Shown: positions 1 to 4,534 of the stretch, in pieces
Position numbering within the stretch: position 1 is the first letter of the stretch
Layout of the letters: the number at the start of each line of letters is the position of its first letter
Source of the DNA: a virus
Lineage: Duplodnaviria; Heunggongvirae; Uroviricota; Caudoviricetes
Direction: 5' to 3' (one strand)
Length of the DNA stretch: 4,534 bases
Virus record (IMG/VR): IMGVR_UViG_2778261058_000008
Location: 1-4,534 of that record
The notes under the pieces: model-generated
What the model saw: the letters and a program-made list of their open reading frames with translations, nothing else
The model's database searches: none
Told to the model about the DNA's origin: nothing
Translations under genes and position numbers: made by a program

Positions 1-2
1 GT

Positions 3-30
3 TTGCGGGAAAAGGAGAGTTAAGTAGAAT
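3..30 (+). promoter_or_regulatory. Candidate sigma70 promoter for the hok mRNA
   Basis: -35-like TTGCGG (3-8), 16-nt spacer, -10 TAGAAT (25-30). Predicted start near 37-39 sits just upstream of the conserved 5' hairpin and gives a ~415-nt transcript ending at the 432-453 terminator, the size expected for a full-length hok mRNA. Window edge truncates the upstream context. Confidence 0.35.
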
Positions 31-43
31 TGCTGCGGGTGCT

Positions 44-60
44 TGAGGCTATCTGCCTCA
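44..60 (+). promoter_or_regulatory. 5' stem-loop of the hok mRNA (tac-like element)
   Basis: TGAGGC (44-49) pairs with GCCTCA (55-60) around a 5-nt loop. The surrounding GCTTGAGGCTATCTGCCTCA closely matches the 5' end of the plasmid R1 hok mRNA as I recall it (GCUUGAGGCUUUCUGCCUCA). Confidence 0.4.
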
Positions 61-94
61 GGCATGAACACCAAAAGGCAGATAGAGAAAAGCC

Positions 95-173
95 CCAGTT
101 AACATTACGCGTCCTGCAAGACGCTTAACATTAATCTGAGGCCCAATCTATGTCTCACAAATGTAGGTTAGCC
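95..173 (-). ncRNA. Candidate Sok-like antisense RNA (type I antitoxin); boundaries approximate
   Basis: Placed by analogy to hok/sok: antisense to the mok-like initiation region. Minus strand has weak promoter candidates (TTGCCT-17-TAACCT, or a TAAGAG -10 that is conserved with my recollection of R1) and a hairpin GCGTC-loop-GACGC (complement of 109-124) followed by a U-rich stretch. Start and end cannot be fixed from sequence alone. Confidence 0.3.
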
Positions 174-362
174 TCTTACGTGCCGAAAGGCAAGGAGAAG
201 CAGGCTATGAAGCAGCAAAAGGCGATGTTAATCGCCCTGATCGTCATCTGTTTAACCGTCATAGTGACGGCACTGGTAACGAGGAAAGACCTCTGCGAGG
301 TACGAATCCGAACCGGCCAGACGGAGGTCGCTGTCTTCGTAGACTACGAATCTAGAGAGTAA
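150..362 (+). CDS. mok-equivalent reading frame, here in frame with hok (70 codons, would give an N-terminally extended Hok)
   Basis: ATG at 150 with GAGG (138-141) 8 nt upstream. Flanking CTATGTCT and AGCCTCTTAC match the mok start region of R1 as I recall it. In R1 mok is offset +1 from hok; here the mok-ATG to hok-ATG distance is 57 nt, so the frames coincide. Confidence 0.3.
   Translation: MSHKCRLASYVPKGKEKQAMKQQKAMLIALIVICLTVIVTALVTRKDLCEVRIRTGQTEVAVFVDYESRE
207..362 (+). CDS. hokD: Hok/Gef-family type I toxin, 51 aa (small membrane peptide)
   Basis: Translation MKQQKAMLIALIVICLTVIVTALVTRKDLCEVRIRTGQTEVAVFVDYESRE: single hydrophobic helix, conserved LTRK..LCE.R motif of Hok proteins, near-identical over most of its length to HokD/RelF of E. 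coli K-12 as I recall it. SD AAGGAG (192-197) 9 nt before the ATG. Gene symbol is by similarity and position, not verified. Confidence 0.85.
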   Translation: MKQQKAMLIALIVICLTVIVTALVTRKDLCEVRIRTGQTEVAVFVDYESRE

Positions 363-371
363 GAGAGACCA

Positions 372-393
372 GGCGGGAGAGTAATCTCCCGCC
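372..393 (+). promoter_or_regulatory. 3' stem-loop of the hok mRNA (fbi-like element)
   Basis: 9-bp stem GGCGGGAGA (372-380) / TCTCCCGCC (385-393) closed by a GUAA (GNRA) tetraloop, 10 nt after the hok stop. Assignment as the fold-back element is by analogy to hok mRNAs. Confidence 0.4.
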
Positions 394-431
394 ACCTCTG
401 ATGTGTCGGCATCCTCAACGCACCCGCGCTT

Positions 432-453
432 AACCCGCTTCGGCGGGTTTTTT
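432..453 (+). terminator. Intrinsic terminator ending the hok transcript
   Basis: Stem AACCCGC / GCGGGTT with a UUCG tetraloop (439-442), followed by six T (448-453). Confidence 0.7.
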
Positions 454-528
454 GTTTTACGTATTCTGGTTTACAATCCACAGGCCAGCCTGAACAACTG
501 GCACCTGCTGCGCCAGCAGAGAAAACAG

Positions 529-801
529 ATGGCGCACAATACCAAATTACACAATTCTGATACCGTTCGTGCCAGCAGGCACGGGCGGCGCTCTCACGCA
601 TTCAAATATGACTGGTATCAGCACGATCCCTGCACTGAAGAACAGGCCGAATGGCTGATTCAGAACTACCGCAGACGTGGGTATGAGTTTAAGAAAGCCC
701 TCAACCTCGATTATCGTCACTGGATAATCTACGTCAGACTCCCTTATTCCGAACGCCCACCGCGTCCGTCCCGCACATTCCAGCAACGCATCTGGAGGTA
801 A
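529..801 (+). CDS. Hypothetical small phage protein, 90 aa, at the position Rem occupies in Qin
   Basis: ATG at 529 (weak SD GAGAAA); stop TAA 799-801 lies 1 nt before the GTG of the next gene, so the two look coupled. The longer track ORF from 403 would start inside the hok terminator and is not favoured. No recognisable motif; function unknown. Confidence 0.5.
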   Translation: MAHNTKLHNSDTVRASRHGRRSHAFKYDWYQHDPCTEEQAEWLIQNYRRRGYEFKKALNLDYRHWIIYVRLPYSERPPRPSRTFQQRIWR

Positions 802-802
802 C

Positions 803-1852
803 GTGCGGGTATTGCTTCGACCTGTTCCGGTACCGGAACTCGGGCTGGTGGTCCTTAAGCCTGGTCGTGAATCCATGCAGGTATTTCATAACCCTCGAGT
901 GCTGGTGGAACCGGAACCGAAAAGCATGCGCGGTCTGCCGTCCGGAGTCGTTCCTGCCATTCGCCAGCCGCTGGCGGAAGACAAAACATTGCTGCCGTTT
1001 TTCAGTAACGAACGGGTGATTCGTGCTGCTGGCGGCGCTGGTGCACTTTCTGACTGGCTGTTGCGTCATGTCAAATCCTGCCAGTGGCCTCATGGCGACT
1101 ATCACCACAGCGAAACCGTCATACATCGTTACGGTACCGGCGCGATGGTGTTGTGCTGGCACTGCGACAACCAGCTGCGTGACCAGACTTCCGAATCACT
1201 CGGGCAACTTGCTCATCAAAACCTGTCAGCATGGATGACTGACGTCATCCGTCACGCAATGAATGGCACACAGGAGCGGGAATTATCGCTGGCTGAATTA
1301 TCCTGGTGGGCGGTCTGCAATCAGGTAGCGGACGCATTACCGGAGGCAGTATTACGTCGTTCGCTGGGATTGCGTGCGGAAAAAATCCGCTCAATGTACC
1401 GTGAAAGCGACATCGTACCGGGAGAGCAGACCGCCACCAGCATACTGAAGCAGCGCACAAAAAATCTTGCGCCGTTGCCTCACGTCCACCAGCAACAGAA
1501 CGCACCACAGGAAAAGACGGTGGTCAGCATTGCCGTAGATCCGGAGTCTCCGGAATCTTTCATGAAGCGACCTAAACGTCGCCGTTGGGTAAATGAGAAA
1601 TACACGCGCTGGGTGAAGACACAGCCGTGTGCGTGTTGTGGCAAGCCAGCCGACGATCCCCATCACCTGATTGGTCATGGTCAGGGAGGGATGGGAACAA
1701 AAGCCCACGATATTTTCACGCTACCGCTGTGCCGGGAACATCACAACGAGCTTCATGCGGATCCGCTGGCGTTCGAAGAAAAGCATGGTTCCCAGGTTGA
1801 TTTAATTTTTCGTTTTCTTGATCACGCCTTTGCAACTGGCGTGCTTGGGTAA
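803..1852 (+). CDS. ydfU: DUF968-family phage protein, 349 aa, with a C-terminal Cys/His-rich nuclease-like motif
   Basis: GTG start at 803 preceded by GGAGG (794-798). Same length and gene position as YdfU of Qin in my recollection. C-terminus reads CACCGKPADDPHHLIGHG...LPLCREHHNELH (about 1630-1760), resembling a zinc-binding HNH-like signature. Confidence 0.8.
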   Translation: MRVLLRPVPVPELGLVVLKPGRESMQVFHNPRVLVEPEPKSMRGLPSGVVPAIRQPLAEDKTLLPFFSNERVIRAAGGAGALSDWLLRHVKSCQWPHGDYHHSETVIHRYGTGAMVLCWHCDNQLRDQTSESLGQLAHQNLSAWMTDVIRHAMNGTQERELSLAELSWWAVCNQVADALPEAVLRRSLGLRAEKIRSMYRESDIVPGEQTATSILKQRTKNLAPLPHVHQQQNAPQEKTVVSIAVDPESPESFMKRPKRRRWVNEKYTRWVKTQPCACCGKPADDPHHLIGHGQGGMGTKAHDIFTLPLCREHHNELHADPLAFEEKHGSQVDLIFRFLDHAFATGVLG

Positions 1853-1864
1853 AAGAGGTGACTG

Positions 1865-2224
1865 ATGCTCATAGATTTGGTTTTACCTTACCCGCCGACG
1901 GTGAACACTTACTGGCGACGCCGTGGCAGCACATATTTTATCTCGGAGGAGGGAAAGCGTTATCGTCGGGCTGTGGCGCTTATTGTTCGCCAGCAGCGGC
2001 TGAAATTAAGCCTGTCCGGAAGGCTGGCGATAAAGGTGATTGCAGAGCCACCGGATAAGCGTCGTCGCGACCTGGACAATATCCTGAAAGCACCACTGGA
2101 TGCGTTGACGCATGCGGGGTTGCTTATCGACGACGAGCAGTTTGATGAAATCAATATTGTGCGCGGTCAGGTCGTTCCTGGTGGTCGGCTGGGGATAAAA
2201 ATCACAGAGCTGGAGTGCGCATGA
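1865..2224 (+). CDS. rusA: RusA-family Holliday junction resolvase, 119 aa
   Basis: SD GAGGTG (1855-1860) then ATG 1865. Translation carries the RusA core PDKRRRDLDN...LIDDEQ; the three Asp at 69, 71 and 90 line up with the catalytic D70/D72/D91 of E. coli RusA. Confidence 0.9.
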   Translation: MLIDLVLPYPPTVNTYWRRRGSTYFISEEGKRYRRAVALIVRQQRLKLSLSGRLAIKVIAEPPDKRRRDLDNILKAPLDALTHAGLLIDDEQFDEINIVRGQVVPGGRLGIKITELECA

Positions 2225-2910
2225 ATAACCAGTATTTACAGTTTGTTCGTGAGCAGCTCATTATCGCCACCGCCGATTTGAGTGGGGCAACAAAAGGTCA
2301 GCTTGAAGCCTGGCAGGAGAATGCCATGTTCGATACAGGGCGTTACAGGCGTAAAAAAATCCGGTACCGCGATGAAGTGACCGGAAAAATGATCACGCGG
2401 GATAATCCACCAATCCCGGGGAAACAATCGCTGGCGAAGGGGACGTCAATTCCTCTGGTAAGTCAGGTTGAGTTTTCGACATCATCATGGCGACGGGCAG
2501 TTCTGTCTCTTGAAGAACATCATAAAACCTGGTTGTTGTGGTGTTACAGCGGGAGTATTTGCTGGGAGTATCAGGTCACCATAACCCGCTGGGCATGGGA
2601 AGAGTTTAAGGCTCATTCTGGCAACAGGAAAATTGCAGAGAAAACACGGGAGCGCCTGAAAAAATTAATCTGGCTGGCGGCACAGGATGTGAAGAGTGAG
2701 CTAGCTGGGCGTGAAACTTATGAATATCAGGAACTGGCATTACTGGCGGGAGTAACAACAAAAAACTGGTCCAAAACATTTACTGGTCACTGGGTTGCAA
2801 TGAAACACATTTTCCACCGGCTGGATAGTGAGGCTTTATTGTTTGTGATGAGAACACGCTCAGAACAAAAGACGGCATTTTCAAAGCAAAGTGTTGCAAA
2901 AGTAGATTAA
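2221..2910 (+). CDS. Late-gene antiterminator Q-like protein (Q82/Qin-type), 229 aa
   Basis: ATG 2221 overlaps the rusA stop (ATGA at 2221-2224) with GGAG 5 nt upstream; an in-frame GTG at 2215 is an alternative start. Gene lies directly after rusA, and its 3' end overlaps a promoter that is followed about 70 nt later by a terminator, the geometry of Q / PR' / tR'. Family call rests on context and general resemblance, not a search. Confidence 0.6.
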   Translation: MNNQYLQFVREQLIIATADLSGATKGQLEAWQENAMFDTGRYRRKKIRYRDEVTGKMITRDNPPIPGKQSLAKGTSIPLVSQVEFSTSSWRRAVLSLEEHHKTWLLWCYSGSICWEYQVTITRWAWEEFKAHSGNRKIAEKTRERLKKLIWLAAQDVKSELAGRETYEYQELALLAGVTTKNWSKTFTGHWVAMKHIFHRLDSEALLFVMRTRSEQKTAFSKQSVAKVD

Positions 2911-2922
2911 AAGGCATATATT
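2894..2922 (+). promoter_or_regulatory. PR'-like late promoter overlapping the 3' end of the Q-like gene
   Basis: -35 TTGCAA (2894-2899), 17-bp spacer, -10 TATATT (2917-2922); predicted start near 2929-2930. Confidence 0.45.
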
Positions 2923-2928
2923 TCGTGC

Positions 2929-2999
2929 AAATCTGATATTTTGCCGATTTTGTACTCGATGGCAAAGTAAGCAAATCCCGCCGCCGAGCGGGTTTTTTT
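2929..2999 (+). ncRNA. Short terminated late-promoter transcript, about 70 nt (analogous to lambda 6S RNA / StxS)
   Basis: Runs from the predicted PR'-like start to the T-tract of the tR'-like terminator; no ORF with an SD inside. Confidence 0.3.
2977..2999 (+). terminator. tR'-like intrinsic terminator
   Basis: Stem CCCGC (2977-2981) / GCGGG (2988-2992), 6-nt loop, seven T (2993-2999). Confidence 0.75.
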
Positions 3000-3014
3000 G
3001 TTGGCTTAACAGGT

Positions 3015-3020
3015 TATAAT
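3015..3020 (+). promoter_or_regulatory. Consensus -10 hexamer TATAAT; possible moron promoter for the MazF-like gene
   Basis: Perfect TATAAT 84 nt upstream of the ATG at 3104, but only a T-rich, poor -35 that overlaps the terminator T-tract. Confidence 0.3.
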
Positions 3021-3103
3021 GTATAGTGCGAAACTGCCTGTTCAGCAGAATCATTTTGTTTGTAGTGGAGTTCACAAGTCGTCATTATCAGGCAAAGAGA
3101 TTT

Positions 3104-3505
3104 ATGGTATTAAAGTATCAGCCGTCTGTTCGTTCTGTTTTAATGTGTGATTTTCGGGGAATGGTTGTTCCGGAAATAGTCAAGGTCAGGCCAGTGGTGG
3201 TCGTGTCCAGAAACAGGCACAACAATCAATTGGTAACAGTGGTACCAATAAGCACTACTGAACCGCTCCCTCGCAGAGATTGCCATCATGAGTTATCAGA
3301 AAACCCCATACCTGGTAATGAGCATATTACTTGCTGGGTAAAATGTGACATGTTGATGACGGTTTCATTGAGCCGACTGGATCGCATAAAAACCAGAACC
3401 TGGGAGGGACGAAATTATATTGTTCCTATGATTGCGGAAGATGAGTTTGAGAATATTAAACGGGCGGTATTGCACGGGATAGGGATGGCTTATCTGTATC
3501 GATAA
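3104..3505 (+). CDS. MazF/PemK/Kid-fold (CcdB/MazF superfamily) toxin-like protein, 133 aa, with no adjacent antitoxin ORF
   Basis: ATG 3104 with SD AAAGAGA (3094-3100). Translation SVLMCDFRGMVVPEIVKVRPVVVVSRNRHNNQLVTVVPISTTEP matches the MazF pattern (IWVDFDP...HRPAVVLS...CVPCTT) with the same 11-residue spacing between DF and RP; C-terminal region also aligns loosely. Could alternatively belong to an uncharacterised phage late-region family such as the YbcV/YdfO (DUF1398) type; I cannot tell them apart without a search. Confidence 0.6.
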   Translation: MVLKYQPSVRSVLMCDFRGMVVPEIVKVRPVVVVSRNRHNNQLVTVVPISTTEPLPRRDCHHELSENPIPGNEHITCWVKCDMLMTVSLSRLDRIKTRTWEGRNYIVPMIAEDEFENIKRAVLHGIGMAYLYR

Positions 3506-3529
3506 TCGAAAACGATTATCGAATTCGAT
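3499..3529. repeat. Palindrome cluster overlapping the stop codon of the MazF-like gene
   Basis: Perfect 10-bp inverted repeat TCGATAATCG (3499-3508) / CGATTATCGA (3513-3522) with an AAAA spacer, overlapping a 12-bp perfect palindrome ATCGAATTCGAT (3518-3529). Stop codon TAA is at 3503-3505. Confidence 0.7.
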
Positions 3530-3540
3530 ATGAATTTATA

Positions 3541-3569
3541 TTGACACACATAGTGTGTTGGCTGATACT
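3541..3569 (+). promoter_or_regulatory. Strong sigma70 promoter candidate with a palindrome in the spacer
   Basis: Consensus -35 TTGACA (3541-3546), 17-bp spacer, -10 GATACT (3564-3569), AT-rich tract upstream (3530-3540). Spacer holds ACACA-TAG-TGTGT (3546-3558), which looks like an operator. Confidence 0.5.
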
Positions 3570-3575
3570 GTCGCT

Positions 3576-3690
3576 GTACCCTGATGGGACTTGTGAGACT
3601 TCCGAACAGGAAGCCAGGAGTAGCGATGAGGTGATGACAAGCCTGCTGCCCCTGTGTAAAAGGCACCTTAATGGTGCCTTTGTCGTTTTT
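3576..3690 (+). ncRNA. Candidate small RNA, about 115 nt (about 148 nt if it reads to the second terminator at 3723)
   Basis: Defined by the promoter at 3541-3569 and the hairpin plus T-tract at 3659-3690. Only trivial ORFs inside: a 2-codon ORF after AGGAG (3616-3620) and a 25-codon frame from ATG 3634 that runs through the terminator stem and has no properly spaced SD. Confidence 0.3.
3659..3690 (+). terminator. Intrinsic terminator candidate
   Basis: Stem AAGGCACC / GGTGCCTT around loop TTAAT, then GTCG and five T (3686-3690). Confidence 0.5.
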
Positions 3691-3700
3691 ATCAAAAGAT

Positions 3701-3723
3701 CCCGCCACTGAGCGGGTTTTTTT
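3701..3723 (+). terminator. Intrinsic terminator; near-identical second copy of the tR'-like terminator
   Basis: Stem CCCGC (3701-3705) / GCGGG (3712-3716), 6-nt loop, seven T (3717-3723). ATCCCGCC...GAGCGGGTTTTTTTGT is shared with 2974-3002; only two loop bases differ. Confidence 0.75.
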
Positions 3724-3845
3724 GTGTCCTAAAAACGGCACAGGACGTTAAACGCGCTGGTGGTTGCGAATACGGGTCTTTCAGCTTGCTGGCTTTTTCG
3801 ACAAGAGTTATTGGTATGTCACGTTAACCAGAAAAGGAAAAAGAC

Positions 3846-4043
3846 ATGCTAAAACAGCAGGATATGACCGAAACTGCCAGAGTAGTGTTTAATGAATTGA
3901 GCGTCACCGAACCGGCGACCGTCGGGGAAATTGCGCAGAACACGTACCTTTCACGCGAACGCTGCCAGTTAATACTGACTCAGCTTGTTATGGCAGGTCT
4001 GGCAGATTATCAGTTCGGTTGTTACAGACGCCTTTCGCAGTGA
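3846..4043 (+). CDS. Small 65-aa protein, probable winged-helix/HTH DNA-binding protein
   Basis: SD AAGGA (3834-3838) 7 nt before ATG 3846. Segment ATVGEIAQNTYLSRERCQLILTQLVMAGL has helix-turn-helix character. Function is inferred, not established. Confidence 0.6.
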   Translation: MLKQQDMTETARVVFNELSVTEPATVGEIAQNTYLSRERCQLILTQLVMAGLADYQFGCYRRLSQ

Positions 4044-4193
4044 AGGTTTTTTTATTTGTGGTAATGGGCGGCTGGTGGGTGTTAGCGGCACCTGCCAGCC
4101 ATCTGCTCATGCGTTGGGGTCACAAGCAAACCTCAGGCCCATCTGCTTTGCGCAAAAGCGGTATGAGCCTATCAGAGAAGTGCTTATTGATCT

Positions 4194-4534
4194 ATGGCTA
4201 ATACTGTAAAAATATCCAGTTGTGAGTTAATCAACGCTGATTGCCTGGAATTTATCCAGACCTTACCGGAAAACTCTGTCGATCTGATAGTCACAGACCC
4301 GCCATACTTTAAAGTGAAGCCCGAGGGCTGGGATAACCAGTGGAAGGGCGACGATGATTACCTGAAATGGCTGGATCAGTGTCTGGCGCAATTCTGGCGG
4401 GTACTGAAACCTGCCGGAAGTCTCTACCTGTTCTGTGGTCATCGCCTGGCATCTGACACCGAAATCATGATGCGTCAGCGCTTTAATGTGCTGAACCACA
4501 TTATCTGGGCGAAGCCGTCCGGACGCTGGAACGG
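4194..4534 (+). CDS. N6-adenine DNA methyltransferase (N6_N4 MTase type), 5' part only; runs off the window
   Basis: Hand translation from ATG 4194 gives MANTVKISSCELINADCLEFIQTLPENSVDLIVTDPPYF... with the catalytic DPPY motif in the SVDLI-x-x-DPPY context seen in beta-class adenine methylases such as E. coli YhdJ. In-frame TGA directly upstream (4188-4190) fixes the start. No stop before the window end, which is why it is missing from the ORF track. Confidence 0.85.
   Translation, partial: MANTVKISSCELINADCLEFIQTLPENSVDLIVTDPPYFKVKPEGWDNQWKGDDDYLKWLDQCLAQFWRVLKPAGSLYLFCGHRLASDTEIMMRQRFNVLNHIIWAKPSGRWN

Follow-up and report, generated by a model that had tools for sequence, protein, structure and literature searches.

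The first 460 nucleotides of the window, as we call the whole 4,534-nt stretch of viral DNA analyzed here, very probably constitute an intact and complete type I toxin-antitoxin locus of the hok/mok/sok family, which belongs to the hokD/hokW subfamily and is located in the early-right operon of a lambdoid prophage of the Qin-like kind, upstream of genes encoding DUF968, RusA, Q and a DNA methylase. The sequences of its elements, their complementarity, conservation and covariation were established directly for this locus; its transcription, processing, refolding and capacity to kill are predicted from the sequence, and its activity is suggested by its 95% identity to hokW-sokW, a locus that has been tested. 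Every family element that we looked for at the sequence level is present, namely the Hok open reading frame, the leader, the mok start, the tac/fbi helix, the alternative pairings, the metastable hairpin, the Sok gene with its promoter, the 3′ stem-loop and the terminator. The original prediction, which had proposed a promoter, a 5′ hairpin, a mok-like start, a GNRA-capped hairpin and a terminator, placed all of them correctly or nearly so. The novelty that it implied did not hold, however, as mokW, hokW and sokW are already deposited in GenBank (AF125520) and leader-bearing copies outnumber the K-12 form of the gene. This is a locus of a known type, ordinary for E. coli prophages, because near-identical copies occur in most E. 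coli genomes and one of them has already been tested. The elements of the locus are listed below by window position and strand.

3-30, + strand: candidate hok promoter (-35 TTGCGG at 3-8, 3/6 matches; 16-nt spacer; -10 TAGAAT at 25-30, 5/6 matches)
37-453, + strand: predicted full-length hok mRNA, with a putative +1 at G37 and its end in the U run past the terminator
37-48, + strand: tac (translational activator) element, GGGUGCUUGAGG, partner of 413-425 in both the minimum-energy fold and the ensemble
39-65, + strand: metastable 5′ hairpin (39-49 with 55-65), which would form on the nascent transcript
88-158, - strand: Sok antisense RNA gene (about 158-88), coordinates transferred from the sokW feature of 933W
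90-98, + strand: ucb (anti-Shine-Dalgarno box, AAGCCCCAG), partner of the mok Shine-Dalgarno (SDmok) in the closed form and of tac in the open form
138-141, + strand: SDmok, GAGG, invariant in 28 loci and paired in the closed fold
150-362, + strand: mok reading frame (ATG at 150, 70 codons), in frame with hok
165-193, - strand: Sok promoter (-35 TTGCCT at 193-188; 17-nt spacer; -10 TAACCT at 170-165)
171-175, + strand: dcb (GCCUC), nearly invariant, which pairs with SDmok in the open form
193-197, + strand: hok Shine-Dalgarno, AGGAG, conserved
207-362, + strand: coding sequence of the Hok toxin, 51 aa (Pfam PF01848 HOK_GEF)
372-393, + strand: GNRA-capped 3′ hairpin, GGCGGGAGA-GUAA-UCUCCCGCC (9-bp stem, GUAA loop), at which 3′ trimming presumably stops
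413-425, + strand: fbi (fold-back inhibition) element, CCUCAACGCACCC, with C419 bulged, in the fold and in the ensemble
432-453, + strand: intrinsic terminator (stem 432-449, then the U run)

The Hok protein matches the Pfam family with 79.8 bits (cut-off 22), and sequences 100% identical to it are found on many contigs in public collections. Its leader, from 37 to 212, covers the whole of the Rfam model RF01794 (positions 1-157 of 157; 121.7 bits, E = 2e-28, against a gathering score of 59). This model is named “sok” in Rfam, yet it describes the leader to which Sok is antisense: it follows the hok sense strand and stops at the hok AUG. As controls, 933W and an R1-type plasmid were matched by the same model, and neither the K-12 Qin stretch nor a relBE-hok plasmid gave any hit. 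Further downstream, the start codon of mok lies 7-10 nt from its Shine-Dalgarno in 28 of 28 loci, and the frame of mok relative to hok varies among them (0 in 18 loci, +1 in 4 and +2 in 6).

The RF01794 model begins at G37, the -10 TAGAAT ends 6 nt 5′ of this residue, and in each of the 43 other leader-bearing loci listed the conserved GGG is preceded, at a distance of 6-7 nt, by a -10-like hexamer. Judged by consensus the candidate hok promoter is weak (8/12 matches, with a poor -35 at the very edge of the window, which cuts the promoter), and a consensus promoter scan did not call it at 3-30. Positions 1-36 are identical to 933W, whose hokW mRNA is visible on Northern blots of uninduced lysogens (PMC8621323). 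The first 27 nt had also been proposed to hold the end of an upstream gene; in three relatives, however, the upstream annotated gene stops at least 86 nt before position 1, and this stretch consists of promoter and spacer, with no gene end.

When the predicted transcript 37-453 was folded, its minimum-energy structure reached -167.8 kcal/mol, compared with -124.5 ± 5.3 kcal/mol in shuffled sequences (z = -8.2; 0/100 shuffles as good). In this structure tac and fbi form a helix of 12 bp with C419 bulged, in which 11 of the pairs have probabilities of 0.97-1.00 and the last one has 0.69. The long-range pairing of the mRNA ends, for which this fold had been proposed as a check, is found and is conserved with compensatory changes. 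In the same closed form ucb covers the mok Shine-Dalgarno through six standard pairs (92-94 with 140-142, and 96-98 with 136-138). The metastable 5′ hairpin has an energy of -19.6 kcal/mol; over 28 loci 93% of its cells are paired, and both sides change in 7 of its 11 pairs. The 3′ hairpin at 372-393 is likewise 92.5% paired across 28 loci, where four pairs change on both sides.

Conservation of the long-range helix was followed in related loci, collected by searching with a single Hok protein as the query. A search for duplexes between the whole upstream and downstream flanks returned long spurious duplexes and was replaced by a scan in which each 14-mer between positions -230 and -120, counted from the hok ATG, was tested against the 3′ UTR (the window covers only -206 to -120 of this range). 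This unbiased scan chose the 5′-end tac segment together with a single 3′ box in 29 of 44 loci, the window included; the selected tac segment begins within 3 nt of the predicted +1, and in every leader-bearing locus the fbi box starts 45-56 nt past the stop codon. Applied to relE-fused loci, the same 14-mer scan gave nothing above shuffles. In MAFFT alignments the fbi boxes without a bulge (Photorhabdus, Pantoea) stood one column out of register and the R1-type 3′ ends were misplaced, so that the alignment-based count of pairs was restricted to the six terminal tac/fbi pairs, whose register is unambiguous, and the full 12-pair helix was counted by a script tolerant of a one-base bulge, together with a permutation control.

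In 18 distinct tac/fbi versions, 212 of 216 pairs are preserved; these versions come from seven genera (Escherichia, Kluyvera, Citrobacter, Photorhabdus, Pantoea, Erwinia and Kalamiella) and from a plasmid of Vibrio. When the fbi boxes were dealt at random among the loci, a kind of control that leaves the relatedness of the sequences in place, 201.5 ± 2.2 pairs were obtained and 0/5000 deals reached 212. The changes are found at position 4 of the helix (U-A in 10 versions, C-G in 5, U-G in 2), at position 11 (G-C, G-U or A-U) and at position 12 (G-C or A-U), and the tac positions that covary with fbi also covary with their partner in the metastable hairpin. These compensatory changes in the tac/fbi helix, the metastable hairpin and the 3′ hairpin point to ongoing selection on the RNA structures of the subfamily.

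An alternative, open form can also be drawn with standard pairs only, in which tac pairs with ucb (37-39 with 94-96, and 41-44 with 90-93; 7/7 pairs) and the mok Shine-Dalgarno pairs with dcb (138-142 with 171-175; 5/5 pairs). The ucb, SDmok and dcb boxes are nearly invariant, and therefore there is no covariation to count in them. Imposing the complete Rfam consensus structure on the window costs 15-25 kcal/mol, because 9 of its 51 pairs are non-standard there, and the two diagnostic helices alone were then forced. The open form lies 9.8 kcal/mol above the optimum in the full-length RNA and 3.4 kcal/mol above it in an RNA ending at 396, from which fbi has been removed. Refolding of the truncated RNA in silico had been expected beforehand, but it did not occur: thermodynamic folding of the RNA ending at 396 did not reproduce the switch, the metastable hairpin was still preferred, and SDmok was paired both in the optimum and in the ensemble.

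A Sok gene with its own promoter is present inside the leader at the level of sequence. In its computed fold, the predicted RNA has a 5′ tail left free, then a long hairpin and a UUUU tract. The region 161-209, which includes the promoter, is identical to 933W, that is, to the sokW promoter that has been tested: in the “pro-less” sokW mutant of Takada et al. (PMC8621323), three bases of the same -10 were changed (primer YO-421) and the antitoxin activity was lost.

Following what is described for R1 hok/sok and hokW-sokW, the weak promoter would give rise to a stable hok mRNA of ~417 nt, whose 5′ end would be held in the metastable hairpin during synthesis. In the finished mRNA, tac would pair with the 3′ fbi element and ucb would cover the mok Shine-Dalgarno, allowing neither translation nor Sok binding. 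Slow trimming of the 3′ end up to the GNRA hairpin would then strip fbi, favoring the tac/ucb and SDmok/dcb pairings and opening the mok start, and ribosomes on mok would allow the synthesis of Hok. The short-lived antisense Sok, transcribed from a stronger promoter within the leader, would pair with this open form and block it, and once the supply of Sok ended, Hok would be made and the inner membrane damaged. The 3′ processing, the cleavage of the hok-Sok duplex by RNase III and the killing on Sok decay have all been demonstrated for R1 (see the review PMC9841398), and partly for hokW-sokW (PMC8621323).

The closest described relative is the hokW-mokW-sokW locus of the Stx2 phages 933W and Sp5 (AF125520), which shares 95% nucleotide identity with window positions 1-435. 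The hok promoter region (1-36), tac, the Sok promoter, the hok Shine-Dalgarno and fbi are all identical, HokW differs from the window Hok solely in the last two residues, mokW also has 70 codons in frame with hok, and the Sok hairpin exceeds the Rfam consensus by the same insert of ~16 nt in both. Seven substitutions are concentrated in 143-164 (7/22 positions), where they alter the N-terminus of mok and the 5′ tail of Sok. Since the similarity to 933W ends at 435, the terminator of the window is of the K-12 hokD type; it is common to K-12 hokD and absent from 933W hokW. The genomic positions also differ, as hokW of 933W lies near the right end, in the direction opposite to the tail genes, whereas the locus in the window stands between the early genes and DUF968-rusA-Q, co-oriented with them. 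Despite the 95% identity, these differences in terminator and position led us to reject that it is strictly the same locus as hokW-sokW of Sp5/933W; the window copy is a close paralogue or allele that belongs to a different prophage module and represents a separate insertion.

The comparison with hokD (relF) of E. coli K-12, in the cryptic prophage Qin, is of a different kind. This gene is of the same subfamily and occupies the same prophage slot, upstream of the ydfU/DUF968 gene, and K-12 Qin is 85% identical to window positions 512-1852, with rem present and rusA absent. K-12 hokD is 92.5% identical over 193-459, that is, over the hok Shine-Dalgarno, the coding sequence, the 3′ hairpin, fbi and the terminator, and it lacks everything of 37-192, including tac, the metastable hairpin, ucb, the mok start and the Sok gene with its promoter; in place of the leader it has relB-relE, with relE directly upstream of hokD. 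That the window holds the full regulatory architecture missing from K-12, as had been suspected, is borne out by this alignment, in which hokD of K-12 corresponds to 193-459 only and the region upstream of 193 is hok leader, not relE. A K-12 type arrangement, with hokD as the third gene of relBE and no leader of its own, would agree with the hokD-like protein and 3′ UTR; it is excluded for practical purposes by the leader in 1-192, which has no similarity to relE, and by the leader model, which matches nothing in K-12 Qin. The window locus is the untruncated counterpart of hokD.

A more distant relative is the hok/sok (parB) locus of plasmid R1, here examined through a locus of an IncF plasmid, which has the same order of elements as the window: tac, ucb (AGCCCC), SDmok GAGG, the mok ATG, dcb (AGCCUC), a Sok promoter on the opposite strand, the hok Shine-Dalgarno AAGGAG, a UACGAA motif, the 3′ hairpin and fbi, and RF01794 matches both. 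The nucleotide identity over the mRNA is 45%, and that between the Hok proteins 39%. In the R1-type locus, mok uses the +1 frame, tac has one G fewer, fbi pairs via GAAGCGCC, the loop of the 3′ hairpin is not GNRA and the Sok hairpin is shorter than that of the window.

The role of such a locus in a prophage can be approached through its tested relative. In 2021, hokW-sokW of prophage Sp5 was shown to act as a functional type I toxin-antitoxin system, wherein hokW is toxic and is neutralized by sokW; on prophage induction it brings faster lysis and an about twofold increase in phage release, with a RecA-dependent loss of Sok (Takada et al., PMC8621323). The role known for this relative is in lysis and phage release, not in plasmid-style stabilization or phage exclusion. 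By analogy, Hok of the window copy may be made when Sok falls on prophage induction, leading to quicker lysis and phage release, a reading that we favor tentatively and to which we grant somewhat less than an even chance. A main role in addiction, through which the locus would kill cells losing the prophage, or stabilize a plasmid if cloned, seems rather unlikely. It is the classical role of R1 hok/sok, the 933W record (AF125520) carries a “prophage maintenance” note and hok genes are about four times enriched in prophages, but deletion of hokW-sokW from Sp5 caused no growth defect, and the effect was measured on the timing of lysis and the yield of phage (PMC8621323). The exclusion of other phages by abortive infection, where an incoming lytic phage would stop host transcription, so that Sok is lost and Hok released, is quite improbable as the main role. 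Hok genes show no enrichment beside defense systems, PADLOC has no model that matches the window Hok, and the effect invoked for it, in which R1 hok/sok cuts T4 plating by 42% and shrinks the plaques (cited in PMC8621323), is modest and was seen on a high-copy plasmid.

The locus could also be structurally complete and physiologically silent, like the chromosomal hokA, hokB and hokC, and be kept by drift or by hitch-hiking with the prophage, in which case no killing would follow once Sok transcription stops. According to a summary of the work of Pedersen and Gerdes, these three loci, with all their elements, failed the tests of post-segregational killing and of rifampicin, and completeness is therefore no proof of activity; the in silico switch that was not reproduced and the weak hok promoter point the same way. 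We nevertheless consider a silent locus distinctly unlikely, given that hokW-sokW, at 95% identity, is active as a toxin-antitoxin pair and affects lysis (PMC8621323), that the promoter regions are identical to those of 933W, that the Hok coding sequence is intact and widely found in identical form, and that the compensatory changes described above indicate ongoing selection.

In the rest of the window no tRNA genes were found, nor in the locus itself. A structured stretch at 3576-3692 was considered as an RNA antitoxin for an orphan PemK/MazF gene; it is not a leading idea and was set aside, since in another strain this stretch is found after a different Q gene with no PemK present.

As for a lysis-related role of the locus, the early-operon position alone could couple the synthesis of Hok to prophage induction via transcriptional interference, a proposal that we regard as doubtful. 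On induction, antiterminated transcription from the early promoter would cross the cassette head-on against the Sok promoter, and in the resulting read-through hok RNA, tac would no longer lie at a free 5′ end and the terminator would have been passed. If true, this coupling would account mechanistically for the RecA-dependent loss of Sok that was observed for hokW-sokW, and it would explain why a hok gene is retained in this slot of Qin-like prophages.

The locus carries little weight as a discovery: documentation already exists for the family, for its RNA switch and for its occurrence in lambdoid prophages, and a copy of 95% identity has been tested. Among 5,426 complete E. coli genomes, a leader-bearing copy is found in 3,928, compared with 1,173 that have the K-12 form. 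Genome annotation pipelines label the Hok coding sequence only at these loci, and therefore the annotation of the Sok gene, of the start of mok and of the RNA elements described here can be transferred to thousands of copies. The K-12 reference form of hokD, by these genome counts, is a minority, truncated state.

The first 460 nucleotides of the window, itself part of an E. coli lambdoid prophage, hold a hok/sok locus of an already known kind and nearly of an already known sequence, since hokW-mokW-sokW of the Stx2 phage 933W is 95% identical over 1-435. The novelty implied by the original prediction falls away, as hokW, mokW and sokW are already annotated in GenBank AF125520 of 933W; every element it listed in 1-460 was found, and its interpretation is supported save for that novelty and for a gene end upstream. 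The parts of the locus, their complementarity, conservation and covariation were established in this analysis. The R1-type locus has all of the elements in identical order, with only 45% of the bases shared.

Features of the window
193-165, minus strand: Sok promoter (-35 TTGCCT 193-188, 17-nt spacer, -10 TAACCT 170-165)
529-801: unassigned ORF, 3' of the hok region
803-1852: DUF968 gene
1865-2224: rusA
2221-2910: Q antiterminator gene
3104-3505: orphan PemK/MazF-family ORF (Pfam, 52.7 bits)
3846-4043: small ORF
4194 onward: DNA methyltransferase gene, start only

The Hok coding sequence lies at 207-362 (51 aa; Pfam HOK_GEF, 79.8 bits), and 37-212 matches the entire Rfam family RF01794 (121.7 bits, gathering score 59), which is named “sok”, sits on the hok sense strand, stops at the hok AUG and depicts the hok leader in its open form. 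Run on control sequences, the family matched the 933W hokW leader (113.5 bits) and the R1-type plasmid locus (88.9 bits), and gave no match in the K-12 Qin stretch holding hokD or in a relBE-hok plasmid. The mok-like start (GAGG 138-141, ATG 150) opens 70 codons in frame with hok. All 28 of 28 loci compared retain this start, whereas the mok frame differs with respect to that of hok (0 in 18, +1 in 4, +2 in 6), a pattern that fits a role for the act of translating mok rather than for the Mok product. At the 3' end there are a GNRA-capped hairpin (GGCGGGAGA-GUAA-UCUCCCGCC, 372-393) and a terminator (432-449) followed by a T run. Within the Hok frame, the Tyr47 codon UAC (345-347) falls in a loop CUACGAA (344-350, closing stem 340-343/351-354), which presumably mimics the anticodon loop of tRNA-Arg(ACG) edited by TadA. 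UACGAA is unchanged in 28 hok loci, and three of the four stem pairs vary on both sides despite being coding sequence; A-to-I editing (6%) of hokD, recoding the corresponding Tyr to Cys, has been published (PMC12214031).

The weakest of the predicted parts is the candidate promoter, where TAGAAT (25-30) lies 6 nt before G37 and the -35 (3-8), right at the window edge, has only three of six matches; a consensus promoter scan did not call it at 3-30. The -10-like hexamer keeps an equal distance from a conserved GGG in all leader-bearing relatives, 1-36 is identical to 933W, and hokW mRNA of the 933W type is detectable in uninduced lysogens (Takada et al. 2021, PMC8621323). It had also been suggested that the first 27 nt may contain the end of a gene, but they are read here as promoter, because the nearest annotated upstream gene stops at least 86 nt before position 1 in three relatives.

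On the minus strand, the sequence places the start of the antisense RNA Sok near G158, downstream of TTGCCT/TAACCT, and the sokW feature of 933W maps onto 158-88; in the predicted RNA fold, a long hairpin stands between an unpaired 5' tail and a U tract. The stretch 161-209 is identical to 933W, and the “pro-less” sokW mutant, in which three bases of this very -10 are altered (primer YO-421), has no antitoxin activity (Takada et al. 2021, PMC8621323). Between identical flanks, the segment 143-164, which encodes the 5' tail of Sok and the first codons of mok, departs from 933W at 7 of 22 positions, and such diversified recognition tails could prevent cross-reaction of multiple copies in one genome. 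The window version of this segment is also found in a second copy, from another E. coli genome (L007).

The pairing between the mRNA ends, on which the original prediction was to stand or fall, is seen in the minimum-energy fold of 37-453, which joins the 5' element tac (37-48) to the 3' fold-back inhibition box fbi (413-425) by 12 pairs with C419 bulged, at probabilities of 0.97-1.00 for eleven of them; the fold energy is -167.8 kcal/mol vs -124.5 ± 5.3 for shuffles (z = -8.2). For conservation, 47 loci were taken from species-representative genomes and a further 7 from plasmids, and each 14-mer from -230 to -120 of the hok ATG was scanned against the 3' UTR, the window supplying only -206 to -120. 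Of the 44 loci scanned, counting the window, 29 gave the 5'-end tac segment and a single 3' box as the choice, with tac starting at most 3 nt from the inferred +1 and the box 45-56 nt past the stop codon; in loci with relE instead of the leader, the best duplex was not above shuffles. Over 18 distinct tac/fbi versions (Escherichia, Kluyvera, Citrobacter, Photorhabdus, Pantoea, Erwinia, Kalamiella and a Vibrio plasmid) pairs form at 212 of the 216 positions, vs 201.5 ± 2.2 when fbi boxes are dealt among loci (0 of 5,000 deals reach 212), and sliding the partner by 1-3 columns lowers pairing of the six terminal pairs from 99% to 27-60%; both controls leave shared ancestry in, and the compensatory series are independent of ancestry in kind. 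Position 4, among those terminal pairs, is U-A in ten versions, C-G in five, U-G in two and unpaired in one; position 11 runs through G-C, G-U and A-U, position 12 is G-C or A-U, and the distal half is rebuilt from other bases in the Vibrio and one Erwinia version. These tac positions also covary with the bases that they face in the metastable hairpin of the nascent transcript (39-49 with 55-65; column 4 UA 17, CG 7; column 12 GC 13, GU 9, AU 6), a coupled covariation reportedly known for the hok mRNA family from Gultyaev, Franch and Gerdes in 1997. This hairpin, also predicted originally, is formed by the first 36 nt of the RNA alone (-19.6 kcal/mol).

In the predicted full-length fold, ucb (90-98) covers the mok Shine-Dalgarno (92-94 with 140-142, 96-98 with 136-138). 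The open form, taken from a published model (PMC9841398), is possible with standard pairs only (tac/ucb 7/7, SDmok/dcb 5/5, dcb being 171-175). When both helices are forced, the energy penalty is 9.8 kcal/mol for the full-length RNA and 3.4 for an RNA ending at 396, so that the open form would become accessible once fbi is gone; in the truncated RNA the predicted optimum still retains the metastable hairpin and a paired Shine-Dalgarno. A putative closed-to-open switch is consistent with the sequence.

The original statement that K-12 hokD is preceded by relBE and lacks mok/sok proved right: the alignment covers 193-459 only (92.5%), with relE and relB upstream, in agreement with the statement that rearrangement cost hokD its TA components (PMC12214031). 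The upstream region of the window, checked as possible relE, lies outside this similarity and matches the leader model over 37-212. The locus corresponds in position to hokD, since synteny with ydfU (85% over 512-1852) is kept downstream. K-12 Qin has about 420 extra bases with rem between hokD and the part matching 512 onward, the K-12 match to ORF 529-801 is a stretch ahead of ydfU that carries no annotation, and rusA, between DUF968 and Q here, is absent from K-12. Of the 5,426 complete genomes of E. coli searched, 1,173 have the K-12-type relE-hokD junction and 3,928 a leader-bearing copy (at least 80% of 1-460 covered, hence leader obligatory); the best match is 96.0% identical for the full window and 98.9% for 1-460 alone. 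Since relBE is joined to hok genes of two different subfamilies, in both cases around the conserved Shine-Dalgarno of hok, the sequences suggest recombination at that box. A Phytobacter IncF plasmid (L054, 1-750) carries relB-relE 98.7% identical to K-12 until 4 nt inside the hok ATG, followed by an R1-like Hok coding sequence in place of HokD. A Kluyvera locus (L037), by its 89.4% match to K-12 relBE-hokD over 846 bp, reads as a K-12-type relE-hokD fusion and not as a relBE/R1-like chimera. Very short contigs in assemblies named Acinetobacter idrijaensis (275 bp) and Xanthomonas pisi (431 bp) carry hok fragments 93-100% identical in protein (L018, L021), and a lambdoid record, “Actinobacillus phage vB_Apl-pPE4”, is 96% identical in nucleotides over 1-456; all three have the look of contaminants from E. 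coli or of mislabelled entries.

Immediately 3' of the Q gene, a promoter-like site (2894-2922), a terminator (2977-2992) and a weak IsrK-like match (2927-2998; 19.5 bits vs a gathering score of 50) occur, and 2894-2998 probably represents this Q's late promoter plus the short, terminated transcript made from it. An insert of 724 bp (2975-3725) is delimited by two direct copies of a 27-nt terminator sequence (2975-3001 and 3699-3725, 93% identical), and most of it is present in just 24 of the 5,426 genomes. Its PemK/MazF ORF (3104-3505) has no adjoining antitoxin gene and no PADLOC or NCBIfam match. In the region 3541-3692, a site resembling a strong promoter (TTGACA, 17 nt, GATACT; 10/12 matches) precedes a structured 117-nt stretch (z = -4.2), ending in a terminator (3659-3681) and matching no Rfam family. 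In strain Z1323CEC0014, 3579-3700 occurs by itself behind another Q gene, before tRNAs and holin, so this region is probably not an antitoxin RNA but a second leader of a late promoter (a short 6S-like transcript).

By analogy with R1 and hokW-sokW, the closed hok mRNA would be stable, its 3' end would be slowly trimmed to the GNRA hairpin, and the trimmed RNA would refold and free the mok start, whose translation would enable synthesis of Hok. Short-lived Sok would block the open mRNA, and membrane damage would follow once its supply ends. Caution on the activity of this copy is advised because, according to a preprint (bioRxiv 10.1101/2025.08.07.668861), complete chromosomal hok loci failed killing tests; prophages are reported to be about fourfold enriched in hok genes (bioRxiv 10.1101/2025.08.07.668861).

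In close relatives, same-strand early-region genes (cro-like, YdaT, Ea22-like) lie upstream, and tRNAs and lysis genes downstream. That a position inside the early-right operon would couple Hok synthesis to induction, with transcription running into the Sok promoter, we consider quite improbable. Addiction to the prophage is a rather unlikely role for the locus, exclusion of other phages a still more doubtful one, and the share left after these and an aid to lysis goes to no role at all. In the tested relative, HokW is toxic and counteracted by sokW RNA, with contributions of RNase III and Hfq; upon RecA-dependent induction Sok vanishes and HokW appears, and after deletion of hokW-sokW growth arrest comes about 40 min later and only half as much phage is released (Takada et al. 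2021, PMC8621323). Following that relative, we tentatively prefer, at somewhat less than an even chance, that this locus may aid lysis and phage release upon induction.

What the first reader, a model, noticed from the sequence alone, without database searches (positions are those of the whole stretch)
150..362. mok-equivalent start codon is in frame with hok
In the canonical hok/sok locus of plasmid R1 (as I recall it), mok begins 58 nt upstream of hok and reads in the +1 frame, ending near the hok stop as a separate 70-aa product. Here the conserved mok start context (GAGG-N8-ATG TCT, then AGCCTCTTAC) is present but the ATG is 57 nt upstream, so translation from it would make a 70-aa N-terminally extended Hok rather than a separate Mok. 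That changes how coupling and toxin production would work at this locus.
Basis: partly seen in the sequence, partly recalled or inferred. Interest (0 to 1): 0.6.

Follow-up and report, generated by a model that had tools for sequence, protein, structure and literature searches.

The report
In-frame mok start in prophage hok/sok
The upstream start codon really is in frame with the Hok toxin gene, but this is the usual, long-annotated layout of this prophage and chromosomal branch of the hok/sok family (mokC/hokC in E. coli K-12, mokW/hokW in phage 933W), so the finding is ordinary.

Summary
ATG150 follows GAGG after 8 nt, lies 57 nt upstream of the hok ATG207 and shares its stop (360-362), giving a 70-aa ORF that contains the 51-aa Hok. 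It is homologous to the R1 mok start, and canonical R1 does have a 58-nt offset with a separate 70-aa Mok.

- E. coli K-12 annotates mokC and hokC with a shared stop and a 57-nt offset.
- Phage 933W (GenBank AF125520) annotates mokW (213 nt), hokW (156 nt) and sokW with exactly this geometry. MokW is 92.9% identical to the window's 70-aa product.
- Of 91 HokD-like loci sampled from viral contigs, 72 have the 57-nt in-frame layout, 12 have 56 nt and 7 have 58 nt.
- The exact 70-aa protein is already in NCBI, on 142 contigs.

The window holds a complete hok/sok-type type I toxin-antitoxin module in the nin/Q region of a lambdoid prophage. The 19-codon extension shows RNA-level conservation, not protein-level conservation. 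The frame also switches between near-identical loci. So translation through the hok start region probably matters, not the Mok product. Verdict: already known, low interest.

The parts
35..48 (+). 5' end of the hok mRNA (tac-like element, GCGGGTGCTTGAGG). It is predicted to pair with 413-427 in the full-length RNA.
   Evidence: The Rfam RF01794 match starts at 37. The centroid fold of 35-455 pairs 35-48 with 413-427, z = -8.4.
92..96 (+). Anti-SD (ucb-like, GCCCC), predicted to sequester the mok SD in the full-length mRNA.
   Evidence: The fold pairs 92-96 with 138-142. The role is inferred from the R1 model described in PMC9841398.
138..141 (+). mok Shine-Dalgarno sequence (GAGG), 8 nt before ATG150.
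   Evidence: Read from the sequence. Conserved in all HokD-like loci parsed but one (L114 reads GATG).
150..362 (+). mok-equivalent ORF, 70 aa, in frame with hok and sharing its stop. It corresponds to mokW of phage 933W and mokC of K-12.
   Evidence: The exact protein is in NCBI on 142 contigs.
193..198 (+). hok Shine-Dalgarno sequence (AAGGAG), 8 nt before ATG207.
   Evidence: Read from the sequence. The scan pattern required AAGGAG, so the survey cannot test its conservation; independently of that pattern it is present in the E. coli genome, R1-type plasmid and K-12 hokC relatives aligned. The bases on either side (CAAGGAGAAG, 191-200) are invariant or nearly so in the 57-nt class.
207..362 (+). 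hok toxin gene, 51 aa, Hok/Gef family. 49/51 identical to HokW of 933W and 47/51 to K-12 HokD.
   Evidence: Pfam PF01848 at 79.8 bits. PGAP annotates the same ORF in ETEC1732. Sequences compared.
88..158 (-). Sok-equivalent antisense RNA. It covers the mok SD and the first 9 nt of mok. The 5' tail is single-stranded, followed by a long hairpin and a U-rich tail.
   Evidence: Coordinates transferred from the sokW annotation of 933W through the alignment. Fold of the minus strand 160->84: -30.7 kcal/mol, z = -5.1. No RNA data were available.
165..193 (-). Putative Sok promoter on the minus strand: -35 TTGCCT (193->188), 17-nt spacer, -10 TAACCT (170->165). It lies inside mok codons 6-15.
   Evidence: Inferred from position relative to the sokW 5' end, plus my recollection of the R1 Sok promoter. 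The consensus scan did not call it. The nucleotides are almost invariant among relatives.
413..427 (+). fbi-like 3' element, complementary to the mRNA 5' end.
   Evidence: Fold pairs listed.
432..457 (+). Intrinsic terminator of the hok mRNA.
   Evidence: Terminator scan: stem 432-449 followed by a T run.

Best explanation
Window 35-457 is a complete hok/sok-family type I toxin-antitoxin module of the mokW/hokW/sokW kind. It sits in the nin/Q region of a lambdoid prophage. ATG150 is the mok start, and here, as in mokC/hokC and mokW/hokW, it is in frame with hok.

Inferred mechanism, by homology to R1:
- The full-length mRNA is kept silent by 5'-3' end pairing and by an anti-SD that covers the mok SD.
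- After 3' processing the mok start region opens.
- Sok (minus strand, about 158 to 88) pairs across the mok SD and start codon, blocks mok translation, and so blocks hok translation.
- When Sok decays, ribosomes starting at ATG150 read through the hok start region. This permits initiation at ATG207, giving the 51-aa Hok. Because the frames coincide, the same ribosomes also make a 70-aa N-terminally extended Hok.

Both products depend on the Sok-controlled mok start, so the regulatory logic is the same as in R1. The frame itself is probably not functionally critical.
For: Identity of the locus:
- Rfam RF01794 at 121.7 bits and Pfam HOK_GEF at 79.8 bits.
- Predicted end pairing 35-48 with 413-427, and SD sequestration 138-142 with 92-96, z = -8.4.
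- A Sok-like antisense fold and an intrinsic terminator.
- Neighbouring genes are DUF968, RusA and antiterminator Q.

The in-frame layout is standard:
- K-12 mokC 16751..16960 and hokC 16751..16903.
- 933W mokW 58460..58672, hokW 58460..58615 and sokW 58664..58734. MokW is 92.9% identical to the window's 70 aa.
- 72 of 91 HokD-like viral-contig loci have the 57-nt, 70-aa layout, in 24 distinct sequences.
- The exact 70-aa protein is on 142 contigs, in a cluster of 1137 members.

The frame is not critical:
- Loci with near-identical Hok have 56-nt (19-codon mok, ATGA stop/start overlap) or 58-nt (+1 frame, 68 aa) offsets.
- Within the in-frame class, mok codons 2-5 vary almost entirely by amino-acid changes.
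- Codons 6-19 are nearly invariant, including at third positions. This is the pattern of RNA or promoter constraint, not of a selected peptide.
- In R1, only mok translation up to the hok start region is needed (PMC9841398).
Against: - No expression data exist for this locus. Use of ATG150 and of ATG207, the existence and toxicity of the 70-aa product, and the Sok transcript ends are all inferred.
- The consensus promoter scan found no sigma-70 site for either transcript.
- The predominance of 57 nt (79%) could reflect selection for the in-frame state rather than shared ancestry. I could not separate the two.
It was drawn with a pattern that requires GCCTCTTAC...AAGGAG, so divergent hok loci are not represented.
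Confidence: 0.87

Rival explanations
1. The in-frame start is a derived, locus-specific 1-nt change that alters coupling and toxin production relative to normal hok loci.
For: Canonical R1 has a 58-nt offset and a separate Mok. K-12 mokB/hokB also has 58 nt.
Against: The same 57-nt in-frame geometry is annotated in K-12 mokC/hokC and in 933W mokW/hokW. It holds in 72 of 91 HokD-like viral-contig loci and in strains ETEC1732, DEC5A and EDL933. The exact 70-aa ORF occurs on 142 contigs.
Confidence: 0.03
2. The 70-aa protein made from ATG150 is the real, or main, toxin. ATG207 is little used, so Sok represses toxin translation directly and there is no true leader-peptide coupling.
For: ATG150 has a good SD (GAGG, 8-nt spacing) and the ORF carries the whole Hok domain. 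The basic, hydrophilic 19-aa extension ahead of the membrane helix should not prevent membrane insertion (my inference). Many pipelines call the 70-aa ORF as the Hok toxin.
Against: The hok SD (AAGGAG) and ATG207 are present in the relatives aligned independently of the scan pattern, and the loci with 56- and 58-nt offsets can make the same Hok only from the internal start. Extension codons 2-5 are hypervariable and the rest is conserved at the nucleotide level. PGAP and curated annotations place hok at the internal ATG.
Confidence: 0.08
3. ATG150 is a chance ATG that is not homologous to the mok start, and the real regulatory ORF starts elsewhere.
For: None found. The only other upstream ATG, at 161, is followed at once by a stop.
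Against: The ATG aligns column for column with the mok, mokC and mokW starts. It has the conserved GAGG SD in all parsed relatives but one. It also lies inside the region covered by the annotated sokW and sokC RNAs.
Confidence: 0.02

Closest known systems
mokW / hokW / sokW of Stx2 phage 933W (GenBank AF125520; also Sakai prophage Sp5, PMC8621323)
   Same: Identical geometry: a 213-nt mok and a 156-nt hok sharing one stop, 57-nt offset, and an antisense RNA covering the mok SD and first 9 nt. The 70-aa product is 92.9% identical. The leader aligns throughout, including the extended hairpin.
   Different: mok codons 2-4 differ (SHK here, LNT in 933W), as do the last two Hok residues (RE here, EK in 933W). 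The sequence 3' of the fbi element diverges. Here the locus lies just upstream of DUF968-RusA-Q, while in 933W it lies at 58.4 kb of the 61.7-kb record.
mokC / hokC (gef) / sokC of E. coli K-12 (b0018, b4412, b4413; UniProt MOKC_ECOLI)
   Same: mok is in frame with hok, with a 57-nt offset and a shared stop. It has the same GAGG...ATG and GCCTCTTAC...AAGGAG framework. MokC is a 19-aa extension plus HokC.
   Different: The product is 69 aa rather than 70. The leader lacks the 18-nt hairpin insertion. The segment lengths differ (8/17/13/9 in K-12, 8/18/12/9 here). It is a chromosomal locus next to IS186, not a prophage.
hok / mok / sok (parB) of plasmid R1
   Same: The overall architecture is the same: a leader matching RF01794, a mok SD and ATG, the GCCTCTTAC box, the hok SD, end pairing and antisense Sok. 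The GAGG-to-box length (29 nt) is also the same.
   Different: In R1 the mok ATG is 7 nt after GAGG rather than 8, so the offset is 58 nt, the frame is +1, and Mok is a separate 70-aa protein unrelated in sequence to Hok. Hok is only about 40% identical.
hokD (relF) of E. coli K-12, Qin prophage
   Same: The toxin is 47/51 identical. Both lie in lambdoid prophages.
   Different: The K-12 copy lies directly downstream of relBE (annotation), and similarity to the window begins only at window 193, so it has no mok, sok or leader.

Membership tests
[quoted passage not shown] | A Hok/Gef toxin ORF of about 50 aa | tested here: met
   Pfam PF01848 at 79.8 bits against a cutoff of 22, residues 25-66 of the 70-aa ORF.
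[quoted passage not shown] | A structured hok mRNA leader / Sok region matching the Rfam model RF01794 | tested here: met
   121.7 bits against a gathering score of 59, full model 1-157, window 37-212.
[quoted passage not shown] | A mok-type leader ORF with its own SD that starts upstream of hok and reads across the hok start region | tested here: met
   GAGG-N8-ATG150, open through ATG207. Aligns with the mok, mokC and mokW starts.
[quoted passage not shown] | A cis-antisense Sok RNA covering the mok start region | tested here: inconclusive
   Coordinates were transferred from the annotated sokW and the fold looks like Sok. However, no promoter passed the consensus scan and there are no transcript data.
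[quoted passage not shown] | 5'-3' end pairing (tac/fbi) and an anti-SD that locks the full-length mRNA | tested here: met
   Prediction only: 35-48 pairs with 413-427 and 138-142 pairs with 92-96; z = -8.4 against shuffles.
[quoted passage not shown] | Toxicity and post-segregational killing or prophage maintenance | not testable with these tools
   Needs experiments. Work on the related hokW-sokW locus is reported in PMC8621323.
R1-type arrangement (mok in the +1 frame, separate Mok protein) | mok ATG 58 nt upstream of the hok ATG, with different stops | tested here: not met
   The window has a 57-nt offset and a shared stop. R1 has 58 nt.
mokC/mokW-type arrangement (mok in frame with hok) | mok ATG a multiple of 3 nt upstream of the hok ATG, with the same stop codon | tested here: met
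   The window has ORFs 150..362 and 207..362. The same layout is annotated in K-12 and 933W.

The most novel reading that the evidence does not exclude
The most novel reading not excluded is this. The 70-aa Mok-Hok fusion is a real second toxin isoform. Switching among three coupling geometries in otherwise near-identical prophage loci would then be a way of tuning toxin dose or isoform: 57 nt in-frame read-through, 56 nt with an ATGA stop/start overlap, and 58 nt in the +1 frame. The hypervariable mok codons 2-5 would set Sok specificity among the several hok/sok copies found in one genome.
Probability: 0.15. Interest if true: 0.35.

Novelty: already known. Interest (0 to 1): 0.1.

Why it matters
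It matters little as a discovery. In-frame mok has been annotated for hokC/gef in the K-12 reference genome and for hokW in phage 933W, and the exact 70-aa ORF is already in public databases.

Its practical value is as a caution about annotation. R1 is the textbook model, but its out-of-frame mok is not representative of the hokC/hokD/hokW branch, and gene callers variously report the 70-aa or the 51-aa ORF as "the Hok toxin".

The natural frame variants (56, 57 and 58 nt) among near-identical loci offer a ready-made test of the old conclusion that translation of mok, not its product, is what matters.

Tried and rejected
Of these, L148 and L205 have a 60-nt in-frame offset and L187 a 57-nt in-frame offset. 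L215 and L230 have no ATG at the expected place.
- The R1 accession KY749247 is not in the plasmid collection. I used p1658/97 instead, which matches 230 nt of the R1 hok leader and 5' coding sequence, entered from memory, at 100%.
- I tried tblastn coverage of the extended protein as a bulk test of frame. It does not discriminate, because the hok frame stays open for some codons upstream whatever the position of the ATG. Only rows covering residue 1 are informative.
- Literature searches for 'orf69' with gef and for mokA/B/C/W gave nothing useful. PMC1370018 is not held.
- None of the papers I could read states the frame relation explicitly. The claim that this is already known therefore rests on database annotation, not on a quoted paper. 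My recollection that Poulsen et al. 1991 described gef coupled to an in-frame orf69 could not be checked.
- The consensus promoter scan found no promoter for hok or Sok.

Full report
**What is in the sequence**

The window reads GAGG (138-141), then CCCAATCT, then ATG TCT (150-155). AGCCTCTTAC is at 170-179, AAGGAG at 193-198, ATG at 207 and TAA at 360-362. The ORF list shows 150..362 as a 70-aa ORF whose last 51 residues are the Hok-like protein that starts at 207. The offset is 57 nt, so ATG150 is in frame with hok and the two share a stop.

**It is a real, complete hok/sok locus**

- Rfam RF01794 (the sok / hok-leader model) matches window 37-212 end to end at 121.7 bits, against a gathering score of 59.
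- Pfam HOK_GEF matches at 79.8 bits.
- Folding 35-455 as RNA gives a structure far more stable than shuffles (z = -8.4). The 5' end (35-48) pairs with 413-427, which is tac/fbi-like. The mok SD (138-142) pairs with GCCCC at 92-96, which is anti-SD/ucb-like. An intrinsic terminator lies at 432-457.
- The minus strand from 160 to 84 folds into a 5' single-stranded tail, a long hairpin and a U-rich tail, like Sok.
- The neighbouring genes are DUF968, RusA and antiterminator Q. This is the nin/Q region of a lambdoid prophage. The closest E. coli chromosome, ETEC1732 at 98.9%, shows the same context.

**The comparison with R1**

The 230 nt of the R1 hok leader and 5' coding sequence that I entered from memory matches thousands of plasmids, several at 100% and 2660 at 99% or better. 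On one exact match, p1658/97, the mok ATG is 58 nt upstream of the hok ATG, in the +1 frame. It encodes a separate 70-aa Mok, MSSPHQDSLLPRF.... This agrees with the coordinates in PMC9841398 (mok start T117/G118, hok start G176).

The difference is subtler than an indel. The GAGG-to-GCCTCTTAC distance is 29 nt in both loci. The ATG lies 7 nt after GAGG in R1 and 8 nt after it here.

**The arrangement is not unusual**

- In the K-12 reference genome, mokC (16751..16960) and hokC (16751..16903) share a stop and differ by 57 nt, with sokC annotated across the mokC start. MokC is a 19-aa extension plus HokC.
- The K-12 mokA pseudogene shares its end with hokA.
- K-12 mokB/hokB has 58 nt and different stops.
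- K-12 hokD has no mok, because it lies directly downstream of relBE and similarity to the window starts only at position 193.
- In phage 933W (AF125520), mokW is 58460..58672, hokW is 58460..58615 and sokW is 58664..58734. That is a 213-nt mok and a 156-nt hok with one stop, exactly as in the window, and MokW is 92.9% identical to the window's product. Another Stx2 phage record annotates the same pair as 'host cell-killing modulation protein' and 'host cell-killing protein'.
- The window's exact 70-aa sequence is already in NCBI and UniRef. It occurs on 142 contigs, in a 90%-identity cluster of 1137 members, usually named 'type I toxin-antitoxin system Hok family toxin'.

**Survey of relatives**

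A pattern scan of viral contigs (GCCTCTTAC...AAGGAG) returned 120 stretches, of which 95 carried a recognisable hok. Among the 91 HokD-like loci:

| Offset | Loci | Distinct sequences | Consequence |
|---|---|---|---|
| 57 nt | 72 | 24 | in frame, 70-aa ORF |
| 56 nt | 12 | 1 | 19-codon mok whose TGA overlaps the hok ATG as ATGA |
| 58 nt | 7 | 4 | +1 frame, 68 aa, as in R1 |

Strain CFT073 also belongs to the 56-nt class. Among E. coli chromosomes fetched individually, ETEC1732, DEC5A and EDL933 have 57 nt. The few true hok loci from other species were also in frame: 60 nt in two and 57 nt in Shigella hokC. In-frame mok is therefore the majority state in the hokC/hokD/hokW branch, though not universal across the family.

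**What constrains the 19-codon extension**

I compared the 22 distinct sequences of the main 57-nt class.

- Almost all variation falls at window 142-149 (the SD-ATG spacer) and 153-164 (mok codons 2-5). Nearly every change there alters the amino acid.
- Codons 6-19 are almost invariant, including third positions.

This is the signature of constraint on RNA and DNA elements, not on a peptide. Those elements are the Sok target and Sok 5' tail, the inferred Sok promoter at 193-165 on the minus strand, the GCCTCTTAC box and the hok SD.

The frame also switches among loci whose Hok proteins are identical. In R1, only mok translation up to the hok start region is needed (PMC9841398). Taken together, the likeliest reading is that the frame is incidental. 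Translation from ATG150 opens the hok start region. Sok blocks ATG150. The in-frame state simply means that read-through ribosomes make an N-terminally extended Hok as well.

Whether that 70-aa species accumulates or is toxic cannot be decided here. The extension is short, basic and hydrophilic, so I would expect it to be tolerated, but that is inference only.

**Rivals**

- A locus-specific frameshift is excluded by the survey.
- A chance ATG is excluded by the alignments and by the sokW and sokC annotations.
- The idea that the 70-aa protein is the only toxin and ATG207 is unused is unlikely. The hok SD and ATG are present in the relatives aligned independently of the scan pattern, and the 56- and 58-nt loci can only make Hok from the internal start. 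It is not formally excluded for this locus.

**Limits**

- The one genome-collection scan was largely wasted on chance matches.
- tblastn coverage turned out not to discriminate frames.
- I found no accessible paper that states the frame relation in words. A 2026 preprint on Hok diversity deliberately left Mok prediction out. So 'already known' rests on long-standing curated annotation (K-12 mokC, 933W mokW, UniProt MOKC_ECOLI), not on a quoted sentence.

**Verdict**

The homology to the mok start and the contrast with R1 are both correct. The claim of an unusual arrangement with altered mechanism is not supported. This is an ordinary member of the mokW/hokW/sokW kind. Novelty: already known. 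Interest: about 0.1.

Noticed in passing
Loci L092, L093, L013, L005 (56 nt); L111, L017, L022, L047 (58 nt); window 150-209 (57 nt): Prophage loci with identical or near-identical HokD-like toxins fall into three mok-to-hok geometries. These are in frame (57 nt, 70 aa), a 19-codon mok whose TGA overlaps the hok ATG as ATGA (56 nt), and +1 frame (58 nt, 68 aa). The length changes sit in the hairpin between GCCTCTTAC and AAGGAG (12 or 13 nt) and between the mok ATG and the box (16, 17 or 18 nt).
   Followed up: partly
L001 (NZ_CP128973.1, 32443-32655) and the 30 plasmid records listed: IncF plasmids whose Hok is identical, or nearly so, to R1 Hok carry a mok ATG 57 nt upstream and in frame (a 71-aa ORF). 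So the in-frame state also occurs inside the R1 plasmid clade. Canonical R1-type loci (L253, L254) have 58 nt.
   Followed up: partly
Window 142-149 and 153-164: There is a hypervariable block around the mok start among otherwise almost invariant leaders. It coincides with the predicted target of the single-stranded 5' tail of Sok. It may set antitoxin specificity among the multiple hok/sok copies per genome (median 2 and up to 10 matching places per E. coli genome).
   Followed up: partly
Window about 107-124: The leader hairpin carries an extra 16-18 nt relative to the Rfam consensus and to K-12 hokC. The insertion is shared with 933W and lengthens the predicted Sok terminator hairpin.
   Followed up: no
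Window 3026-3505 (+): An ORF with a PemK/MazF-like type II toxin domain (52.3 bits) lies downstream of the Q antiterminator gene. I did not look for a partner antitoxin. The neighbouring 65-aa ORF at 3846-4043 has only a weak TrmB-like HTH match.
   Followed up: no
Window 2927-2998 (+): A weak isrK-like match (19.5 bits, far below the gathering score of 50; E = 0.51) lies immediately downstream of Q, where lambdoid phages have the late promoter and a short leader transcript. It is probably not significant.
   Followed up: no
Window 37-212 (+): The Rfam family named 'sok antitoxin' (RF01794) matches the hok-mRNA strand and runs through the hok ATG. In practice the model describes the hok leader rather than the antisense RNA, which is worth remembering when reading automated annotations.
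   Followed up: no
Phage record PP818812.1 (H91): The best phage tblastn hit to the 70-aa product (94.3%) is labelled 'Actinobacillus phage vB_Apl-pPE4'. That is an unexpected host for an E. coli-type hok locus.
   Followed up: no

Follow-up and report, generated by a model that had tools for sequence, protein, structure and literature searches.

A probable Sok antitoxin gene opposite the mok start of a complete prophage hok/mok/sok locus

Described hok/sok systems and the locus in the window

The antisense mechanism of Sok, with a duplex exposed to RNase III, has been described for the parB locus of plasmid R1 and is the source of the steps that we propose below (PMC9841398, PMC3874152). Compared with the weak hok promoter, that of R1 Sok has been called strong (PMC3874152), and chromosomal Sok RNAs are reported not to cross-talk with R1 hok (PMC9841398). 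A second system, hokW-mokW-sokW, is found in phage 933W and in Sp5/VT2-Sakai of Escherichia coli O157:H7. Its antisense RNA sokW is expressed from its own promoter, and mutation of that promoter turns a hokW-sokW clone toxic, unmasking HokW (PMC8621323). A sokW -10 mutant is without antitoxin function (PMC8621323), and sokW supplied in trans partly restores growth (Takada et al., PMC8621323). The RNA is detected on northern blots of uninduced lysogens and is gone after mitomycin C, and its action is partially dependent on RNase III and Hfq (PMC8621323). The 933W and Sp5 records annotate a 71-nt "SokW antisense RNA" together with in-frame mokW and hokW (positions 749-961 and 806-961 of locus L003 in our collection). 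Sok and mok were expressly left out of the analysis in a recent large survey of Hok (bioRxiv 10.1101/2025.08.07.668861).

We analyzed a 4,534-nucleotide stretch of viral DNA (IMG/VR record IMGVR_UViG_2778261058_000008, positions 1 to 4,534), referred to here as the window. A complete hok/mok/sok type I toxin-antitoxin locus occupies positions 37-453 of its plus strand, in the nin/Q region of a lambdoid prophage, and the minus strand of 88-158 is very probably the functional Sok-type antisense antitoxin gene of that locus. This Sok is already known: it is annotated in 933W/Sp5, its function was shown in 2021, and the window copy is one allele. A first-pass annotation of the window had placed an antisense Sok gene opposite the mok start of a type I hok locus, and family-level matches bear this out. 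Rfam RF01794 matches 37-212 with 121.7 bits (gathering score 59; E = 2e-28) over its full length of 1-157, and the hok toxin open reading frame (ORF), of 51 codons at 207-362 on the plus strand, matches Pfam PF01848 HOK_GEF with E = 1.1e-22 and 79.8 bits (cut-off 22).

The elements expected of the sense transcript were read on the plus strand. A -10 box TAGAAT (25-30) and a -35-like TTTGCG/TTGCGG at the very edge of the window (2-8) would form the hok/mok mRNA promoter. The -10 box lies 6 nt upstream of G37, the position at which the start of the Rfam model and the 5' end of R1 hok mRNA (GGCGCUUGAGG) align and which, by this homology, is the probable start site. From its 5' end GGGUGCUUGAGG the full-length hok/mok mRNA would run to the intrinsic terminator (37-453), as judged from the Rfam match, the terminator and homology with hokW; a terminator scan placed the hairpin at 432-449, followed by a T-run. 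Within this transcript a mok-like ORF of 70 codons (150-362), taken from the ORF list, has its own Shine-Dalgarno sequence (GAGG, 138-141) and AUG (150-152). It starts upstream of hok and overlaps it in frame, ending at a common stop codon. A tac-like 5' element (37-48) is predicted, by RNAduplex and in the fold of the full-length mRNA, to pair with an fbi-like 3' element (CCUCAACGCACCC, 413-425) at -22.3 kcal/mol in what would be the inactive full-length form. The names tac and fbi are taken from the R1 paradigm (PMC9841398), in which the same pairing is found.

Over window positions 1-435, the locus is 95.2% identical to hokW-mokW-sokW. Both antisense RNAs are 71 nt long and overlap mok by 9 nt, with identical promoter, spacer, and -10 box, and their hairpins are identical except for one loop base. 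The 7 differences between the two RNAs comprise 1 in the apical loop (115) and 6 in 143-158 (143, 149, and 153-156). The genomic settings are not the same: the window locus lies in the nin/Q region, co-oriented with DUF968, rusA, and Q, whereas that of 933W is near the right end of the genome, by L0136/L0139.

R1 Sok shares with the window the position of the promoter between the mok and hok starts, a 17-nt spacer, a 7/12 match to the consensus, an unpaired 5' tail that covers the mok AUG, a single hairpin based on CCUC...GGGG, and a U-rich tail. Its sequence, however, has diverged from that of the window (blastn aligns only ~47 nt around 136-182), and its hairpin is shorter. It is borne on a plasmid, whereas the window locus is on a prophage, and mok and hok are out of frame in our own reading of an R1-type sequence (L006) but in frame in the window. 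The Hok proteins are ~44% identical, a figure reported for HokW versus R1 Hok (PMC8621323). In E. coli K-12, sokC/mokC/hokC (gef) has in-frame mok and hok, a 9-nt overlap of sokC with mokC, a promoter scoring 7/12, and a 3' tail identical to that of the window (GGGGCUUUUCUCUAU). The sokC hairpin is 31 nt in length versus 49 nt in the window, the -10 and -35 boxes are CACTCT and TTGACC, and the hokC locus is chromosomal and flanked by IS186. An in-frame arrangement is thus not unusual in this branch of the family, nor is it tied to loss of Sok. The earlier suggestion that in-frame mok/hok would matter more here, or that the locus is regulated differently, finds no backing, since mokW/hokW and mokC/hokC are annotated in frame as well.

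Position, promoter, and fold of the Sok RNA

Alignment carries the sokW misc_RNA (L003 687-757, minus strand) onto window positions 88-158, and by homology with it, with sokC, and with R1 Sok, the window would encode an antisense RNA of ~71 nt on the minus strand. For its ends, G158 (5') and 88 (3'), we relied on homology with annotations that are themselves possibly predictions, and the 3' end probably falls somewhere in 82-88. The span of 95-173 first assigned to the RNA was therefore roughly in the right place, but the RNA covers 88-158, and of the promoter boxes only the -10 (165-170) falls within that span; the -35 (188-193) lies outside it, though inside the 165-215 fragment that the same annotation had proposed for a promoter fusion.

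The anatomy, homology, conservation, and strand-specific structure of this Sok are matters of observation. The minus strand of the region reads ...ctccTTGCCTttcggcacgtaagaggcTAACCTacatttGTGAGACATAGATTGGGCCTCAGATTAATGTTAAGCGTCTTGCAGGACGCGTAATGTTAACTGGGGCTTTTCTCTATC, and the 71-nt RNA from 158 to 88 folds at -29.2 kcal/mol (z = -5.3), with 0 of 200 shuffled sequences folding as well. Its first 14 nt (GUGAGACAUAGAUU, 145-158) are unpaired in both the minimum-energy and the centroid folds and are complementary to the mok AUG and its flanks. This 5' tail is likely the recognition and specificity segment of the RNA; the 5' tail of R1 Sok is said to be its recognition element, in work attributed to Thisted in 1994 and to Franch in 1997. 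A single stem-loop, long and imperfect (90-144), doubles as the terminator hairpin and is followed by a U-rich 3' tail (UUUUCUCUAU, 82-91, from sequence reading). The CCUC at the base of the hairpin covers the mok Shine-Dalgarno GAGG in the RNA duplex. The parts of a Sok RNA are thus all present in that of the window: an unpaired 5' segment facing the mok initiation region, a single stem-loop, and a U-rich end.

Transcription, instability, and antitoxin activity of the window allele, like its RNA ends, would carry over from R1 Sok and sokW, and on that analogy we propose how the locus may work. A sigma-70 promoter, TTGCCT-17-TAACCT, between the mok and hok start codons would drive synthesis of the ~71-nt Sok, while full-length hok mRNA would be kept inert by a tac/fbi lock until 3' processing opens the mok initiation region. 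The Sok tail (158-145) would begin pairing at the mok AUG region of the processed mRNA. The duplex would then spread over the mok Shine-Dalgarno sequence (opposite the CCUC of Sok) and the AUG, blocking translation of mok and hence the coupled translation of hok, and would become a substrate for RNase III. Once Sok synthesis stops, the unstable Sok would decay, the stable hok mRNA would be translated, and Hok would damage the inner membrane.

The Sok promoter lies at 193-165 on the minus strand, with its -35 box TTGCCT at 188-193, its -10 box TAACCT at 165-170, a 17-nt spacer, and 6 nt from the -10 box to G158. Both boxes are identical in sokW, and the promoter sits between the mok and hok starts in the same register as in R1 Sok, sokC, sokB, sokW, and the 43 family loci described below. 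The -35 box abuts the complement of the hok Shine-Dalgarno region, with a two-base overlap. The first-pass annotation had noted a moderate minus-strand promoter and a hairpin lacking a clean T-tract. As description this is accurate: the promoter matches the consensus at 7 of 12 positions, and the hairpin (144-90) is followed by UUUU (91-88) and then CUCUAU, so that the U-tract is short, not long and clean. A promoter scan of 1-520 with a threshold of 9/12 called no promoter, and a simple terminator scan of the same region found the hok terminator only and did not call that of Sok. The terminator scan requires perfect stems, and both thresholds exclude even canonical Sok, so these scans are uninformative for Sok. 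Sites scoring 7/12 are also frequent by chance, with 140 in the 4,534-bp window (~15 per kb per strand), and the Sok promoter does not rise above chance on this score alone. The hexamers by themselves therefore cannot judge it, and the score was dropped as evidence either way.

To place the promoter among its relatives we used 47 hok loci collected from reference genomes via the Hok protein; together with the reference systems, these were reduced to 43 distinct intact Sok regions from Escherichia, Shigella, Kluyvera, Citrobacter, Pantoea, Erwinia, Kalamiella, Photorhabdus, and others (~nine genera). Their promoters score 7/12 in 34 loci, 8/12 in 8, and 6/12 in 1, a decayed copy, and the reference promoters score similarly (R1 Sok, TTGCGC-17-TATCCT, 7/12; sokW, 7/12; sokC, 7/12; sokB, 8/12). 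Spacer length is 17 nt in 38 of the loci and 18 nt in the other 5, and the -35 box is TTGCCT in 28/43 and TTGACC in 12/43. A2 and T6 of the -10 box are kept in all 43. Window positions 161-240, which include the whole Sok promoter, are identical to the sokW locus. Because the promoter is identical to that of the functional sokW and 7/12 is typical of the family, the moderate score is a family signature and not a defect, although conservation of 165-193 may partly reflect constraints on hok mRNA (the hok Shine-Dalgarno hairpin and mok codons). The 3' tail of the window (CUUUUCUCUAUC, CTTTTCTCTATC) is the commonest form among the 43 loci and the same as in sokC and sokW, and its U run is longer than that of the R1 Sok tail (CUAUCUUCUUUC, CTATCTTCTTTC). 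Hexamer-consensus scores and T-tract rules evidently underestimate real antisense RNA genes; even the R1 Sok promoter, though called strong, scores only 7/12.

We also observed on the hok strand a GNRA-type hairpin, GCC-GAAA-GGC (180-193), just upstream of the hok Shine-Dalgarno sequence and within the spacer of the Sok promoter. This small hairpin varies in a compensatory manner between genera (GCC/GGC, GACC/GGTC, and GGCC/GACC), from which we conclude that the spacer is constrained by both hok mRNA structure and promoter geometry.

The CCUC...GGGG hairpin of Sok was compared between strands without alignment. It is more stable on the Sok strand in 43/43 loci (mean, -15.5 versus -7.6 kcal/mol), a count that overstates independent support in that the loci are mutually related. 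The excess stability arises because G-U pairs sit on the Sok strand: across loci there are 2 to 4 of them on that strand and almost none on the hok strand. In the window the hairpin has -23.2 kcal/mol and 4 G-U pairs on the Sok strand, compared with -13.5 kcal/mol and 0 on the hok strand. For the whole 71-nt stretch, the plus strand folds at -17.8 kcal/mol, well short of the minus-strand value given above. Hairpin sequences vary widely among the 43 loci, with a long hokW type and short hokC, Photorhabdus, Erwinia, sokB, and R1 types. MAFFT/RNAalifold alignments show compensatory changes in 5/11 predicted pairs of the short type and 3/21 of the long type; 4 of the 14 short-hairpin sequences are out of register, which makes these counts conservative, and we gave the alignment-free comparison more weight than this covariation. 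Together these data are evidence that the hairpin structure is selected on the antisense strand.

Three other explanations were weighed against a functional Sok. The first-pass annotation had suspected Sok to be weak or missing, and it might indeed be degenerate, weak, or silent, with Hok checked mainly by tac/fbi folding of the mRNA and by in-frame mok. A promoter of only 7/12 that escapes the scan and a hairpin followed by no canonical long T-tract would fit such a state, and decayed copies do exist in the family (L015, whose -35 box is disrupted and whose hairpin contains indels). The chance that this applies to the window is small, however. Its promoter is that of the functional sokW and equals R1 Sok in score within a family spanning 6-8/12, neither its hairpin nor its tail is damaged, both having the form commonest in the family, and true Sok-less or decayed relatives (K-12 hokD, L016, L041, L046, and L047) look different.

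The hairpin and promoter-like hexamers could instead be kept solely for the folding of hok mRNA, the antisense features being a by-product. The Rfam model that matches so well is built on the sense strand, the sense strand of the 71-nt stretch also folds better than shuffled sequence (z = -3.6), and the covarying hok Shine-Dalgarno hairpin (GCC/GGC versus GACC/GGTC) occupies the Sok spacer. The strand comparison makes this account slimmer still in probability: the G-U pairs of the antisense strand would be A-C mismatches in the sense RNA in 43/43 loci, and in the Rfam sense structure CCCC and GAGGC join other helices, so that the CCUC/GGGG stem base exists only in Sok. Moreover, antisense function is experimentally established in R1 (PMC9841398) and for sokW (PMC8621323). 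Lastly, another minus-strand promoter, TTAACA-18-TAGCCT (231-202), whose score of 8/12 exceeds that of the homologous Sok promoter, could give rise to an antisense RNA of greater length, reaching over the hok start as well. Sites of 8/12 or better are common, though (35 in the window), and this one lies inside the hok coding sequence and is absent at the corresponding place in R1, hokC, and the Photorhabdus loci; the sokW, sokC, and sokB annotations put the start ~9-11 nt inside mok. We rejected this promoter as unconserved outside the hokW-like group and located in coding sequence, and we regard it as the least probable source of the RNA. A functional Sok transcribed from 193-165 is the reading that we retain.

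The hypervariable Sok 5' tail

Six of the seven differences between the window RNA and sokW fall in or beside the 5' tail, and we surveyed variation in this segment among phages. From IMG/VR, 120 phage loci (L055-L174) were retrieved by exact match to the flanks CATTAATCTGAGGC and AGGTTAGCCTCTTAC. The 22-nt segment between these flanks (143-164), which holds the Sok 5' tail and the promoter discriminator, occurs, in loci that otherwise scarcely differ, as at least seven common discrete alleles, that of the window in 16/122 sequences and that of sokW in 17/122. Among the 105 full-length phage loci, nucleotide diversity across the Sok tail segment (143-158) is 0.33, reaching 0.73 per site. Elsewhere it is 0.02 in the hairpin (88-128) and 0.03 in the promoter (180-193), both measured in parts free of the retrieval pattern, and 0.07 in the hok coding sequence. 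The mok ATG and the base at the Sok start site are invariant in the 105 loci; the mok Shine-Dalgarno sequence is invariant across the phage loci as well but lies inside the pattern used to retrieve them.

Predicted duplexes between tails and targets follow the alleles, with matching combinations at -22 to -26 kcal/mol and nonmatching ones mostly at -3 to -13 kcal/mol. The window tail is predicted to pair with its own target at -25.7 kcal/mol, compared with -8.6 kcal/mol for the window tail on the sokW target and -12.9 kcal/mol for the sokW tail on the window target. The hypervariability of the tail fits its role as recognition element and the reported lack of cross-talk between chromosomal Sok and R1 hok. 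We tentatively raise the possibility that the first ~16 nt of Sok and the mok start region form an exchangeable specificity cassette, such that each Sok neutralizes only its own hok mRNA; under that same tentative reading, the window tail would be one cassette allele, different from that of the sokW studied previously. If this were so, several hok-bearing prophages could coexist or compete in one cell without cross-protection, and the hypervariability of the recognition tail could bear on the ways in which multiple prophages escape antitoxin cross-talk or make use of it.

Tail alleles within single genomes were also compared. No duplicates were found among 24 copies in 11 genomes (9 with at least two copies), a small sample without statistical power, in which this outcome is expected by chance under random assignment (P = 0.69 for Photorhabdus; P = 0.50 for Escherichia/Shigella). 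In same-genome pairs from IMG/VR, the tails were identical in 1 of 2.

Related loci, database annotation, and prophage context

Loci that have lost Sok, or are losing it, have a recognizable appearance. The first ~128 bases of the hok coding sequence of K-12 hokD (relF, Qin prophage) are identical to those of the window, and the downstream neighbors are likewise a rem-like ORF and then DUF968 (ydfU). Homology with hokD, however, begins only at window position ~193, inside the Sok -35 box; relBE lies directly upstream, and relE-relB stand in place of the spacer and -10 box of the Sok promoter, the RNA itself, the start of mok, and the leader of hok. K-12 hokD is thus a truncated form of the window locus, of which the window carries the intact form. 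In four further loci (L016, L041, L046, and L047), the conserved core of the Sok promoter spacer is no longer present. The E. coli ECMA0423 copy (L015; 1947710-1949062) is a decaying hokW-like locus with a disrupted Sok -35 box (CTCCTGTGCC) and single-base deletions in the Sok hairpin and tail. The window shows none of the features of decay or loss seen in these six loci; on our reading its toxin is neither orphaned nor deregulated but part of an intact toxin-antitoxin module.

Near-identical E. coli-type hokW loci also turned up on short contigs (275-2995 bp) labeled Acinetobacter idrijaensis, Xanthomonas pisi, and Candidatus Scatousia MAG (L022, L025, and L054); assembly contamination is a more likely explanation of these than true occurrence.

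Of 5426 complete E. coli genomes, 4725 carry similar hok loci, and the median copy number among these is 2. Many copies of the window-type locus are named hokD in RefSeq, where annotations of near-identical loci give the Hok coding sequence and no noncoding RNA. The locus is very common in E. coli prophages, and its Sok gene, mok, and promoter can now be given base-level coordinates. We observed that Rfam RF01794, named "sok," matches the strand opposite the annotated sokC, sokB, and sokW (L005, L007, and L003). The model is 157 nt long and extends from the 5' end of hok mRNA to the hok AUG. What it models is the hok leader, whereas Sok itself corresponds to the reverse complement of the middle of the model; automatic noncoding RNA annotation from RF01794 would yield a Sok of excessive length and on the wrong strand.

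In the gene order of the prophage segment, all on the plus strand, the hok-family locus comes first and is followed by a rem-like ORF (529-801), DUF968 (803-1852), RusA (1865-2224), the Q antiterminator (2221-2910), and a PemK/MazF-like ORF (3104-3505); downstream of 3505 are a small ORF and then the start of a DNA methylase. An identical gene order is annotated in a 99%-identical prophage of enterotoxigenic E. coli (ETEC). The PemK/MazF-like ORF downstream of Q carries the toxin domain PF02452 (E = 6e-14) and is adjoined by no obvious antitoxin ORF; this type II toxin homologue either stands alone or has a partner that escaped recognition. Rfam matches to rsmX/CsrC (367-453), sR55, ceN48, and isrK fall below their gathering scores and were set aside as chance or generic terminator matches.

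Two units consisting of a promoter and terminator are found downstream of Q on the plus strand. The first (2894-2998) has TTGCAA-17-TATATT followed by a terminator at 2977-2992 with T7, overlaps the weak isrK-like match (19.5 bits, below threshold), and resembles a short leader RNA of the pR'/tR' kind. The second (3541-3722), with TTGACA-17-GATACT (10/12) and, after it, terminators at 3659-3681 and 3701-3716, may encode a prophage small RNA of ~100-150 nt. The two CCCGCC...GAGCGGG-T7 terminators downstream of Q are near-duplicates of each other.

Follow-up and report, generated by a model that had tools for sequence, protein, structure and literature searches.

A ydfU-type DUF968 gene of a lambda-like prophage and the predicted HNH nuclease domain of its product

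The ydfU-type gene and its locus

The window, meaning here the whole 4,534-nucleotide stretch of viral (Caudoviricetes) DNA that was analysed, carries an intact ydfU-type gene of a lambda-like prophage, placed towards the end of the early-right ('nin') region (Table 1). The gene is an open reading frame (ORF) of 349 amino acids with a GTG start and a TAA stop; the GTG start is supported by the N-terminal sequence MRxLLxP..., which is kept in homologues down to 25-30% identity. Residues 160-346 of the product match the Pfam family DUF968 (PF06147) along profile positions 1-171 with 259.4 bits, against a gathering cut-off of 27.8, and PHROG 96 ('HNH endonuclease') matches the protein over its full length. 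Judged by these profile matches, the protein is a member of the DUF968 / YdfU family. The first-pass annotation had described it as a DUF968 protein of 349 amino acids bearing the Cys/His strings CACCGK, HHLIGHG and CREHHNELH. The ORF and the strings are indeed present (residues 276-281, 287-293 and 310-318, respectively; nucleotides 1628-1756), and the family match lies far beyond chance.

The same annotation placed the gene directly before rusA with tight spacing on both sides, which is borne out by the sequence. The upstream ORF ends only 1 nt ahead of the GTG codon, which is preceded by a Shine-Dalgarno-like motif; this ORF found no match in Pfam or NCBIfam, and similarity to K-12 Rem is absent. 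On the downstream side, 12 nt separate the DUF968 stop codon from the ATG of rusA, with a GAGG at 1855-1858, and the two genes share one reading frame, interrupted by the TAA and four further codons. The stop codon of rusA and the start codon of Q in turn overlap as ATGA (2221-2224). YdfU, RusA and Q are probably produced from one read-through transcript with close-coupled translation.

The product of the rusA gene matches PF05866 with 61.6 bits (gathering score 22.8) and is 42% identical to K-12 RusA. Allowing for an offset of +1, its residues D69, D71 and D90 correspond to D70, D72 and D91 of the K-12 protein, which we take to be the catalytic aspartates. The family profile and this alignment place it among the RusA resolvases. 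Accessory genes are also found around the DUF968 gene: hok/sok lies upstream, and a PemK/MazF-like toxin gene and a DNA methylase gene follow downstream.

Table 1. Features of the ydfU-type gene and its surroundings, in coordinates of the window
Feature	Position	Strand	Basis
Upstream ORF, function unassigned, ~90 aa from ATG at 529	529..801	+	phrog_1212 E=8.5e-38
GGAGG, Shine-Dalgarno-like, 4 nt before the DUF968 GTG	794..798	+	sequence reading
ydfU-type gene (DUF968 family), intact	803..1852	+	PF06147 E=2.1e-77, phrog_96 E=9e-176, AlphaFold2
N-terminal module, residues 1-155, family-specific, outside Pfam DUF968	803..1267	+	phrog_11007 (residues 2-134), pLDDT 81-96
Second Cys/His metal site (putative), hairpin and helix, residues 93-125 (C93, H101, C118, C121; LCWHCDN)	1079..1177	+	conservation, AlphaFold2
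Middle region (helical), residues 160-220, covered by the first part of the Pfam DUF968 model, LSxxELxWWA	1280..1462	+	Pfam start at 160, AlphaFold2, consensus
Linker, residues 221-245, poorly conserved	1463..1537	+	pLDDT 46-66 (232-240 below 50), gap-rich alignment
HNH / His-Me finger domain (predicted), residues 246-349, lead-in VDPExPxxFMxRPK	1538..1849	+	domain-only model, Foldseek, HMMs
Beta-beta-alpha metal core (predicted), residues 276-318	1628..1756	+	AlphaFold2, conservation
rusA, Holliday-junction resolvase homologue, 119 aa	1865..2224	+	PF05866 E=1.4e-16, phrog_34 E=2e-56
Antitermination protein Q	2221..2910	+	PF06323 E=2e-92, phrog_304 E=1e-106
Terminator-like hairpin and T-run, 3' of Q	2977..2999	+	consensus scan

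Domain architecture of the DUF968 protein

The AlphaFold2 model of the full-length protein has a mean pLDDT of 87.5, and the C-terminal domain modelled on its own reaches a pLDDT of 85.4 and a pTM of 0.73. The metal core of this domain is predicted to consist of two strands (residues 285-288 and 306-309) and a helix (311-319), with pLDDT values above 90 for most of these residues. H287 and H288 fall at the end of the first strand and H314 and H318 within the helix, a placement of the HNH type. When the domain was compared with the PDB by Foldseek, the top ~25 matches were all HNH nucleases (McrA, IscB, Cas5-HNH, Cap5, Gme, TagI and Cas9), none of them individually significant (E 0.05-1, with McrA best at 0.05; query-normalised TM-scores 0.36-0.47), and the non-catalytic LIM and RING fingers ranked below them; YbcO (3g27) and Ref were not among these PDB matches. 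HNH nucleases also make up the top eight PDB matches of the full-length model. In BFVD, seven matches to the domain have E<1e-3, all to short phage proteins (89-173 aa) that stand alone; one carries the name DUF968. At the sequence level the PDB yielded chance matches to C2H2 zinc fingers, or none at all, whether the query was the full-length protein, its C-terminal 95 residues or a 31-sequence profile.

Homologue diversity was taken from a search of representatives; the first homologue search had yielded no protein below 80% identity. Among 78 representatives, H287 is kept in 71, H288 in 72, D303 in 77, H314 in 69 and H318 in 68, so that these candidate catalytic residues are retained in 87-99%. 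The zinc site is less strictly conserved (C276 in 74, C279 in 61, C310 in 66; position 313 is His in 38 and Cys in 21), and HH...H...H persists in family members without the zinc cysteines. By analogy with known HNH sites, C276, C279, C310 and H313 would be structural zinc ligands, H288 the general base, and H287, H314 and H318 together with D303 the residues that hold the catalytic metal. Three members of the family (P0209, P0224 and P0265) have lost the His residues and kept the cysteines, and hence a part of the family may have a non-catalytic role.

Taken together, the model and the alignment predict an HNH / His-Me finger nuclease domain, braced by zinc, in the last ~100 residues of the protein, with catalytic residues that look intact. 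The first-pass annotation had likened the C-terminus to a metal-binding nuclease motif and proposed structure prediction as a check, with a purely non-catalytic zinc ribbon as the outcome that would count against it. The likeness is upheld by the beta-beta-alpha prediction, the HNH fold matches and the His/Asp conservation, and the predicted core is of the HNH type. A purely structural zinc ribbon is unlikely, given these fold matches and the retention of the catalytic residues even in the absence of the zinc cysteines. We found no published assay of its nuclease activity.

The remainder of the protein is less easily related to known folds. Foldseek comparison of the N-terminal module with PDB and BFVD gave no credible match. 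An Orf-like N-terminal domain was considered and rejected: hhalign of the N-terminal part with lambda Orf (NinB), DLP12 YbcN and NinG gave probabilities of at most 0.2% (residues 1-245 were used for NinB and YbcN), and Orf structures were absent among the Foldseek matches in the PDB. In the middle region, helices are predicted at residues 163-172, 181-188 and 211-219. This family-specific N-terminal part of ~240 residues most likely serves in the recognition of substrate or partner.

The N-terminal module contains a second Cys/His site, predicted to fold as two strands (105-110 and 113-118) followed by a helix (119-125). In 76 representatives C93 is kept in 73 and C118 in 75; position 101 is His in 48 and Cys in 26, and position 121 is Cys in 38 and His in 37. 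The family alignment contains no conserved HH dyad at this site, which is probably non-catalytic. Pairwise BLAST of the N-terminal against the C-terminal Cys/His region was not significant, and profile-profile comparison gave a collinear alignment (E=0.0055, probability 6.6%). An internal duplication that gave rise to both Cys/His sites is only a suggestion from this alignment. In some sequences the N-terminal module is fused to tail-fibre or tail-tip proteins, or DUF968 to Q or RusA; these fusions look like decay products of deletion or stop loss and were not counted as linkage.

Gene neighbours of DUF968

Related loci were collected with the C-domain alignment as query, which gave a sample of 80 species-level DUF968 loci. 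In this sample the Q gene lies directly downstream of DUF968 in 76 loci, across three Pfam Q families. In 43 of the 80 loci a rusA gene lies no more than 4 kb from DUF968, mostly upstream. In nine it immediately precedes DUF968 and overlaps it by 4 nt, in 28 an antirepressor gene stands between the two, and in a single locus of the 80 rusA is directly downstream, as in the window. Thirty-four DUF968 loci for which 2.5 kb or more of upstream sequence is available lack rusA, and several of them span the replication genes through to Q. In loci anchored on Q, rusA is found in 39 of 57 that contain DUF968 and in none of eight that do not (Fisher p=3e-4, a value that ignores shared ancestry and includes only these eight controls). 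The related loci often carry a DNA methylase gene a few genes upstream.

The constant neighbour of DUF968 is therefore Q and not RusA; DUF968 and rusA share a recombination gene neighbourhood in which RusA is frequent but optional. The first-pass annotation had suggested a functional DUF968/RusA unit, to be checked by co-occurrence. The association survives in part: proximity is frequent, also in the Q-anchored loci, and the short relative YbcO precedes a RusA gene of its own. The particular arrangement seen in the window is rare, an antirepressor gene often intervenes, and many loci do without rusA altogether.

Candidate functions and relation to known phage nucleases

The reading that we favour, at a probability of roughly 0.6, is that the gene is a ydfU orthologue encoding an HNH nuclease that acts on intermediates of phage recombination or replication, with RusA as an optional companion. 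The most likely job of the C-terminal HNH domain would be to nick or cut phage DNA intermediates, for example D-loops or branched DNA, and RusA may resolve junctions left after YdfU has cut. We infer the nuclease activity, its substrate and the cooperation with RusA from the predicted domain and the neighbourhood; a position in the nin region does not in itself prove a role in recombination.

A closer tie between the two enzymes, in which DUF968 and RusA form an obligate pair, either as a physical complex or in a strict nick-then-resolve pathway, is improbable. The frequent proximity of the two genes and their 4-nt overlap in nine loci would suit such a pair, as would the presence of DUF968 in all 39 rusA-bearing Q-anchored loci and the absence of rusA from the eight DUF968-negative ones. 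The same holds for the position of YbcO before another RusA lineage (52 of 75 loci) and for Pfam architectures that are reported to fuse DUF968 to RusA (PMC4118853). Against this, order and spacing vary between loci, 34 loci with sufficient flanking sequence have no rusA, and in K-12 Qin ydfU is followed directly by Q; the Fisher test carries the limits of ancestry and control number given above, and the one fusion that was inspected (P0053) occurs only once, as an in-frame deletion within a prophage undergoing decay. An equally improbable reading would make the protein a non-catalytic zinc-finger DNA-binding or regulatory factor, acting for instance with Q or on late-gene expression, for which the HNH motif is a scaffold. 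Its near-invariant position before Q, the two Cys/His sites, of which the N-terminal one lacks a catalytic dyad, and the three members that keep cysteines and have lost His are all in line with this idea, and the annotation of one member of the DUF968/YbcO group reads 'phage transcriptional regulator' (PMC5714182). Yet the retention of H287, H288, D303, H314 and H318 even where the zinc cysteines are gone is the reverse of what a structural finger would show, the best fold matches are HNH nucleases and not LIM or RING fingers, and the occurrence of three different Q families beside DUF968 is better accounted for by the boundary of a mosaic module than by a specific pairing.

If the domain is an active HNH nuclease, its target could also be host or competitor DNA, in host takeover, superinfection exclusion or counter-defence. 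This too we regard as unlikely. The catalytic residues that look intact would serve such a role as well, accessory genes lie around the locus, the upstream methylase genes of related loci would fit a modification-sensitive nuclease, and the PDB fold search ranks McrA first, albeit at E=0.05. The position of the gene is nonetheless a fixed, syntenic one in an early operon and not a variable accessory slot, and the closest families (HNHc_6, Ref-type and YbcO) are associated with recombination. PADLOC models searched with DUF968, RusA and the upstream ORF gave no match at E<=0.01, and membership of a known anti-phage defence system was rejected on this ground. Packaging HNH proteins of the HK97 gp74 class are small and adjoin the gene for the small terminase subunit. 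A function of this kind, in aid of terminase at cos cutting, shares with the window protein a phage origin and an HNH fold, and is very improbable for a protein of 349 aa with a large extra N-terminal module, encoded in the early operon before rusA and Q and away from the terminase genes.

The reading of YdfU as a recombination or replication nuclease can be extended, in a form that we offer as tentative and rather doubtful. The protein would be a two-module nuclease in which a degenerate, zinc-binding HNH copy within the N-terminal half (C93, H/C101, C118, C/H121) recognises branched DNA or RusA, RecA or SSB, the C-terminal HNH domain nicks, and the whole is a counterpart of Rap in many enterobacterial lambda-like phages. 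The His-Me finger group to which DUF968 belongs (group 7) might then, together with RusA, represent a nick-and-resolve module assembled in two lineages, YbcO-RusA and YdfU-RusA.

The nuclease assignment of DUF968 and its pairing with RusA have been published before as predictions (PMC5714182, PMC4118853), the His-Me assignment together with the RusA and Q neighbours having appeared in 2017. What is added here is incremental, namely the neighbourhood numbers and the putative second metal site of the N-terminal module, and does not amount to a new type of system. The ydfU gene is among the commonest uncharacterised prophage genes of E. coli, and the K-12 list of genes without a known function includes it; of 5426 complete E. 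coli genomes, 4825 match some part of the window. If YdfU proved to be a structure-specific nuclease in the place of Rap, this would close one functional gap in K-12 and clarify the recombination behind genome mosaicism of lambda-like phages, including Shiga-toxin phages.

The nearest known counterpart is YdfU of the cryptic prophage Qin of K-12 (b1560), which aligns with the window protein over 349 of 349 residues at 87% identity. The two loci share the order hok, small ORF, ydfU and Q. They differ in the insertion of rusA between ydfU and Q in the window, in the small upstream ORF, which is unrelated to Rem, and in Q, which belongs to another Pfam family (PF06323 in the window).

More distantly, DUF968 and DUF1364/YbcO have been placed together in His-Me finger group 7 (PMC5714182). 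YbcO (PF07102; PDB 3g27), known from prophage DLP12 and phage 82, is detectably homologous to the C-domain: hhalign gave a probability of 79% and E=1.6e-5 over 73 columns that cover CxxC..H..GTGTK..D..C..CH, and a shallower alignment gave 59% and E=9e-5. YbcO ORFs were among the matches of the C-domain HMM, with E-values from 2.5e-6 to 7e-4, and the Pfam YbcO model was reached, weakly, by two of 13 C-domain sequences. These comparisons support the placement of the DUF968 C-domain with YbcO in group 7. Like DUF968, YbcO adjoins rusA just before Q, lying upstream of it with a 4-nt overlap, an overlap that recurs in most of the 52 loci with YbcO directly 5' of its RusA; it consists of 96 aa, stands alone and lacks the ~240-residue N-terminal module.

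The closest named sequence families of the C-domain are HNHc_6 (PF16784), whose members are fused to Orf, and RecA_dep_nuc (PF16786), the family of P1 Ref. The first was matched by all 13 DUF968 members tried (best E=3.4e-7; 24.8 bits, below the gathering score of 26.6) and the second by nine of the 13 (E=0.009; 16.6 bits against 26.9), so that membership of the Ref family was rejected on score and DUF968 is to be seen as a relative of it. A Ref-type RecA-dependent nuclease model in BFVD also matched the C-domain (E=0.03, probability 1.00). DUF968 proteins of Gram-positive origin have been described as an Orf (NinB) family fused to HNH (PMC4118853).

The parallel with lambda Rap (NinG, PF05766) is one of position and proposed role. 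Rap is a structure-specific His-Me endonuclease that cleaves D-loops and Holliday junctions (PMC5714182), and its gene, like that of DUF968, lies near the nin end shortly before Q. The two proteins belong to different His-Me groups, Rap to group 24 and DUF968 to group 7, and membership of DUF968 in the NinG family was rejected for want of a Pfam match and of a significant hhalign result (probability 13% over 13 columns). Homologues of lambda NinG and NinB were not found in the DUF968 loci by single-sequence phmmer, a search of limited sensitivity, and this absence of NinG fits a replacement of Rap by DUF968 at the equivalent lambda position, where the DUF968 protein would take on the role of Rap.

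The DUF968 gene and its surroundings

The window comes from a lambda-like enterobacterial prophage and covers part of its early-right operon. Its DUF968 gene starts with GTG and encodes 349 aa; the product matches Pfam DUF968 (E=2.1e-77) and, end to end, PHROG 96, a family already labelled 'HNH endonuclease' by PHROGs. The Cys/His strings noted in the first-pass annotation lie at residues 276-281, 287-293 and 310-318, and the tight spacing it described on both sides was confirmed, with 1 nt between the upstream stop codon and the DUF968 start and 12 nt from the gene to the rusA ATG; rusA and Q overlap by ATGA. The gene product and its K-12 orthologue, YdfU, share 87% identity along the full sequence. 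The K-12 Qin prophage shares the order hok, small ORF, ydfU and Q with the window, but is without rusA. Across the whole window, the top match among complete E. coli genomes reaches 96% identity; the C-terminal domain (residues 246-349, the C-domain) is 99% identical to the one encoded on an Escherichia albertii contig.

Features of the window and their positions
Feature	Position (nt)	Strand	Basis or remark
hok/sok module	sok 37-212, hok ORF 150-362	+	Rfam sok RF01794, 121.7 bits; Pfam HOK_GEF
Small ORF, function unassigned	about 529-801	+	phrog_1212
DUF968 gene	803-1852	+	PF06147, PHROG 96
Second Cys/His site, four ligands (predicted)	1079-1177 (residues 93-125)	+	outside Pfam DUF968 model
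rusA	1865-2224	+	PF05866
Q antiterminator	2221-2910	+	PF06323
Terminator-like hairpin	2977-2999	+	consensus scan
PemK/MazF-like ORF	3104-3505	+	PF02452
Small winged-helix ORF	3846-4043	+	weak TrmB match
N6/N4 DNA methylase, start only	from 4197	+	PF01555

The hok/sok-type toxin-antisense module is complete, and after it comes a terminator-like hairpin (432-449; both within 37-457) that early transcripts must pass before DUF968, rusA and Q. The small ORF tightly coupled to the DUF968 start occupies the rem position of K-12 Qin, and comparison with K-12 Rem found the two unrelated. Near-identical terminator hairpins (2977-2992 and 3701-3716; CCCGCC..GAGCGGG then T7) bracket the PemK/MazF-like ORF, for which no obvious antitoxin gene was found within the window; the arrangement suggests an inserted accessory gene with a duplicated terminator. 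HicB antitoxin or IS elements stand at this position in related E. coli loci.

DUF968 and rusA share a reading frame, with TAA and four codons between them (1850-1864). Among database homologues, DUF968 is fused to RusA by in-frame deletion in P0053 and to Q by read-through in P0037, both rare and most likely products of prophage decay. In P0146, P0191, P0193 and P0251, the N-terminal ~150 residues are joined to tail-fibre or tail-tip (J) sequence, probably as chimeric ORFs arising from large deletions in cryptic prophages. Fusions of DUF968 to Erf, Rad52 and RusA have been reported (Curtis et al., 2014; PMC4118853).

Predicted fold and conservation of the two putative metal sites

An AlphaFold2 model of the full protein, built on an alignment of 31 sequences that share 25-86% identity with the query, was confident (mean pLDDT 87.5). 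The predicted C-domain core consists of a hairpin (285-288 and 306-309) and a helix (311-319), followed by two more helices, and a standalone model of residues 243-349 was concordant (pLDDT 85.4, pTM 0.73). In Foldseek searches of the PDB no single match was significant (best E=0.05); HNH nucleases, including McrA, IscB, Cas5-HNH, CBASS Cap5, the Gme nicking enzyme, TagI and Cas9, filled the top ~25 places, with non-catalytic LIM and RING fingers ranked below them. Predicted viral structures (BFVD) gave seven matches at E<1e-3, each restricted to the last ~90 residues and all of them small stand-alone phage proteins, one labelled DUF968, together with a Ref-type RecA-dependent nuclease at E=0.03. 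Pfam HNHc_6 and RecA_dep_nuc touched 13 and 9 of 13 C-domain sequences, respectively, below gathering score. Profile comparison with K-12 YbcO (DUF1364) gave 79% probability (E=1.6e-5) across nearly all of its 96 aa, and YbcO ORFs in unrelated loci were recovered by the C-domain HMM. DUF968, with YdfU named, and DUF1364/YbcO have been placed together in His-Me finger group 7 (Jablonska et al., 2017; PMC5714182), and a zinc-finger HNH motif of DUF968 has been described (Curtis et al., 2014).

Residue conservation offers the best means of telling a nuclease from a zinc ribbon. Among 78 representatives of 50% identity clusters, the putative catalytic or metal-binding residues are H287 (71/78), D303 (77/78), H314 (69/78) and H318 (68/78), with H288 (72/78) as candidate general base; such single-residue roles are given by analogy only. 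Putative zinc ligands are C276 (74/78), C279 (61/78), C310 (66/78) and position 313 (H in 38, C in 21), where the H/C exchange is as expected of a metal ligand. Several members without the cysteines (PCVVTG..., PLSPEAH) retain HH...H...H. The reverse pattern, zinc cysteines present but H287, H288, H314 and H318 gone, occurs in P0209, P0224 and P0265 (25-29% identical to the window protein), which, judged by sequence, are probably catalytically dead. The C-domain is thus probably a zinc-braced HNH/His-Me finger with predicted activity. The nuclease motif proposed in the first-pass annotation was correctly read, given the all-HNH fold ranking and the His/Asp conservation, and the predicted hairpin and helix favour a nuclease over a zinc ribbon only.

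The N-terminal 240 residues were also modelled confidently, but neither the PDB nor BFVD yielded a structure that matches them credibly; Pfam coverage begins only at residue 160. Gram-positive DUF968 proteins carry an Orf-like N-terminal domain (Curtis et al., 2014), in contrast to the window protein, for which hhalign against lambda NinB and YbcN (≤0.2% probability) ruled this out. The second site within this module is conserved across 76 representatives at C93 (73), C118 (75), position 101 (H 48, C 26) and position 121 (C 38, H 37); it is borne by a predicted hairpin (105-110, 113-118) and helix (119-125), with a conserved D122-N123 after the ligands and no HH dyad. Its profile comparison with the C-domain was collinear, pairing LCWHHDN with LCRxHHxE; at E=0.0055 and 6.6% probability the alignment is weak, and an ancient duplication within the protein is no more than a possibility.

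Q and RusA as neighbours

Gene neighbourhoods were counted in 80 loci, found with the C-domain as query in one-genome-per-species Enterobacterales contigs. A Q antiterminator lies directly downstream of DUF968 in 76, drawn from three Pfam families (PF06530, PF03589 and PF06323). Where DUF968 meets Q there seems to be a constant border between mosaic modules. The remaining downstream neighbours are an uncharacterised 204-aa protein (3/80) and, as in the window, rusA, in E. albertii only (1/80). Within 4 kb, rusA is found in 43 loci, in 42 of them upstream, where it directly adjoins DUF968 in nine, mostly with a 4-nt overlap, and in 28 is separated from it by a single ANT, KilA-N or Rha antirepressor gene. 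Accessory genes seem to insert preferentially at the rusA/DUF968 junction; the intervening types (ANT/Rha, KilA-N, ORF6N-ANT) lie 0.7-1.3 kb upstream of DUF968. In 34 loci whose upstream sequence extends for 2.5 kb or more, rusA is absent; several of these display the full run from replication genes through methylases to DUF968 and Q.

Among 65 Q-anchored viral contigs, DUF968 occurs with RusA in 39 and without it in 18, while eight have neither and none has RusA alone (Fisher's exact p=3e-4, from non-independent loci and a very small control group of 8). The window RusA is 42% identical to the K-12 type. YbcO occurs in 52 of 75 loci anchored on K-12 type RusA, ending 4 nt inside rusA in 48 of the 52; together with the DUF968-rusA loci, these make two gene lineages in which a His-Me nuclease of group 7 recurs close to RusA. 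Gene order and RusA presence are not fixed. The functional nuclease/resolvase unit suggested in the first-pass annotation is only partly supported and was overstated.

A candidate role for YdfU

Both the nuclease reading and the RusA pairing were already known as predictions: RusA and Q have been listed as DUF968 neighbours and a recombination role proposed (Jablonska et al., 2017). We found no experimental study of YdfU/DUF968 in the literature, and in 2024 a survey of functionally unassigned E. coli K-12 genes still listed YdfU as uncharacterised. Added here are the neighbourhood numbers, the near-invariant DUF968-Q adjacency, the case from residue conservation against a zinc finger with a structural role only, and the predicted second metal site in an uncharted N-terminal module.

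The family, predicted fold, conservation and context of YdfU are established. As to activity, substrate and partnership, we infer, with a probability of about 0.6, a nin-region HNH nuclease acting on recombination or replication intermediates. The weightiest alternative, a nuclease directed against host or competitor DNA, is unlikely, and PADLOC returned no match. Next in weight, and likewise improbable, is a non-catalytic regulator, against which the His/Asp conservation speaks. An obligate YdfU-RusA unit, third in weight, is doubtful: rusA is often close, but its order relative to DUF968 varies and it is frequently missing. A terminase helper comes last and is very improbable.

As a nin-region nuclease, YdfU would be made from the antiterminated early transcript, its translation closely coupled to that of rusA and Q, and would act on phage intermediates with RusA as a frequent but dispensable companion. 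Single-sequence phmmer detected no homologues of lambda NinG, NinB, NinH or NinI in any DUF968 locus; YdfU would hold the same nin-region position that Rap (NinG) holds in lambda.

Follow-up and report, generated by a model that had tools for sequence, protein, structure and literature searches.

A probable late-gene control unit of the phage-82 type at the end of a Q gene in a lambdoid prophage

Does the end of the Q-like gene in this prophage DNA carry a promoter of its own, and is a short RNA released from it? The initial annotation of the window, that is, of the whole stretch of 4,534 nucleotides analysed here, read positions 2894-2999 as a PR'-to-tR' unit. It proposed a promoter overlapping the end of the gene and a terminator about 70 nt downstream, which together would yield an abundant short RNA in lysogens, likened there to lambda 6S RNA and StxS. 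We investigated this reading by profile searches, consensus scans, RNA folding and comparison with related loci.

The Q gene and the layout of the window

The window represents the nin/Q region of a lambdoid prophage and has the following features.

37-212, plus strand: hok/sok locus (Rfam sok, 121.7 bits; Pfam HOK_GEF on the ORF at 150-362)
523-801, plus strand: small ORF
803-1852, plus strand: DUF968 gene
1865-2224, plus strand: rusA
2221-2910, plus strand: Q antiterminator gene of the phage-82 family, 229 aa (Pfam PF06323, PHROG 304)
2894-2999, plus strand: PR'-to-tR' unit
3002-3698, plus strand: moron cassette inserted at tR' (TATAAT at 3015-3020, MazF/PemK-like ORF, RNA-like region from about 3552)
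3104-3505, plus strand: MazF/PemK-like ORF (Pfam PF02452, 52.7 bits; PHROG 15698 and 1936)
about 3550-3725, plus strand: RNA-like region with terminators
3699-3725, plus strand: second copy of the tR' hairpin and U tract (27-nt direct repeat, 93% identical; fold -12.0 kcal/mol)
3846-4043, plus strand: 65-aa ORF
4194 onward, plus strand: DNA methylase gene, start only

The Q protein matched PF06323 with 309 bits over profile positions 1-216 of 220, and its PHROG is described as 'anti-termination protein Q-like'. PF06323 is the Q82 family (PMC9388147). The protein and the gene share 77% amino-acid and 78% nucleotide identity, respectively, with Q of phage 82 (X92588), and the protein is assigned to the phage-82 (Q82) family. 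Ala226 and Lys227 were invariant in the Q alignment. The NCBIfam search gave nothing for Q or its neighbours, and the sequence search of the PDB with Q found no relevant structure. The nozzle mechanism of Q82 is in doubt (PMC9388147); the family-wide alignment described below defines the invariant DNA positions for such structural questions.

Other Q genes were considered for comparison. The Q of Sakai Sp10 was rejected as a member of the same type, being 184 aa long versus the 229-aa type of the window. The Qin prophage of E. coli K-12 was rejected as a source of data: its Q (ydfT) is of the lambda family, PF03589, and an 82-type unit was not found downstream of ydfT. Thus, K-12 data are unusable for this question.

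DNA like positions 2880-3005 was detected in 1809 of 5426 complete E. coli genomes, about one-third, and E. coli SE11 was 100% identical over this region. Strain TUM1881 was 98.9% identical over 2200-3800. The Q82-type units of O157:H7 show about 90% identity to the window, and complete O157:H7 genomes other than Sakai have three copies each. Among the 40 matches to 2880-3005 that were listed, the only annotation beneath the match was the Q gene. In most of the E. coli and phage relatives, the match to the window stops at about 3001, where the terminator ends. Therefore, a module boundary is placed there.

Promoter, pause element and terminator

The elements proposed within 2894-2999 are listed below.

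2894-2899, plus strand: PR' -35 hexamer TTGCAA (consensus scan; within the Q codons Val-Ala-Lys)
2900-2916, plus strand: 17-bp spacer and putative Q-binding element (position by homology with the 82 Q-binding element)
2917-2922, plus strand: PR' -10 hexamer TATATT (consensus scan; the same as the PhiR47_2 hexamer)
2929-2931, plus strand: predicted transcription start AAA, +1 being A2929 (homology; 6 nt past the -10)
2929-2999, plus strand: predicted terminated leader RNA of about 71 nt (from the proposed start to the U tract)
2934-2945, plus strand: putative sigma-70-dependent pause element, with TG (+6, +7), -10-like TATTTT (+9 to +14) and GCC (+15 to +17), matching the description of 82 pR'
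2937-2969, plus strand: leader hairpin 1, with the core GCCG 2943-2946 / TGGC 2960-2963 extended by U-A pairs (minimum-free-energy fold)
2953-2954, plus strand: predicted pause site, +25 U / +26, with G at +24 (homology with 82 pR')
2964-2976, plus strand: A-rich single-stranded linker AAAGUAAGCAAAU (unpaired in the fold)
2977-2999, plus strand: intrinsic terminator tR', stem CCCGC/GCGGG, loop CGCCGA and U7 (consensus scan, fold)

The consensus scan detected TTGCAA-17-TATATT at 2894-2922 on the plus strand, with 9 of 12 consensus matches. The final Q codons, GTT GCA AAA GTA GAT TAA, contain the -35 hexamer, and the spacer includes the last two codons and the stop codon (2908-2910). Thus, the proposed promoter does overlap the end of the Q-like gene, with TTGCAA lying inside the ORF at 2221-2910. 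The same scan found the hairpin CCCGCCGCCGAGCGGG then TTTTTTTG on the plus strand at 2977-2992, with U7 at 2993-2999. This is the downstream intrinsic terminator expected of a Q82-type unit, and its distance agrees with the initial annotation, since the U tract ends about 71 nt from A2929. The hairpin folded at -8.4 to -9.1 kcal/mol. As the stem has only five G-C pairs, termination may be partial, and some Q-independent readthrough into the moron is possible.

Across the window, the consensus scan gave 8 promoter-like sites (4.6 +/- 2.0 in shuffles) and 10 terminator-like sites (4.9 +/- 2.0 in shuffles). The hexamer and hairpin matches alone are therefore not beyond chance, and the case rests on homology and conservation.

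The promoter of phage 82, pR', is much used in vitro. As its proxy we used PhiR47_2, because its Q shares 97% identity with that of phage 82 and the 3' end is the same. In the window and in PhiR47_2, the -35 and -10 hexamers and positions +1 to +17 (AAATCTGATATTTTGCC) were identical, as were 13 of the 17 spacer positions; the other four differed. By sequence, the window has a sigma-70 promoter with 82-type hexamers and a 17-bp spacer. The Q-binding element of 82 sits between the -35 and -10, within -31 to +30 (PMC4914094), and at this locus it would lie at 2900-2916. Wild-type 82 pR' begins with AAA (PMC5001585). The Rfam isrJ and isrK alignments begin at 2926/2927 of the window. From the homology, we infer promoter activity and A2929 as the exact start.

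In 82 pR', the -10-like pause element has an extended -10 and a GCC discriminator at +15-17; the natural base at +25 is U, and pausing occurs at +25/+26 (PMC5001585). A 1-nt insertion at +18 would bring a G into the pause position (PMC5001585), which places a G at +24. The corresponding bases are all present in the window: TG at 2934-2935, TATTTT at 2937-2942, GCC at 2943-2945, and G2952, T2953 and A2954 around the pause site. All published 82 pR' landmarks (PMC5001585, PMC4914094) map onto the window, those of the start and pause onto 2929-2953. By sequence, these features match a sigma-70-dependent pause element with its pause at +25 (U), and pausing at +25/+26 is predicted here. The initial annotation had expected the Q-binding and pause elements in 2900-2950. 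Placed by homology, both elements (2900-2916 and 2934-2945, respectively) would fall inside this range, whereas the predicted pause site at 2953/2954 is 3-4 nt beyond it.

To examine conservation, one genome per species was scanned with the Q82-family alignment, which gave 66 loci in many genera of Enterobacteriaceae, with Q proteins 51-93% identical. Of these 66, 65 have the promoter and pause block after the Q gene. The pause TG was 40 nt from the start of the -35 in 63 of 65 loci, and the Q stop codon starts at -21 in 59 of 63. Among 61 distinct relatives, TTGCAAAA at the -35 was nearly invariant (1.78 bits per position), and the -10 reached 1.56 bits per position. Positions +6 to +11 carried 1.77-2.0 bits each; +7 to +10 were invariant, and +11, +14 and +17 were nearly so. 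Position +25 had 1.4 bits. The upstream Q coding sequence had 1.28 bits per position, and the sequence after +18 had 0.58. A hairpin with a T run was present in 61 of 68 leaders. This conservation raises the element at 2894-2999 above chance.

The minus strand of 2894-2999 was also inspected. It has a promoter-like site at 2965-2938 (9 of 12) and a reverse hairpin; the consensus scan for a T run after this hairpin (ATTTGCTTAC) found none. Two overlapping 64-aa minus-strand ORFs in this region were without support.

Taken together, 2894-2999 is very probably the late-gene control unit of a phage-82-type lambdoid prophage. The PR'-to-tR' reading is thereby upheld by the Q82-family Q protein, the hexamers and +1 to +17 shared with PhiR47_2, the 82 landmarks and the conservation. 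In the proposed mechanism, transcription from PR' would be constitutive. Host sigma-70 RNA polymerase would start at A2929, using a promoter whose -35 is written into the last Q codons. Sigma-70 still bound to the polymerase would recognise the TG-extended -10-like element at +6 to +14, and the polymerase would pause at about +25/+26 (2953/2954). When Q is absent, the polymerase would escape the pause, terminate at the hairpin and U7 (2977-2999) and free the RNA of about 71 nt. When Q is bound to the spacer DNA at 2900-2916, the paused polymerase would be modified, and it would then continue past tR', the moron cassette and the second copy of the terminator to transcribe the late genes. Both Q binding and Q-dependent readthrough at this locus are predicted by homology.

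The unit is a new copy of a well-known device, by which a common class of prophage turns its late genes on or off. Marking it allows late promoters to be annotated correctly, morons under Q control to be predicted (here the MazF-like gene, elsewhere tRNAs), and the terminated leader to be tested in a targeted way as a regulatory RNA.

The region of phage 82, via PhiR47_2, resembles the window in the Q family, in the hexamers and +1 to +17, in the predicted pause at +25/+26, and in having the unit at the very end of Q with a terminator within about 70-80 nt. The differences are as follows. The discriminator is TCGTGC in one and TTATGT in the other. The leaders diverge past +17, at +18, +21 and throughout the 3' half. 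Phage 82 has a 10-bp GCCCGAGG-type stem, whereas the window has CCCGC/GCGGG with U7, and the RNAs are predicted at about 78 and 71 nt, respectively. Lysis genes follow in phage 82; in the window, a moron cassette is found instead. A short RNA for phage 82 is cited by Sy et al.

With lambda, the likeness is of function and not of homology: 6S RNA is also a PR'-tR' transcript, but the lambda Q family is PF03589 and not PF06323 (PMC9388147), the lambda pause is at +16/+17 and not at +25/+26 (PMC5001585), and 6S terminates at +193, giving about 194 nt versus about 71 nt for the window (PMC4914094).

The terminated leader RNA and IsrJ

The leader at 2929-2999 folded at -19.2 kcal/mol (z = -1.7), in the order of an unpaired 5' end, hairpin 1, the A-rich linker and the terminator. 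The nine pairs of hairpin 1 were assessed in 23 distinct leaders of the same sequence type as the window (type A, defined below). In these, 84% of the cells were paired, versus 24-52% when the partners were slid. Compensatory changes were found in only two of the nine pairs and mostly in one clade. The pairing gives modest support for selection at the RNA level. In 57 leaders, the 14 nt before the terminator stem were 54% A, versus a background of 26% +/- 13%. This linker fits the Hfq distal-face motif and, equally, ordinary terminator A-tracts. The long U tail after an A/U-rich single-stranded stretch, as in Hfq-dependent sRNAs, is present in the form of U7 and the linker. The recurrence of both features, hairpin 1 and the linker, in different leader types hints that the RNA may be selected beyond a by-product role.

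Predicted duplexes between the leader and downstream regions were set aside as long and imperfect, with accessibility left out of the calculation; one z of -3.4 among them is uninterpretable. The literature search with strings of the leader sequence found no paper. No entry of the EHEC Hfq-CRAC table corresponded to the leader type, but the table left out sites less than 100 bp from coding regions, so that this absence is uninformative. The Sakai loci EcOnc10/11/12 and EcOnc33 (PMC4104026 Table S2) were considered and rejected, as they lie after lysis genes or inside Sp6 and not at a Q gene. EcOnc33 had been chosen for this check because of its length of about 71 nt; EcOnc10-12 are HnrS.

Among the relatives, the predicted RNA ranged from 48 to 119 nt (median 76), mainly in a short group of 48-53 nt and a larger one of 68-96 nt. 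After about +12, the leaders form at least three sequence types. Type A, to which phage 82 and the window belong, has GCC(A/G)...(C/T)GGC. Type B has GTCGCC...GTCGAC. Type C has GCTGCC, followed directly by the terminator or by a GGCGGC arm. Type B and the long form of type C have a hairpin at the same place with another sequence and register, and the class of about 50 nt is without a hairpin there. The types combine freely with the C-terminal and spacer variants of Q. Such free recombination beyond about +12 is expected if the promoter and pause block is all that Q requires. It indicates that Q needs no particular leader body and that no single trans function is kept family-wide.

The type B leader is Rfam isrJ (RF01393). 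Of 20 scanned loci, 11 scored 41-93 bits, above the gathering score of 37 bits, with the isrJ match starting 19 nt after the Q match ends. In Salmonella Gifsy-1, IsrJ has been mapped as an RNA of 74 nt, and the Gifsy-1 isrJ itself scored 100 bits. Upstream of it, the final codons of a Q82-type gene (TTGCAAAACTGGATTAA) are followed by TATATT and then by AAATCTGATAT, and the 5' end of IsrJ maps to the position homologous to the start in the window. This arrangement identifies IsrJ as the leader RNA of a late unit of the Q82 type. Because homologous units are the IsrJ gene, such units do give a stable short RNA in vivo. By analogy, the short RNA that the initial annotation expected in lysogens is supported by these homologues. 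The IsrJ link thus offers an experimental precedent for the accumulation of such leader RNAs and suggests a simple origin for the IsrJ sRNA; recognising IsrJ as a Q82-type leader RNA is the most useful by-product of the analysis.

The window itself scored 21.3 bits on isrJ (E = 0.036, 2926-2997), below the gathering score. IsrJ shares with the window the promoter hexamers and geometry, the first 11 nt of the leader (AAAUCUGAUAU), and the order of the elements that follow (a hairpin near +13 to +36, then an A-rich linker, then the terminator), at 74 versus about 71 nt. The two are unrelated from +12 on, where IsrJ has a GUCGCC...GUCGAC hairpin and a GCCUCGCC terminator; in Gifsy-1, moreover, an immI-like cassette separates antQ from the unit.

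Against Rfam isrK (RF01394), the window scored 19.5 bits, below the gathering score of 50 bits. This weak match was rejected as homology, since the true IsrK overlaps Rfam c4-a1b1 and not a PR' unit. In Gifsy-1, the C4 antisense RNA and an antirepressor gene follow the true IsrK. The IsrK cassette there is of the P1-like immI kind, and its insertion separated antQ from the original PR' of that gene.

StxS (Sy et al. 2020) is likewise a short RNA from constitutive tR' termination at a Q-controlled lambdoid late promoter, and here too the likeness is of function and not of homology. Its final size of 74 nt is similar to the predicted size of about 71 nt. However, StxS arises by RNase E cleavage of a 258-nt precursor, whereas the primary transcript of the window is predicted to be about 71 nt already. 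Hfq binding and the targets rpoS and stx1B have been shown for StxS, whereas the RNA of the window is a prediction.

The downstream cassette and alternative explanations

The 27-nt direct repeats at 2975-3001 and 3699-3725 (spacing 724) bracket a 724-bp insertion in the alignment with three insert-free relatives (L003, L005 and L016). STEC2018-607 has a cassette of about 225 bp between two terminator copies, with TTATAAT and a structured region and without the MazF-like gene. In the window, about 500 bp with the MazF-like ORF interrupt this cassette after 3053. On this comparison, the STEC2018-607 form is taken as an intermediate state of the cassette. The cassette agrees with the 'moron site' that Tree et al. 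2014 described downstream of PR'. The region 3576-3725 folded at -58.6 kcal/mol (z = -5.4) and had no Rfam match. In the PADLOC search, the MazF-like protein had no match and the 65-aa ORF had only a weak one (E = 0.0033). The terminators at 3659-3681 (-16 kcal/mol) and 3699-3725 (-12 kcal/mol) could catch readthrough.

Several other explanations of 2894-2999 were weighed. The hairpin and U7 might simply end the early-right (Q) transcript, with no active promoter and with hexamers that reflect the coding constraint on the Q C-terminus. The -35 and part of the spacer are indeed coding sequence, the hexamers match at only 9 of 12 positions, and promoter-like sites are not enriched in the window. 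However, the non-coding -10, the TG-extended -10-like repeat and the GCC are conserved at least as well as the coding sequence and at a fixed spacing, the hexamers and +1 to +17 are those of the phage-82-like pR', and the 5' end of IsrJ lies at the homologous position. An absent promoter is therefore very improbable. Hardly more can be said for an action of the short RNA on its own long readthrough isoform, as reported for IsrK, by which translation of the MazF-like gene would be switched on. The layout of Q, short RNA, moron and second module copy parallels Gifsy-1, the weak 5-bp terminator could permit readthrough, and the whole-molecule duplex with 3000-3180 reached -39.6 kcal/mol. But 5% of the shuffles were at or below that value, so that the duplex prediction, which ignores accessibility, is not significant. 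In most relatives, the region downstream of the same leader lacks a moron or holds tRNA genes; the MazF-like gene entered an older cassette secondarily; and IsrK belongs to a c4/immI-like cassette and not to a PR' unit, which weakens the analogy.

A weightier alternative is that the RNA of about 71 nt is also a trans-acting, Hfq-associated sRNA, like StxS and, reportedly, IsrJ, and that it pairs with host or phage mRNAs via its single-stranded 5' end (AAAUCUGAUAUUUU) or the A-rich linker. The unpaired 5' end, small hairpin, A-rich linker and U7 terminator fit an Hfq-dependent sRNA, and hairpin 1 is kept across the type-A leaders. The homologous type-B leader is IsrJ, a stable 74-nt RNA whose Rfam title is Hfq-binding RNA, and StxS is a precedent for sRNAs derived from PR'. 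On the other side, the DNA-level pause function fully explains the 5' 17 nt, and A-rich tracts before terminators are common for non-Hfq reasons too. The 3' two-thirds of the leader comprise at least three unrelated, freely recombining types, which speaks against one conserved trans function, and the window stays below the isrJ threshold (21.3 versus 37 bits). We regard such an added activity as unlikely, though by no means negligible; by analogy with StxS or IsrJ, a trans-acting role is possible. As far as the evidence goes, the late-gene switch produces the short RNA mainly as a by-product, and the best-supported role of this RNA is cis-regulatory, in Q loading and antitermination.

A broader proposal, to which we give a low probability, is that the Q82-type leader RNAs belong to a single large family of prophage sRNAs, made constitutively and so far unrecognised, with IsrJ as one member and the 71-nt RNA as a second type. 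The shared 5' end would act as a common 'seed' on host mRNAs, and the exchangeable 3' part would tune chaperone binding or further targets. In the members of such a family, the 5' end AAAUCUGAUAU would be fixed by the DNA-level sigma-70 pause element, and the body of hairpin, A-rich linker and terminator would be shared.

Salmonella IsrJ and the Q82-type late unit

In Salmonella, the sRNA IsrJ (Rfam RF01393) is the leader RNA running from PR' to tR' in a Q82-type late unit, meaning a unit served by an antiterminator of the phage 82 Q family. The IsrJ-type units were located in the following related loci.

Gifsy-1 (L157, NC_010392), within 688-2310: IsrJ-type Q82 late unit
Q82-family loci L091, L098, L100, L105, L108, L120, L122, L132 and L133, ~2206-2285: IsrJ-type Q82 late unit

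In Gifsy-1, a P1-like immI cassette, made up of IsrK, a C4 antisense RNA, orf45 and the antirepressor gene anrP, lies between antQ and the original PR' of antQ. The last Q codons (AKLD and the stop codon) were left in front of IsrJ, beyond the immI cassette. IsrK overlaps Rfam c4-a1b1. In the literature examined on IsrJ and IsrK, the statement that IsrJ is the leader of a Q82 unit was not found.

Leader cassettes and the end of the Q gene

From +12 onward, the leader bodies (type A in phage 82 and the window, type B corresponding to Rfam isrJ, and type C) and the terminator hairpins of the Q82-family loci (L085-L150) form a few discrete cassettes. The bodies and hairpins mix freely with each other and with the C-terminal variants of Q. 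This free mixing implies that recombination is frequent within the conserved promoter and pause block.

In four loci (L085, L086, L087 and L139), derived from E. coli ECMA0423 and Shigella flexneri SFBU1023, the pause element carries a T-to-C change at +11 (GATACT), and the terminator stems are weakened to CCCGCC...GCGG or CCCTCC...GCGGG. These changes look like decay of the late unit in cryptic prophages. The promoter and pause block was absent only in L150 (Enterobacteriaceae bacterium B14), one of the 66 Q82-family loci, where the match to Q already stops at residue 217 and gives way to a different sequence.

In all Q82-family loci, the end of Q shows dual coding, as the -35 hexamer TTGCAA is embedded in the invariant Ala-Lys codons near the C-terminus of Q (2894-2910 in the window). 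Of 63 loci, 59 have a Q stop codon that starts at -21, and the three "conserved" positions of the spacer (-23, -21 and -19) correspond to the Asp/Asn codon and the stop codon. Therefore, the presumed Q-binding element is partly coding sequence.

Duplicated terminator and nested moron

The tR' hairpin with its U tract is present twice in the window, as two 27-nt copies that are 93% identical and 724 bp apart. These copies flank a nested moron.

2975-3001: tR' hairpin and U tract, first copy
3002-3698: moron cassette
3104-3505: MazF/PemK-like ORF (Pfam PF02452, 52.7 bits; PHROG 15698)
3699-3725: tR' hairpin and U tract, second copy

An older cassette of ~225 bp occurs alone in STEC2018-607 (L161, 1725-1965); in the window, it is interrupted after 3053 by ~500 bp with the MazF/PemK-like gene. 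The RefSeq protein has 133 aa in SE11 and C5 and 114 aa in TUM1881. Since the Pfam match begins upstream of the start of the shorter version, 3104 is the likelier start. No antitoxin ORF adjoins this ORF in the window. A perfect TATAAT lies 5' of it (3015-3020) without a good -35.

Many relatives carry tRNA genes shortly 3' of tR' (L002, 2407-2647; L099, L108, L114, L122 and L091), at the same moron site as the MazF cassette of the window. Their identities are Met/Lys/Arg in L002 and Ile in L003.

Predicted structured region 3541-3725 and the hok/sok locus

The promoter-like site in region 3541-3725 is strong (TTGACA-17-GATACT, matching 10 of 12 consensus positions) and composite, with the -35 from the MazF insert and the -10 from the older cassette. 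The sequence after this site folds far more strongly than its shuffles (-58.6 kcal/mol, z = -5.4) and terminates in two terminators; it had no match in Rfam. Only 37 of the 5426 E. coli genomes carry this region, a candidate structured sRNA that could serve the solitary MazF-like toxin as an RNA partner.

The window also contains a complete type I toxin-antitoxin locus, with a strong terminator 3' of it.

37-362: hok/sok locus, HokD-like (Rfam sok, 121.7 bits; Pfam HOK_GEF, 79.8 bits)
432-449: terminator

Follow-up and report, generated by a model that had tools for sequence, protein, structure and literature searches.

How might a MazF-like protein be kept in check when no antitoxin gene lies beside it? 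Few bacterial toxins have been studied as thoroughly as MazF, and to our knowledge the antitoxin is a protein in every MazF system that has been characterized. The question is raised by a locus in the late region of an Escherichia coli prophage, which we analyzed within a window of 4,534 nt, the whole stretch of DNA considered here (IMG/VR record IMGVR_UViG_2778261058_000008, Caudoviricetes). The Q gene that marks the start of the late operon is labeled ‘bacteriophage antitermination protein Q’ in RefSeq at identical loci, and the sequence of the PR'-like promoter across its stop codon is kept in the related loci L002–L006. A resemblance to IsrK over positions 2927–2998 stayed below the Rfam threshold and was not significant (19.5 bits, E = 0.51). 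A hok/sok locus is present 3 kb upstream in the same window.

A first-pass annotation, made from the letters of the window, had described a cassette of about 720 bp that is bracketed by two near-identical terminators and holds a TATAAT hexamer, a MazF-like coding sequence, a palindrome cluster at its stop codon, and a TTGACA promoter ahead of a short terminated unit. All of these elements were recovered, at the positions given or close to them (Table 1). The TATAAT hexamer is present without a matching −35 element, and the promoter scan did not call a site there. The palindromes (TCGATAATCG/CGATTATCGA at 3499–3508/3513–3522 and TATCGAA/TTCGATA at 3517–3530) are accompanied by an inverted repeat, ACACAC/GTGTGT, at 3544–3558 in the spacer of the RNA-gene promoter. 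Other sequence stands at the place of the palindrome cluster in cassettes of 74–79% identity, and because the palindromes between 3499 and 3558 are not kept outside the E. coli lineage, they were left out of the mechanism proposed below.

Table 1 Features of the cassette and its surroundings, in positions of the window.
Feature	Position	Strand	Basis and remarks
Late antiterminator Q gene	2215–2910	+	Pfam Phage_antiter_Q PF06323, E = 2e-92; marks late-operon start
PR'-like promoter TTGCAA-17-TATATT, across Q stop codon	2894–2922	+	Promoter scan, 9/12
Terminator copy 1 (tR'; hairpin 2977–2992 + T7)	2975–3001	+	Terminator scan, direct repeat; left cassette boundary
724-bp insert, ending with terminator copy 2	3002–3725	+	Missing from empty site
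TATAAT hexamer in cassette leader	3016–3021	+	Read from sequence; possible weak own promoter of toxin gene
Leader element UCGUCAUUAUC, 15–25 nt 5' of ATG	3079–3089	+	Pairs with RNA loop 3630–3640 at 10/11 positions, two of them G.U
Gene for presumed endoribonuclease toxin of MazF/PemK fold (YifN/COG3692 subfamily, 133 aa)	3104–3505	+	Pfam, phrog_15698, AF2, Foldseek
Palindrome cluster over toxin-gene stop codon	3499–3530		Lineage-specific
RNA-gene promoter TTGACA-17-GATACT	3541–3569	+	Best promoter-like site in window, 10/12
Structured small RNA, about 115 nt	3576–3691	+	Folding, covariance model, covariation
Terminator copy 2 (hairpin 3701–3716 + T7)	3699–3725	+	Right cassette boundary; second, tandem terminator of RNA gene
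Small winged-helix gene (phrog_331)	3846–4043	+	First gene 3' of cassette

The sole Pfam match of the protein encoded in the cassette is PemK_toxin (PF02452; E = 5.6e-14, 52.7 bits against a cutoff of 23.1), and the protein also matches phrog_15698 (E = 1.5e-47). Its AF2 model (pLDDT 91, pTM 0.84) has the SH3-like barrel of the MazF/Kid fold, and the 50 best PDB matches in a Foldseek search were all MazF-family toxins (MazF, YdcE, MoxT and others), with TM(target) values mostly between 0.65 and 0.81. All 42 homologues compared have R29 and S50, which HMMER aligns with the catalytic positions R29 and T52 of E. coli MazF. At the level of sequence, the likeness to characterized MazF proteins is marginal (best PDB profile E = 0.016, 14–21% identity); the NCBIfam MazF equivalog scored 13.9 bits, far below its cutoff of 120, and PADLOC gave no match and contains no model for this protein. 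RefSeq labels the gene ‘type II toxin-antitoxin system PemK/MazF family toxin’, and a literature search returned no experimental data for any member of the YifN/COG3692 subfamily. Judged from sequence and modeled structure, the product is presumably a toxic RNase.

No ORF for a protein antitoxin was found in the window, and no adjacent small gene of the same orientation was seen at the inspected homologous loci, with the single possible exception of the divergent locus L432, where an ORF of the Xre-type HTH class lies directly upstream. A search with TRF for tandem RNA repeats returned just a 13-nt palindromic stretch at 3498–3530 and no type III array. Membership of the protein in the ToxN/AbiQ, CptN or TenpN families was likewise not found, PemK_toxin being its only family in Pfam and PADLOC returning nothing. 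With neither a protein antitoxin nor a tandem-repeat RNA nor a toxin of the ToxN family, the layout is, as had been suspected from the window, neither a canonical type II nor a canonical type III one.

The small transcript predicted downstream of the gene proved to be a structured RNA, which folds into four helices (P1, 3576–3590; P2, 3599–3613; P3, 3615–3654; P4, 3659–3681) with a minimum free energy of −43.9 kcal/mol (z = −4.2). P3 closes the conserved loop GGUGAUGACAAGCC, with the apical loop at 3633–3640, and P4 is the RNA's own intrinsic terminator hairpin with the tail UUUGUCGUUUUU, behind which terminator copy 2 follows. Divergent enterobacterial cassettes have TTGACT-17-AATACT at the same distance from the RNA, and distant clades have an ATAAT or ATACT −10 element. 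The covariance model R1 assigned 127.5 bits to the RNA of the window. Among 76 distinct homologues, 94.3% of the cells were paired, compared with 40–48% in slid controls; 25 of the 32 base pairs had changed on both sides, and the covariation score was reached by none of 500 shuffles. Rfam 15 yielded no match over 3576–3691 at E ≤ 1, nor over the homologous RNAs of six distant loci at E ≤ 0.1. ORFs that cover the RNA region (56 aa on the plus strand, 83 and 59 aa on the minus strand), and the ‘hypothetical protein’ calls made there in RefSeq, were rejected as coding sequences because of the covariation and because lengths and indels are not multiples of three. Modulo 3, the lengths of the RNAs fall equally often into each class, and hence no reading frame is conserved. 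The GACAAG motif of the loop resembles a part of the 16S rRNA 3' region (UAACAAGG), a likeness too short to serve as evidence.

The RNA is a near-obligate companion of the protein gene. Of 160 homologous loci, about 154 have it next to the MazF-like gene and in the same orientation; in most of them it follows the gene, and in some it precedes it. A protein-first sample drawn from 185,579 species genomes comprised 80 loci with homologues of 43–58% identity; 77 of them contained the RNA, always on the strand of the gene and starting at a median of 45 nt past its stop codon. As for the other three, one contig ends 107 nt past the gene, and the loci of Kingella and Alysiella have weaker matches just upstream. 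In a second protein-first sample, which consisted of 80 loci from viral contigs (protein identity 38–100%), the RNA was detected in 61 loci with model R1. The refined model R2 gave a match at E < 0.1 in 14 of the remaining 19, four of these being weak (E = 0.03–0.08), and three of the five loci without a match are incomplete (truncated gene or locus end). The RNA lies upstream of the gene in L204, L200, L426, L411, L419 and L422/4; that the order varies whereas adjacency and strand are kept argues for a functional coupling rather than an accident of the 3' untranslated region.

The pair forms about 790 clusters at 50% identity and occurs in Proteobacteria, in several other phyla represented by MAGs and in several types of phages. 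It is found on the chromosomes of Pseudomonas and Caulobacteraceae, beside a restriction-modification system in Geobacter, in lambdoid and Mu-like phages of Enterobacter, and in tectivirus-like elements of Vibrio. The first-pass annotation had pointed to a toxin-fold protein that lacks an antitoxin gene and has a small RNA unit beside it, and this observation extends well beyond the window, as the RNA covaries and travels with the MazF subfamily across phyla. Within E. coli, 37 of 5,426 complete genomes carry the RNA. Copies of the RNA without the toxin gene are common: they made up 13 of 29 viral matches in an RNA-first search (including one truncated at the end of its locus) and also occur at L003, L009 and L010. 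Some stand in the constitutive PR' leader of other prophages (L124 and L009, the latter with another Q type), others elsewhere (L010, L211). Toxin-only copies were essentially absent from the loci examined. One would expect such an asymmetry if the protein, but not the RNA, did harm by itself. When viral and metagenome collections were scanned with short DNA patterns, most matches arose by chance, and blastn or the covariance model served to sort them out.

The cassette is also a mobile unit. Its brackets are copies of a 27-nt direct repeat, ATCCCGCC[GCC/ACT]GAGCGGGTTTTTTTGT, which are identical at 25 of 27 positions and lie 724 nt apart; the pattern matched twice in the window and not once in 200 shuffles. 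Strain C5 of E. coli (locus L002) provides the empty site: its interval from Q to the methylase is the same but exactly 724 bp shorter, at 95% identity, and contains terminator copy 1 as the sole copy, with the phrog_331 winged-helix gene directly 3' of it. Since the junction has no definite place inside the repeat, any 724-bp frame from 2975–3698 to 3002–3725 is equivalent. The full cassette occupies the site in about 24 E. coli genomes, a short variant (L003) has lost the toxin gene alone and retains the TATAAT hexamer, and other strains carry a different cassette with an STM1630-family gene at the same spot. A unit bounded by promoter and terminator whose site exists in empty, short, full and alternative states is a phage moron, and the presence/absence polymorphism bears out the proposal that a moron was inserted at tR', including the expectation that related prophages would have single-terminator sites without the cassette.

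One part of that proposal had to be revised. The second terminator does mark the boundary of the cassette, but it is not a mere copy made by the insertion: the non-E. coli cassettes L102, L215, L124, L085 and L211 have a comparable CCCGCCAYYGAGCGGG-T terminator behind the RNA, and the second terminator therefore belongs to the module. The module would have entered at tR', with its own terminator probably supplying the homology; such a resemblance between the terminal terminator and tR' would explain the duplicated bracket. We infer that the junctions arose by recombination within the terminator rather than by another route. Tandem terminators are commonplace, and the RNA module has a second terminator in other phages too, so one might regard both terminators as ancestral tandem features of the phage lineage with no insertion at all. 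Given the single-terminator empty site between flanks of 95% identity and the intermediate and alternative cassettes at the same position, this is barely credible.

The conserved loop of the RNA can pair with the leader of the toxin mRNA in part of the loci. Related enterobacterial leaders contain a perfect complement of 11–12 nt, UUGUCAUCACC(A) versus GGUGAUGACAA, which forms a conserved island within otherwise variable leaders in at least five enterobacterial cassette variants. Two of the changes in the leader of the window are C-to-U transitions that preserve G.U pairs. In an independent lineage (L378/L131), a compensatory change from U:A to C:G has occurred in the loop/leader pairing, and L394 shows a perfect 8-nt match. 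These complements measure 8–12 nt in three phage-borne lineages and lie about 20–25 nt 5' of the ATG. The complementarity was found in phage lineages only and not in the loci of Pseudomonas, Caulobacteraceae and Pasteurellaceae, and RNAduplex, applied to the whole RNA or the P3 loop against its own leader (−60 to +14), gave a mean z of about 0 over 76 loci. A scan for the longest complements produced a cluster at +89, which was discarded because Val/Ile codons and the common descent of the Pseudomonas loci explain it. As most clades lack complementarity, antisense pairing is rejected as the universal mechanism.

Taken together, we consider it reasonably probable that the cassette is a mobile two-gene module in which a MazF-fold endoribonuclease of the YifN/COG3692 subfamily is combined with a dedicated RNA of about 115 nt as its antitoxin. 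In a lysogen, the RNA's own strong promoter would be constantly active and yield an excess of RNA; little toxin would be produced, its mRNA coming from a weak promoter in the leader or from read-through of tR', and the RNA would hold this toxin harmless. The near-invariance of the loop and the linkage of the two genes suggest that the RNA most likely binds the toxin protein directly through this loop. The near-invariant GGUGAUGACAAGCC and other conserved single-stranded stretches would then act as a pseudo-substrate for the protein, much as in type III systems. In the phage-borne lineages, including that of the window, the same loop may also pair with the toxin-mRNA leader just 5' of the ribosome-binding site, which would recall type I systems. 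If RNA synthesis stopped, through loss of the element or because an infecting phage shuts off host transcription, free RNase would arrest the cell; alternatively, Q-driven late transcription could flood the cell with toxin mRNA, with the same outcome. Such a module might serve defense or addiction. We further propose, tentatively, that this would be an undescribed class of toxin-antitoxin (TA) system, in which a MazF-family RNase is neutralized by a single-copy, highly structured RNA via an invariant GAUGACAAGCC loop. In the phage lineages the loop would also repress translation, making the system a type I/III hybrid, and phages with RNA-only copies may use the RNA as an anti-toxin decoy against toxin-armed rivals or hosts.

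Other explanations were weighed against this one. It is unlikely that the RNA acts solely in trans as an antisense at the toxin leader, blocking translation or causing decay of the mRNA with no contact to the protein. Such purely type I-like control agrees with the perfect complements of the enterobacterial variants, the near-complete pairing in the window, the compensatory change in the independent lineage and the short match of L394, but not with the lack of complementarity in most clades and the mean z over the 76 loci, nor with a toxin that is not a small hydrophobic peptide. Moreover, the loop is nearly invariant even in the Pseudomonas and Caulobacter groups, which would not be the case for a freely co-varying antisense pair. 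A different function altogether would be conceivable if the RNA were the effector, regulating for example host or phage transcripts, and the protein its binding or processing partner (a maturase, chaperone or nuclease). The RNA-only copies in PR' leaders (L009, L124) and elsewhere (L010, L211) suggest that the RNA is valuable alone, and its invariant loop might recognize some conserved RNA of the cell. We nevertheless regard this as quite unlikely, because the MazF fold and the catalytic Arg and Ser/Thr positions are kept, the loci are typical of TA or defense genes (prophage morons, a restriction-modification neighbor, small mobile elements), no conserved target was identified, and the presence/absence asymmetry suits an antitoxin.

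It is very improbable that the gene encodes an ordinary type II MazF with an overlooked protein antitoxin, or a decaying orphan next to an RNA unit that is a terminator region or the remnant of a PR'–tR' leader. The RefSeq label, the short ORFs called over the RNA in some annotations and the unit in the PR' leader of another Q type (L009) could be read in this way, but no flanking ORF is conserved in any inspected clade, base pairs of the RNA region have changed in a compensatory way and its indels do not keep to multiples of three, and a linkage that persists down to 38% protein identity is inexplicable for a chance remnant. The reading of the RNA as an antitoxin has its own difficulties. In E. 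coli K-12, yifN is a pseudogene without the RNA (no significant match, 6.5 bits). No type III antitoxin known so far shares the single copy and the mostly downstream position of the cassette RNA; the RNA-only copies might mean an independent function of the RNA; PADLOC lacks a model for the protein; and L432 has its Xre-type HTH ORF directly upstream.

The data suggest a toxin/RNA-antidote pair of which no description turned up in the literature searched. Searches on yifN, COG3692, the loop sequence and MazF with an RNA antitoxin returned no relevant paper (reviews of type III systems, PMC5086642 and PMC8860590, were among the records retrieved), and the full-text index of a 2026 preprint on the mining of non-coding elements had no occurrence of MazF or PemK. 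If RNA control holds true, a whole MazF subfamily would break the rule that MazF antitoxins are proteins, and its antitoxin would be structurally new in kind, a single-copy folded RNA and not a repeat array. It would also explain ‘orphan’ toxin entries in databases. Annotation pipelines overlook the RNA and call the gene ‘type II’. Absent from Rfam 15, strongly covarying and with a clear genetic partner, the RNA family is a tractable model of RNA recognition by the MazF fold, and its RNA-only copies suggest an arms race between carriers of the toxin and carriers of the antidote.

Among known elements, the cassette resembles the lambdoid morons at Q–PR'–tR' in being a discrete promoter–gene–terminator unit that is replaced by alternative cargo (the STM1630-family gene) elsewhere. 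In other lambdoid (Shiga-toxin) phages, the equivalent position is taken by the stx genes and the StxS/6S-type PR' RNAs. The cargo of the cassette differs from that of the lambdoid morons in that it is a protein–RNA pair conserved outside phages too, in Pseudomonas and Caulobacteraceae. With MazEF, PemIK and Kid-Kis it shares the toxin fold, the Pfam family and the catalytic Arg and Ser/Thr positions, but it has no gene of the MazE/PemI type upstream. The type I systems (hok/sok, tisB/istR-1, ralR/ralA and symE/symR) have a small RNA with a short complementarity to the toxin mRNA near the translation start, a trait that the cassette RNA shows in the phage lineages, and RalR and SymE are type I toxins that are nucleases. 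However, the cassette RNA is encoded on the strand of the toxin without antisense overlap, only 8–12 nt are complementary and in most clades none, and the RNA is conserved far beyond the needs of an antisense. Typical, though not all, type I toxins are small, hydrophobic and membrane-active, in contrast to the soluble MazF-fold protein of 133 aa found here.

A prophage-encoded small RNA tied to a MazF toxin is also known from HnrS, a multi-copy sRNA of EHEC prophages that pairs with the last 15 nt of the coding sequence in the chromosomal mazF mRNA and for which an effect on toxicity was not found (bioRxiv 10.1101/2025.11.27.690950). The cassette RNA differs from it in standing beside its own MazF-like gene, a distinction drawn from the description of HnrS. 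Type III systems are located on phages, on plasmids and in defense islands, obtain their stoichiometry from transcription signals between both genes, and have in ToxN a toxin whose fold is related to Kid/MazF. Like the cassette with its presumed RNase, these systems (ToxIN, CptIN, TenpIN, AbiQ/antiQ) combine an endoribonuclease toxin with a non-coding RNA and have no protein antidote. Their antitoxins are arrays of tandem repeats of about 36 nt located 5' of the toxin, with a terminator in between, whereas the RNA described here is a single-copy molecule of four helices that has its own promoter, usually lies 3' of the toxin gene, and is paired with a toxin of the PemK/MazF rather than the ToxN/AbiQ type.

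The window comes from an E. coli lambdoid prophage and covers its region of late regulation; a locus in strain P13-6 that is 99.8% identical to it continues with tRNAs, holins and head genes. Each of the two terminator hairpins is part of one copy of a 27-nt direct repeat; the copies are identical at 25 of 27 positions and 724 nt apart, and the window has two matches to the repeat pattern, against none in 200 shuffles. The first-pass annotation, which had described near-identical terminators bracketing a cassette, was borne out in this respect, and every element that it had placed between them (TATAAT, MazF-like CDS, stop-codon palindromes, TTGACA promoter and short terminated unit) is present between the repeat copies. 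The window also has, 3 kb upstream of the cassette, a complete type I toxin-antitoxin locus of the hok/sok type, annotated as hokD where the prophage is identical, so that this prophage arm carries two RNA-linked toxin modules. The predicted short transcript from the late promoter PR' to the terminator tR' (2927-2998) has a weak, sub-threshold likeness to Salmonella IsrK (19.5 bits, E = 0.51), the RNA that occupies the corresponding place in Gifsy-1.

Features of the window and loci with the RNA upstream of the toxin gene
Feature	Position	Remark
hok/sok locus	37-362 (sok 37-212, Hok 150-362)	Rfam sok 121.7 bits; Hok/Gef Pfam match
phrog_1212 ORF		between hok/sok locus and DUF968 gene
DUF968 gene	803-1852	
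rusA	1865-2224	
Antiterminator Q gene	2215-2910	
Repeat, terminator copy 1 (tR')	2975-3001	
TATAAT	3016-3021	between repeat copies
PemK/MazF CDS (+)	3104-3505	between repeat copies; Pfam E = 5.6e-14
Palindrome cluster		over CDS stop codon
Promoter TTGACA-17-GATACT	3541-3569	best promoter-like site of the window
Structured RNA (+)	3576-3691	P1 3576-3590, P2 3599-3613, P3 3615-3654
Additional terminator hairpin (P4)	3659-3681	
Repeat, terminator copy 2	3699-3725	
Small winged-helix gene	3846-4043	
DNA methyltransferase gene	from 4194	
RNA-then-gene locus L204	2357-2473	
RNA-then-gene locus L200	2349-2476	
RNA-then-gene locus L426	1386-1502	
RNA-then-gene locus L411	1363-1476	
RNA-then-gene locus L419		
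RNA-then-gene loci L422/L424		

The whole segment occurs in ~24 of 5,426 complete E. coli genomes, whereas in >2,000 genomes the match begins only at ~3699 and runs onward. Comparison of the same Q-to-methylase interval (query, window 2300-4400) revealed four states in E. coli. The full cassette is found in the window and in three compared loci (L001, L005, L006). In strain C5 (L002) the site is empty: the flanks are 95% identical, the interval is exactly 724 bp shorter, and the single terminator combines a stem-loop like that of copy 1 with the 3' flank that follows copy 2 in the window. This cassette-less, single-terminator site in the Q-to-lysis interval supports the insertion at tR' that had been proposed from the sequence. 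In the short cassette (L003 and eight further genomes), the leader 3000-3063 is joined to the RNA unit at a CAT microhomology, with the loss of only the toxin gene and the -35 element of the RNA. The fourth state (L004, NZ_CP028740.1, 1000-2030) has other cargo at the window site near 3000/3724, a 237-aa STM1630-family membrane protein flanked by the duplicated terminator plus ~50 nt of downstream sequence, and the tR' junction therefore looks like a recurrent cargo hotspot that uses terminator homology. A CCCGCCAYYGAGCGGG-T terminator similar to copy 2 lies 3' of the RNA in L102, L215, L124, L085 and L211, and in L102 and L215 a similar one also precedes the toxin leader; the duplicated bracket thus probably reflects homology of the module's own terminator with tR'.

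The 133-aa product was assigned to phrog_15698 (unknown function), and close relatives are named 'YifN (PemK superfamily)' in JGI annotations. Twelve positions are invariant in an alignment of 42 homologues (P7, C15, P23, E24, K27, R29, S50, P54, W78, K80, D82 and R91). A profile search of the PDB yielded weak matches (E = 0.016), to MazF proteins only, with R29 aligned to MazF R29 and S50 to MazF T52. AlphaFold2 modelled the protein with confidence (pLDDT 91, pTM 0.84), and the 50 best PDB matches in a Foldseek search with this model are all MazF toxins, with E about 1e-6 and TM(target) mostly between 0.65 and 0.81. These conserved positions and fold matches mark the protein as a divergent, probably active MazF-family RNase. 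Among 1.84 billion representatives, a profile census found 790 clusters (50% identity) with E ≤ 1e-10, of which 166 reach E ≤ 1e-30. The E. coli K-12 yifN gene, the source of the subfamily name, is a pseudogene (L348, NC_000913.3, 3960012-3960460) with only a non-significant P1/P2-like fragment downstream (6.5 bits), so that the chromosomal copy appears decayed in both parts.

Alignment of the RNA revealed four helices, of which P3 closes a nearly invariant loop, GGUGAUGACAAGCC, and P4 is an intrinsic terminator with the tail UUUGUC(A/G)UUU. The fold of the window RNA agrees with this arrangement (-43.9 kcal/mol, z = -4.2; none of 200 shuffles is as stable). When 76 distinct sequences were aligned to the covariance model, which biases the alignment toward the structure, 94.3% of cells were paired versus 40-48% with partners slid by 1-3 columns, changes on both sides affected 25 of 32 pairs, and the covariation score was 0.488 versus 0.04-0.09, with none of 500 shuffles reaching any observed measure. 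Compensatory changes were already visible in a structure-blind MAFFT alignment. RNA lengths spread evenly over the three classes modulo 3, and hence no reading frame is conserved. The RNA has no match in Rfam. Its designation as a new RNA family is well supported.

Gene and RNA are closely linked. Among species-representative genomes sampled protein-first, the RNA was present on the gene's strand at 77 of 80 loci, starting a median of 45 nt past the toxin stop; of the three exceptions, one contig stops 107 nt past the gene, and at two Neisseriaceae loci the refined covariance model, R2, places the RNA just upstream. Among 80 protein-first loci from viral contigs (38-100% identity), model R1 detected the RNA at 61, and R2 matched 14 of the remaining 19 at E < 0.1, four of them weakly (E = 0.03-0.08), and strengthened three matches that were marginal with R1; the five unmatched loci include one truncated gene and two truncated loci. 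The reversed, same-strand order is found in the Neisseriaceae-type and some viral loci (see table). By blastn, the RNA unit also lies 3' of 47-55%-identical genes in Noviherbaspirillum, Massilia, Brevundimonas and MAGs. A Geobacter chromosome has the pair adjoining a type III restriction-modification system, and Enterobacter prophages, both lambdoid and Mu-like, have it upstream of the lysis genes; it is also present in a Pseudomonas chromosome and in Vibrio tectivirus-like elements of 13 kb. No conserved small ORF accompanies the gene at these loci. At one divergent homologue (L432; 41% identity), an 83-aa Xre-type HTH ORF (1246-1497) ends 4 nt before the MazF-like start and a weak RNA match (28 bits) also lies downstream; this lineage may have a protein partner. 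Directly past the pair, distant genomes have further mobile-element RNAs: a C4 antisense RNA in Pseudomonas putida (L168, 3457-3543; 78.9 bits), sRNA-Xcc1 in a Pasteurellaceae genome (L139, 3131-3219) and, in a Saccharibacteria MAG, a group II intron (L165, 3111-3407). Outside enterobacteria, too, the pair often resides in mobile DNA.

The RNA unit is separable from the toxin gene, as in the short cassette. In strain E9 (L009, NZ_CP104500.1, 2414-2650) it lies ~75 nt behind a PR'-like promoter of a different Q type; homology to the window starts at ~3571-3579, the predicted transcription start of the window's RNA promoter, and this copy, having no promoter of its own, would belong to the constitutive PR' short transcript. 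In L124 (6254-6480) the RNA stands alone directly behind an antiterminator gene of a different type. Such copies may be relics or phage-borne antidote decoys. Of 29 RNA-first viral hits, 13 have no gene (one of these is cut by the locus end), and they typically stand immediately behind a Q gene (as in L124 and L085) or behind another moron (L211). The protein is thus almost never found without the RNA, whereas RNA copies that lack the protein are fairly common. In strain A34 (L010) the RNA lies between other toxin-antitoxin genes; beside it (NZ_CP028741.1, 1567-2300), a Panacea-domain gene and an unannotated ~100-codon ORF precede a ParD/ParE pair, which gives the region behind the lysis genes the look of a dense toxin-antitoxin island. 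Divergent copies on viral contigs, directly 3' of 74-79%-identical mazF-like genes, keep a TTGACT-17-AATACT promoter and show no conservation of the stop-codon palindromes.

An RNA antitoxin is the most economical reading of this asymmetry, of the conservation at MazF active-site positions and of the lack of a protein antitoxin, and we consider it moderately likely. A universal antisense mechanism is unsupported, as duplexes of the RNA or its loop with the cognate translation-initiation region were no better in energy than shuffled controls across 76 loci. In phage-borne lineages, however, a conserved island in the toxin leader is complementary to the apical loop: leader UUGUCAUCACC(A) matches loop GGUGAUGACAA perfectly over 11-12 nt at -25, in at least five variants with differing flanking leader sequence. 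In the window, 10 of 11 positions of leader UCGUCAUUAUC (3079-3089) pair with 3630-3640, two as G.U; in the L378/L131 lineage, UGUCAUCGUC faces loop GGCGAUGACA with a compensatory U:A to C:G change, and in L394 GUCAUCGC faces GCGAUGAC. Since the loop is nearly invariant even in clades without a leader complement, its primary constraint would be a conserved partner, most simply the toxin protein itself in the manner of type III systems, and phage lineages would have antisense control of translation on top of this. The predicted leader fold (3048-3104; z = -2.7), a long hairpin sequestering the Shine-Dalgarno region and the loop-complementary element, could add further translational control, as in hok mRNA. 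The expected expression logic is a strong RNA promoter, a toxin promoter that is weak at best and shielding of the toxin by tR' in the lysogen. Q-modified polymerase would pass tR', the P4 terminator of the RNA and copy 2 alike, and because no terminator separates CDS and RNA, the RNA is expected to be present in cis on the toxin transcript.

HnrS, a prophage sRNA reported to pair with the mazF mRNA of the chromosome (bioRxiv 10.1101/2025.11.27.690950), is by its description a different RNA, and no description of the present toxin/RNA system was found in Rfam 15, PADLOC 2.0 or the searchable literature. The initial view of a toxin-fold protein that lacks an antitoxin gene and adjoins a small RNA unit, in neither a canonical type II nor a canonical type III layout, was confirmed: there is no conserved protein antitoxin ORF at the loci inspected, and the interpretation of the cassette as a whole is supported by the comparative sequence evidence. 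The cassette fits the definition of a phage moron. Its presumed toxin belongs to the PemK/MazF superfamily, but the cassette is not a type II system; with type I systems it shares a short antisense element, in some lineages only. Its working would be most like that of type III systems, although their repeat-array antitoxin, upstream antitoxin position and ToxN-type toxin are absent. The cassette is best described as a putative new RNA-antitoxin variant of toxin-antitoxin systems built on a MazF-family toxin.

Follow-up and report, generated by a model that had tools for sequence, protein, structure and literature searches.

A MazF-like protein gene and an adjacent structured RNA of a lambdoid Escherichia coli prophage as a putative type III-like toxin–antitoxin module

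Proteins of the MazF family, including MazF, PemK (Kid) and ChpBK, are textbook type II toxins, whose gene is adjacent to and co-transcribed with the gene of a protein antitoxin of the MazE/PemI type. A related RNase fold is found in the type III systems (ToxIN, AbiQ/antiQ, CptIN and TenpIN), in which there is no protein antitoxin and the toxin gene is accompanied by an adjacent non-coding RNA consisting of an array of roughly 36-nt repeats. ToxN and AbiQ are Kid/MazF-like RNases that are inhibited by RNA. In the classical layout, the RNA is located upstream of the toxin gene and a terminator is located between them. Type III systems occur on plasmids and in prophages, and phages can also carry RNA-only type III decoys, such as the pseudo-ToxI of the phage phiTE. 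YifN of E. coli (b3777, a pseudogene in K-12) is a solitary member of the PemK superfamily with no annotated antitoxin. Lambda 6S RNA, StxS and Salmonella IsrK are phage-specific leader transcripts without a linked RNase, which are encoded immediately downstream of Q and have a strong terminator at the end.

The DNA stretch analyzed here (4,534 nucleotides; hereafter, the window) comes from a lambdoid E. coli prophage, of which it covers the late-regulatory region. It contains a gene of a MazF-like protein and, starting 71 nt downstream of this ORF on the same strand, a gene of a structured small RNA (sRNA); the coordinates are given in Table 1. The MazF-like protein shares the PF02452 domain, an SH3-like barrel fold and equivalents of Arg29 and Thr52 with MazF, PemK and ChpBK. 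However, it belongs to a separate clade, has an additional C-terminal helix (residues 112–125) and is accompanied by the sRNA gene instead of a MazE/PemI-type antitoxin gene. A Kid/MazF-related RNase fold, an adjacent non-coding RNA in place of a protein antitoxin, and occurrence on plasmids and in prophages are common to this locus and the type III systems. In contrast to those systems, the RNA is one multi-hairpin unit of 111–132 nt, it normally follows the toxin gene and has a conserved sigma-70 promoter of its own, as in the window and 83 sources (see below), and the toxin belongs to the PemK_toxin family rather than to the ToxN/AbiQ, CptN or TenpN families and had no match in PADLOC. To our knowledge, a downstream single-unit RNA with its own promoter is unlike every described type III system. 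The classical layout is clearly present in the Kingella locus only, where the RNA is upstream of the toxin gene and a terminator lies between them. As for YifN, it falls into the same broad PemK-superfamily clade and has the PPEMIKNR..VVPLSTT motifs, but differs in an insertion in its N-terminal half. The sRNA resembles the pR'-tR' transcripts in its position after Q and in its strong terminator; however, its conservation extends far beyond phages, and it has a separate promoter.

Table 1. Features of the window and their basis.
Feature	Position	Strand	Basis or remark
hok/sok module	sok 37–212		Rfam sok 121.7 bits and Hok Pfam match
DUF968/NinG-like gene	803–1852		
rusA	1865–2224		
Antiterminator Q, family PF06323	2215–2910		
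Candidate pR'	2894–2922		MazF-like module is downstream of it
Left copy of 27-nt direct repeat; intrinsic terminator (stem 2977–2992 and T run); left edge of module	2975–3001	+	
Ribosome-binding region of toxin gene; start of horizontally shared module	3081–3103	+	AAAGAG at 3092–3097 read from sequence
PemK/MazF-family gene, 133 aa, YifN-like clade	3104–3505	+	Pfam, AlphaFold2, Foldseek, alignment
Sigma-70 promoter of sRNA gene, TTGACA-17 nt-GATACT	3541–3569	+	10 of 12 consensus positions match
Structured sRNA, 114 nt	3576–3689	+	Covariance model R1: 106 bits, E 1.5e-20
sRNA, P1 hairpin	3576–3590	+	
sRNA, single-stranded CUUGUGAGAC, near-invariant	3590–3599	+	
sRNA, P2 hairpin	3599–3613	+	Length variable among loci
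sRNA, long three-part P3 hairpin	3615–3654	+	
sRNA, near-invariant P3 apical loop GAUGACAAG, contains ACA	3633–3641	+	27-sequence alignment columns
sRNA, intrinsic terminator (hairpin 3659–3681)	3659–3690	+	Terminator scan; conserved in all loci
Right copy of 27-nt terminator repeat; right edge of module	3699–3725	+	phiP27/Stx similarity begins here
Gene of 65-aa winged-helix (HTH) protein	3846–4043		
N6/N4 DNA methylase, start	from 4194		

The MazF/Kid signature named in the original prediction for this window was found in the translation of the toxin ORF (D16-F17, R29-P30-VVVVS35 and V47-P48-I-S50-T-T52), and the match to the Pfam family PF02452 (PemK_toxin) was far beyond chance (E 5.6e-14, 52.7 bits at a cut-off of 23.1). 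It was the sole Pfam match; no other family, including ToxN, CptN and TenpN, was found at E ≤ 0.1. Among the PHROG families, the protein matched 'MazF-like growth inhibitor' (PHROG 1936, 5e-10) and a family of unknown function (PHROG 15698, 1.5e-47). The identical gene is labelled 'type II TA system PemK/MazF family toxin' by PGAP, and the JGI label for its clade is 'YifN (PemK superfamily)'. The protein is not an orthologue of E. coli MazF, as it obtained just 13.9 bits with the NCBIfam equivalog, the cut-off of which is 120. Modeling using AlphaFold2 with 23 homologues led to a model with a pLDDT of 89.7. A Foldseek search of this model against the PDB revealed MazF-family toxins, MoxT and YdcE included, as all of the best 50 matches listed (probability 1.00, TM 0.6–0.8), from S. 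aureus, B. cereus, M. tuberculosis, B. subtilis and E. coli. A sequence search of the PDB gave chance matches only (GabR, E > 1), so the fold search alone was informative. Both comparisons with MazF that had been proposed as a check, by profile and by structure, thus place the protein among the MazF-family toxins.

R29 and S50 appear to correspond to Arg29 and Thr52, the catalytic residues of E. coli MazF; this equivalence was read from the motifs (HRP-AVVLS and VPCT versus VRP-VVVVS and VPIS) rather than from a structural superposition. Both residues were invariant in the alignment of 23 diverse homologues. This argues against the proposal that the protein might be catalytically altered, and its sequence gave no sign of catalytic decay.

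Search for a protein antitoxin confirmed that no small ORF is located immediately upstream of the toxin gene, where only the terminator (2977–2992 and a T run) and 103 nt were found. The sole overlapping upstream ORF (3019–3150, 43 aa) consists of DNA that is unlike the Enterobacter copies of the locus, where similarity begins at 3081. No conserved small ORF was found on either side of the toxin gene in the window, and gene calls showed no small adjacent protein gene in 10 places from three genera (Enterobacter, Pseudomonas and Geobacter), where the gaps around the toxin homologues were 180–800 nt upstream and 200–1300 nt downstream. Thus, the adjacent co-transcribed antitoxin gene of MazEF/PemIK-type systems is missing, and membership in type II was rejected. 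A further search for protein neighbours, by six-frame ORF clustering in 80 homologous loci, returned mainly spurious high-GC ORFs. A pseudo-peptide 'QACHHL' that was common to the loci in this clustering exposed conserved DNA. The statement that there is nothing downstream of the toxin gene holds for proteins but had overlooked the conserved RNA gene.

Comparison of the window with the Enterobacter prophage copies showed DNA similarity (74% identity) at 3081–3688 only; it begins 23 nt ahead of the start codon and ends 183 nt beyond the stop codon. The shared DNA corresponds exactly to the segment from the toxin ribosome-binding site to the RNA terminator. When the downstream non-coding stretch was used for an nhmmer search, the element was found directly after the homologous gene in most of 80 loci taken from one-genome-per-species scans. 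The loci belong to Pseudomonas, Caulobacteraceae, Burkholderiales, Neisseria, Pasteurellaceae, Acinetobacter, Geobacteraceae, Anaerolineales, Saccharibacteria and Lloydbacteria, and the association of the RNA with this toxin clade spans many bacterial phyla. Rfam 15 gave no match at E ≤ 1, either at 3541–3725 of the window or at the RNA element in 7 other loci, and in RefSeq the sRNA region is unannotated or overlain by 'hypothetical protein' calls.

The promoter layout of the sRNA gene (-35 TTGnnn, 17 nt, -10 nAnAnT) is conserved in 51 loci from many taxa and sets +1 at the G of GTWCCC. No terminator is present between the toxin ORF and the sRNA gene. In the window, the calculated fold of the sRNA has an MFE of -43.9 kcal/mol (z = -4.4 versus shuffles), and the terminator hairpin is followed by the tail UUUGUCGUUUU. 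Across the aligned loci, the conserved tail behind the terminator is UUUGUCNUUU, and a short linker, UGUGAA, is located between P3 and the terminator. The GAUGACAAG loop, given its conservation, is a candidate protein-contact or pseudo-substrate site. Tandem repeats were not found within 3541–3725, the sRNA being a single unit. The length differences among the loci are not multiples of 3; a reading frame is therefore not maintained, and the sRNA is not a gene of a small protein. A micro-ORF starting from the conserved AUG in the loop was rejected as well, as its frame is lost beyond a few codons. Two pseudoknots, of the GACAAG loop with CUUGU in J1/2 and of the loop with the UUGUC tail, were considered and discarded, since the variants GAUAACAAG, ACACG and CCGGUAAGAC were found by eye to be uncompensated.

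RNAalifold under-called P3 and the terminator when applied to the raw MAFFT alignment, owing to misalignment, and was replaced by a structure drawn by hand and a covariance model (R1) built from 27 sequences. In 78 distinct sequences, 89% of the cells were paired versus 75% in column shuffles, and 21 of the 32 base pairs had changes on both sides. The covariation score was 0.445, compared with 0.185 for shuffles and at most 0.089 when the partners were slid by 1–3 columns; the alignment was fitted to the R1 model and so favours the structure, but the effect is large all the same. P2 and the outer P3 helices contained four to six pair types each, and many G-U pairs were compatible with the + strand only. 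Several segments of the RNA were more conserved than the toxin protein (40–55% identity).

The R1 search covered 86 sources, of which 80 came from one genome scan. In 83 of the 86, a single RNA copy was found at each locus, just 3' of the toxin gene and on the same strand. The three sources with no downstream match were a 1-kb contig ending too early, Kingella (L080) and Alysiella (L075). In Kingella, an RNA-like element with a promoter, P2, P3, the GAUUGUCAAG loop and a terminator was found immediately upstream of the toxin gene; an adjacent non-coding RNA linked to the RNase toxin, as in type III systems, is thus present in this variant too. In Alysiella, R1 gave only a chance-level match (7.1 bits, E 0.79), at the same upstream position as in Kingella. 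Alysiella apart, the evaluable loci contained no clear case of an intact toxin gene without the RNA. In a scan of 185,579 species genomes, 508 loci of this toxin type were found, which carry the annotation 'type II PemK/MazF family toxin' without any partner. Three further copies of the module, in addition to the 83 sources, were found on small mobilizable plasmids of Citrobacter (6.9 kb, 82.6 bits), Kingella potus and Fluviibacter. Some distant plasmid homologues have, in addition, an uncharacterised ORF immediately upstream of the toxin gene. The neighbours of the module include a type III R-M system, HicB, ParDE and Panacea, which are typical of defence/TA islands.

The reverse situation, an RNA without a functional partner, was found repeatedly. 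At three chromosomal loci (L024, L025 and L046), a truncated toxin gene is accompanied by an intact, high-scoring RNA. In a scan of viral contigs, 42 RNA loci were detected, the toxin gene being directly upstream in 26, while 13 evaluable contigs contained the RNA without the toxin, in at least four contexts. In RNA-only E. coli prophages with the same Q, window positions 3053–3550 are cleanly deleted (498 bp), so that the toxin ORF is missing together with its 5' UTR and with the -35 box of the RNA promoter. An independent loss was seen in a phage whose Q belongs to another family, where 36 nt stand in place of the toxin segment. Among complete E. coli genomes, 37 contained the RNA and 24 contained both the toxin gene and the RNA. 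It appears from these comparisons that the toxin was lost by deletion in prophages at least two independent times and that the RNA was kept. The toxin is dispensable while the RNA stays, and the RNA is never lost first, which is the pattern that an antitoxin predicts. We are highly confident that the toxin gene and the RNA form one functional unit.

With a moderate degree of confidence, we favour the reading that this unit is a two-gene type III-like toxin–antitoxin module, in which the sRNA would neutralise the RNase. The original prediction had allowed for an unconventional antitoxin, for example an RNA from 3541–3723. Comparative evidence points strongly to an RNA partner in that region; that it acts as an antitoxin is what we infer. 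Near-invariant RNA motifs beside unconserved toxin UTRs make recognition of the RNA by the conserved protein more likely, as in ToxIN. The MazF-fold protein would act as a sequence-specific endoribonuclease through R29 and S50. The separate promoter of the sRNA gene, as a strong and constitutive one, would supply the sRNA in excess; since no terminator separates the two genes, the sRNA would probably also form the 3' end of the toxin mRNA, giving at least one RNA per message. It would bind the MazF-like dimer directly and block the RNA-binding groove, probably via the invariant single-stranded elements, namely CUUGUGAGAC, the GAUGACAAG loop and the UUUGUC tail. When the RNA supply stops, which could be triggered by loss of the element or by transcription shut-off by an infecting phage, the sRNA would decay, and the freed RNase would arrest the cell, resulting in addiction or abortive infection. 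Several observations count against this reading. The sRNA is not a repeat array and lies downstream with its own promoter, the RNA segments that outconserve the protein may be under a constraint other than binding of this protein, and the RNA-only copies indicate that the RNA, being kept, is probably useful without the toxin. The constant flanking genes of the locus in Pseudomonas (see below) and the additional upstream ORF of some distant plasmid homologues also speak against it.

Some of these observations also favour a different explanation, which we consider unlikely. The pair could be a non-toxic ribonucleoprotein, where the MazF-fold protein binds or processes the sRNA (compare Cas6 and ProQ/FinO) and the RNA is the effector of a regulatory module, acting for example on transcripts of the host or the phage. 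The stronger conservation of the RNA motifs and the structurally intact RNA in many prophages without the protein are consistent with this. In the prophage E9, a lambda-like pR' is fused to the front of the RNA body, which would make synthesis of the RNA constitutive, as for other pR' leader sRNAs. In addition, the flanking genes of the locus were constant across the Pseudomonas contigs examined, where the locus looks vertically inherited rather than selfish. On the other hand, the Arg and Ser corresponding to the catalytic residues of cleaving MazF are invariant, and the module has a scattered, mobile distribution, occurring in 24 of 5426 E. coli genomes, on small plasmids, at moron sites of prophages and in defence islands. 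One-sided loss is predicted by addiction and not required for a ribonucleoprotein.

The prophage setting of the window bears on another alternative, which we regard as improbable, namely that the toxin is silent or inactive here, for instance as a Q-dependent RNase deployed by the phage for host shut-off, and that the RNA is an unrelated late-leader or terminator element. Of 5426 complete E. coli genomes, 24 contained DNA near-identical to window positions 2900–3850, always within a prophage and with Q on one side and the methylase or lysis genes on the other. The toxin gene is located behind a terminator and downstream of the candidate pR', and no convincing -35/-10 pair was found for it, the only element being a lone TATAAT at 3015–3020. 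A short pR'-terminator unit (2894–3000) precedes the sRNA; the Rfam scan gave a sub-threshold isrK match at this unit (19.5 bits, E 0.51). The two copies of the 27-nt repeat (Table 1) are 93% identical, and the left one is probably the phage late terminator tR'. Since the module lies between the terminator copies and the phiP27/Stx similarity starts from the second copy, the module can be regarded as a moron inserted at the late terminator. In Enterobacter, it is located after another Q family (PF03589) or Mu Mor/gp27 and before the lysis genes, so that the RNA, with or without the toxin, is repeatedly found right after late regulators (Q PF06323, Q PF03589 and Mu Mor). Q antitermination would raise transcription of the toxin module on prophage induction, and the module may have a role during lytic growth of this prophage. 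However, the link between the RNA and the toxin also exists on chromosomes and plasmids, and the genes downstream vary and are often on the other strand, so that the RNA can be neither a chance neighbour nor a leader of the downstream genes. The conserved catalytic residues also speak against an inactive toxin. The proposal of a phage-deployed toxin may therefore hold for this prophage copy but leaves the family unexplained, as the same two-gene unit occurs on chromosomes and small plasmids.

A type I-like mechanism, in which the sRNA base-pairs with the toxin mRNA at the 5' UTR or start codon and blocks translation or triggers decay, with no protein binding, is very improbable. Complementarity between the P3 loop region and the toxin 5' UTR, at about -22 to -29, was found in three loci, with matches of 12 nt (Enterobacter, L004), 10 nt (Neisseria, L009) and 11 nt (L043). 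In the window, a 9-bp match with two G-U pairs can be read by eye at -28 to -20, whereas the run selected by the scan was another one, of 9 nt at -55, and was not significant (p = 0.19). Folding of the whole-RNA duplex with the toxin 5' region gave z near 0, and a loop-specific complementarity test was used instead. Compared with shuffled UTRs, p ≤ 0.05 was obtained in 3 of 68 loci, which is the chance rate, and the median longest run was 6 nt. The RNA is not encoded antisense, and the RNA motifs are near-invariant across phyla, unlike the toxin 5' UTRs. Membership in type I was thus rejected.

A protein antitoxin acting in trans, either the 65-aa winged-helix protein suggested earlier or an unrecognised small ORF, is hardly credible, because, although this protein weakly matches a TrmB/MarR-type HTH (E 0.0025, below the Pfam threshold) and many antitoxins are small DNA binders, its gene travels with the methylase in phiP27 and Stx phages without a MazF gene (the similarity begins exactly at 3701, query position 802), is present in RNA-only prophages without the toxin and is absent beside the toxin in Enterobacter, Pseudomonas and Geobacter, a distribution that marks it as phage backbone unlinked to the toxin, and the ORFs across the RNA region (3541–3711 on the + strand and 3490–3741 on the - strand) have no family matches, nor does the RNA keep a frame.

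Returning to the type III-like reading, two defining features of type III and one of type II were absent, and the pair was consequently filed under neither. Judged from its sequence, it is most likely an undescribed kind of RNA-antitoxin system. It varies the RNA-antitoxin idea in that a canonical MazF-family toxin is combined with one structured RNA, which has an independent promoter and usually follows, rather than precedes, the toxin gene. A literature search in sources available without subscription gave no description of this RNA or of an RNA-controlled PemK/MazF protein. By term counts, 'MazF', 'PemK' and 'YifN' were absent from a 2026 preprint on ncRNA–protein co-evolution. A broader possibility, which we put forward tentatively, is that a widespread undescribed TA class exists in which PemK/MazF RNases are held by RNA, forming a fourth type III-like family of distinct architecture, and that RNA-only phages use the RNA as an anti-toxin decoy. 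The inhibitor in such a family would be a single, independently transcribed, highly structured sRNA of ~115–130 nt. The decoy, expressed from or beside the late promoter, would be directed against toxin-carrying hosts or rival prophages; immunity or anti-defence is a concrete hypothesis for the RNA-only prophages. If the RNA is an antitoxin, the MazF family would gain an RNA-controlled branch, and repeat arrays would not be needed for type III systems. Such an RNA would also present a new protein-binding fold for structural work, and a compact pair of an RNase and its RNA inhibitor would be usable as a tool. The presence of a seemingly lethal 'orphan toxin' in prophages of pathogenic E. coli would then be explained.

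No R1 match was found near yifN of E. coli K-12, even with the filters off. At the equivalent position downstream of yifN, a strong promoter, a 5' hairpin and a terminator were found, which together span about 75 nt. This element may be a diverged or different RNA partner.

The sRNA was found in arrangements other than that of the window. In the E. coli E9 prophage (L138, 1415–1625), only the sRNA is present and the Q protein is of a different type. Here a lambda-like pR' (TTGATT..TAAATT, followed by AACGATGGG) precedes the fused sRNA body, which starts from sRNA position 8, by approximately 60 nt. Because of this fusion, the L138 sRNA would be the constitutive pR' leader transcript. The prophage region of E. 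coli A34 (L139, 1300–1345 and 1489–1600) contains a diverged full sRNA copy and an internally deleted remnant, the 5' end of which is joined to the terminator. On one side of the L139 copies is a gene with a Panacea domain, on the other a ParD/ParE pair; no MazF-like gene was found there.

A diverged copy in Kingella lies upstream of the toxin gene, which is the classical type III order. A match at the same relative position in Alysiella (L075, 2877–2971) was at chance level only (7.1 bits, E 0.79). In E. coli K-12, a promoter, a 5' hairpin and a terminator were found downstream of the yifN pseudogene of the PemK superfamily. These elements predict an unannotated RNA of ~75 nt at the position equivalent to that of the sRNA; the covariance model of the sRNA (R1) did not match this RNA-like element.

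Features of the window and of the comparison loci (L-numbers; each locus in its own coordinates).
Feature	Locus	Position	Strand	Location or details
Annotated gene overlapping sRNA	L002	6727–6924		
Annotated gene overlapping sRNA	L003	6765–7685		
Diverged sRNA copy, loop GAUUGUCAAG	L080 (Kingella)	2857–2971		5' of toxin gene, terminator abutting RBS
13-nt unit ATCGATAATCGAA, 2.5 copies	window	3498–3535		between toxin stop codon and sRNA-promoter -35 box
Perfect 12-nt palindrome ATCGAATTCGAT	window	3518–3529		between toxin stop codon and sRNA-promoter -35 box
Candidate pR' and terminator	window	2894–3000		TTGCAA-17-TATATT, overlapping Q end, then terminator
TTGACA-17-GATAAT promoter, 5' hairpin (GUAGCCC..GGCC), terminator	L094 (E. 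coli K-12)	about 4905–5012	minus	3' of yifN pseudogene
C4 antisense RNA (P1/P7-type immunity RNA)	L046 (P. putida)	3957–4043		just 3' of module
Group II intron	L043 (Saccharibacteria MAG)	3611–3907		just 3' of module
Three tRNAs	L004 (Enterobacter prophages)	4684–4988		just 3' of module

In about a dozen STEC genomes, RefSeq draws a 'hypothetical protein' across the sRNA, and in strain C5 the start of an AraC-type HTH gene falls within the sRNA 3' end. Both calls are probably annotation artefacts, since the RNA gene was not recognised.

In the window, the repeat and the palindrome preceding the sRNA promoter could act as an operator or a hairpin. The candidate late promoter with its terminator predicts a leader RNA of ~70 nt, whose match to Salmonella IsrK was sub-threshold (19.5 bits, E 0.51). 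Given the hok/sok region at 37–362, two toxin modules linked to an RNA lie within 3.5 kb of each other in this prophage. In other hosts, RNA genes of different kinds are located directly 3' of the module.

In the GenBank phage collection, toxin homologues were found only in 11 small Vibrio 'PE' elements (hits H46–H56, Vibrio cyclitrophicus). These elements are about 13–15 kb long, with the homologue (37% identity) at one end of the record.

The 65-aa protein (window 3846–4043) was attributed to PHROG 331, with sub-threshold matches to TrmB/MarR HTH. Together with the DNA methylase (window 4194–4534), it forms a pair that is kept in phiP27 and many Stx2 phages and is independent of the toxin module.

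Follow-up and report, generated by a model that had tools for sequence, protein, structure and literature searches.

A putative captured Ner-type operator at the junction of a MazF-fold toxin gene and a conserved structured RNA in a lambdoid Escherichia coli prophage

Several described systems come close to the locus analyzed here. In type III toxin–antitoxin modules (ToxIN, CptIN and TenpIN; also AvcID), a protein toxin is linked to a non-coding RNA and no protein antitoxin is encoded; the RNA of ToxIN, CptIN and TenpIN is a tandem repeat array that lies upstream of the toxin gene, behind a terminator. Type II modules such as MazEF and PemIK combine a MazF-fold toxin with a MazE/PemI-type gene, and type I systems with a trans-encoded sRNA, such as RalR/RalA and TisB/IstR-1, place an sRNA with its own promoter beside the toxin gene. 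The operators of the Ner proteins of phages Mu and D108 (Ner/Nlp family, HTH_35) are elements of a different kind, in which short half-sites are repeated as inverted repeats; Ner presumably binds these repeats at the same position as in the Mu-like prophages described below. The window, by which we mean the whole stretch of 4,534 nucleotides that was analyzed (IMG/VR record IMGVR_UViG_2778261058_000008, positions 1 to 4,534), carries a cluster of palindromes at the stop codon of a MazF-like gene, which an earlier note had proposed to be an operator for a dimeric regulator of the adjoining sRNA-like unit, an RNA hairpin at the end of the toxin mRNA, or a recombination site.

Gene order, read from open reading frames, profile matches and a site scan, identifies the window as the late-regulatory region of a lambdoid E. 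coli prophage. It starts with a hok/sok module (37–362), in which a Hok-like ORF occupies 150–362 and the sok match reaches 121.7 bits (gathering score 59), continues with a DUF968 gene and rusA, and then reaches the Q antiterminator gene (2215–2910), with a promoter-like site at 2894–2922. Two near-identical tR′-like terminators, found on the plus strand by a terminator scan that called five terminator-like sites in 2800–4300, bracket a cassette consisting of the toxin gene and its partner RNA. The left copy lies at 2970–3000 (called hairpin 2977–2998) and the right copy at 3695–3722 (called at 3701–3722), and the latter is followed by a gene for a 65-aa HTH protein and a DNA methyltransferase gene. 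The prophage carries two unrelated toxin modules inside 3.5 kb, hok/sok and the MazF-like cassette. The leader from the predicted late promoter to tR′ (2927–2998) gave a weak match to IsrK, at 19.5 bits far under the gathering score of 50.

The flanks of the cassette (Q, terminator, HTH gene and methylase gene) are common among phiP27- and Stx-type phages, and similarity to these phages picks up again at the right terminator. The block of HTH and methylase genes has matches in approximately 2,400 E. coli genomes, most of which start only at the terminator, at window position 3701. Of 5,426 complete E. coli genomes, only 24 carry the cassette itself (3003–3700), at 98–100% identity; E. coli SE11 (NC_011415.1) is a carrier strain. 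The cassette had no match in the phage collection searched, and its only match in the plasmid collection was a weak one (69.5%) inside the toxin gene of a Neisseria gonorrhoeae record. The slot between the terminators after Q looks like a recombination-prone site for accessory genes (morons). In phiP27, the slot is occupied by a GIY-YIG nuclease gene, and antitoxin modules with a SocA/Panacea domain occur in the same slot at two further loci, one adjoining a toxin–RNA pair (L110, 438–1310) and one adjoining a copy of the RNA without a toxin gene (L006, 1567–2400).

Homologues of the toxin with 65–79% identity are present in Enterobacter, Klebsiella, Xenorhabdus and Arsenophonus, where they stand directly behind phage antiterminator genes belonging to three different Pfam families, and an Atlantibacter homologue is situated outside any phage. 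The neighbors of the toxin gene change from genus to genus and include Q genes, an integrase, a LysR gene and an MFS gene. The cassette also moves between phages, Mu-like phages included, since one copy (L088) has GemA, Mor and gp27 upstream. In every enterobacterial allele compared, a TTGAC(A/T) promoter and then the conserved RNA come after the toxin gene.

The toxin gene (3104–3505, plus strand) encodes an orphan MazF-fold protein of 133 aa, YifN-like and of the PemK family. The protein matches Pfam PF02452 with 52.7 bits (cut-off 23.1, E = 5.6e-14), and no other Pfam family, ToxN included, was reported for it. Its AlphaFold2 model (pLDDT 89.3, pTM 0.84) was compared with the PDB, and all of the 50 matches listed are MazF-family toxins (MazF, MoxT, YdcE and similar; TM 0.68/0.81). 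The invariant residues Arg29, in a KxRP motif, and Ser50 align with Arg29 and Thr52 of E. coli MazF, which we take to be catalytic. By its profile, its predicted SH3-like barrel fold and its Arg and Thr/Ser equivalents, the protein belongs to the MazF/PemK family. An adjacent protein antitoxin gene was sought in the window and in homologous loci; none was found, nor was any other protein partner conserved, and in the window only ~100 bp without an ORF lie upstream. Hundreds of genomes nonetheless label the toxin a "type II PemK/MazF family toxin" despite the lack of a protein antitoxin, and neither PADLOC nor NCBIfam returned a match for it. In E. coli K-12, the yifN pseudogene (L123, NC_000913.3 3959815–3960040, minus strand) is followed by a consensus promoter (TTGACA-17-GATAAT) and then by a hairpin RNA of ~75 nt with a terminator. 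This hairpin RNA, perhaps a degenerate relative of the partner RNA, is matched only weakly (15.8 bits, E = 0.023) by the covariance model described below.

Downstream of the toxin gene, a promoter with a 10/12 match to the sigma-70 consensus (TTGACA-17 nt-GATACT, 3541–3569, plus strand; GATACT at 3564–3569) precedes a structured RNA of 114 nt (3576–3689, plus strand), which starts seven bases past the −10 hexamer. The TTGAC motif and a −10-like hexamer occupy the same place in nine enterobacterial alleles. The RNA is composed, in order, of a P1 hairpin, the single-stranded segment ACUUGUGAGAC, a P2 hairpin, a P3 hairpin with the apical loop GAUGACAA, a terminator hairpin (3659–3681) and the tail CUUUGUC. 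RNAalifold, applied to a MAFFT alignment of 36 sequences (alignment A2), gave 24 base pairs, 18 of them with compensatory changes. Standard pairs fill 93% of the pair cells in this alignment, compared with 35–56% when the partners are slid, and double changes number 114, compared with 20–29 in the slid controls; none of 500 shuffles reached the observed values. The invariant bases are mostly single-stranded, namely ACUUGUGAGAC, the apical loop GAUGACAA and the tail CUUUGUC. Across phyla, the 3′ tail past the terminator stem (CCUUUGUC) hardly varies, an unusual degree of constancy for a plain U-tract. Covariation for a pseudoknot between the GAUGACAA loop and either the CUUUGUC tail or ACUUGU was mixed when judged by eye.

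The sRNA-like unit that the earlier note had suspected is real and far more conserved than could be told from the window. Of 80 more distant loci, at 43–58% protein identity, 75 (~94%) have a single match to covariance model R1, on the strand of the toxin gene and 3′ of it. These loci come from Pseudomonas, Pasteurellaceae, Neisseria, Burkholderiales, Caulobacteraceae, a Geobacteraceae metagenome-assembled genome, Anaerolineales and Cytophagales, and loci with both toxin and RNA span the Gammaproteobacteria, Betaproteobacteria and Alphaproteobacteria as well as the last three of these sources. The pairing of toxin and RNA is widespread and statistically solid. Rfam 15 gave no match at E ≤ 1 over 3576–3722 and no gathering-level match on the RNA in ten diverse loci, and no description of the RNA or of its pairing with the toxin was found in the literature on YifN, PemK with a structured RNA, new type III systems and orphan MazF; both the partner RNA and the toxin–RNA pairing appear to be undescribed. 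A Pasteurellaceae genome has sRNA-Xcc1 (RF02221, 68 bits; L013, 3631–3719) at a distance of 125 nt downstream from the toxin-linked RNA.

Copies of the RNA that lack the toxin gene are found in E. coli prophages (L003, 2577–2689; L004, 2498–2611; L005, 2498–2611; L006, 2490–2599). In L003, a clean deletion has removed a 494-bp segment matching window positions 3055–3548, which comprises the toxin gene, the palindromes and the −35 hexamer and is edged on both sides by TAGTG microhomology. In L004 and L005, the RNA stands behind the late promoter of another Q type, without the TTGAC promoter, and in L005 the near-invariant loop A is mutated (GAUGGCAAG). The arrangement in L004 and L005 suggested that the RNA might be a pR′/6S-type late leader belonging to another Q type; this idea was rejected, since non-phage chromosomal contexts and 75 of the 80 distant loci have the RNA behind the toxin gene. 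The RNA-only copies could be decaying remnants or phage-borne antitoxin decoys. Loci with the toxin alone are rare, and this asymmetry between RNA-only and toxin-only loci is the one predicted for an antitoxin.

A small peptide encoded in the RNA (MTSLLPLC...) was dismissed, as it is not conserved (MTSQPLL* in Atlantibacter) and the changes preserve the helices. An antisense mechanism like that of type I systems was also rejected: cognate RNA–toxin leader pairs are no better than non-cognate ones (mean duplex energy with the toxin 5′ region, −54.5 versus −51.5 kcal/mol, with ranks evenly spread), and a complement of the RNA loop is present in only a few toxin 5′ leaders, notably those of Enterobacter and Klebsiella. 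Since leader complementarity is not conserved, antisense is unlikely, and direct binding of RNA to protein is the best remaining model. The structured RNA would then neutralize the MazF-fold RNase by binding it, and the invariant ACA-containing loop may serve as a pseudo-substrate. Indirect support for such binding comes from the co-occurrence of RNA and toxin gene in 75 of 80 loci and from the invariant single-stranded motifs, among them this loop. Judged from sequence comparison, the module most likely works as a toxin–antitoxin pair in which the RNA binds the toxin directly.

The palindromes lie where the two parts of this module meet. Window positions 3497–3531 read TATCGATAATCGAAAACGATTATCGAATTCGATAT. 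As the earlier note had stated, an inverted repeat with perfect 10-bp arms around an AAAA spacer (TCGATAATCG/CGATTATCGA; arms at 3499–3508 and 3513–3522, 100% complementary and 4 nt apart) covers the stop codon of the toxin ORF, the TAA at 3503–3505 lying within the left arm. The right arm is overlapped by a second perfect palindrome, TATCGAATTCGATA (3517–3530), which is 14 bp long rather than the 12 bp originally given; the block ends 11 nt before TTGACA. Together, the repeats form a block of TTATCGA-type half-sites (3499–3530), which spans −77 to −46 relative to the RNA promoter. The whole window has six TATCGA hexamers, where 1.4 are expected, and four of them fall inside 34 bp. Among 1000 dinucleotide-preserving shuffles of the window, an equally dense cluster arose in 0.7% (P about 0.007), and an inverted repeat whose arms match perfectly over 10 bp or more, no further than 10 apart, arose in 5% (P about 0.05). 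The block is real and moderately non-random, and what chiefly supports it is how it compares with other sequences rather than these statistics.

Two candidate identities were rejected. The outer hexamers GATAAT...ATTATC resemble the Fur consensus, but they are spaced by 8 and not by 7. No evidence was found for the recombination site that had been proposed; neither an integron attC site nor another recombination site agrees with the block, which has no core-site motif and no supporting context.

The palindromes might instead act in RNA, as two 3′ stem-loops that stabilize the toxin transcript against 3′ exonucleases, or that pause or insulate transcription before the RNA promoter. As RNA, the block is predicted to fold into two hairpins (−16.9 kcal/mol, z = −3.35), as well as which none of 200 shuffles folds, and the first of these spans the toxin stop codon; to this extent, the hairpin at the mRNA end envisaged in the earlier note is possible. 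However, AT-rich stems with ATTCGATATGAA behind them leave the block without the GC-rich stem and U-tract of an intrinsic terminator, and it is not among the five terminator-like sites called. Nothing equivalent exists in the other alleles, in two of which the promoter starts 1–2 nt past the stop codon, and in the Mu-like phages described below the same sequence would fall in a 5′ leader and not at a 3′ end. A role in RNA is unlikely when both sides are weighed.

Eight other enterobacterial alleles keep the toxin gene, the TTGAC promoter and the RNA, and the palindromes are absent from all eight, which was part of what the earlier note had named as speaking against them. Between the stop codon and TTGAC, the nine alleles have 1, 1, 2, 4, 22, 32, 35, 42 and 57 nt, without sequence relation among these spacers, and the E. 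coli allele is the only one of the nine with inverted repeat arms of at least 6. The block is an addition confined to the E. coli allele, placed in a variable spacer between two conserved parts, and its absence from homologous alleles indicates that it is not an integral part of the module. It is identical in all 24 cassette-bearing E. coli genomes; elsewhere in the cassette there are 13–16 differences per 720 nt (2% divergence), and because only about 1.4 changes would be expected in the block, its identity is not significant.

These observations bring forward a second explanation, in which the block is a functionless passenger in a tolerant spacer, either a fragment of DNA from a Mu-like phage or a repeat that arose locally. 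The lack of relation among the nine spacers in sequence and length, the completeness of the module without the block, the uninformative conservation inside E. coli and the travels of the cassette among phages, Mu-like ones included, all agree with it. Its difficulty lies in the boundaries and the differences of the match set out below: the stretch shared with Mu-like prophages is exactly the half-site array with no flanks, whereas random capture is not expected to respect such boundaries, and the only differences lie in the repeat centre and lengthen the arms from 9 to 10 bp. A neutral passenger is somewhat doubtful on this evidence, with an appreciable chance of being right.

A sensitive search with window positions 3486–3548 as the query found matches outside the cassette in 16 other genomes. 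The best of these cover 3499–3530 at 29 of 32 positions, and the weaker ones have 79–87% identity. All four matches inspected lie in Mu-like prophages of E. coli, at four different chromosomal insertion sites. In each of the four, the array (in L104, 2501–2532) is situated between a gene for a CI-type HTH repressor and a divergent gene for an 89-aa protein, which is followed by a Mu-type transposase gene. A profile search assigned the 89-aa protein (WP_077781711.1) to Pfam HTH_35, the Ner/Nlp family, at 1.1e-19. In the Mu-like copies (L104–L108), the array consists of three units at 13-bp spacing; it begins immediately past the −10 hexamer of the promoter TTGACC-17-TATCTT, covers the predicted start of the early transcript and ends 15 nt before the start codon of the ner-like gene. 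Half-sites thus recur in these copies where a Ner-type operator would have them, behind the early promoter and ahead of the ner gene. A separate repeat, CGTACTTTTG, overlaps the Mu-like early promoter, and these repeats probably serve the CI-type repressor.

The cassette and the Mu-like array differ at three positions only (AAC versus TTT), all at the centre of a 24-bp inverted repeat, where they extend the arms of the cassette version. Confinement of the differences to the repeat centre is the pattern expected of a protein site. The likeness goes no further than the array, with nothing shared in the flanks, and an exact-pattern scan of 2.9 million IMG/VR viral contigs recovered the block in only two contexts, the cassette and the Mu-like array. 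A Klebsiella Mu-like phage retains CGATAA-N10-TTATCG with a different spacer and centre. Variation also occurs among the Mu-like copies: relative to L104 (2499–2533), L105 has both outer bases of the 24-bp repeat changed symmetrically (TCGATAATC/GATTATCGA to CCGATAATC/GATTATCGG), as would fit a symmetric site or a hairpin, and L107 has just one of these two changes.

Taken with its position in the Mu-like prophages, the block is probably a captured Ner-type operator. Ner would be the likely binder by analogy with Mu and D108, whose Ner sites we take to lie at the same position, and it is this position and this analogy that lead us to assign the array to Ner and not to the CI-type repressor; the half-site TTATCGA differs in sequence from the Mu and D108 sites. 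In the cassette, a dimer of the Ner/Nlp type may bind the block and modulate transcription at the toxin/RNA junction, by changing either the strength of the RNA promoter or read-through from the toxin gene. This reading, in which a Ner-type operator block adjoins a toxin neutralized by its RNA, is tentatively the best explanation, and we give it a probability of roughly 0.45. Against it, there is no Ner-family gene in the window, as no HTH_35 gene was found among the window proteins tested. The block lies upstream of the −35 hexamer here, whereas the Mu-like array overlaps the predicted transcript start, so that its effect on regulation may differ between the two. The other alleles, moreover, work without the block, which may be neutral.

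The part of the original proposal that invoked an operator for a dimeric regulator is borne out to the extent that the block matches an array preceding a Ner-family gene; the two binders put forward at the time fare badly. That the 65-aa HTH protein, or the MazF-like toxin itself, uses the block as its operator is suggested by proximity only, the HTH gene lying 320 bp downstream, and by the fact that type II toxins are often co-repressors. A sequence comparison revealed no similarity between the 65-aa HTH protein and the Ner-like protein, and the former was discarded as a Ner homologue. The region with the HTH and methylase genes occurs without the block in those ~2,400 E. coli genomes and in phiP27-type phages, as against 24 genomes with the palindromes. 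A scan of the window detected no half-site near the HTH gene or its promoter, nor upstream of the toxin gene, and the toxin homologues of other genera have no such site. Control by either protein is very improbable, the least probable account that we weighed.

A bolder version of the preferred reading, that of a Ner-type operator beside an RNA-neutralized toxin, would make the locus an undescribed class of RNA-antitoxin system that has captured a Mu-like Ner operator. Ner from an infecting or induced Mu-like phage would shut off or perturb the antitoxin RNA and so free the toxin, and the palindromes would be the phage-sensing input to an abortive-infection switch. We regard this as highly speculative, with a slim chance of being right. 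More generally, the site after Q in lambdoid prophages, the RNA-only copies and the apparently borrowed phage operator point to phage–phage or phage–host conflict. The palindromes by themselves are a minor, lineage-specific regulatory feature; they matter for where they sit, at the point where the two parts of a seemingly overlooked module join. If the RNA is an antitoxin, the tolerance of "orphan" toxins would be explained.

Compared with the Ner operators of Mu and D108, the block has the same construction, and in the Mu-like copies the array also lies between the early promoter and a ner-like gene, opposite a CI-type repressor gene; it departs from them in the window, which has no ner gene and in which the array stands upstream of the promoter and not over the transcript start. 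The toxin shares with MazEF and PemIK its fold and its equivalents of the catalytic Arg and Thr/Ser residues, but it has neither an adjacent MazE/PemI-type gene nor a palindromic operator upstream. The RNA, with its own promoter beside the toxin gene, recalls type I systems with trans-encoded sRNAs, from which the locus is set apart by the lack of conserved complementarity between the RNA and the toxin mRNA and by a toxin that is not a small membrane peptide. The closest likeness is to type III systems: a protein toxin is linked to a non-coding RNA with no protein antitoxin, the toxin has a MazF/Kid-like fold, which ToxN also resembles, the module is found in prophages and as an isolated two-part island, and the RNA-only copies recall phage-borne antitoxin mimics. 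The RNA here, however, is a single structured molecule downstream of the toxin gene with its own TTGACA-17-GATACT promoter, and no direct repeats were found. The pair would thus be type III-like in function, as far as sequence allows this to be judged, but it falls outside the structural definition of type III because its RNA is not a repeat array and is not upstream of the toxin; if the RNA is an antitoxin, RNA-antitoxin systems would reach the classical MazF fold and a non-repeat RNA.

Follow-up and report, generated by a model that had tools for sequence, protein, structure and literature searches.

The DNA analysed here, a stretch of 4,534 nt that we call the window, comes from a lambdoid E. 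coli prophage. It carries a toxin-RNA cassette bracketed by two terminator copies, at 2975-3001 and 3699-3725. The features to which we refer are the following.

37-362: sok/hok locus (Rfam sok, 121.7 bits in cmscan, the sok match itself at 37-212)
Between sok/hok and the Q gene: a DUF968 gene, then rusA
2215-2910: antiterminator Q gene (PF06323)
2894-2999: PR'-like promoter overlapping the Q stop codon, with its terminator, directly after Q
2975-3001, + strand: upstream terminator copy (stem 2977-2999), closing the short transcript of the PR'-like promoter after Q
3015-3020, + strand: candidate -10 element (TATAAT) of the toxin gene's own promoter, inferred from sequence, with no good -35
3073-3089, + strand: segment of the toxin 5'UTR complementary to the RNA
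3104-3505, + strand: toxin gene, encoding a 133-aa PemK/MazF-fold protein of the YifN family (Pfam PF02452, E=5.6e-14)
3499-3522, + strand: hairpin with a perfect 10-bp stem that spans the toxin stop codon and lacks a U-tract
3541-3569, + strand: promoter of the RNA gene (-35 TTGACA at 3541-3546, 17-nt spacer, -10 GATACT at 3564-3569)
3576-3690 (approximate), + strand: structured RNA of about 115 nt, delimited by alignment A3, RNAalifold and model R1
3659-3690, + strand: terminator 1, which is hairpin D of the RNA (stem 3659-3681, paired over 3661-3679, followed by GTCGTTTTT)
3701-3723, + strand: terminator 2, a phage-type intrinsic terminator (stem 3701-3716 plus T7) outside the RNA family
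Downstream of the RNA gene: a small HTH gene and a DNA methylase gene

The sequence-only reading of this locus had described a promoter with -35 TTGACA, a 17-bp spacer and -10 GATACT, followed by a hairpin with a T-tract and then a second strong terminator, with no credible ORF. The promoter is present as described and, at 10/12, is the top sigma-70 match of the window. However, a sigma-70 scan of the window returned 8 sites scoring at least 9/12 against 4.6 ± 2.0 in shuffled sequence, an excess that is not significant alone, so the promoter scan by itself was unconvincing. Stronger evidence came from the conservation of position, as 19 of 36 lineages, compared to 1.1 expected, have the pattern TTGnnn-16/18-nAnnnT at a constant distance from the 5' end of the RNA, with near-misses in most of the other toxin-linked loci. 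In several lineages the promoter overlaps the last codons of the toxin ORF and its position is still kept. Most of the divergent members of the RNA family have their own promoter, TTGACT-17-TAATACT, at an equal distance from the conserved 5' GUACCC. The palindrome ACACA-TAG-TGTGT reported within the spacer (3546-3558) does exist, but the repressor control read from it found no support: the palindrome is confined to the near-identical E. coli lineage, the spacers of homologous promoters elsewhere being unrelated, and we rejected it as an operator for this lack of conservation.

Transcription from a predicted start near G3576 would yield an RNA of about 110-115 nt if it stopped at terminator 1 and of about 148 nt if it continued to terminator 2. 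Both terminators are found in the sequence, although they do not make up one designed unit, since the RNA family includes the first hairpin and not the second. Terminator 2 duplicates, as a 93% copy, the phage terminator at 2975-3001 and is different or absent in other members of the family. The sole forward ORF at the locus is a 56-codon TTG frame which begins inside the -35 hexamer, and the substitution pattern of the RNA gene region is RNA-like, with compensatory pairs. A tRNA scan of the locus returned nothing, and a cmscan of the whole window against Rfam 15 (E<=1) found no match in 3541-3723, its matches elsewhere being sok and weak ones. The 150 nt from 3576 are predicted to fold at -58.6 kcal/mol (z = -5.4 against dinucleotide shuffles). 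Given the promoter, the terminators, the strong fold, the lack of a tRNA or Rfam match and the absence of any ORF better than the TTG frame, we consider the original observation correct.

To define the structure of this RNA we used alignment A3, which holds 34 distinct sequences collected by pattern scans of viral and metagenome contigs followed by profile searches. Apart from terminator 1, the elements of the RNA lie in the window as follows.

3579-3588, + strand: hairpin A
3588-3598, + strand: single-stranded 5' motif, GACUUGUGAGA
3599-3613, + strand: hairpin B
3615-3654, + strand: hairpin C, long and bipartite, with the apical loop GAUGACAA at 3633-3640
3680-3690, + strand: RNA 3' tail, UUGUCGUUUUU
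3680-3686, + strand: conserved part of the tail, UUGUC(A/G)U, complementary to loop C (AUGACAA); candidate pseudoknot

RNAalifold predicted four hairpins from A3, with 27 pairs, of which 17 show compensatory double changes. The proposed partners can pair in 97.7% of A3 cells compared to 38-54% when partners are slid by 1-3 columns, and double-change cells number 63 compared to 2-14 for the slid partners. None of 500 shuffles matched any observed pairing measure. Thus the covariation across homologues proposed as a check on the locus was found, and it passed the pair-count controls. Additionally, the sequence is invariant or almost invariant in three unpaired stretches, namely GGRCUUGYRAGAC, the loop-C sequence GCGAU(G/A)ACAAGC and the tail UUGUC(A/G/U)U. 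Loop C and the tail can pair in 96.6% of A3 cells, with no covariation within A3. In more remote subfamilies, loop and tail carry the double changes AUAACAA/UUGUUUU, AUUGCAA/UUGCUUU and ACGGCAA/UUGCCUU, together with several mismatches. Taken together, these sequences make it probable that loop C and the 3' tail form a pseudoknot. An alternative pseudoknot, CUUGU with ACAAG, is compatible with the fold but shows no covariation and is broken at one pair in 7 of the 34 sequences, and we did not retain it.

The RNA element is present in 37 of 5,426 complete E. coli genomes. A BLAST search with it against 50,697 phage records (INPHARED) gave no match, so it has no sequence relative there among StxS, lambda 6S or other RNAs. 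A 15-mer scan of genome contigs returned mostly chance matches, of which only two loci of Candidatus Phlomobacter were real, while model R1 detects the RNA beside toxins in unrelated loci. We conclude that the locus encodes a member of a conserved, structured RNA family which matches no Rfam model.

In order to identify genes associated with the RNA, we clustered every ORF lying up to 3.5 kb away from any of 67 RNA instances. The sole widely shared neighbor was a PemK/MazF-like gene immediately upstream on the same strand, found in 37 of the 67, and the most divergent RNA members also have such a neighbor. Downstream genes differ wholly between loci (tRNAs, holin, tail genes, response regulators), which gives no support to the proposal that the unit is a terminator-controlled leader for the HTH and methylase genes. 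The converse search used a toxin profile (A4), which retrieved 67 viral loci. The RNA is present at 18 of the 18 close toxin loci. At toxin loci of roughly 36-65% identity, an RNA covariance-model match (E<0.01) was obtained in 34 of 49, and 33 of these 34 matches lie directly after the toxin stop codon (12-79 nt in the loci measured); in the remaining case, L247, the RNA-like match is just upstream of the toxin and not downstream. The remaining distant subfamily, with toxins of 135-158 aa, carries a variant RNA with the loop GAGAUUGCAAUC and the same architecture in 13 of 13 complete loci, 72-90 nt past the toxin stop.

The association extends beyond phages. Three distant chromosomal toxin homologues were tested, and in all three the RNA follows 4-94 nt downstream (95-102 bits). 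These homologues adjoin response-regulator and other non-phage genes and belong to unrelated Proteobacteria. In many lineages the RNA begins only 3-20 nt after the toxin stop. Among the 5,426 complete E. coli genomes, toxin and RNA occur adjacent to each other in 24, the RNA occurs without the toxin in 13, and the toxin occurs without the RNA in none. One strain with the module is E. coli SE11 (NC_011415), where the BLAST match, covering the RNA together with its promoter, is at 1768921-1769117 on the minus strand.

The sole Pfam match of the toxin is PF02452 (PemK_toxin), and it does not belong to the ToxN/AbiQ, CptN or TenpN families. PADLOC matched it to no defence model and a PDB sequence search gave no match; a fold search was therefore required. 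The AlphaFold2 model has a pLDDT of 91.3, and the top 50 PDB matches found with it by Foldseek are all MazF RNases. Residues R29 and T52 do not vary, and S50 and T51 hardly do, within RPVVV and VVPxSTT motifs; we take these residues to be the equivalents of the MazF catalytic residues. At E<=1e-5 the homologues make up over 1,500 clusters, and JGI names some of these 'YifN (PemK superfamily)'. No conserved protein antitoxin emerged from the neighborhood. Between the terminator at 2977-2999 and the ATG at 3104 there is only a 43-codon frame (3019-3150), which runs into the toxin start, and no cluster of flanking ORFs of at least 35 aa is common to 60 distinct toxin loci. Because no flanking protein ORF is conserved across these 60 loci, a MazE/PemI-type partner is missing.

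Comparison of the window with L001 revealed an exact insertion or deletion of 3055-3548, corresponding to the toxin gene, at a CAT microhomology, so that L001-type prophages have the toxin deleted and the RNA retained. In L237 a toxin pseudogene with multiple stops is accompanied by loss of the RNA, and in K-12 the yifN pseudogene is followed by only a truncated remnant of the RNA. This pattern of natural decay follows toxin-antitoxin logic. Orphan RNAs, which make up 13 of the 37 E. coli carrier genomes, are sited in phage late-promoter leaders or tail modules. They mostly have no promoter of their own and rely on upstream transcription, for example in PR' leaders. Since orphan RNAs are this frequent, another or additional function of the RNA may exist. 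In L001, L002 and L004 the RNA element lies just after the Q gene. In L002 and L004 homology to the window begins at 3579, and the 87 nt upstream align with the lambda PR' -10 TAAATT and its AACGATGGG element. Because of these three relatives, a late-operon leader was the identity considered first; it was dropped as the primary identity on account of the RNA's own promoter, its toxin linkage and the chromosomal copies.

We asked how the RNA might act on the toxin gene. The toxin 5'UTR implied by the -10 element at 3015-3020 is about 77 nt long, and comparable -10 elements are found upstream of toxin 5'UTRs in other lineages. In the window, CACAAGTC (3073-3080) is the perfect complement of the 5' motif GACUUGUG (3588-3595), a duplex of -15.2 kcal/mol (p=0.016). 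Directly adjacent, GTCATTATC (3081-3089) pairs with the loop-C region GGUGAUGAC (3630-3638) over 9 bp including two G.U pairs, at -12.9 kcal/mol (p=0.18). We rejected the pairing of the 5' motif as a family-wide trait, as its mean z is 0 and it occurs only in the window lineage. In the Enterobacter/Klebsiella-type loci L209, L212 and L214, the UTR 11-mer TTGTCATCACC, to which the loop site of the window is homologous, is the perfect complement of the loop-C sequence GGUGAUGACAA. Compared to dinucleotide-shuffled UTRs, the loop-C/5'UTR duplex is significant in 10 of 34 lineages (8/28, and 2/6 in the distant subfamily) and not significant in the other 24. Loop and UTR change together, with GGUGAUGAC matched by GUCAUCACC, GGCGAUGACA by UGUCAUCGUC (L222) and GAGAUUGCAAUC by GAUUGCAUCUC (L254). 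Cognate loop-UTR pairings outscore non-cognate ones (p=0.005, permutation test), although these p-values are approximate because the sampled lineages are not independent. The complementarity supports a putative antisense control of the toxin mRNA. On the other hand, no UTR target is as well conserved as the near-invariant motifs of the RNA, an observation that speaks instead for a partner among proteins or in the host.

We are highly confident that 3541-3690 is a real RNA gene which is functionally coupled to the toxin. Because it directly follows a MazF-like gene that lacks a protein antidote in many bacteria and phages, the RNA is probably the antidote of this toxin. Of the roles suggested for the unit from sequence inspection (regulatory sRNA, RNA antitoxin or leader), an independent sRNA unit beside a toxin-like gene has stood and the leader has not. 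The antitoxin role is favored by the toxin-then-RNA order recovered in both search directions, by the lack of any conserved protein antitoxin and by the loop-5'UTR complementarity. Thus we judge it rather likely, from comparative sequence evidence, that the RNA is the antitoxin of the upstream MazF-fold toxin; the toxicity itself, its neutralization and which of two mechanisms dominates are what we infer.

In the model we prefer, the RNA would act at least in part as an antisense RNA, and the strong constitutive sigma-70 promoter would supply the RNA in excess over the toxin mRNA, which would come from a weaker promoter with a -10 element only. The toxin mRNA would read into the RNA's terminator and would therefore carry the RNA sequence also in its 3'UTR. 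The 8-nt apical loop of hairpin C and its closing pairs (GGUGAUGACAAG) would pair with the complementary site in the toxin 5'UTR and, in the window, the 5' motif GACUUGUG could pair with the adjacent UTR segment as well. Such pairing might block translation or destabilize the toxin mRNA, applying type I logic to a toxin that is usually type II. That antisense pairing is the main mechanism seems to us quite possible, and we lean slightly against it. The three invariant single-stranded motifs and the probable pseudoknot suggest a further conserved partner, which could be the toxin protein itself, in a type III-like sequestration. Direct binding of the RNA to the toxin could be a further or an alternative mode.

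Taken to its end, the latter possibility becomes a purely type III-like antitoxin, in which the pseudoknotted RNA binds and inhibits the MazF-fold protein, perhaps presenting the ACA-containing loop GAUGACAAG as a pseudo-substrate, and pairing with the mRNA is inessential. ToxN has a Kid/MazF-like fold and ToxI forms a pseudoknot. The invariant or near-invariant motifs are maintained in lineages with unrelated toxin 5'UTRs, the toxin protein is the most conserved candidate partner, the loop sequence shifts together with toxin subfamily, and double changes back the pseudoknot between loop C and the tail. However, this explanation, which we think unlikely, leaves unexplained the complementarity of loop and UTR and the better scores of cognate pairs, and it has to accommodate an RNA without tandem repeats and a toxin-then-RNA order opposed to the RNA-terminator-toxin order of ToxIN. 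The same loop-UTR complementarity would also work in cis, if the element were part of the 3'UTR of the toxin mRNA and intramolecular pairing between 5'UTR and 3'UTR tuned translation or stability, with the small transcript secondary. No terminator was found between the toxin stop codon and the RNA in the window, and the short distance from stop codon to RNA in many lineages fits such an arrangement. A dedicated promoter kept at constant distance even within the toxin ORF does not, nor do toxin-less orphan RNAs that persist with an intact and covarying structure, and we regard a cis-acting element as improbable.

Two further explanations take the toxin out of the account. The RNA could be a general trans-acting sRNA, a prophage add-on acting on host or phage mRNAs or sRNAs and linked to the toxin by co-mobilization only; it would then resemble the short transcripts StxS, HnrS, DicF and lambda 6S. 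StxS and HnrS are precedents for sRNAs from the prophage late region (PMC7547250, PMC13502914), and an own promoter with an intrinsic terminator, the location in that region and the orphan copies in lambda-type PR' leaders and tail modules are in keeping with this idea. It is nevertheless very improbable in our view, as the RNA also follows the toxin in non-phage chromosomes of unrelated Proteobacteria, complete E. coli genomes contain no toxin-only loci and no INPHARED phage record is similar in sequence. Least credible is a mere terminated late-operon leader (PR'-tR') or an insulator before the HTH and methylase genes, lacking any role as an RNA. A promoter and double terminator do lie downstream of Q, and in L002 and L004 the RNA body sits behind a lambda-like PR' with the AACGATGGG pause element. 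In the window, however, the PR'-like promoter and its terminator occupy 2894-2999, right after Q, and the RNA gene is 640 nt further on. Additionally, covariation is seen in the hairpins that precede the terminator, members of the family are found at loci remote from any Q gene, and the downstream genes are not constant.

Similar to RalR/RalA of the rac prophage and SymE/SymR, the locus combines a protein toxin lacking a protein antitoxin with an adjacent, separately promoted sRNA of short complementarity to the toxin mRNA (9-11 nt here), in a prophage location where the RNA promoter is strong and the toxin promoter weak. In contrast to those systems, the toxin gene is followed by the RNA gene in the same orientation, complementarity is found in only part of the family and the invariant RNA motifs suggest an additional partner. 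Type I toxins are typically small (<60 aa) hydrophobic peptides. The toxin here is instead a 133-aa homologue of MazF-fold RNases, and neither such a peptide nor a DNase or AbrB-fold protein, so the system is not a classical type I. With the type III systems ToxIN, CptIN and TenpIN it shares an endoribonuclease-type toxin, a structured and probably pseudoknotted RNA, the lack of a protein antitoxin and residence on phages and mobile elements, and the phage orphan RNAs recall pseudo-ToxI escape genes. A single RNA of about 115 nt with four hairpins, however, takes the place of a tandem repeat array; a search with TRF found only a 13-nt, 2.5-copy hairpin artefact at 3498-3530. As there are no repeats, the gene order is opposite (toxin, then RNA) and the toxin falls in Pfam PemK_toxin and outside the ToxN family, as also outside CptN and TenpN, the system is not type III.

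MazF/PemK toxins are the textbook case of toxins neutralized by a protein (type II). The toxin resembles those of MazEF and PemIK (Kis-Kid) in its PF02452 match, its predicted MazF fold and the invariant Arg and Thr in RPVVV/VVPxSTT, but neither a MazE/PemI-like gene nor any other conserved protein gene is found on either side in 60 loci, and a conserved RNA gene is in the partner position. Without a protein antitoxin, the system is not type II. The RNA gene also shares with lambda 6S, StxS and HnrS a place between Q and the late genes and a constitutive promoter followed by an intrinsic terminator, and in relatives of the L002, L004 and L146 type the RNA body is truly inside the PR' leader. 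It differs from these RNAs in having no sequence homology to them, in its own promoter 640 nt past the PR'-like unit and in chromosomal occurrences with no phage genes near. A promoter directly downstream of Q with a terminated transcript (PR'-tR' type) belongs to the RNA in the relatives L002 and L004 only, which align to lambda PR', and not in the window. StxS and HnrS are positional analogues only (PMC7547250, PMC13502914). By analogy, the system would work most like the trans-encoded type I systems RalR/RalA and SymE/SymR, with features reminiscent of ToxI.

A full-text literature search with conserved sequence strings, yifN and MazF/PemK RNA antitoxins returned no relevant paper, and we could not find an RNA partner for yifN/PemK-type toxins described in the literature searched. 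We tentatively propose, as a conjecture that may well prove wrong, that the YifN-type MazF toxins of Proteobacteria and their phages and a single pseudoknotted sRNA of about 115 nt, made from a promoter located where the toxin gene ends, form an unrecognized class of toxin-antitoxin system. Besides pairing with the 5'UTR of the toxin mRNA, the RNA of such a system would bind the toxin protein, so that a type I/III hybrid would be built on a type II scaffold, and toxin-less phage copies in constitutive late-promoter leaders would serve as anti-defence decoys against YifN toxins of the host or of rival prophages. If the antitoxin role is correct, a large and widespread branch of MazF toxins in which a conserved structured RNA replaces the protein antitoxin would blur the classes I, II and III, and would account for the listing of these genes as orphan 'type II toxins' by annotation pipelines. 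Phage and bacterial genomes would also gain a new RNA family, and the phages which carry the RNA alone would suggest that it can act as an immunity or anti-defence factor.

The window holds two RNA-linked toxin modules, since it carries a complete hok/sok locus as well as the cassette formed by the PemK/MazF-fold toxin gene and the gene of the structured RNA. These features and those of compared loci from other genomes are as follows.

Features of the window and of compared loci
Window 37-362: hok/sok-type type I toxin-antitoxin locus, complete, identified from a Rfam sok match and a Hok-family ORF
Window 2894-2999: PR'-like promoter (TTGCAA-17-TATATT) and short transcript, followed by terminator 2977-2999
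Window 3499-3522: perfect 10-bp hairpin, TCGATAATCG-AAAA-CGATTATCGA, spanning the toxin stop codon
L267 (E. coli K-12, NC_000913.3 3959900-3960460), minus strand: yifN pseudogene in the core genome
Within L159 4582-4704, L174 3727-3851 and L199 4531-4655: orphan RNA copies, lacking an adjacent toxin gene, of ~120 nt each

Within hok/sok, the sok RNA matches at 37-212 (121.7 bits, Rfam) and the Hok-family ORF occupies 150-362. The PR'-like promoter overlaps the stop codon of the antiterminator gene Q, and its predicted transcript of ~70 nt ends at terminator 2977-2999. In this phage it is probably the counterpart of lambda 6S, StxS or the 66-nt HnrS, a short RNA made constitutively from the late promoter. 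The Rfam isrK match to this unit is weak (19.5 bits, E=0.5).

An intrinsic terminator of 27 nt occurs in two direct copies (93% identical) at 2975-3001 and 3699-3725, flanking the cassette on both sides. Because the repeat brackets the cassette, its arrangement suggests either insertion of the cassette or duplication of the region at the phage tR' terminator. The hairpin at the toxin stop codon is without a U-tract and could act as a 3' stabiliser or as a processing site separating the toxin ORF from the RNA promoter. Two further complementarities connect the toxin and RNA genes. A 20-nt segment of the toxin 5'UTR (3034-3053) shows 75% complementarity to the hairpin B segment of the RNA (3594-3613), including a perfect CCUGUUC/GAACAGG pairing. 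Additionally, toxin codons 4-7 (3114-3123) form a perfect 10-nt complement to the region around the RNA promoter's -10 (3560-3569); chance alone would give about 0.4 10-mers of this kind.

The 3' half of the RNA, together with its terminators, is covered by a 65-aa 'hypothetical protein' in the RefSeq annotation of some genomes, such as L279 (NZ_CP027586, 1602-1799). The RNA family does not conserve this frame, and the annotation is probably a mis-call.

The K-12 yifN locus looks like a case of joint decay of toxin and RNA: 3' of the pseudogene lies a truncated RNA-like remnant (19 bits, E=3e-4) in the order hairpin A, ACCUGCGAAGC, hairpin, UUUGCCAU. At L237 1500-1870, the toxin pseudogene carries several stop codons, with unrelated DNA replacing the RNA gene. 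L247 is the sole locus examined with reversed order, an RNA-like match (29 bits, 1370-1480) lying directly upstream of the toxin rather than downstream.

Other prophages and phages carry the RNA without the toxin. When L001 (NZ_CP075852) 3990-4010 is compared with window 3055-3548, the toxin gene is exactly missing, at a CAT microhomology, and L001-type relatives keep the RNA with its -10 and without its -35. Judged from this alignment, L001-type prophages are a natural 'antitoxin-only' derivative arising by toxin loss. In L002 and L004 (both 3920-4117), whose 273-aa Q protein differs from that of the window, the RNA body lies near +45 within a PR' leader of the lambda type, and thus the late promoter would produce the RNA constitutively; lambda PR' aligns with their -10 TAAATT and AACGATGGG element. 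The orphan copies of L159, L174 and L199 sit at tail-fibre/baseplate gene junctions of unrelated phages, the neighbours being assigned by PHROG tail families. Since the L159 copy has its own promoter (TTGACT-17-AATACT), the orphan copies indicate that the RNA is an add-on gene that travels independently.

Follow-up and report, generated by a model that had tools for sequence, protein, structure and literature searches.

The locus and its setting

The window (the whole 4,534-nt stretch of phage DNA analysed here) carries an antiterminator Q gene (2221..2910, + strand; Pfam Phage_antiter_Q, E = 2e-92), preceded on the same strand by a hok/sok module and genes for a DUF968 protein and RusA. A promoter scan places a late-promoter-like site after Q, at 2894-2922, and a terminator scan places the first terminator at 2977-3000; lambdoid phages arrange their late promoter and its first terminator in this way. 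A PemK/MazF-like ORF then separates Q and that terminator from two tandem intrinsic terminator-like hairpins found by scan (3659..3725, +), which lie between the late promoter and the methylase. Farther on, a small ORF (3846..4043, +) encodes a 65-residue minimal winged-helix protein (phrog_331; PHROGs E = 1e-37), and a weak hairpin (CCTT/AAGG) with a run of seven T residues marks its 3' end (4031..4053, +); this terminator-like element falls below the threshold of the terminator scan, and its counterparts in relatives are a stronger, covarying hairpin with a T-run. The last two features are a conserved, structured non-coding leader (4063..4193, +) and, directly 3' of it, the 5' part of an adenine methylase gene (4194..4534, +), 113 codons that stay open to the window edge.

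The methylase lies downstream of Q on the same strand, in keeping with the sequence-only reading that preceded this work, which had assigned it to the late operon. The scans find neither a sigma-70-like promoter nor a terminator in 4044-4193; the string of terminators and the lack of a promoter-like site near the gene fit the silence in lysogens that has been published for such methylases. The same reading saw no restriction partner, and none turns up on a wider view: no endonuclease gene adjoins the methylase in the window or within 6-7 kb downstream in relatives, where the methylase is followed by tRNA genes and then by stx2e (phiP27), stx2A (phage 1720a-02) or directly by holin/lysin genes. 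In the nearest relative, tRNA-Thr and tRNA-Gly genes lie downstream, with no stx. The window shares its order with phiP27 and with Stx2 phages that carry a methylase between Q and stx: Q, small winged-helix ORF, methylase, tRNAs, (stx), lysis genes. The phiP27 gene L24, a "putative DNA methylase", belongs to a segment with 94.8% nucleotide identity to the window across the small ORF, the leader and the methylase start; the window prophage differs from these phages in the PemK/MazF-like gene, which stands between Q and the module. A search with positions 3700-4534 finds matching DNA in 2166 of 5426 complete E. coli genomes (~40%) and in 24 phage records, phiP27 and many Stx2 phages included.

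An M.EcoGII-family methylase

The methylase starts at the ATG at 4194-4196, which is also the annotated start in RefSeq relatives. The 113-residue fragment matches Pfam PF01555 (N6_N4_Mtase) with E = 3.4e-16 (60.3 bits, cut-off 26.7), a full-length relative scores 154.8 bits, and motif IV, DPPY (residues 35-38; 4296..4307, +), is invariant in 17 family members; the adenine methyltransferase with a DPPY motif proposed from the letters alone is borne out. DPPY is N-terminal, ahead of the target-recognition region, which is the beta-class order. The fragment does not qualify as a Dam-type (alpha-class, GATC) enzyme: its DPPY is N-terminal, and no Dam family is among its Pfam/NCBIfam matches. Type II restriction-modification methylases of the same Pfam family (M.RsrI, M.MboII, M.PvuII) have the fold family and motifs in common with the window methylase; in contrast, they have a cognate nuclease and a defined site, whereas the window methylase has no neighbouring nuclease and, judging by its family, no site. 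The resemblance to M.EcoGII and M.EcoGI of E. coli O104:H4 C227-11 extends to the beta-class order, the N-terminal DPPY, the prophage location and the lack of a nuclease.

In the visible third of the gene, which is all that the comparison covers, 106 of 113 residues (94%) are identical to M.EcoGII, with six or seven substitutions. The reference (GenBank EGT69837.1) is a machine-read copy from the supplement PDF of PMC11551740 with a few reading errors (e.g., NHHIW for NHIIW), so that identities to it are lower bounds. The closest full-length relative (L001), 98% identical to the window in nucleotides, has an intact gene for a 348-residue protein with motif I (FMGSGS) in its C-terminal part; the protein is 85% identical to M.EcoGII, and most differences are central and C-terminal. 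The methylase of phage 1720a-02, named as very similar to M.EcoGII (PMC5778455), is 93% identical to it. The PDB holds no solved M.EcoGII structure and no close solved relative; the best sequence matches there have E = 1e-24 to 1e-7. Within the limits of the visible third, its sequence places the window gene in the M.EcoGII family; the family is already known, and the gene is one more, ordinary allele.

What does this membership imply? The E. coli O104:H4 enzyme M.EcoGII has been characterised as a non-specific adenine methyltransferase (PMC5778455; Murray et al., 2018). [quoted passage not shown] Ancestral enzymes reconstructed for the clade show no site preference when they methylate RNA (PMC11551740), and they are more divergent than the window allele; it is therefore reasonable to suppose that the window allele is also indifferent to the context of the adenine. 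Since M.EcoGII is both silent in lysogens and motif-less (PMC5778455), a lysogen that gains no new methylation motif, taken by the sequence-only reading as a sign against the methylase, is compatible with a functional enzyme.

A conserved leader directly upstream of the start

The leader, defined by a covariance model and alignments, comprises the 131 nt before the ATG and begins with AATGGGCGGCTGG. It was compared among 80 species-representative GTDB loci that encode methylase relatives with 65-87% protein identity and come from Escherichia, Citrobacter, Klebsiella, Salmonella, Enterobacter, Kosakonia, Mixta, Rosenbergiella, Buttiauxella, Yersinia, Lonsdalea, Ewingella, Xenorhabdus and Photorhabdus; it aligns end to end in most of them. 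Among 34 diverse sequences, the mean pairwise identity is 81% over the 131-nt leader and 58% over the 120 nt further upstream; over the first 113 methylase codons it is 85% at codon positions 1 and 2 and 51% at position 3. Single-nucleotide indels and inconsistent reading frames among relatives show that the leader is non-coding.

A covariance model built from the 34 leader sequences matches the window at 4057-4208 (142 bits) and finds a single match per locus in 51 of the 80 loci, or 52 counting the window, with E = 1e-12 to 1e-40. The matches always end 15 nt inside the methylase gene (ATG+15), and the register to the start codon is thus fixed. Phage 1720a-02 carries the same leader by this model, like other closest relatives of M.EcoGII. 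The association also emerges from the DNA side: a scan of IMG/VR DNA was seeded with a 20-nt leader core only, ignoring the protein, and a DPPY ORF lies at the expected distance 3' of the core in 120 of 124 core-bearing loci (GTDB and viral), the remaining four being cut or ambiguous. Xenorhabdus and Photorhabdus relatives have a shorter leader that keeps hairpin P1 (see below), and a few relatives (L024, L036) have none at all; the long leader is therefore dispensable for the enzyme.

The leader is apparently undescribed. Queried with the window and with a consensus-type leader, Rfam 15 returns only chance-level matches (E of at least 0.1, far below gathering scores), and our literature search found no paper on the leader or on the regulation of M.EcoGII-type genes. 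The prophage sRNAs described in EHEC or EPEC were considered and rejected: AsxR and AgvB are encoded 3' of the cargo gene and on the opposite strand (PMC4104026), and Pas sRNAs adjoin capsid and tail genes.

The association of the winged-helix gene with the methylase is real: 59 of 82 loci encode a homologue of the 65-residue protein, about 340 nt before the methylase start, and Xenorhabdus and Photorhabdus homologues are 38-50% identical. Its AlphaFold2 model (pLDDT 92) is a minimal winged helix which resembles the DNA-binding domains of MarR, OhrR and IclR and, at the same level (Foldseek E ~2e-3), the winged-helix dimerisation domains of O-methyltransferases. Unrelated genes take the place of the winged-helix gene at 18 of 51 long-leader loci, which identifies the leader plus the methylase as the stable unit; the idea that the protein is an obligatory partner of the leader was rejected for the same reason, a third of leader-bearing loci having other genes upstream. 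The winged-helix protein may be a regulator of the methylase, a reader of m6A in DNA or something unrelated to either.

A start codon without a Shine-Dalgarno sequence

The methylase begins, as the sequence-only reading had it, directly after an in-frame stop: TGA (4188..4190, +) is two codons before the ATG, in a conserved CTGATCT abutting the ATG, with one TCT codon between them. That reading also saw no clear Shine-Dalgarno sequence, and the observation generalises. The 14 nt 5' of the ATG (GTGCTTATTGATCT in the window) contain no GGAG-like sequence, and a Shine-Dalgarno sequence is absent in 34 of 34 aligned long-leader sequences, which read CGCTTACTGATCT or close variants before the ATG; the alignment presents the missing Shine-Dalgarno sequence as a conserved property of the family, not as an accident of the window copy. 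The sole complementarity to the 16S rRNA 3' tail near the start is UGAUC against GAUCA of 16S. This start-region UGAUC pairs with GGUCA/GAUCA of the leader in the alternative fold described below; that the helix covering the start mimics the 16S rRNA tail is speculation.

Translational coupling through upstream ORFs was considered and rejected. A 12-codon ORF (4163-4201), ending with ATGGCTAA over the methylase start, has ATG, GTG, TTG, GAG or GGG in the place of its start codon among relatives, its stop varies, and 1-nt indels cross the region; its "ATG" is the helix partner of a CAT (CAC:GTG elsewhere). Longer ORFs spanning the leader (4019-4201 and 3985-4209) differ in frame and end among relatives.

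The main fold: a three-way junction and a hairpin

RNAalifold and explicit pair counts describe the leader as a covarying RNA, a predicted three-way junction (J, P1 and P2) followed by a hairpin (P3); a MAFFT alignment agrees for J, P1 and P2. Helix J closes the junction: its 5' strand, TGGGC (4065..4069, +), pairs with GCCCA at 4137-4141, all of its cells are paired in 49 sequences (100%), and it shows one double compensatory change, in Mixta mediterraneensis. Hairpin P1 (4070..4100, +), in which 4070-4081 pair with 4089-4100, is also present in the minimum-energy fold of the window and has compensatory changes in eight of its 12 pairs. Hairpin P2 (4102..4130, +) pairs 4102-4107 with 4125-4130, with C4103 and A4129 mismatched in the window; one of its column pairs (51:75) is C-G in 25 sequences, A-U in nine, U-A in nine and G-U in five, and is never broken. 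P2 reaches nine perfect base pairs in Yersinia and is rebuilt with other bases at one locus (L030). Hairpin P3 (4143..4161, +), with 4143-4149 paired to 4155-4161, comes from the minimum-energy fold and the pair counts; its GCTTT:AAAGC changes to GCTG:CAGC at two loci (L053 and L077), and the CAT...ATG of its outer part in the window is CAC...GTG elsewhere.

Across the 49 sequences, 94.4% of the pair cells of the main fold are standard, compared with at most 45% when the partners are slid by one to three columns; such counts are inflated, as the leader sequences are closely related and the covariance-model alignment (A4) was fitted to part of the structure. Compensatory changes occur in 13 of 29 pairs, and the observed values are reached in none of 500 shuffles. 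An all-against-all test of column covariation is dominated by clade structure and is informative for the P2 pair only. G-U cells outnumber A-C cells (21:8 and 90:10), an excess expected of RNA transcribed from the + strand and not of a DNA palindrome. A scan of 4060-4193 finds no intrinsic terminator or attenuator, and P1 is followed by CATCTGCTCATG. Some Xenorhabdus variants have a U-run after P1. Two further candidates, a 3'-tail hairpin (ATCAG:CTGAT) and a pairing of TGAGCC with the P2 loop, were dropped; variable positions break both.

An alternative fold that would cover the start

The minimum-energy structure of the window is an alternative fold (z = -2.9). In this predicted structure ATGGGC (4064-4069) pairs with GCTCAT (4105-4110), lengthening P1; GGC/CAT (4136-4142) pairs with ATG/GCC (4163-4169), lengthening P3; and a segment just before the ATG (TGCTT..TGATC; 4181..4192, +) pairs with 4118-4128 (GGTCA.AAGCA), which buries positions -13 to -2 of the start region. 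These helices and J and P2 are mutually exclusive. Comparative data lend the alternative some backing: 94.4% of the cells of its helices are paired, and 13 of 13 one-sided changes in the P1 extension keep pairing. Its covariation is weaker: compensatory changes affect five pairs, 15 of 500 shuffles reach its covariation score, and the helix covering the start, with 90.8% of cells paired, has almost no covariation.

Nearest-neighbour energies make the alternative fold the more stable one in 25 of 34 sequences (by a mean of 2.5 kcal/mol); in Yersinia the junction fold is favoured by 18 kcal/mol. The predicted probability that the start region is unpaired is 0.36, as against 0.45 with shuffled leaders, a difference that is not significant individually, and lies below the shuffled value in 30 of 34 sequences. 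These calculations are suggestive of a bistable leader.

What the leader may do

Very probably, the window contains the beginning of an orphan, non-specific methylase gene of the M.EcoGII family carried as cargo in the Q-dependent late operon of a lambdoid E. coli prophage, with the leader as a conserved cis-RNA that would set or gate its translation. We infer silence in the lysogen from the lack of a dedicated promoter, from the four terminator-like hairpins that separate the methylase from the late promoter, and from a start without a Shine-Dalgarno sequence. Upon induction, Q-modified RNA polymerase would read through to the methylase, and the enzyme would methylate adenines of progeny DNA in any context, blunting the Type I, II and III restriction systems of the next host; the anti-restriction effect is a published inference for the M.EcoGII family (PMC5778455). 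The leader would set or gate translation of this toxic gene, its alternative fold pairing the 12 nt that precede the ATG; enzyme would then be made from Q-driven late transcription and not from leaky transcripts in the lysogen. That the leader controls translation is the weakly supported part of this scheme, to which the predicted occlusion of the start gives a hint.

Could the leader region work in another way? The sequence-only reading drew attention to two copies of CCATCTGCT as possible regulatory sites, which would make them direct-repeat sites for a DNA-binding regulator of transcription, such as the winged-helix protein whose gene lies immediately upstream and is a frequent companion of the methylase. 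The repeat exists, and copy 2 is where it was said to be (4139..4147, +); copy 1 is at 4099..4107 (+), not at 4101-4109, and the copies are 40 nt apart from start to start, with 31 nt between them, not 38. Two copies of this very sequence occur in none of 200 shuffles; any exact 9-mer repeated within 60 nt, of which the window has three, is found at least once in 48% of shuffled windows, so a repeat of this kind is expected by chance and unremarkable in itself. Nor is it conserved as a repeat: most relatives read CCATTCGCT for copy 1 and CCCACTGCT or CCCACCGCT for copy 2, a 1-nt indel separates even close relatives in the repeat region, and copy 2 has lost one nucleotide in E. albertii. Each copy is split over two elements of the predicted RNA, copy 1 over the last two bases of P1, the junction AT and the 5' strand of P2, and copy 2 over the last three bases of J and the 5' strand of P3; their variable bases covary with partners 20-25 nt (copy 1) and 12-18 nt (copy 2) downstream. 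With the winged-helix gene missing at 18 of 51 leader loci and no promoter-like site nearby, a pair of operator sites is very improbable, and the repeat reads instead as a by-product of two similar helices. A broader version, in which the leader acts as DNA, be it as an operator or palindrome, as an unrecognised promoter or as a module boundary that recombination has preserved, can point to the very high conservation, which includes the unpaired stretches AATGGGCGG, GTCACAAGC and TGAGCCTA, and to the inverted repeats of P1 and P3, which could be symmetric operators. It is nonetheless improbable: the wobble pairs are strand-asymmetric, G-U being far above A-C, covariation extends to the long-range helices J and P2, which do not form simple palindromes, the promoter scan gives no sigma-70-like site, and the register to the start codon is fixed.

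An RNA that merely serves as a structured, non-regulatory spacer (an RNase III/E processing site or a stabilising hairpin, with no translation gate) would accommodate the duplex of ~17-19 bp that P1 forms on J or when extended, the size of an RNase III substrate, as well as the weak evidence for occlusion of the start. Against it, conservation runs through the single-stranded 3' tail up to the ATG, and 34 of 34 sequences lack a Shine-Dalgarno sequence; a processing site alone needs neither, which makes the spacer an unlikely account. The enzyme, too, could be read differently, as a methylase that is expressed in the lysogen, recognises a specific site and regulates host or prophage genes epigenetically, as some prophage orphan methylases do; epigenetic action had been raised by the sequence-only reading. 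Such a role is barely credible here: the closest enzymes to have been characterised act without sequence specificity and go unseen in the lysogen methylome (PMC5778455, PMC6602927), constitutive expression is deleterious, and terminator-like hairpins and a start lacking a Shine-Dalgarno sequence are present upstream.

Within the preferred reading of a late-operon methylase with a leader that sets or gates its translation, a bolder version has the leader represent a new class of cis-regulatory RNA switches that serve M.EcoGII-type methylases only, with the three-way junction as sensor and the alternative fold closing the start. This is conceivable, although we lean against it. The effector of such a switch could be a small molecule, SAM or SAH for example, the methylase itself, the winged-helix protein or the speed of Q-modified RNA polymerase. 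As a candidate effector, the methylase binds and methylates single-stranded RNA.

Significance and comparison with known systems

The leader is the sole part of the locus with research value. M.EcoGII is a common tool, used in chromatin footprinting, MadID and RNA m6A engineering, and its toxicity in cloning is notorious; in the literature, we found nothing that addresses how phages keep it harmless before lysis. A covarying RNA placed exactly at the start codon, from Escherichia to Yersinia, is a testable candidate for methylase control. Should the leader turn out to respond to a ligand or to the methylase, it would represent a new class of regulatory RNA in very well studied bacteria; if the switch reading is true, a methylase that acts on adenines genome-wide would be made only at the proper time and in the proper amount.

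By analogy, the systems that come nearest in logic are com-mom of phage Mu and cIII of phage lambda. Like the window locus, com-mom has a toxic late DNA-modification gene that is silent in the lysogen and a small gene upstream. Mu Com is a zinc-finger RNA-binding protein, whereas the small protein of the window is a winged helix and is missing at a third of leader-bearing loci. The mom gene and M.EcoGII have been compared, and mRNA structure at the mom start is thought to limit translation (PMC12707154). The com-mom RNA and the window leader share no similarity in sequence or structure. In the lambda cIII mRNA, two mutually exclusive folds decide access to the start site, and RNase III binding shifts the switch. 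The gene and the RNA differ from those of the window, no sequence or structure is shared, and the window's second fold is weakly supported; what cIII and the leader would have in common is the arrangement itself, a lambdoid phage gene with mutually exclusive mRNA folds.

Leader variants and the methylase start

In the window (4188-4192), as in nearly all loci carrying the long structured leader, the methylase ATG is preceded at 2-5 nt by a GATC tetranucleotide (Dam site); a second GATC is present in those aligned loci in which GGTCA is changed to GATCA. RNA pairing can account for this pattern. In the Xenorhabdus and Photorhabdus loci (L051-L082), a shorter leader variant is located about 110 nt ahead of the methylase. 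This variant keeps GAAATGGGCG and the P1 hairpin, the latter with many compensatory changes; the middle part, comprising P2, the 3' strand of helix J and P3, is missing, and some of these loci have a terminator-like U-run after P1. In many Xenorhabdus copies the sequence ATG GAA TAG precedes a GTG; the methylase start has thus moved, and an SD-like GGAA arises.

Neighboring genes

A 65-aa winged-helix gene (phrog_331; window 3846-4043) is retained some 340 nt ahead of the methylase from Escherichia to Xenorhabdus and Photorhabdus, at 38-98% identity; at about one quarter of all compared loci (L001-L082), unrelated genes stand in its place. Enterobacterial-type methylase loci also occur in assemblies labeled as unrelated taxa, namely Vagococcus (L019), Chryseobacterium (L029), a Geobacteraceae MAG (L010) and Collinsella (L050); contamination or mis-binning of the records is the likely cause.

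Ahead of the winged-helix ORF, window 3541-3725 resembles a gene for a small RNA (100-150 nt). It has a promoter-like site close to consensus (TTGACA-17-GATACT, 10/12) and, some 90 nt further on, a tandem pair of terminator-like hairpins (3659-3690 and 3701-3725). This interval has no Rfam match and contains no tRNA.

The hok/sok type I toxin-antitoxin module at window 37-362 is complete and consists of an Rfam sok match (37-212; 121.7 bits), a hokD-like ORF of 51 aa (207-362) and a mok-like frame that starts at 150 and overlaps it. A PemK/MazF-like toxin ORF (3104/3143-3505; Pfam E = 6e-14; phrog_15698) stands alone, with the late terminator on one side and the methylase module on the other; no antitoxin gene is visible adjoining it.

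The putative late promoter region

A late-promoter-like site overlaps the 3' end of the antiterminator gene Q and is followed by a strong terminator (window 2894-3000), an arrangement that predicts a short leader transcript, about 70 nt long. This transcript resembles Salmonella IsrK weakly and below threshold (19.5 bits, E = 0.5); IsrK originates from the equivalent position of a Gifsy prophage.
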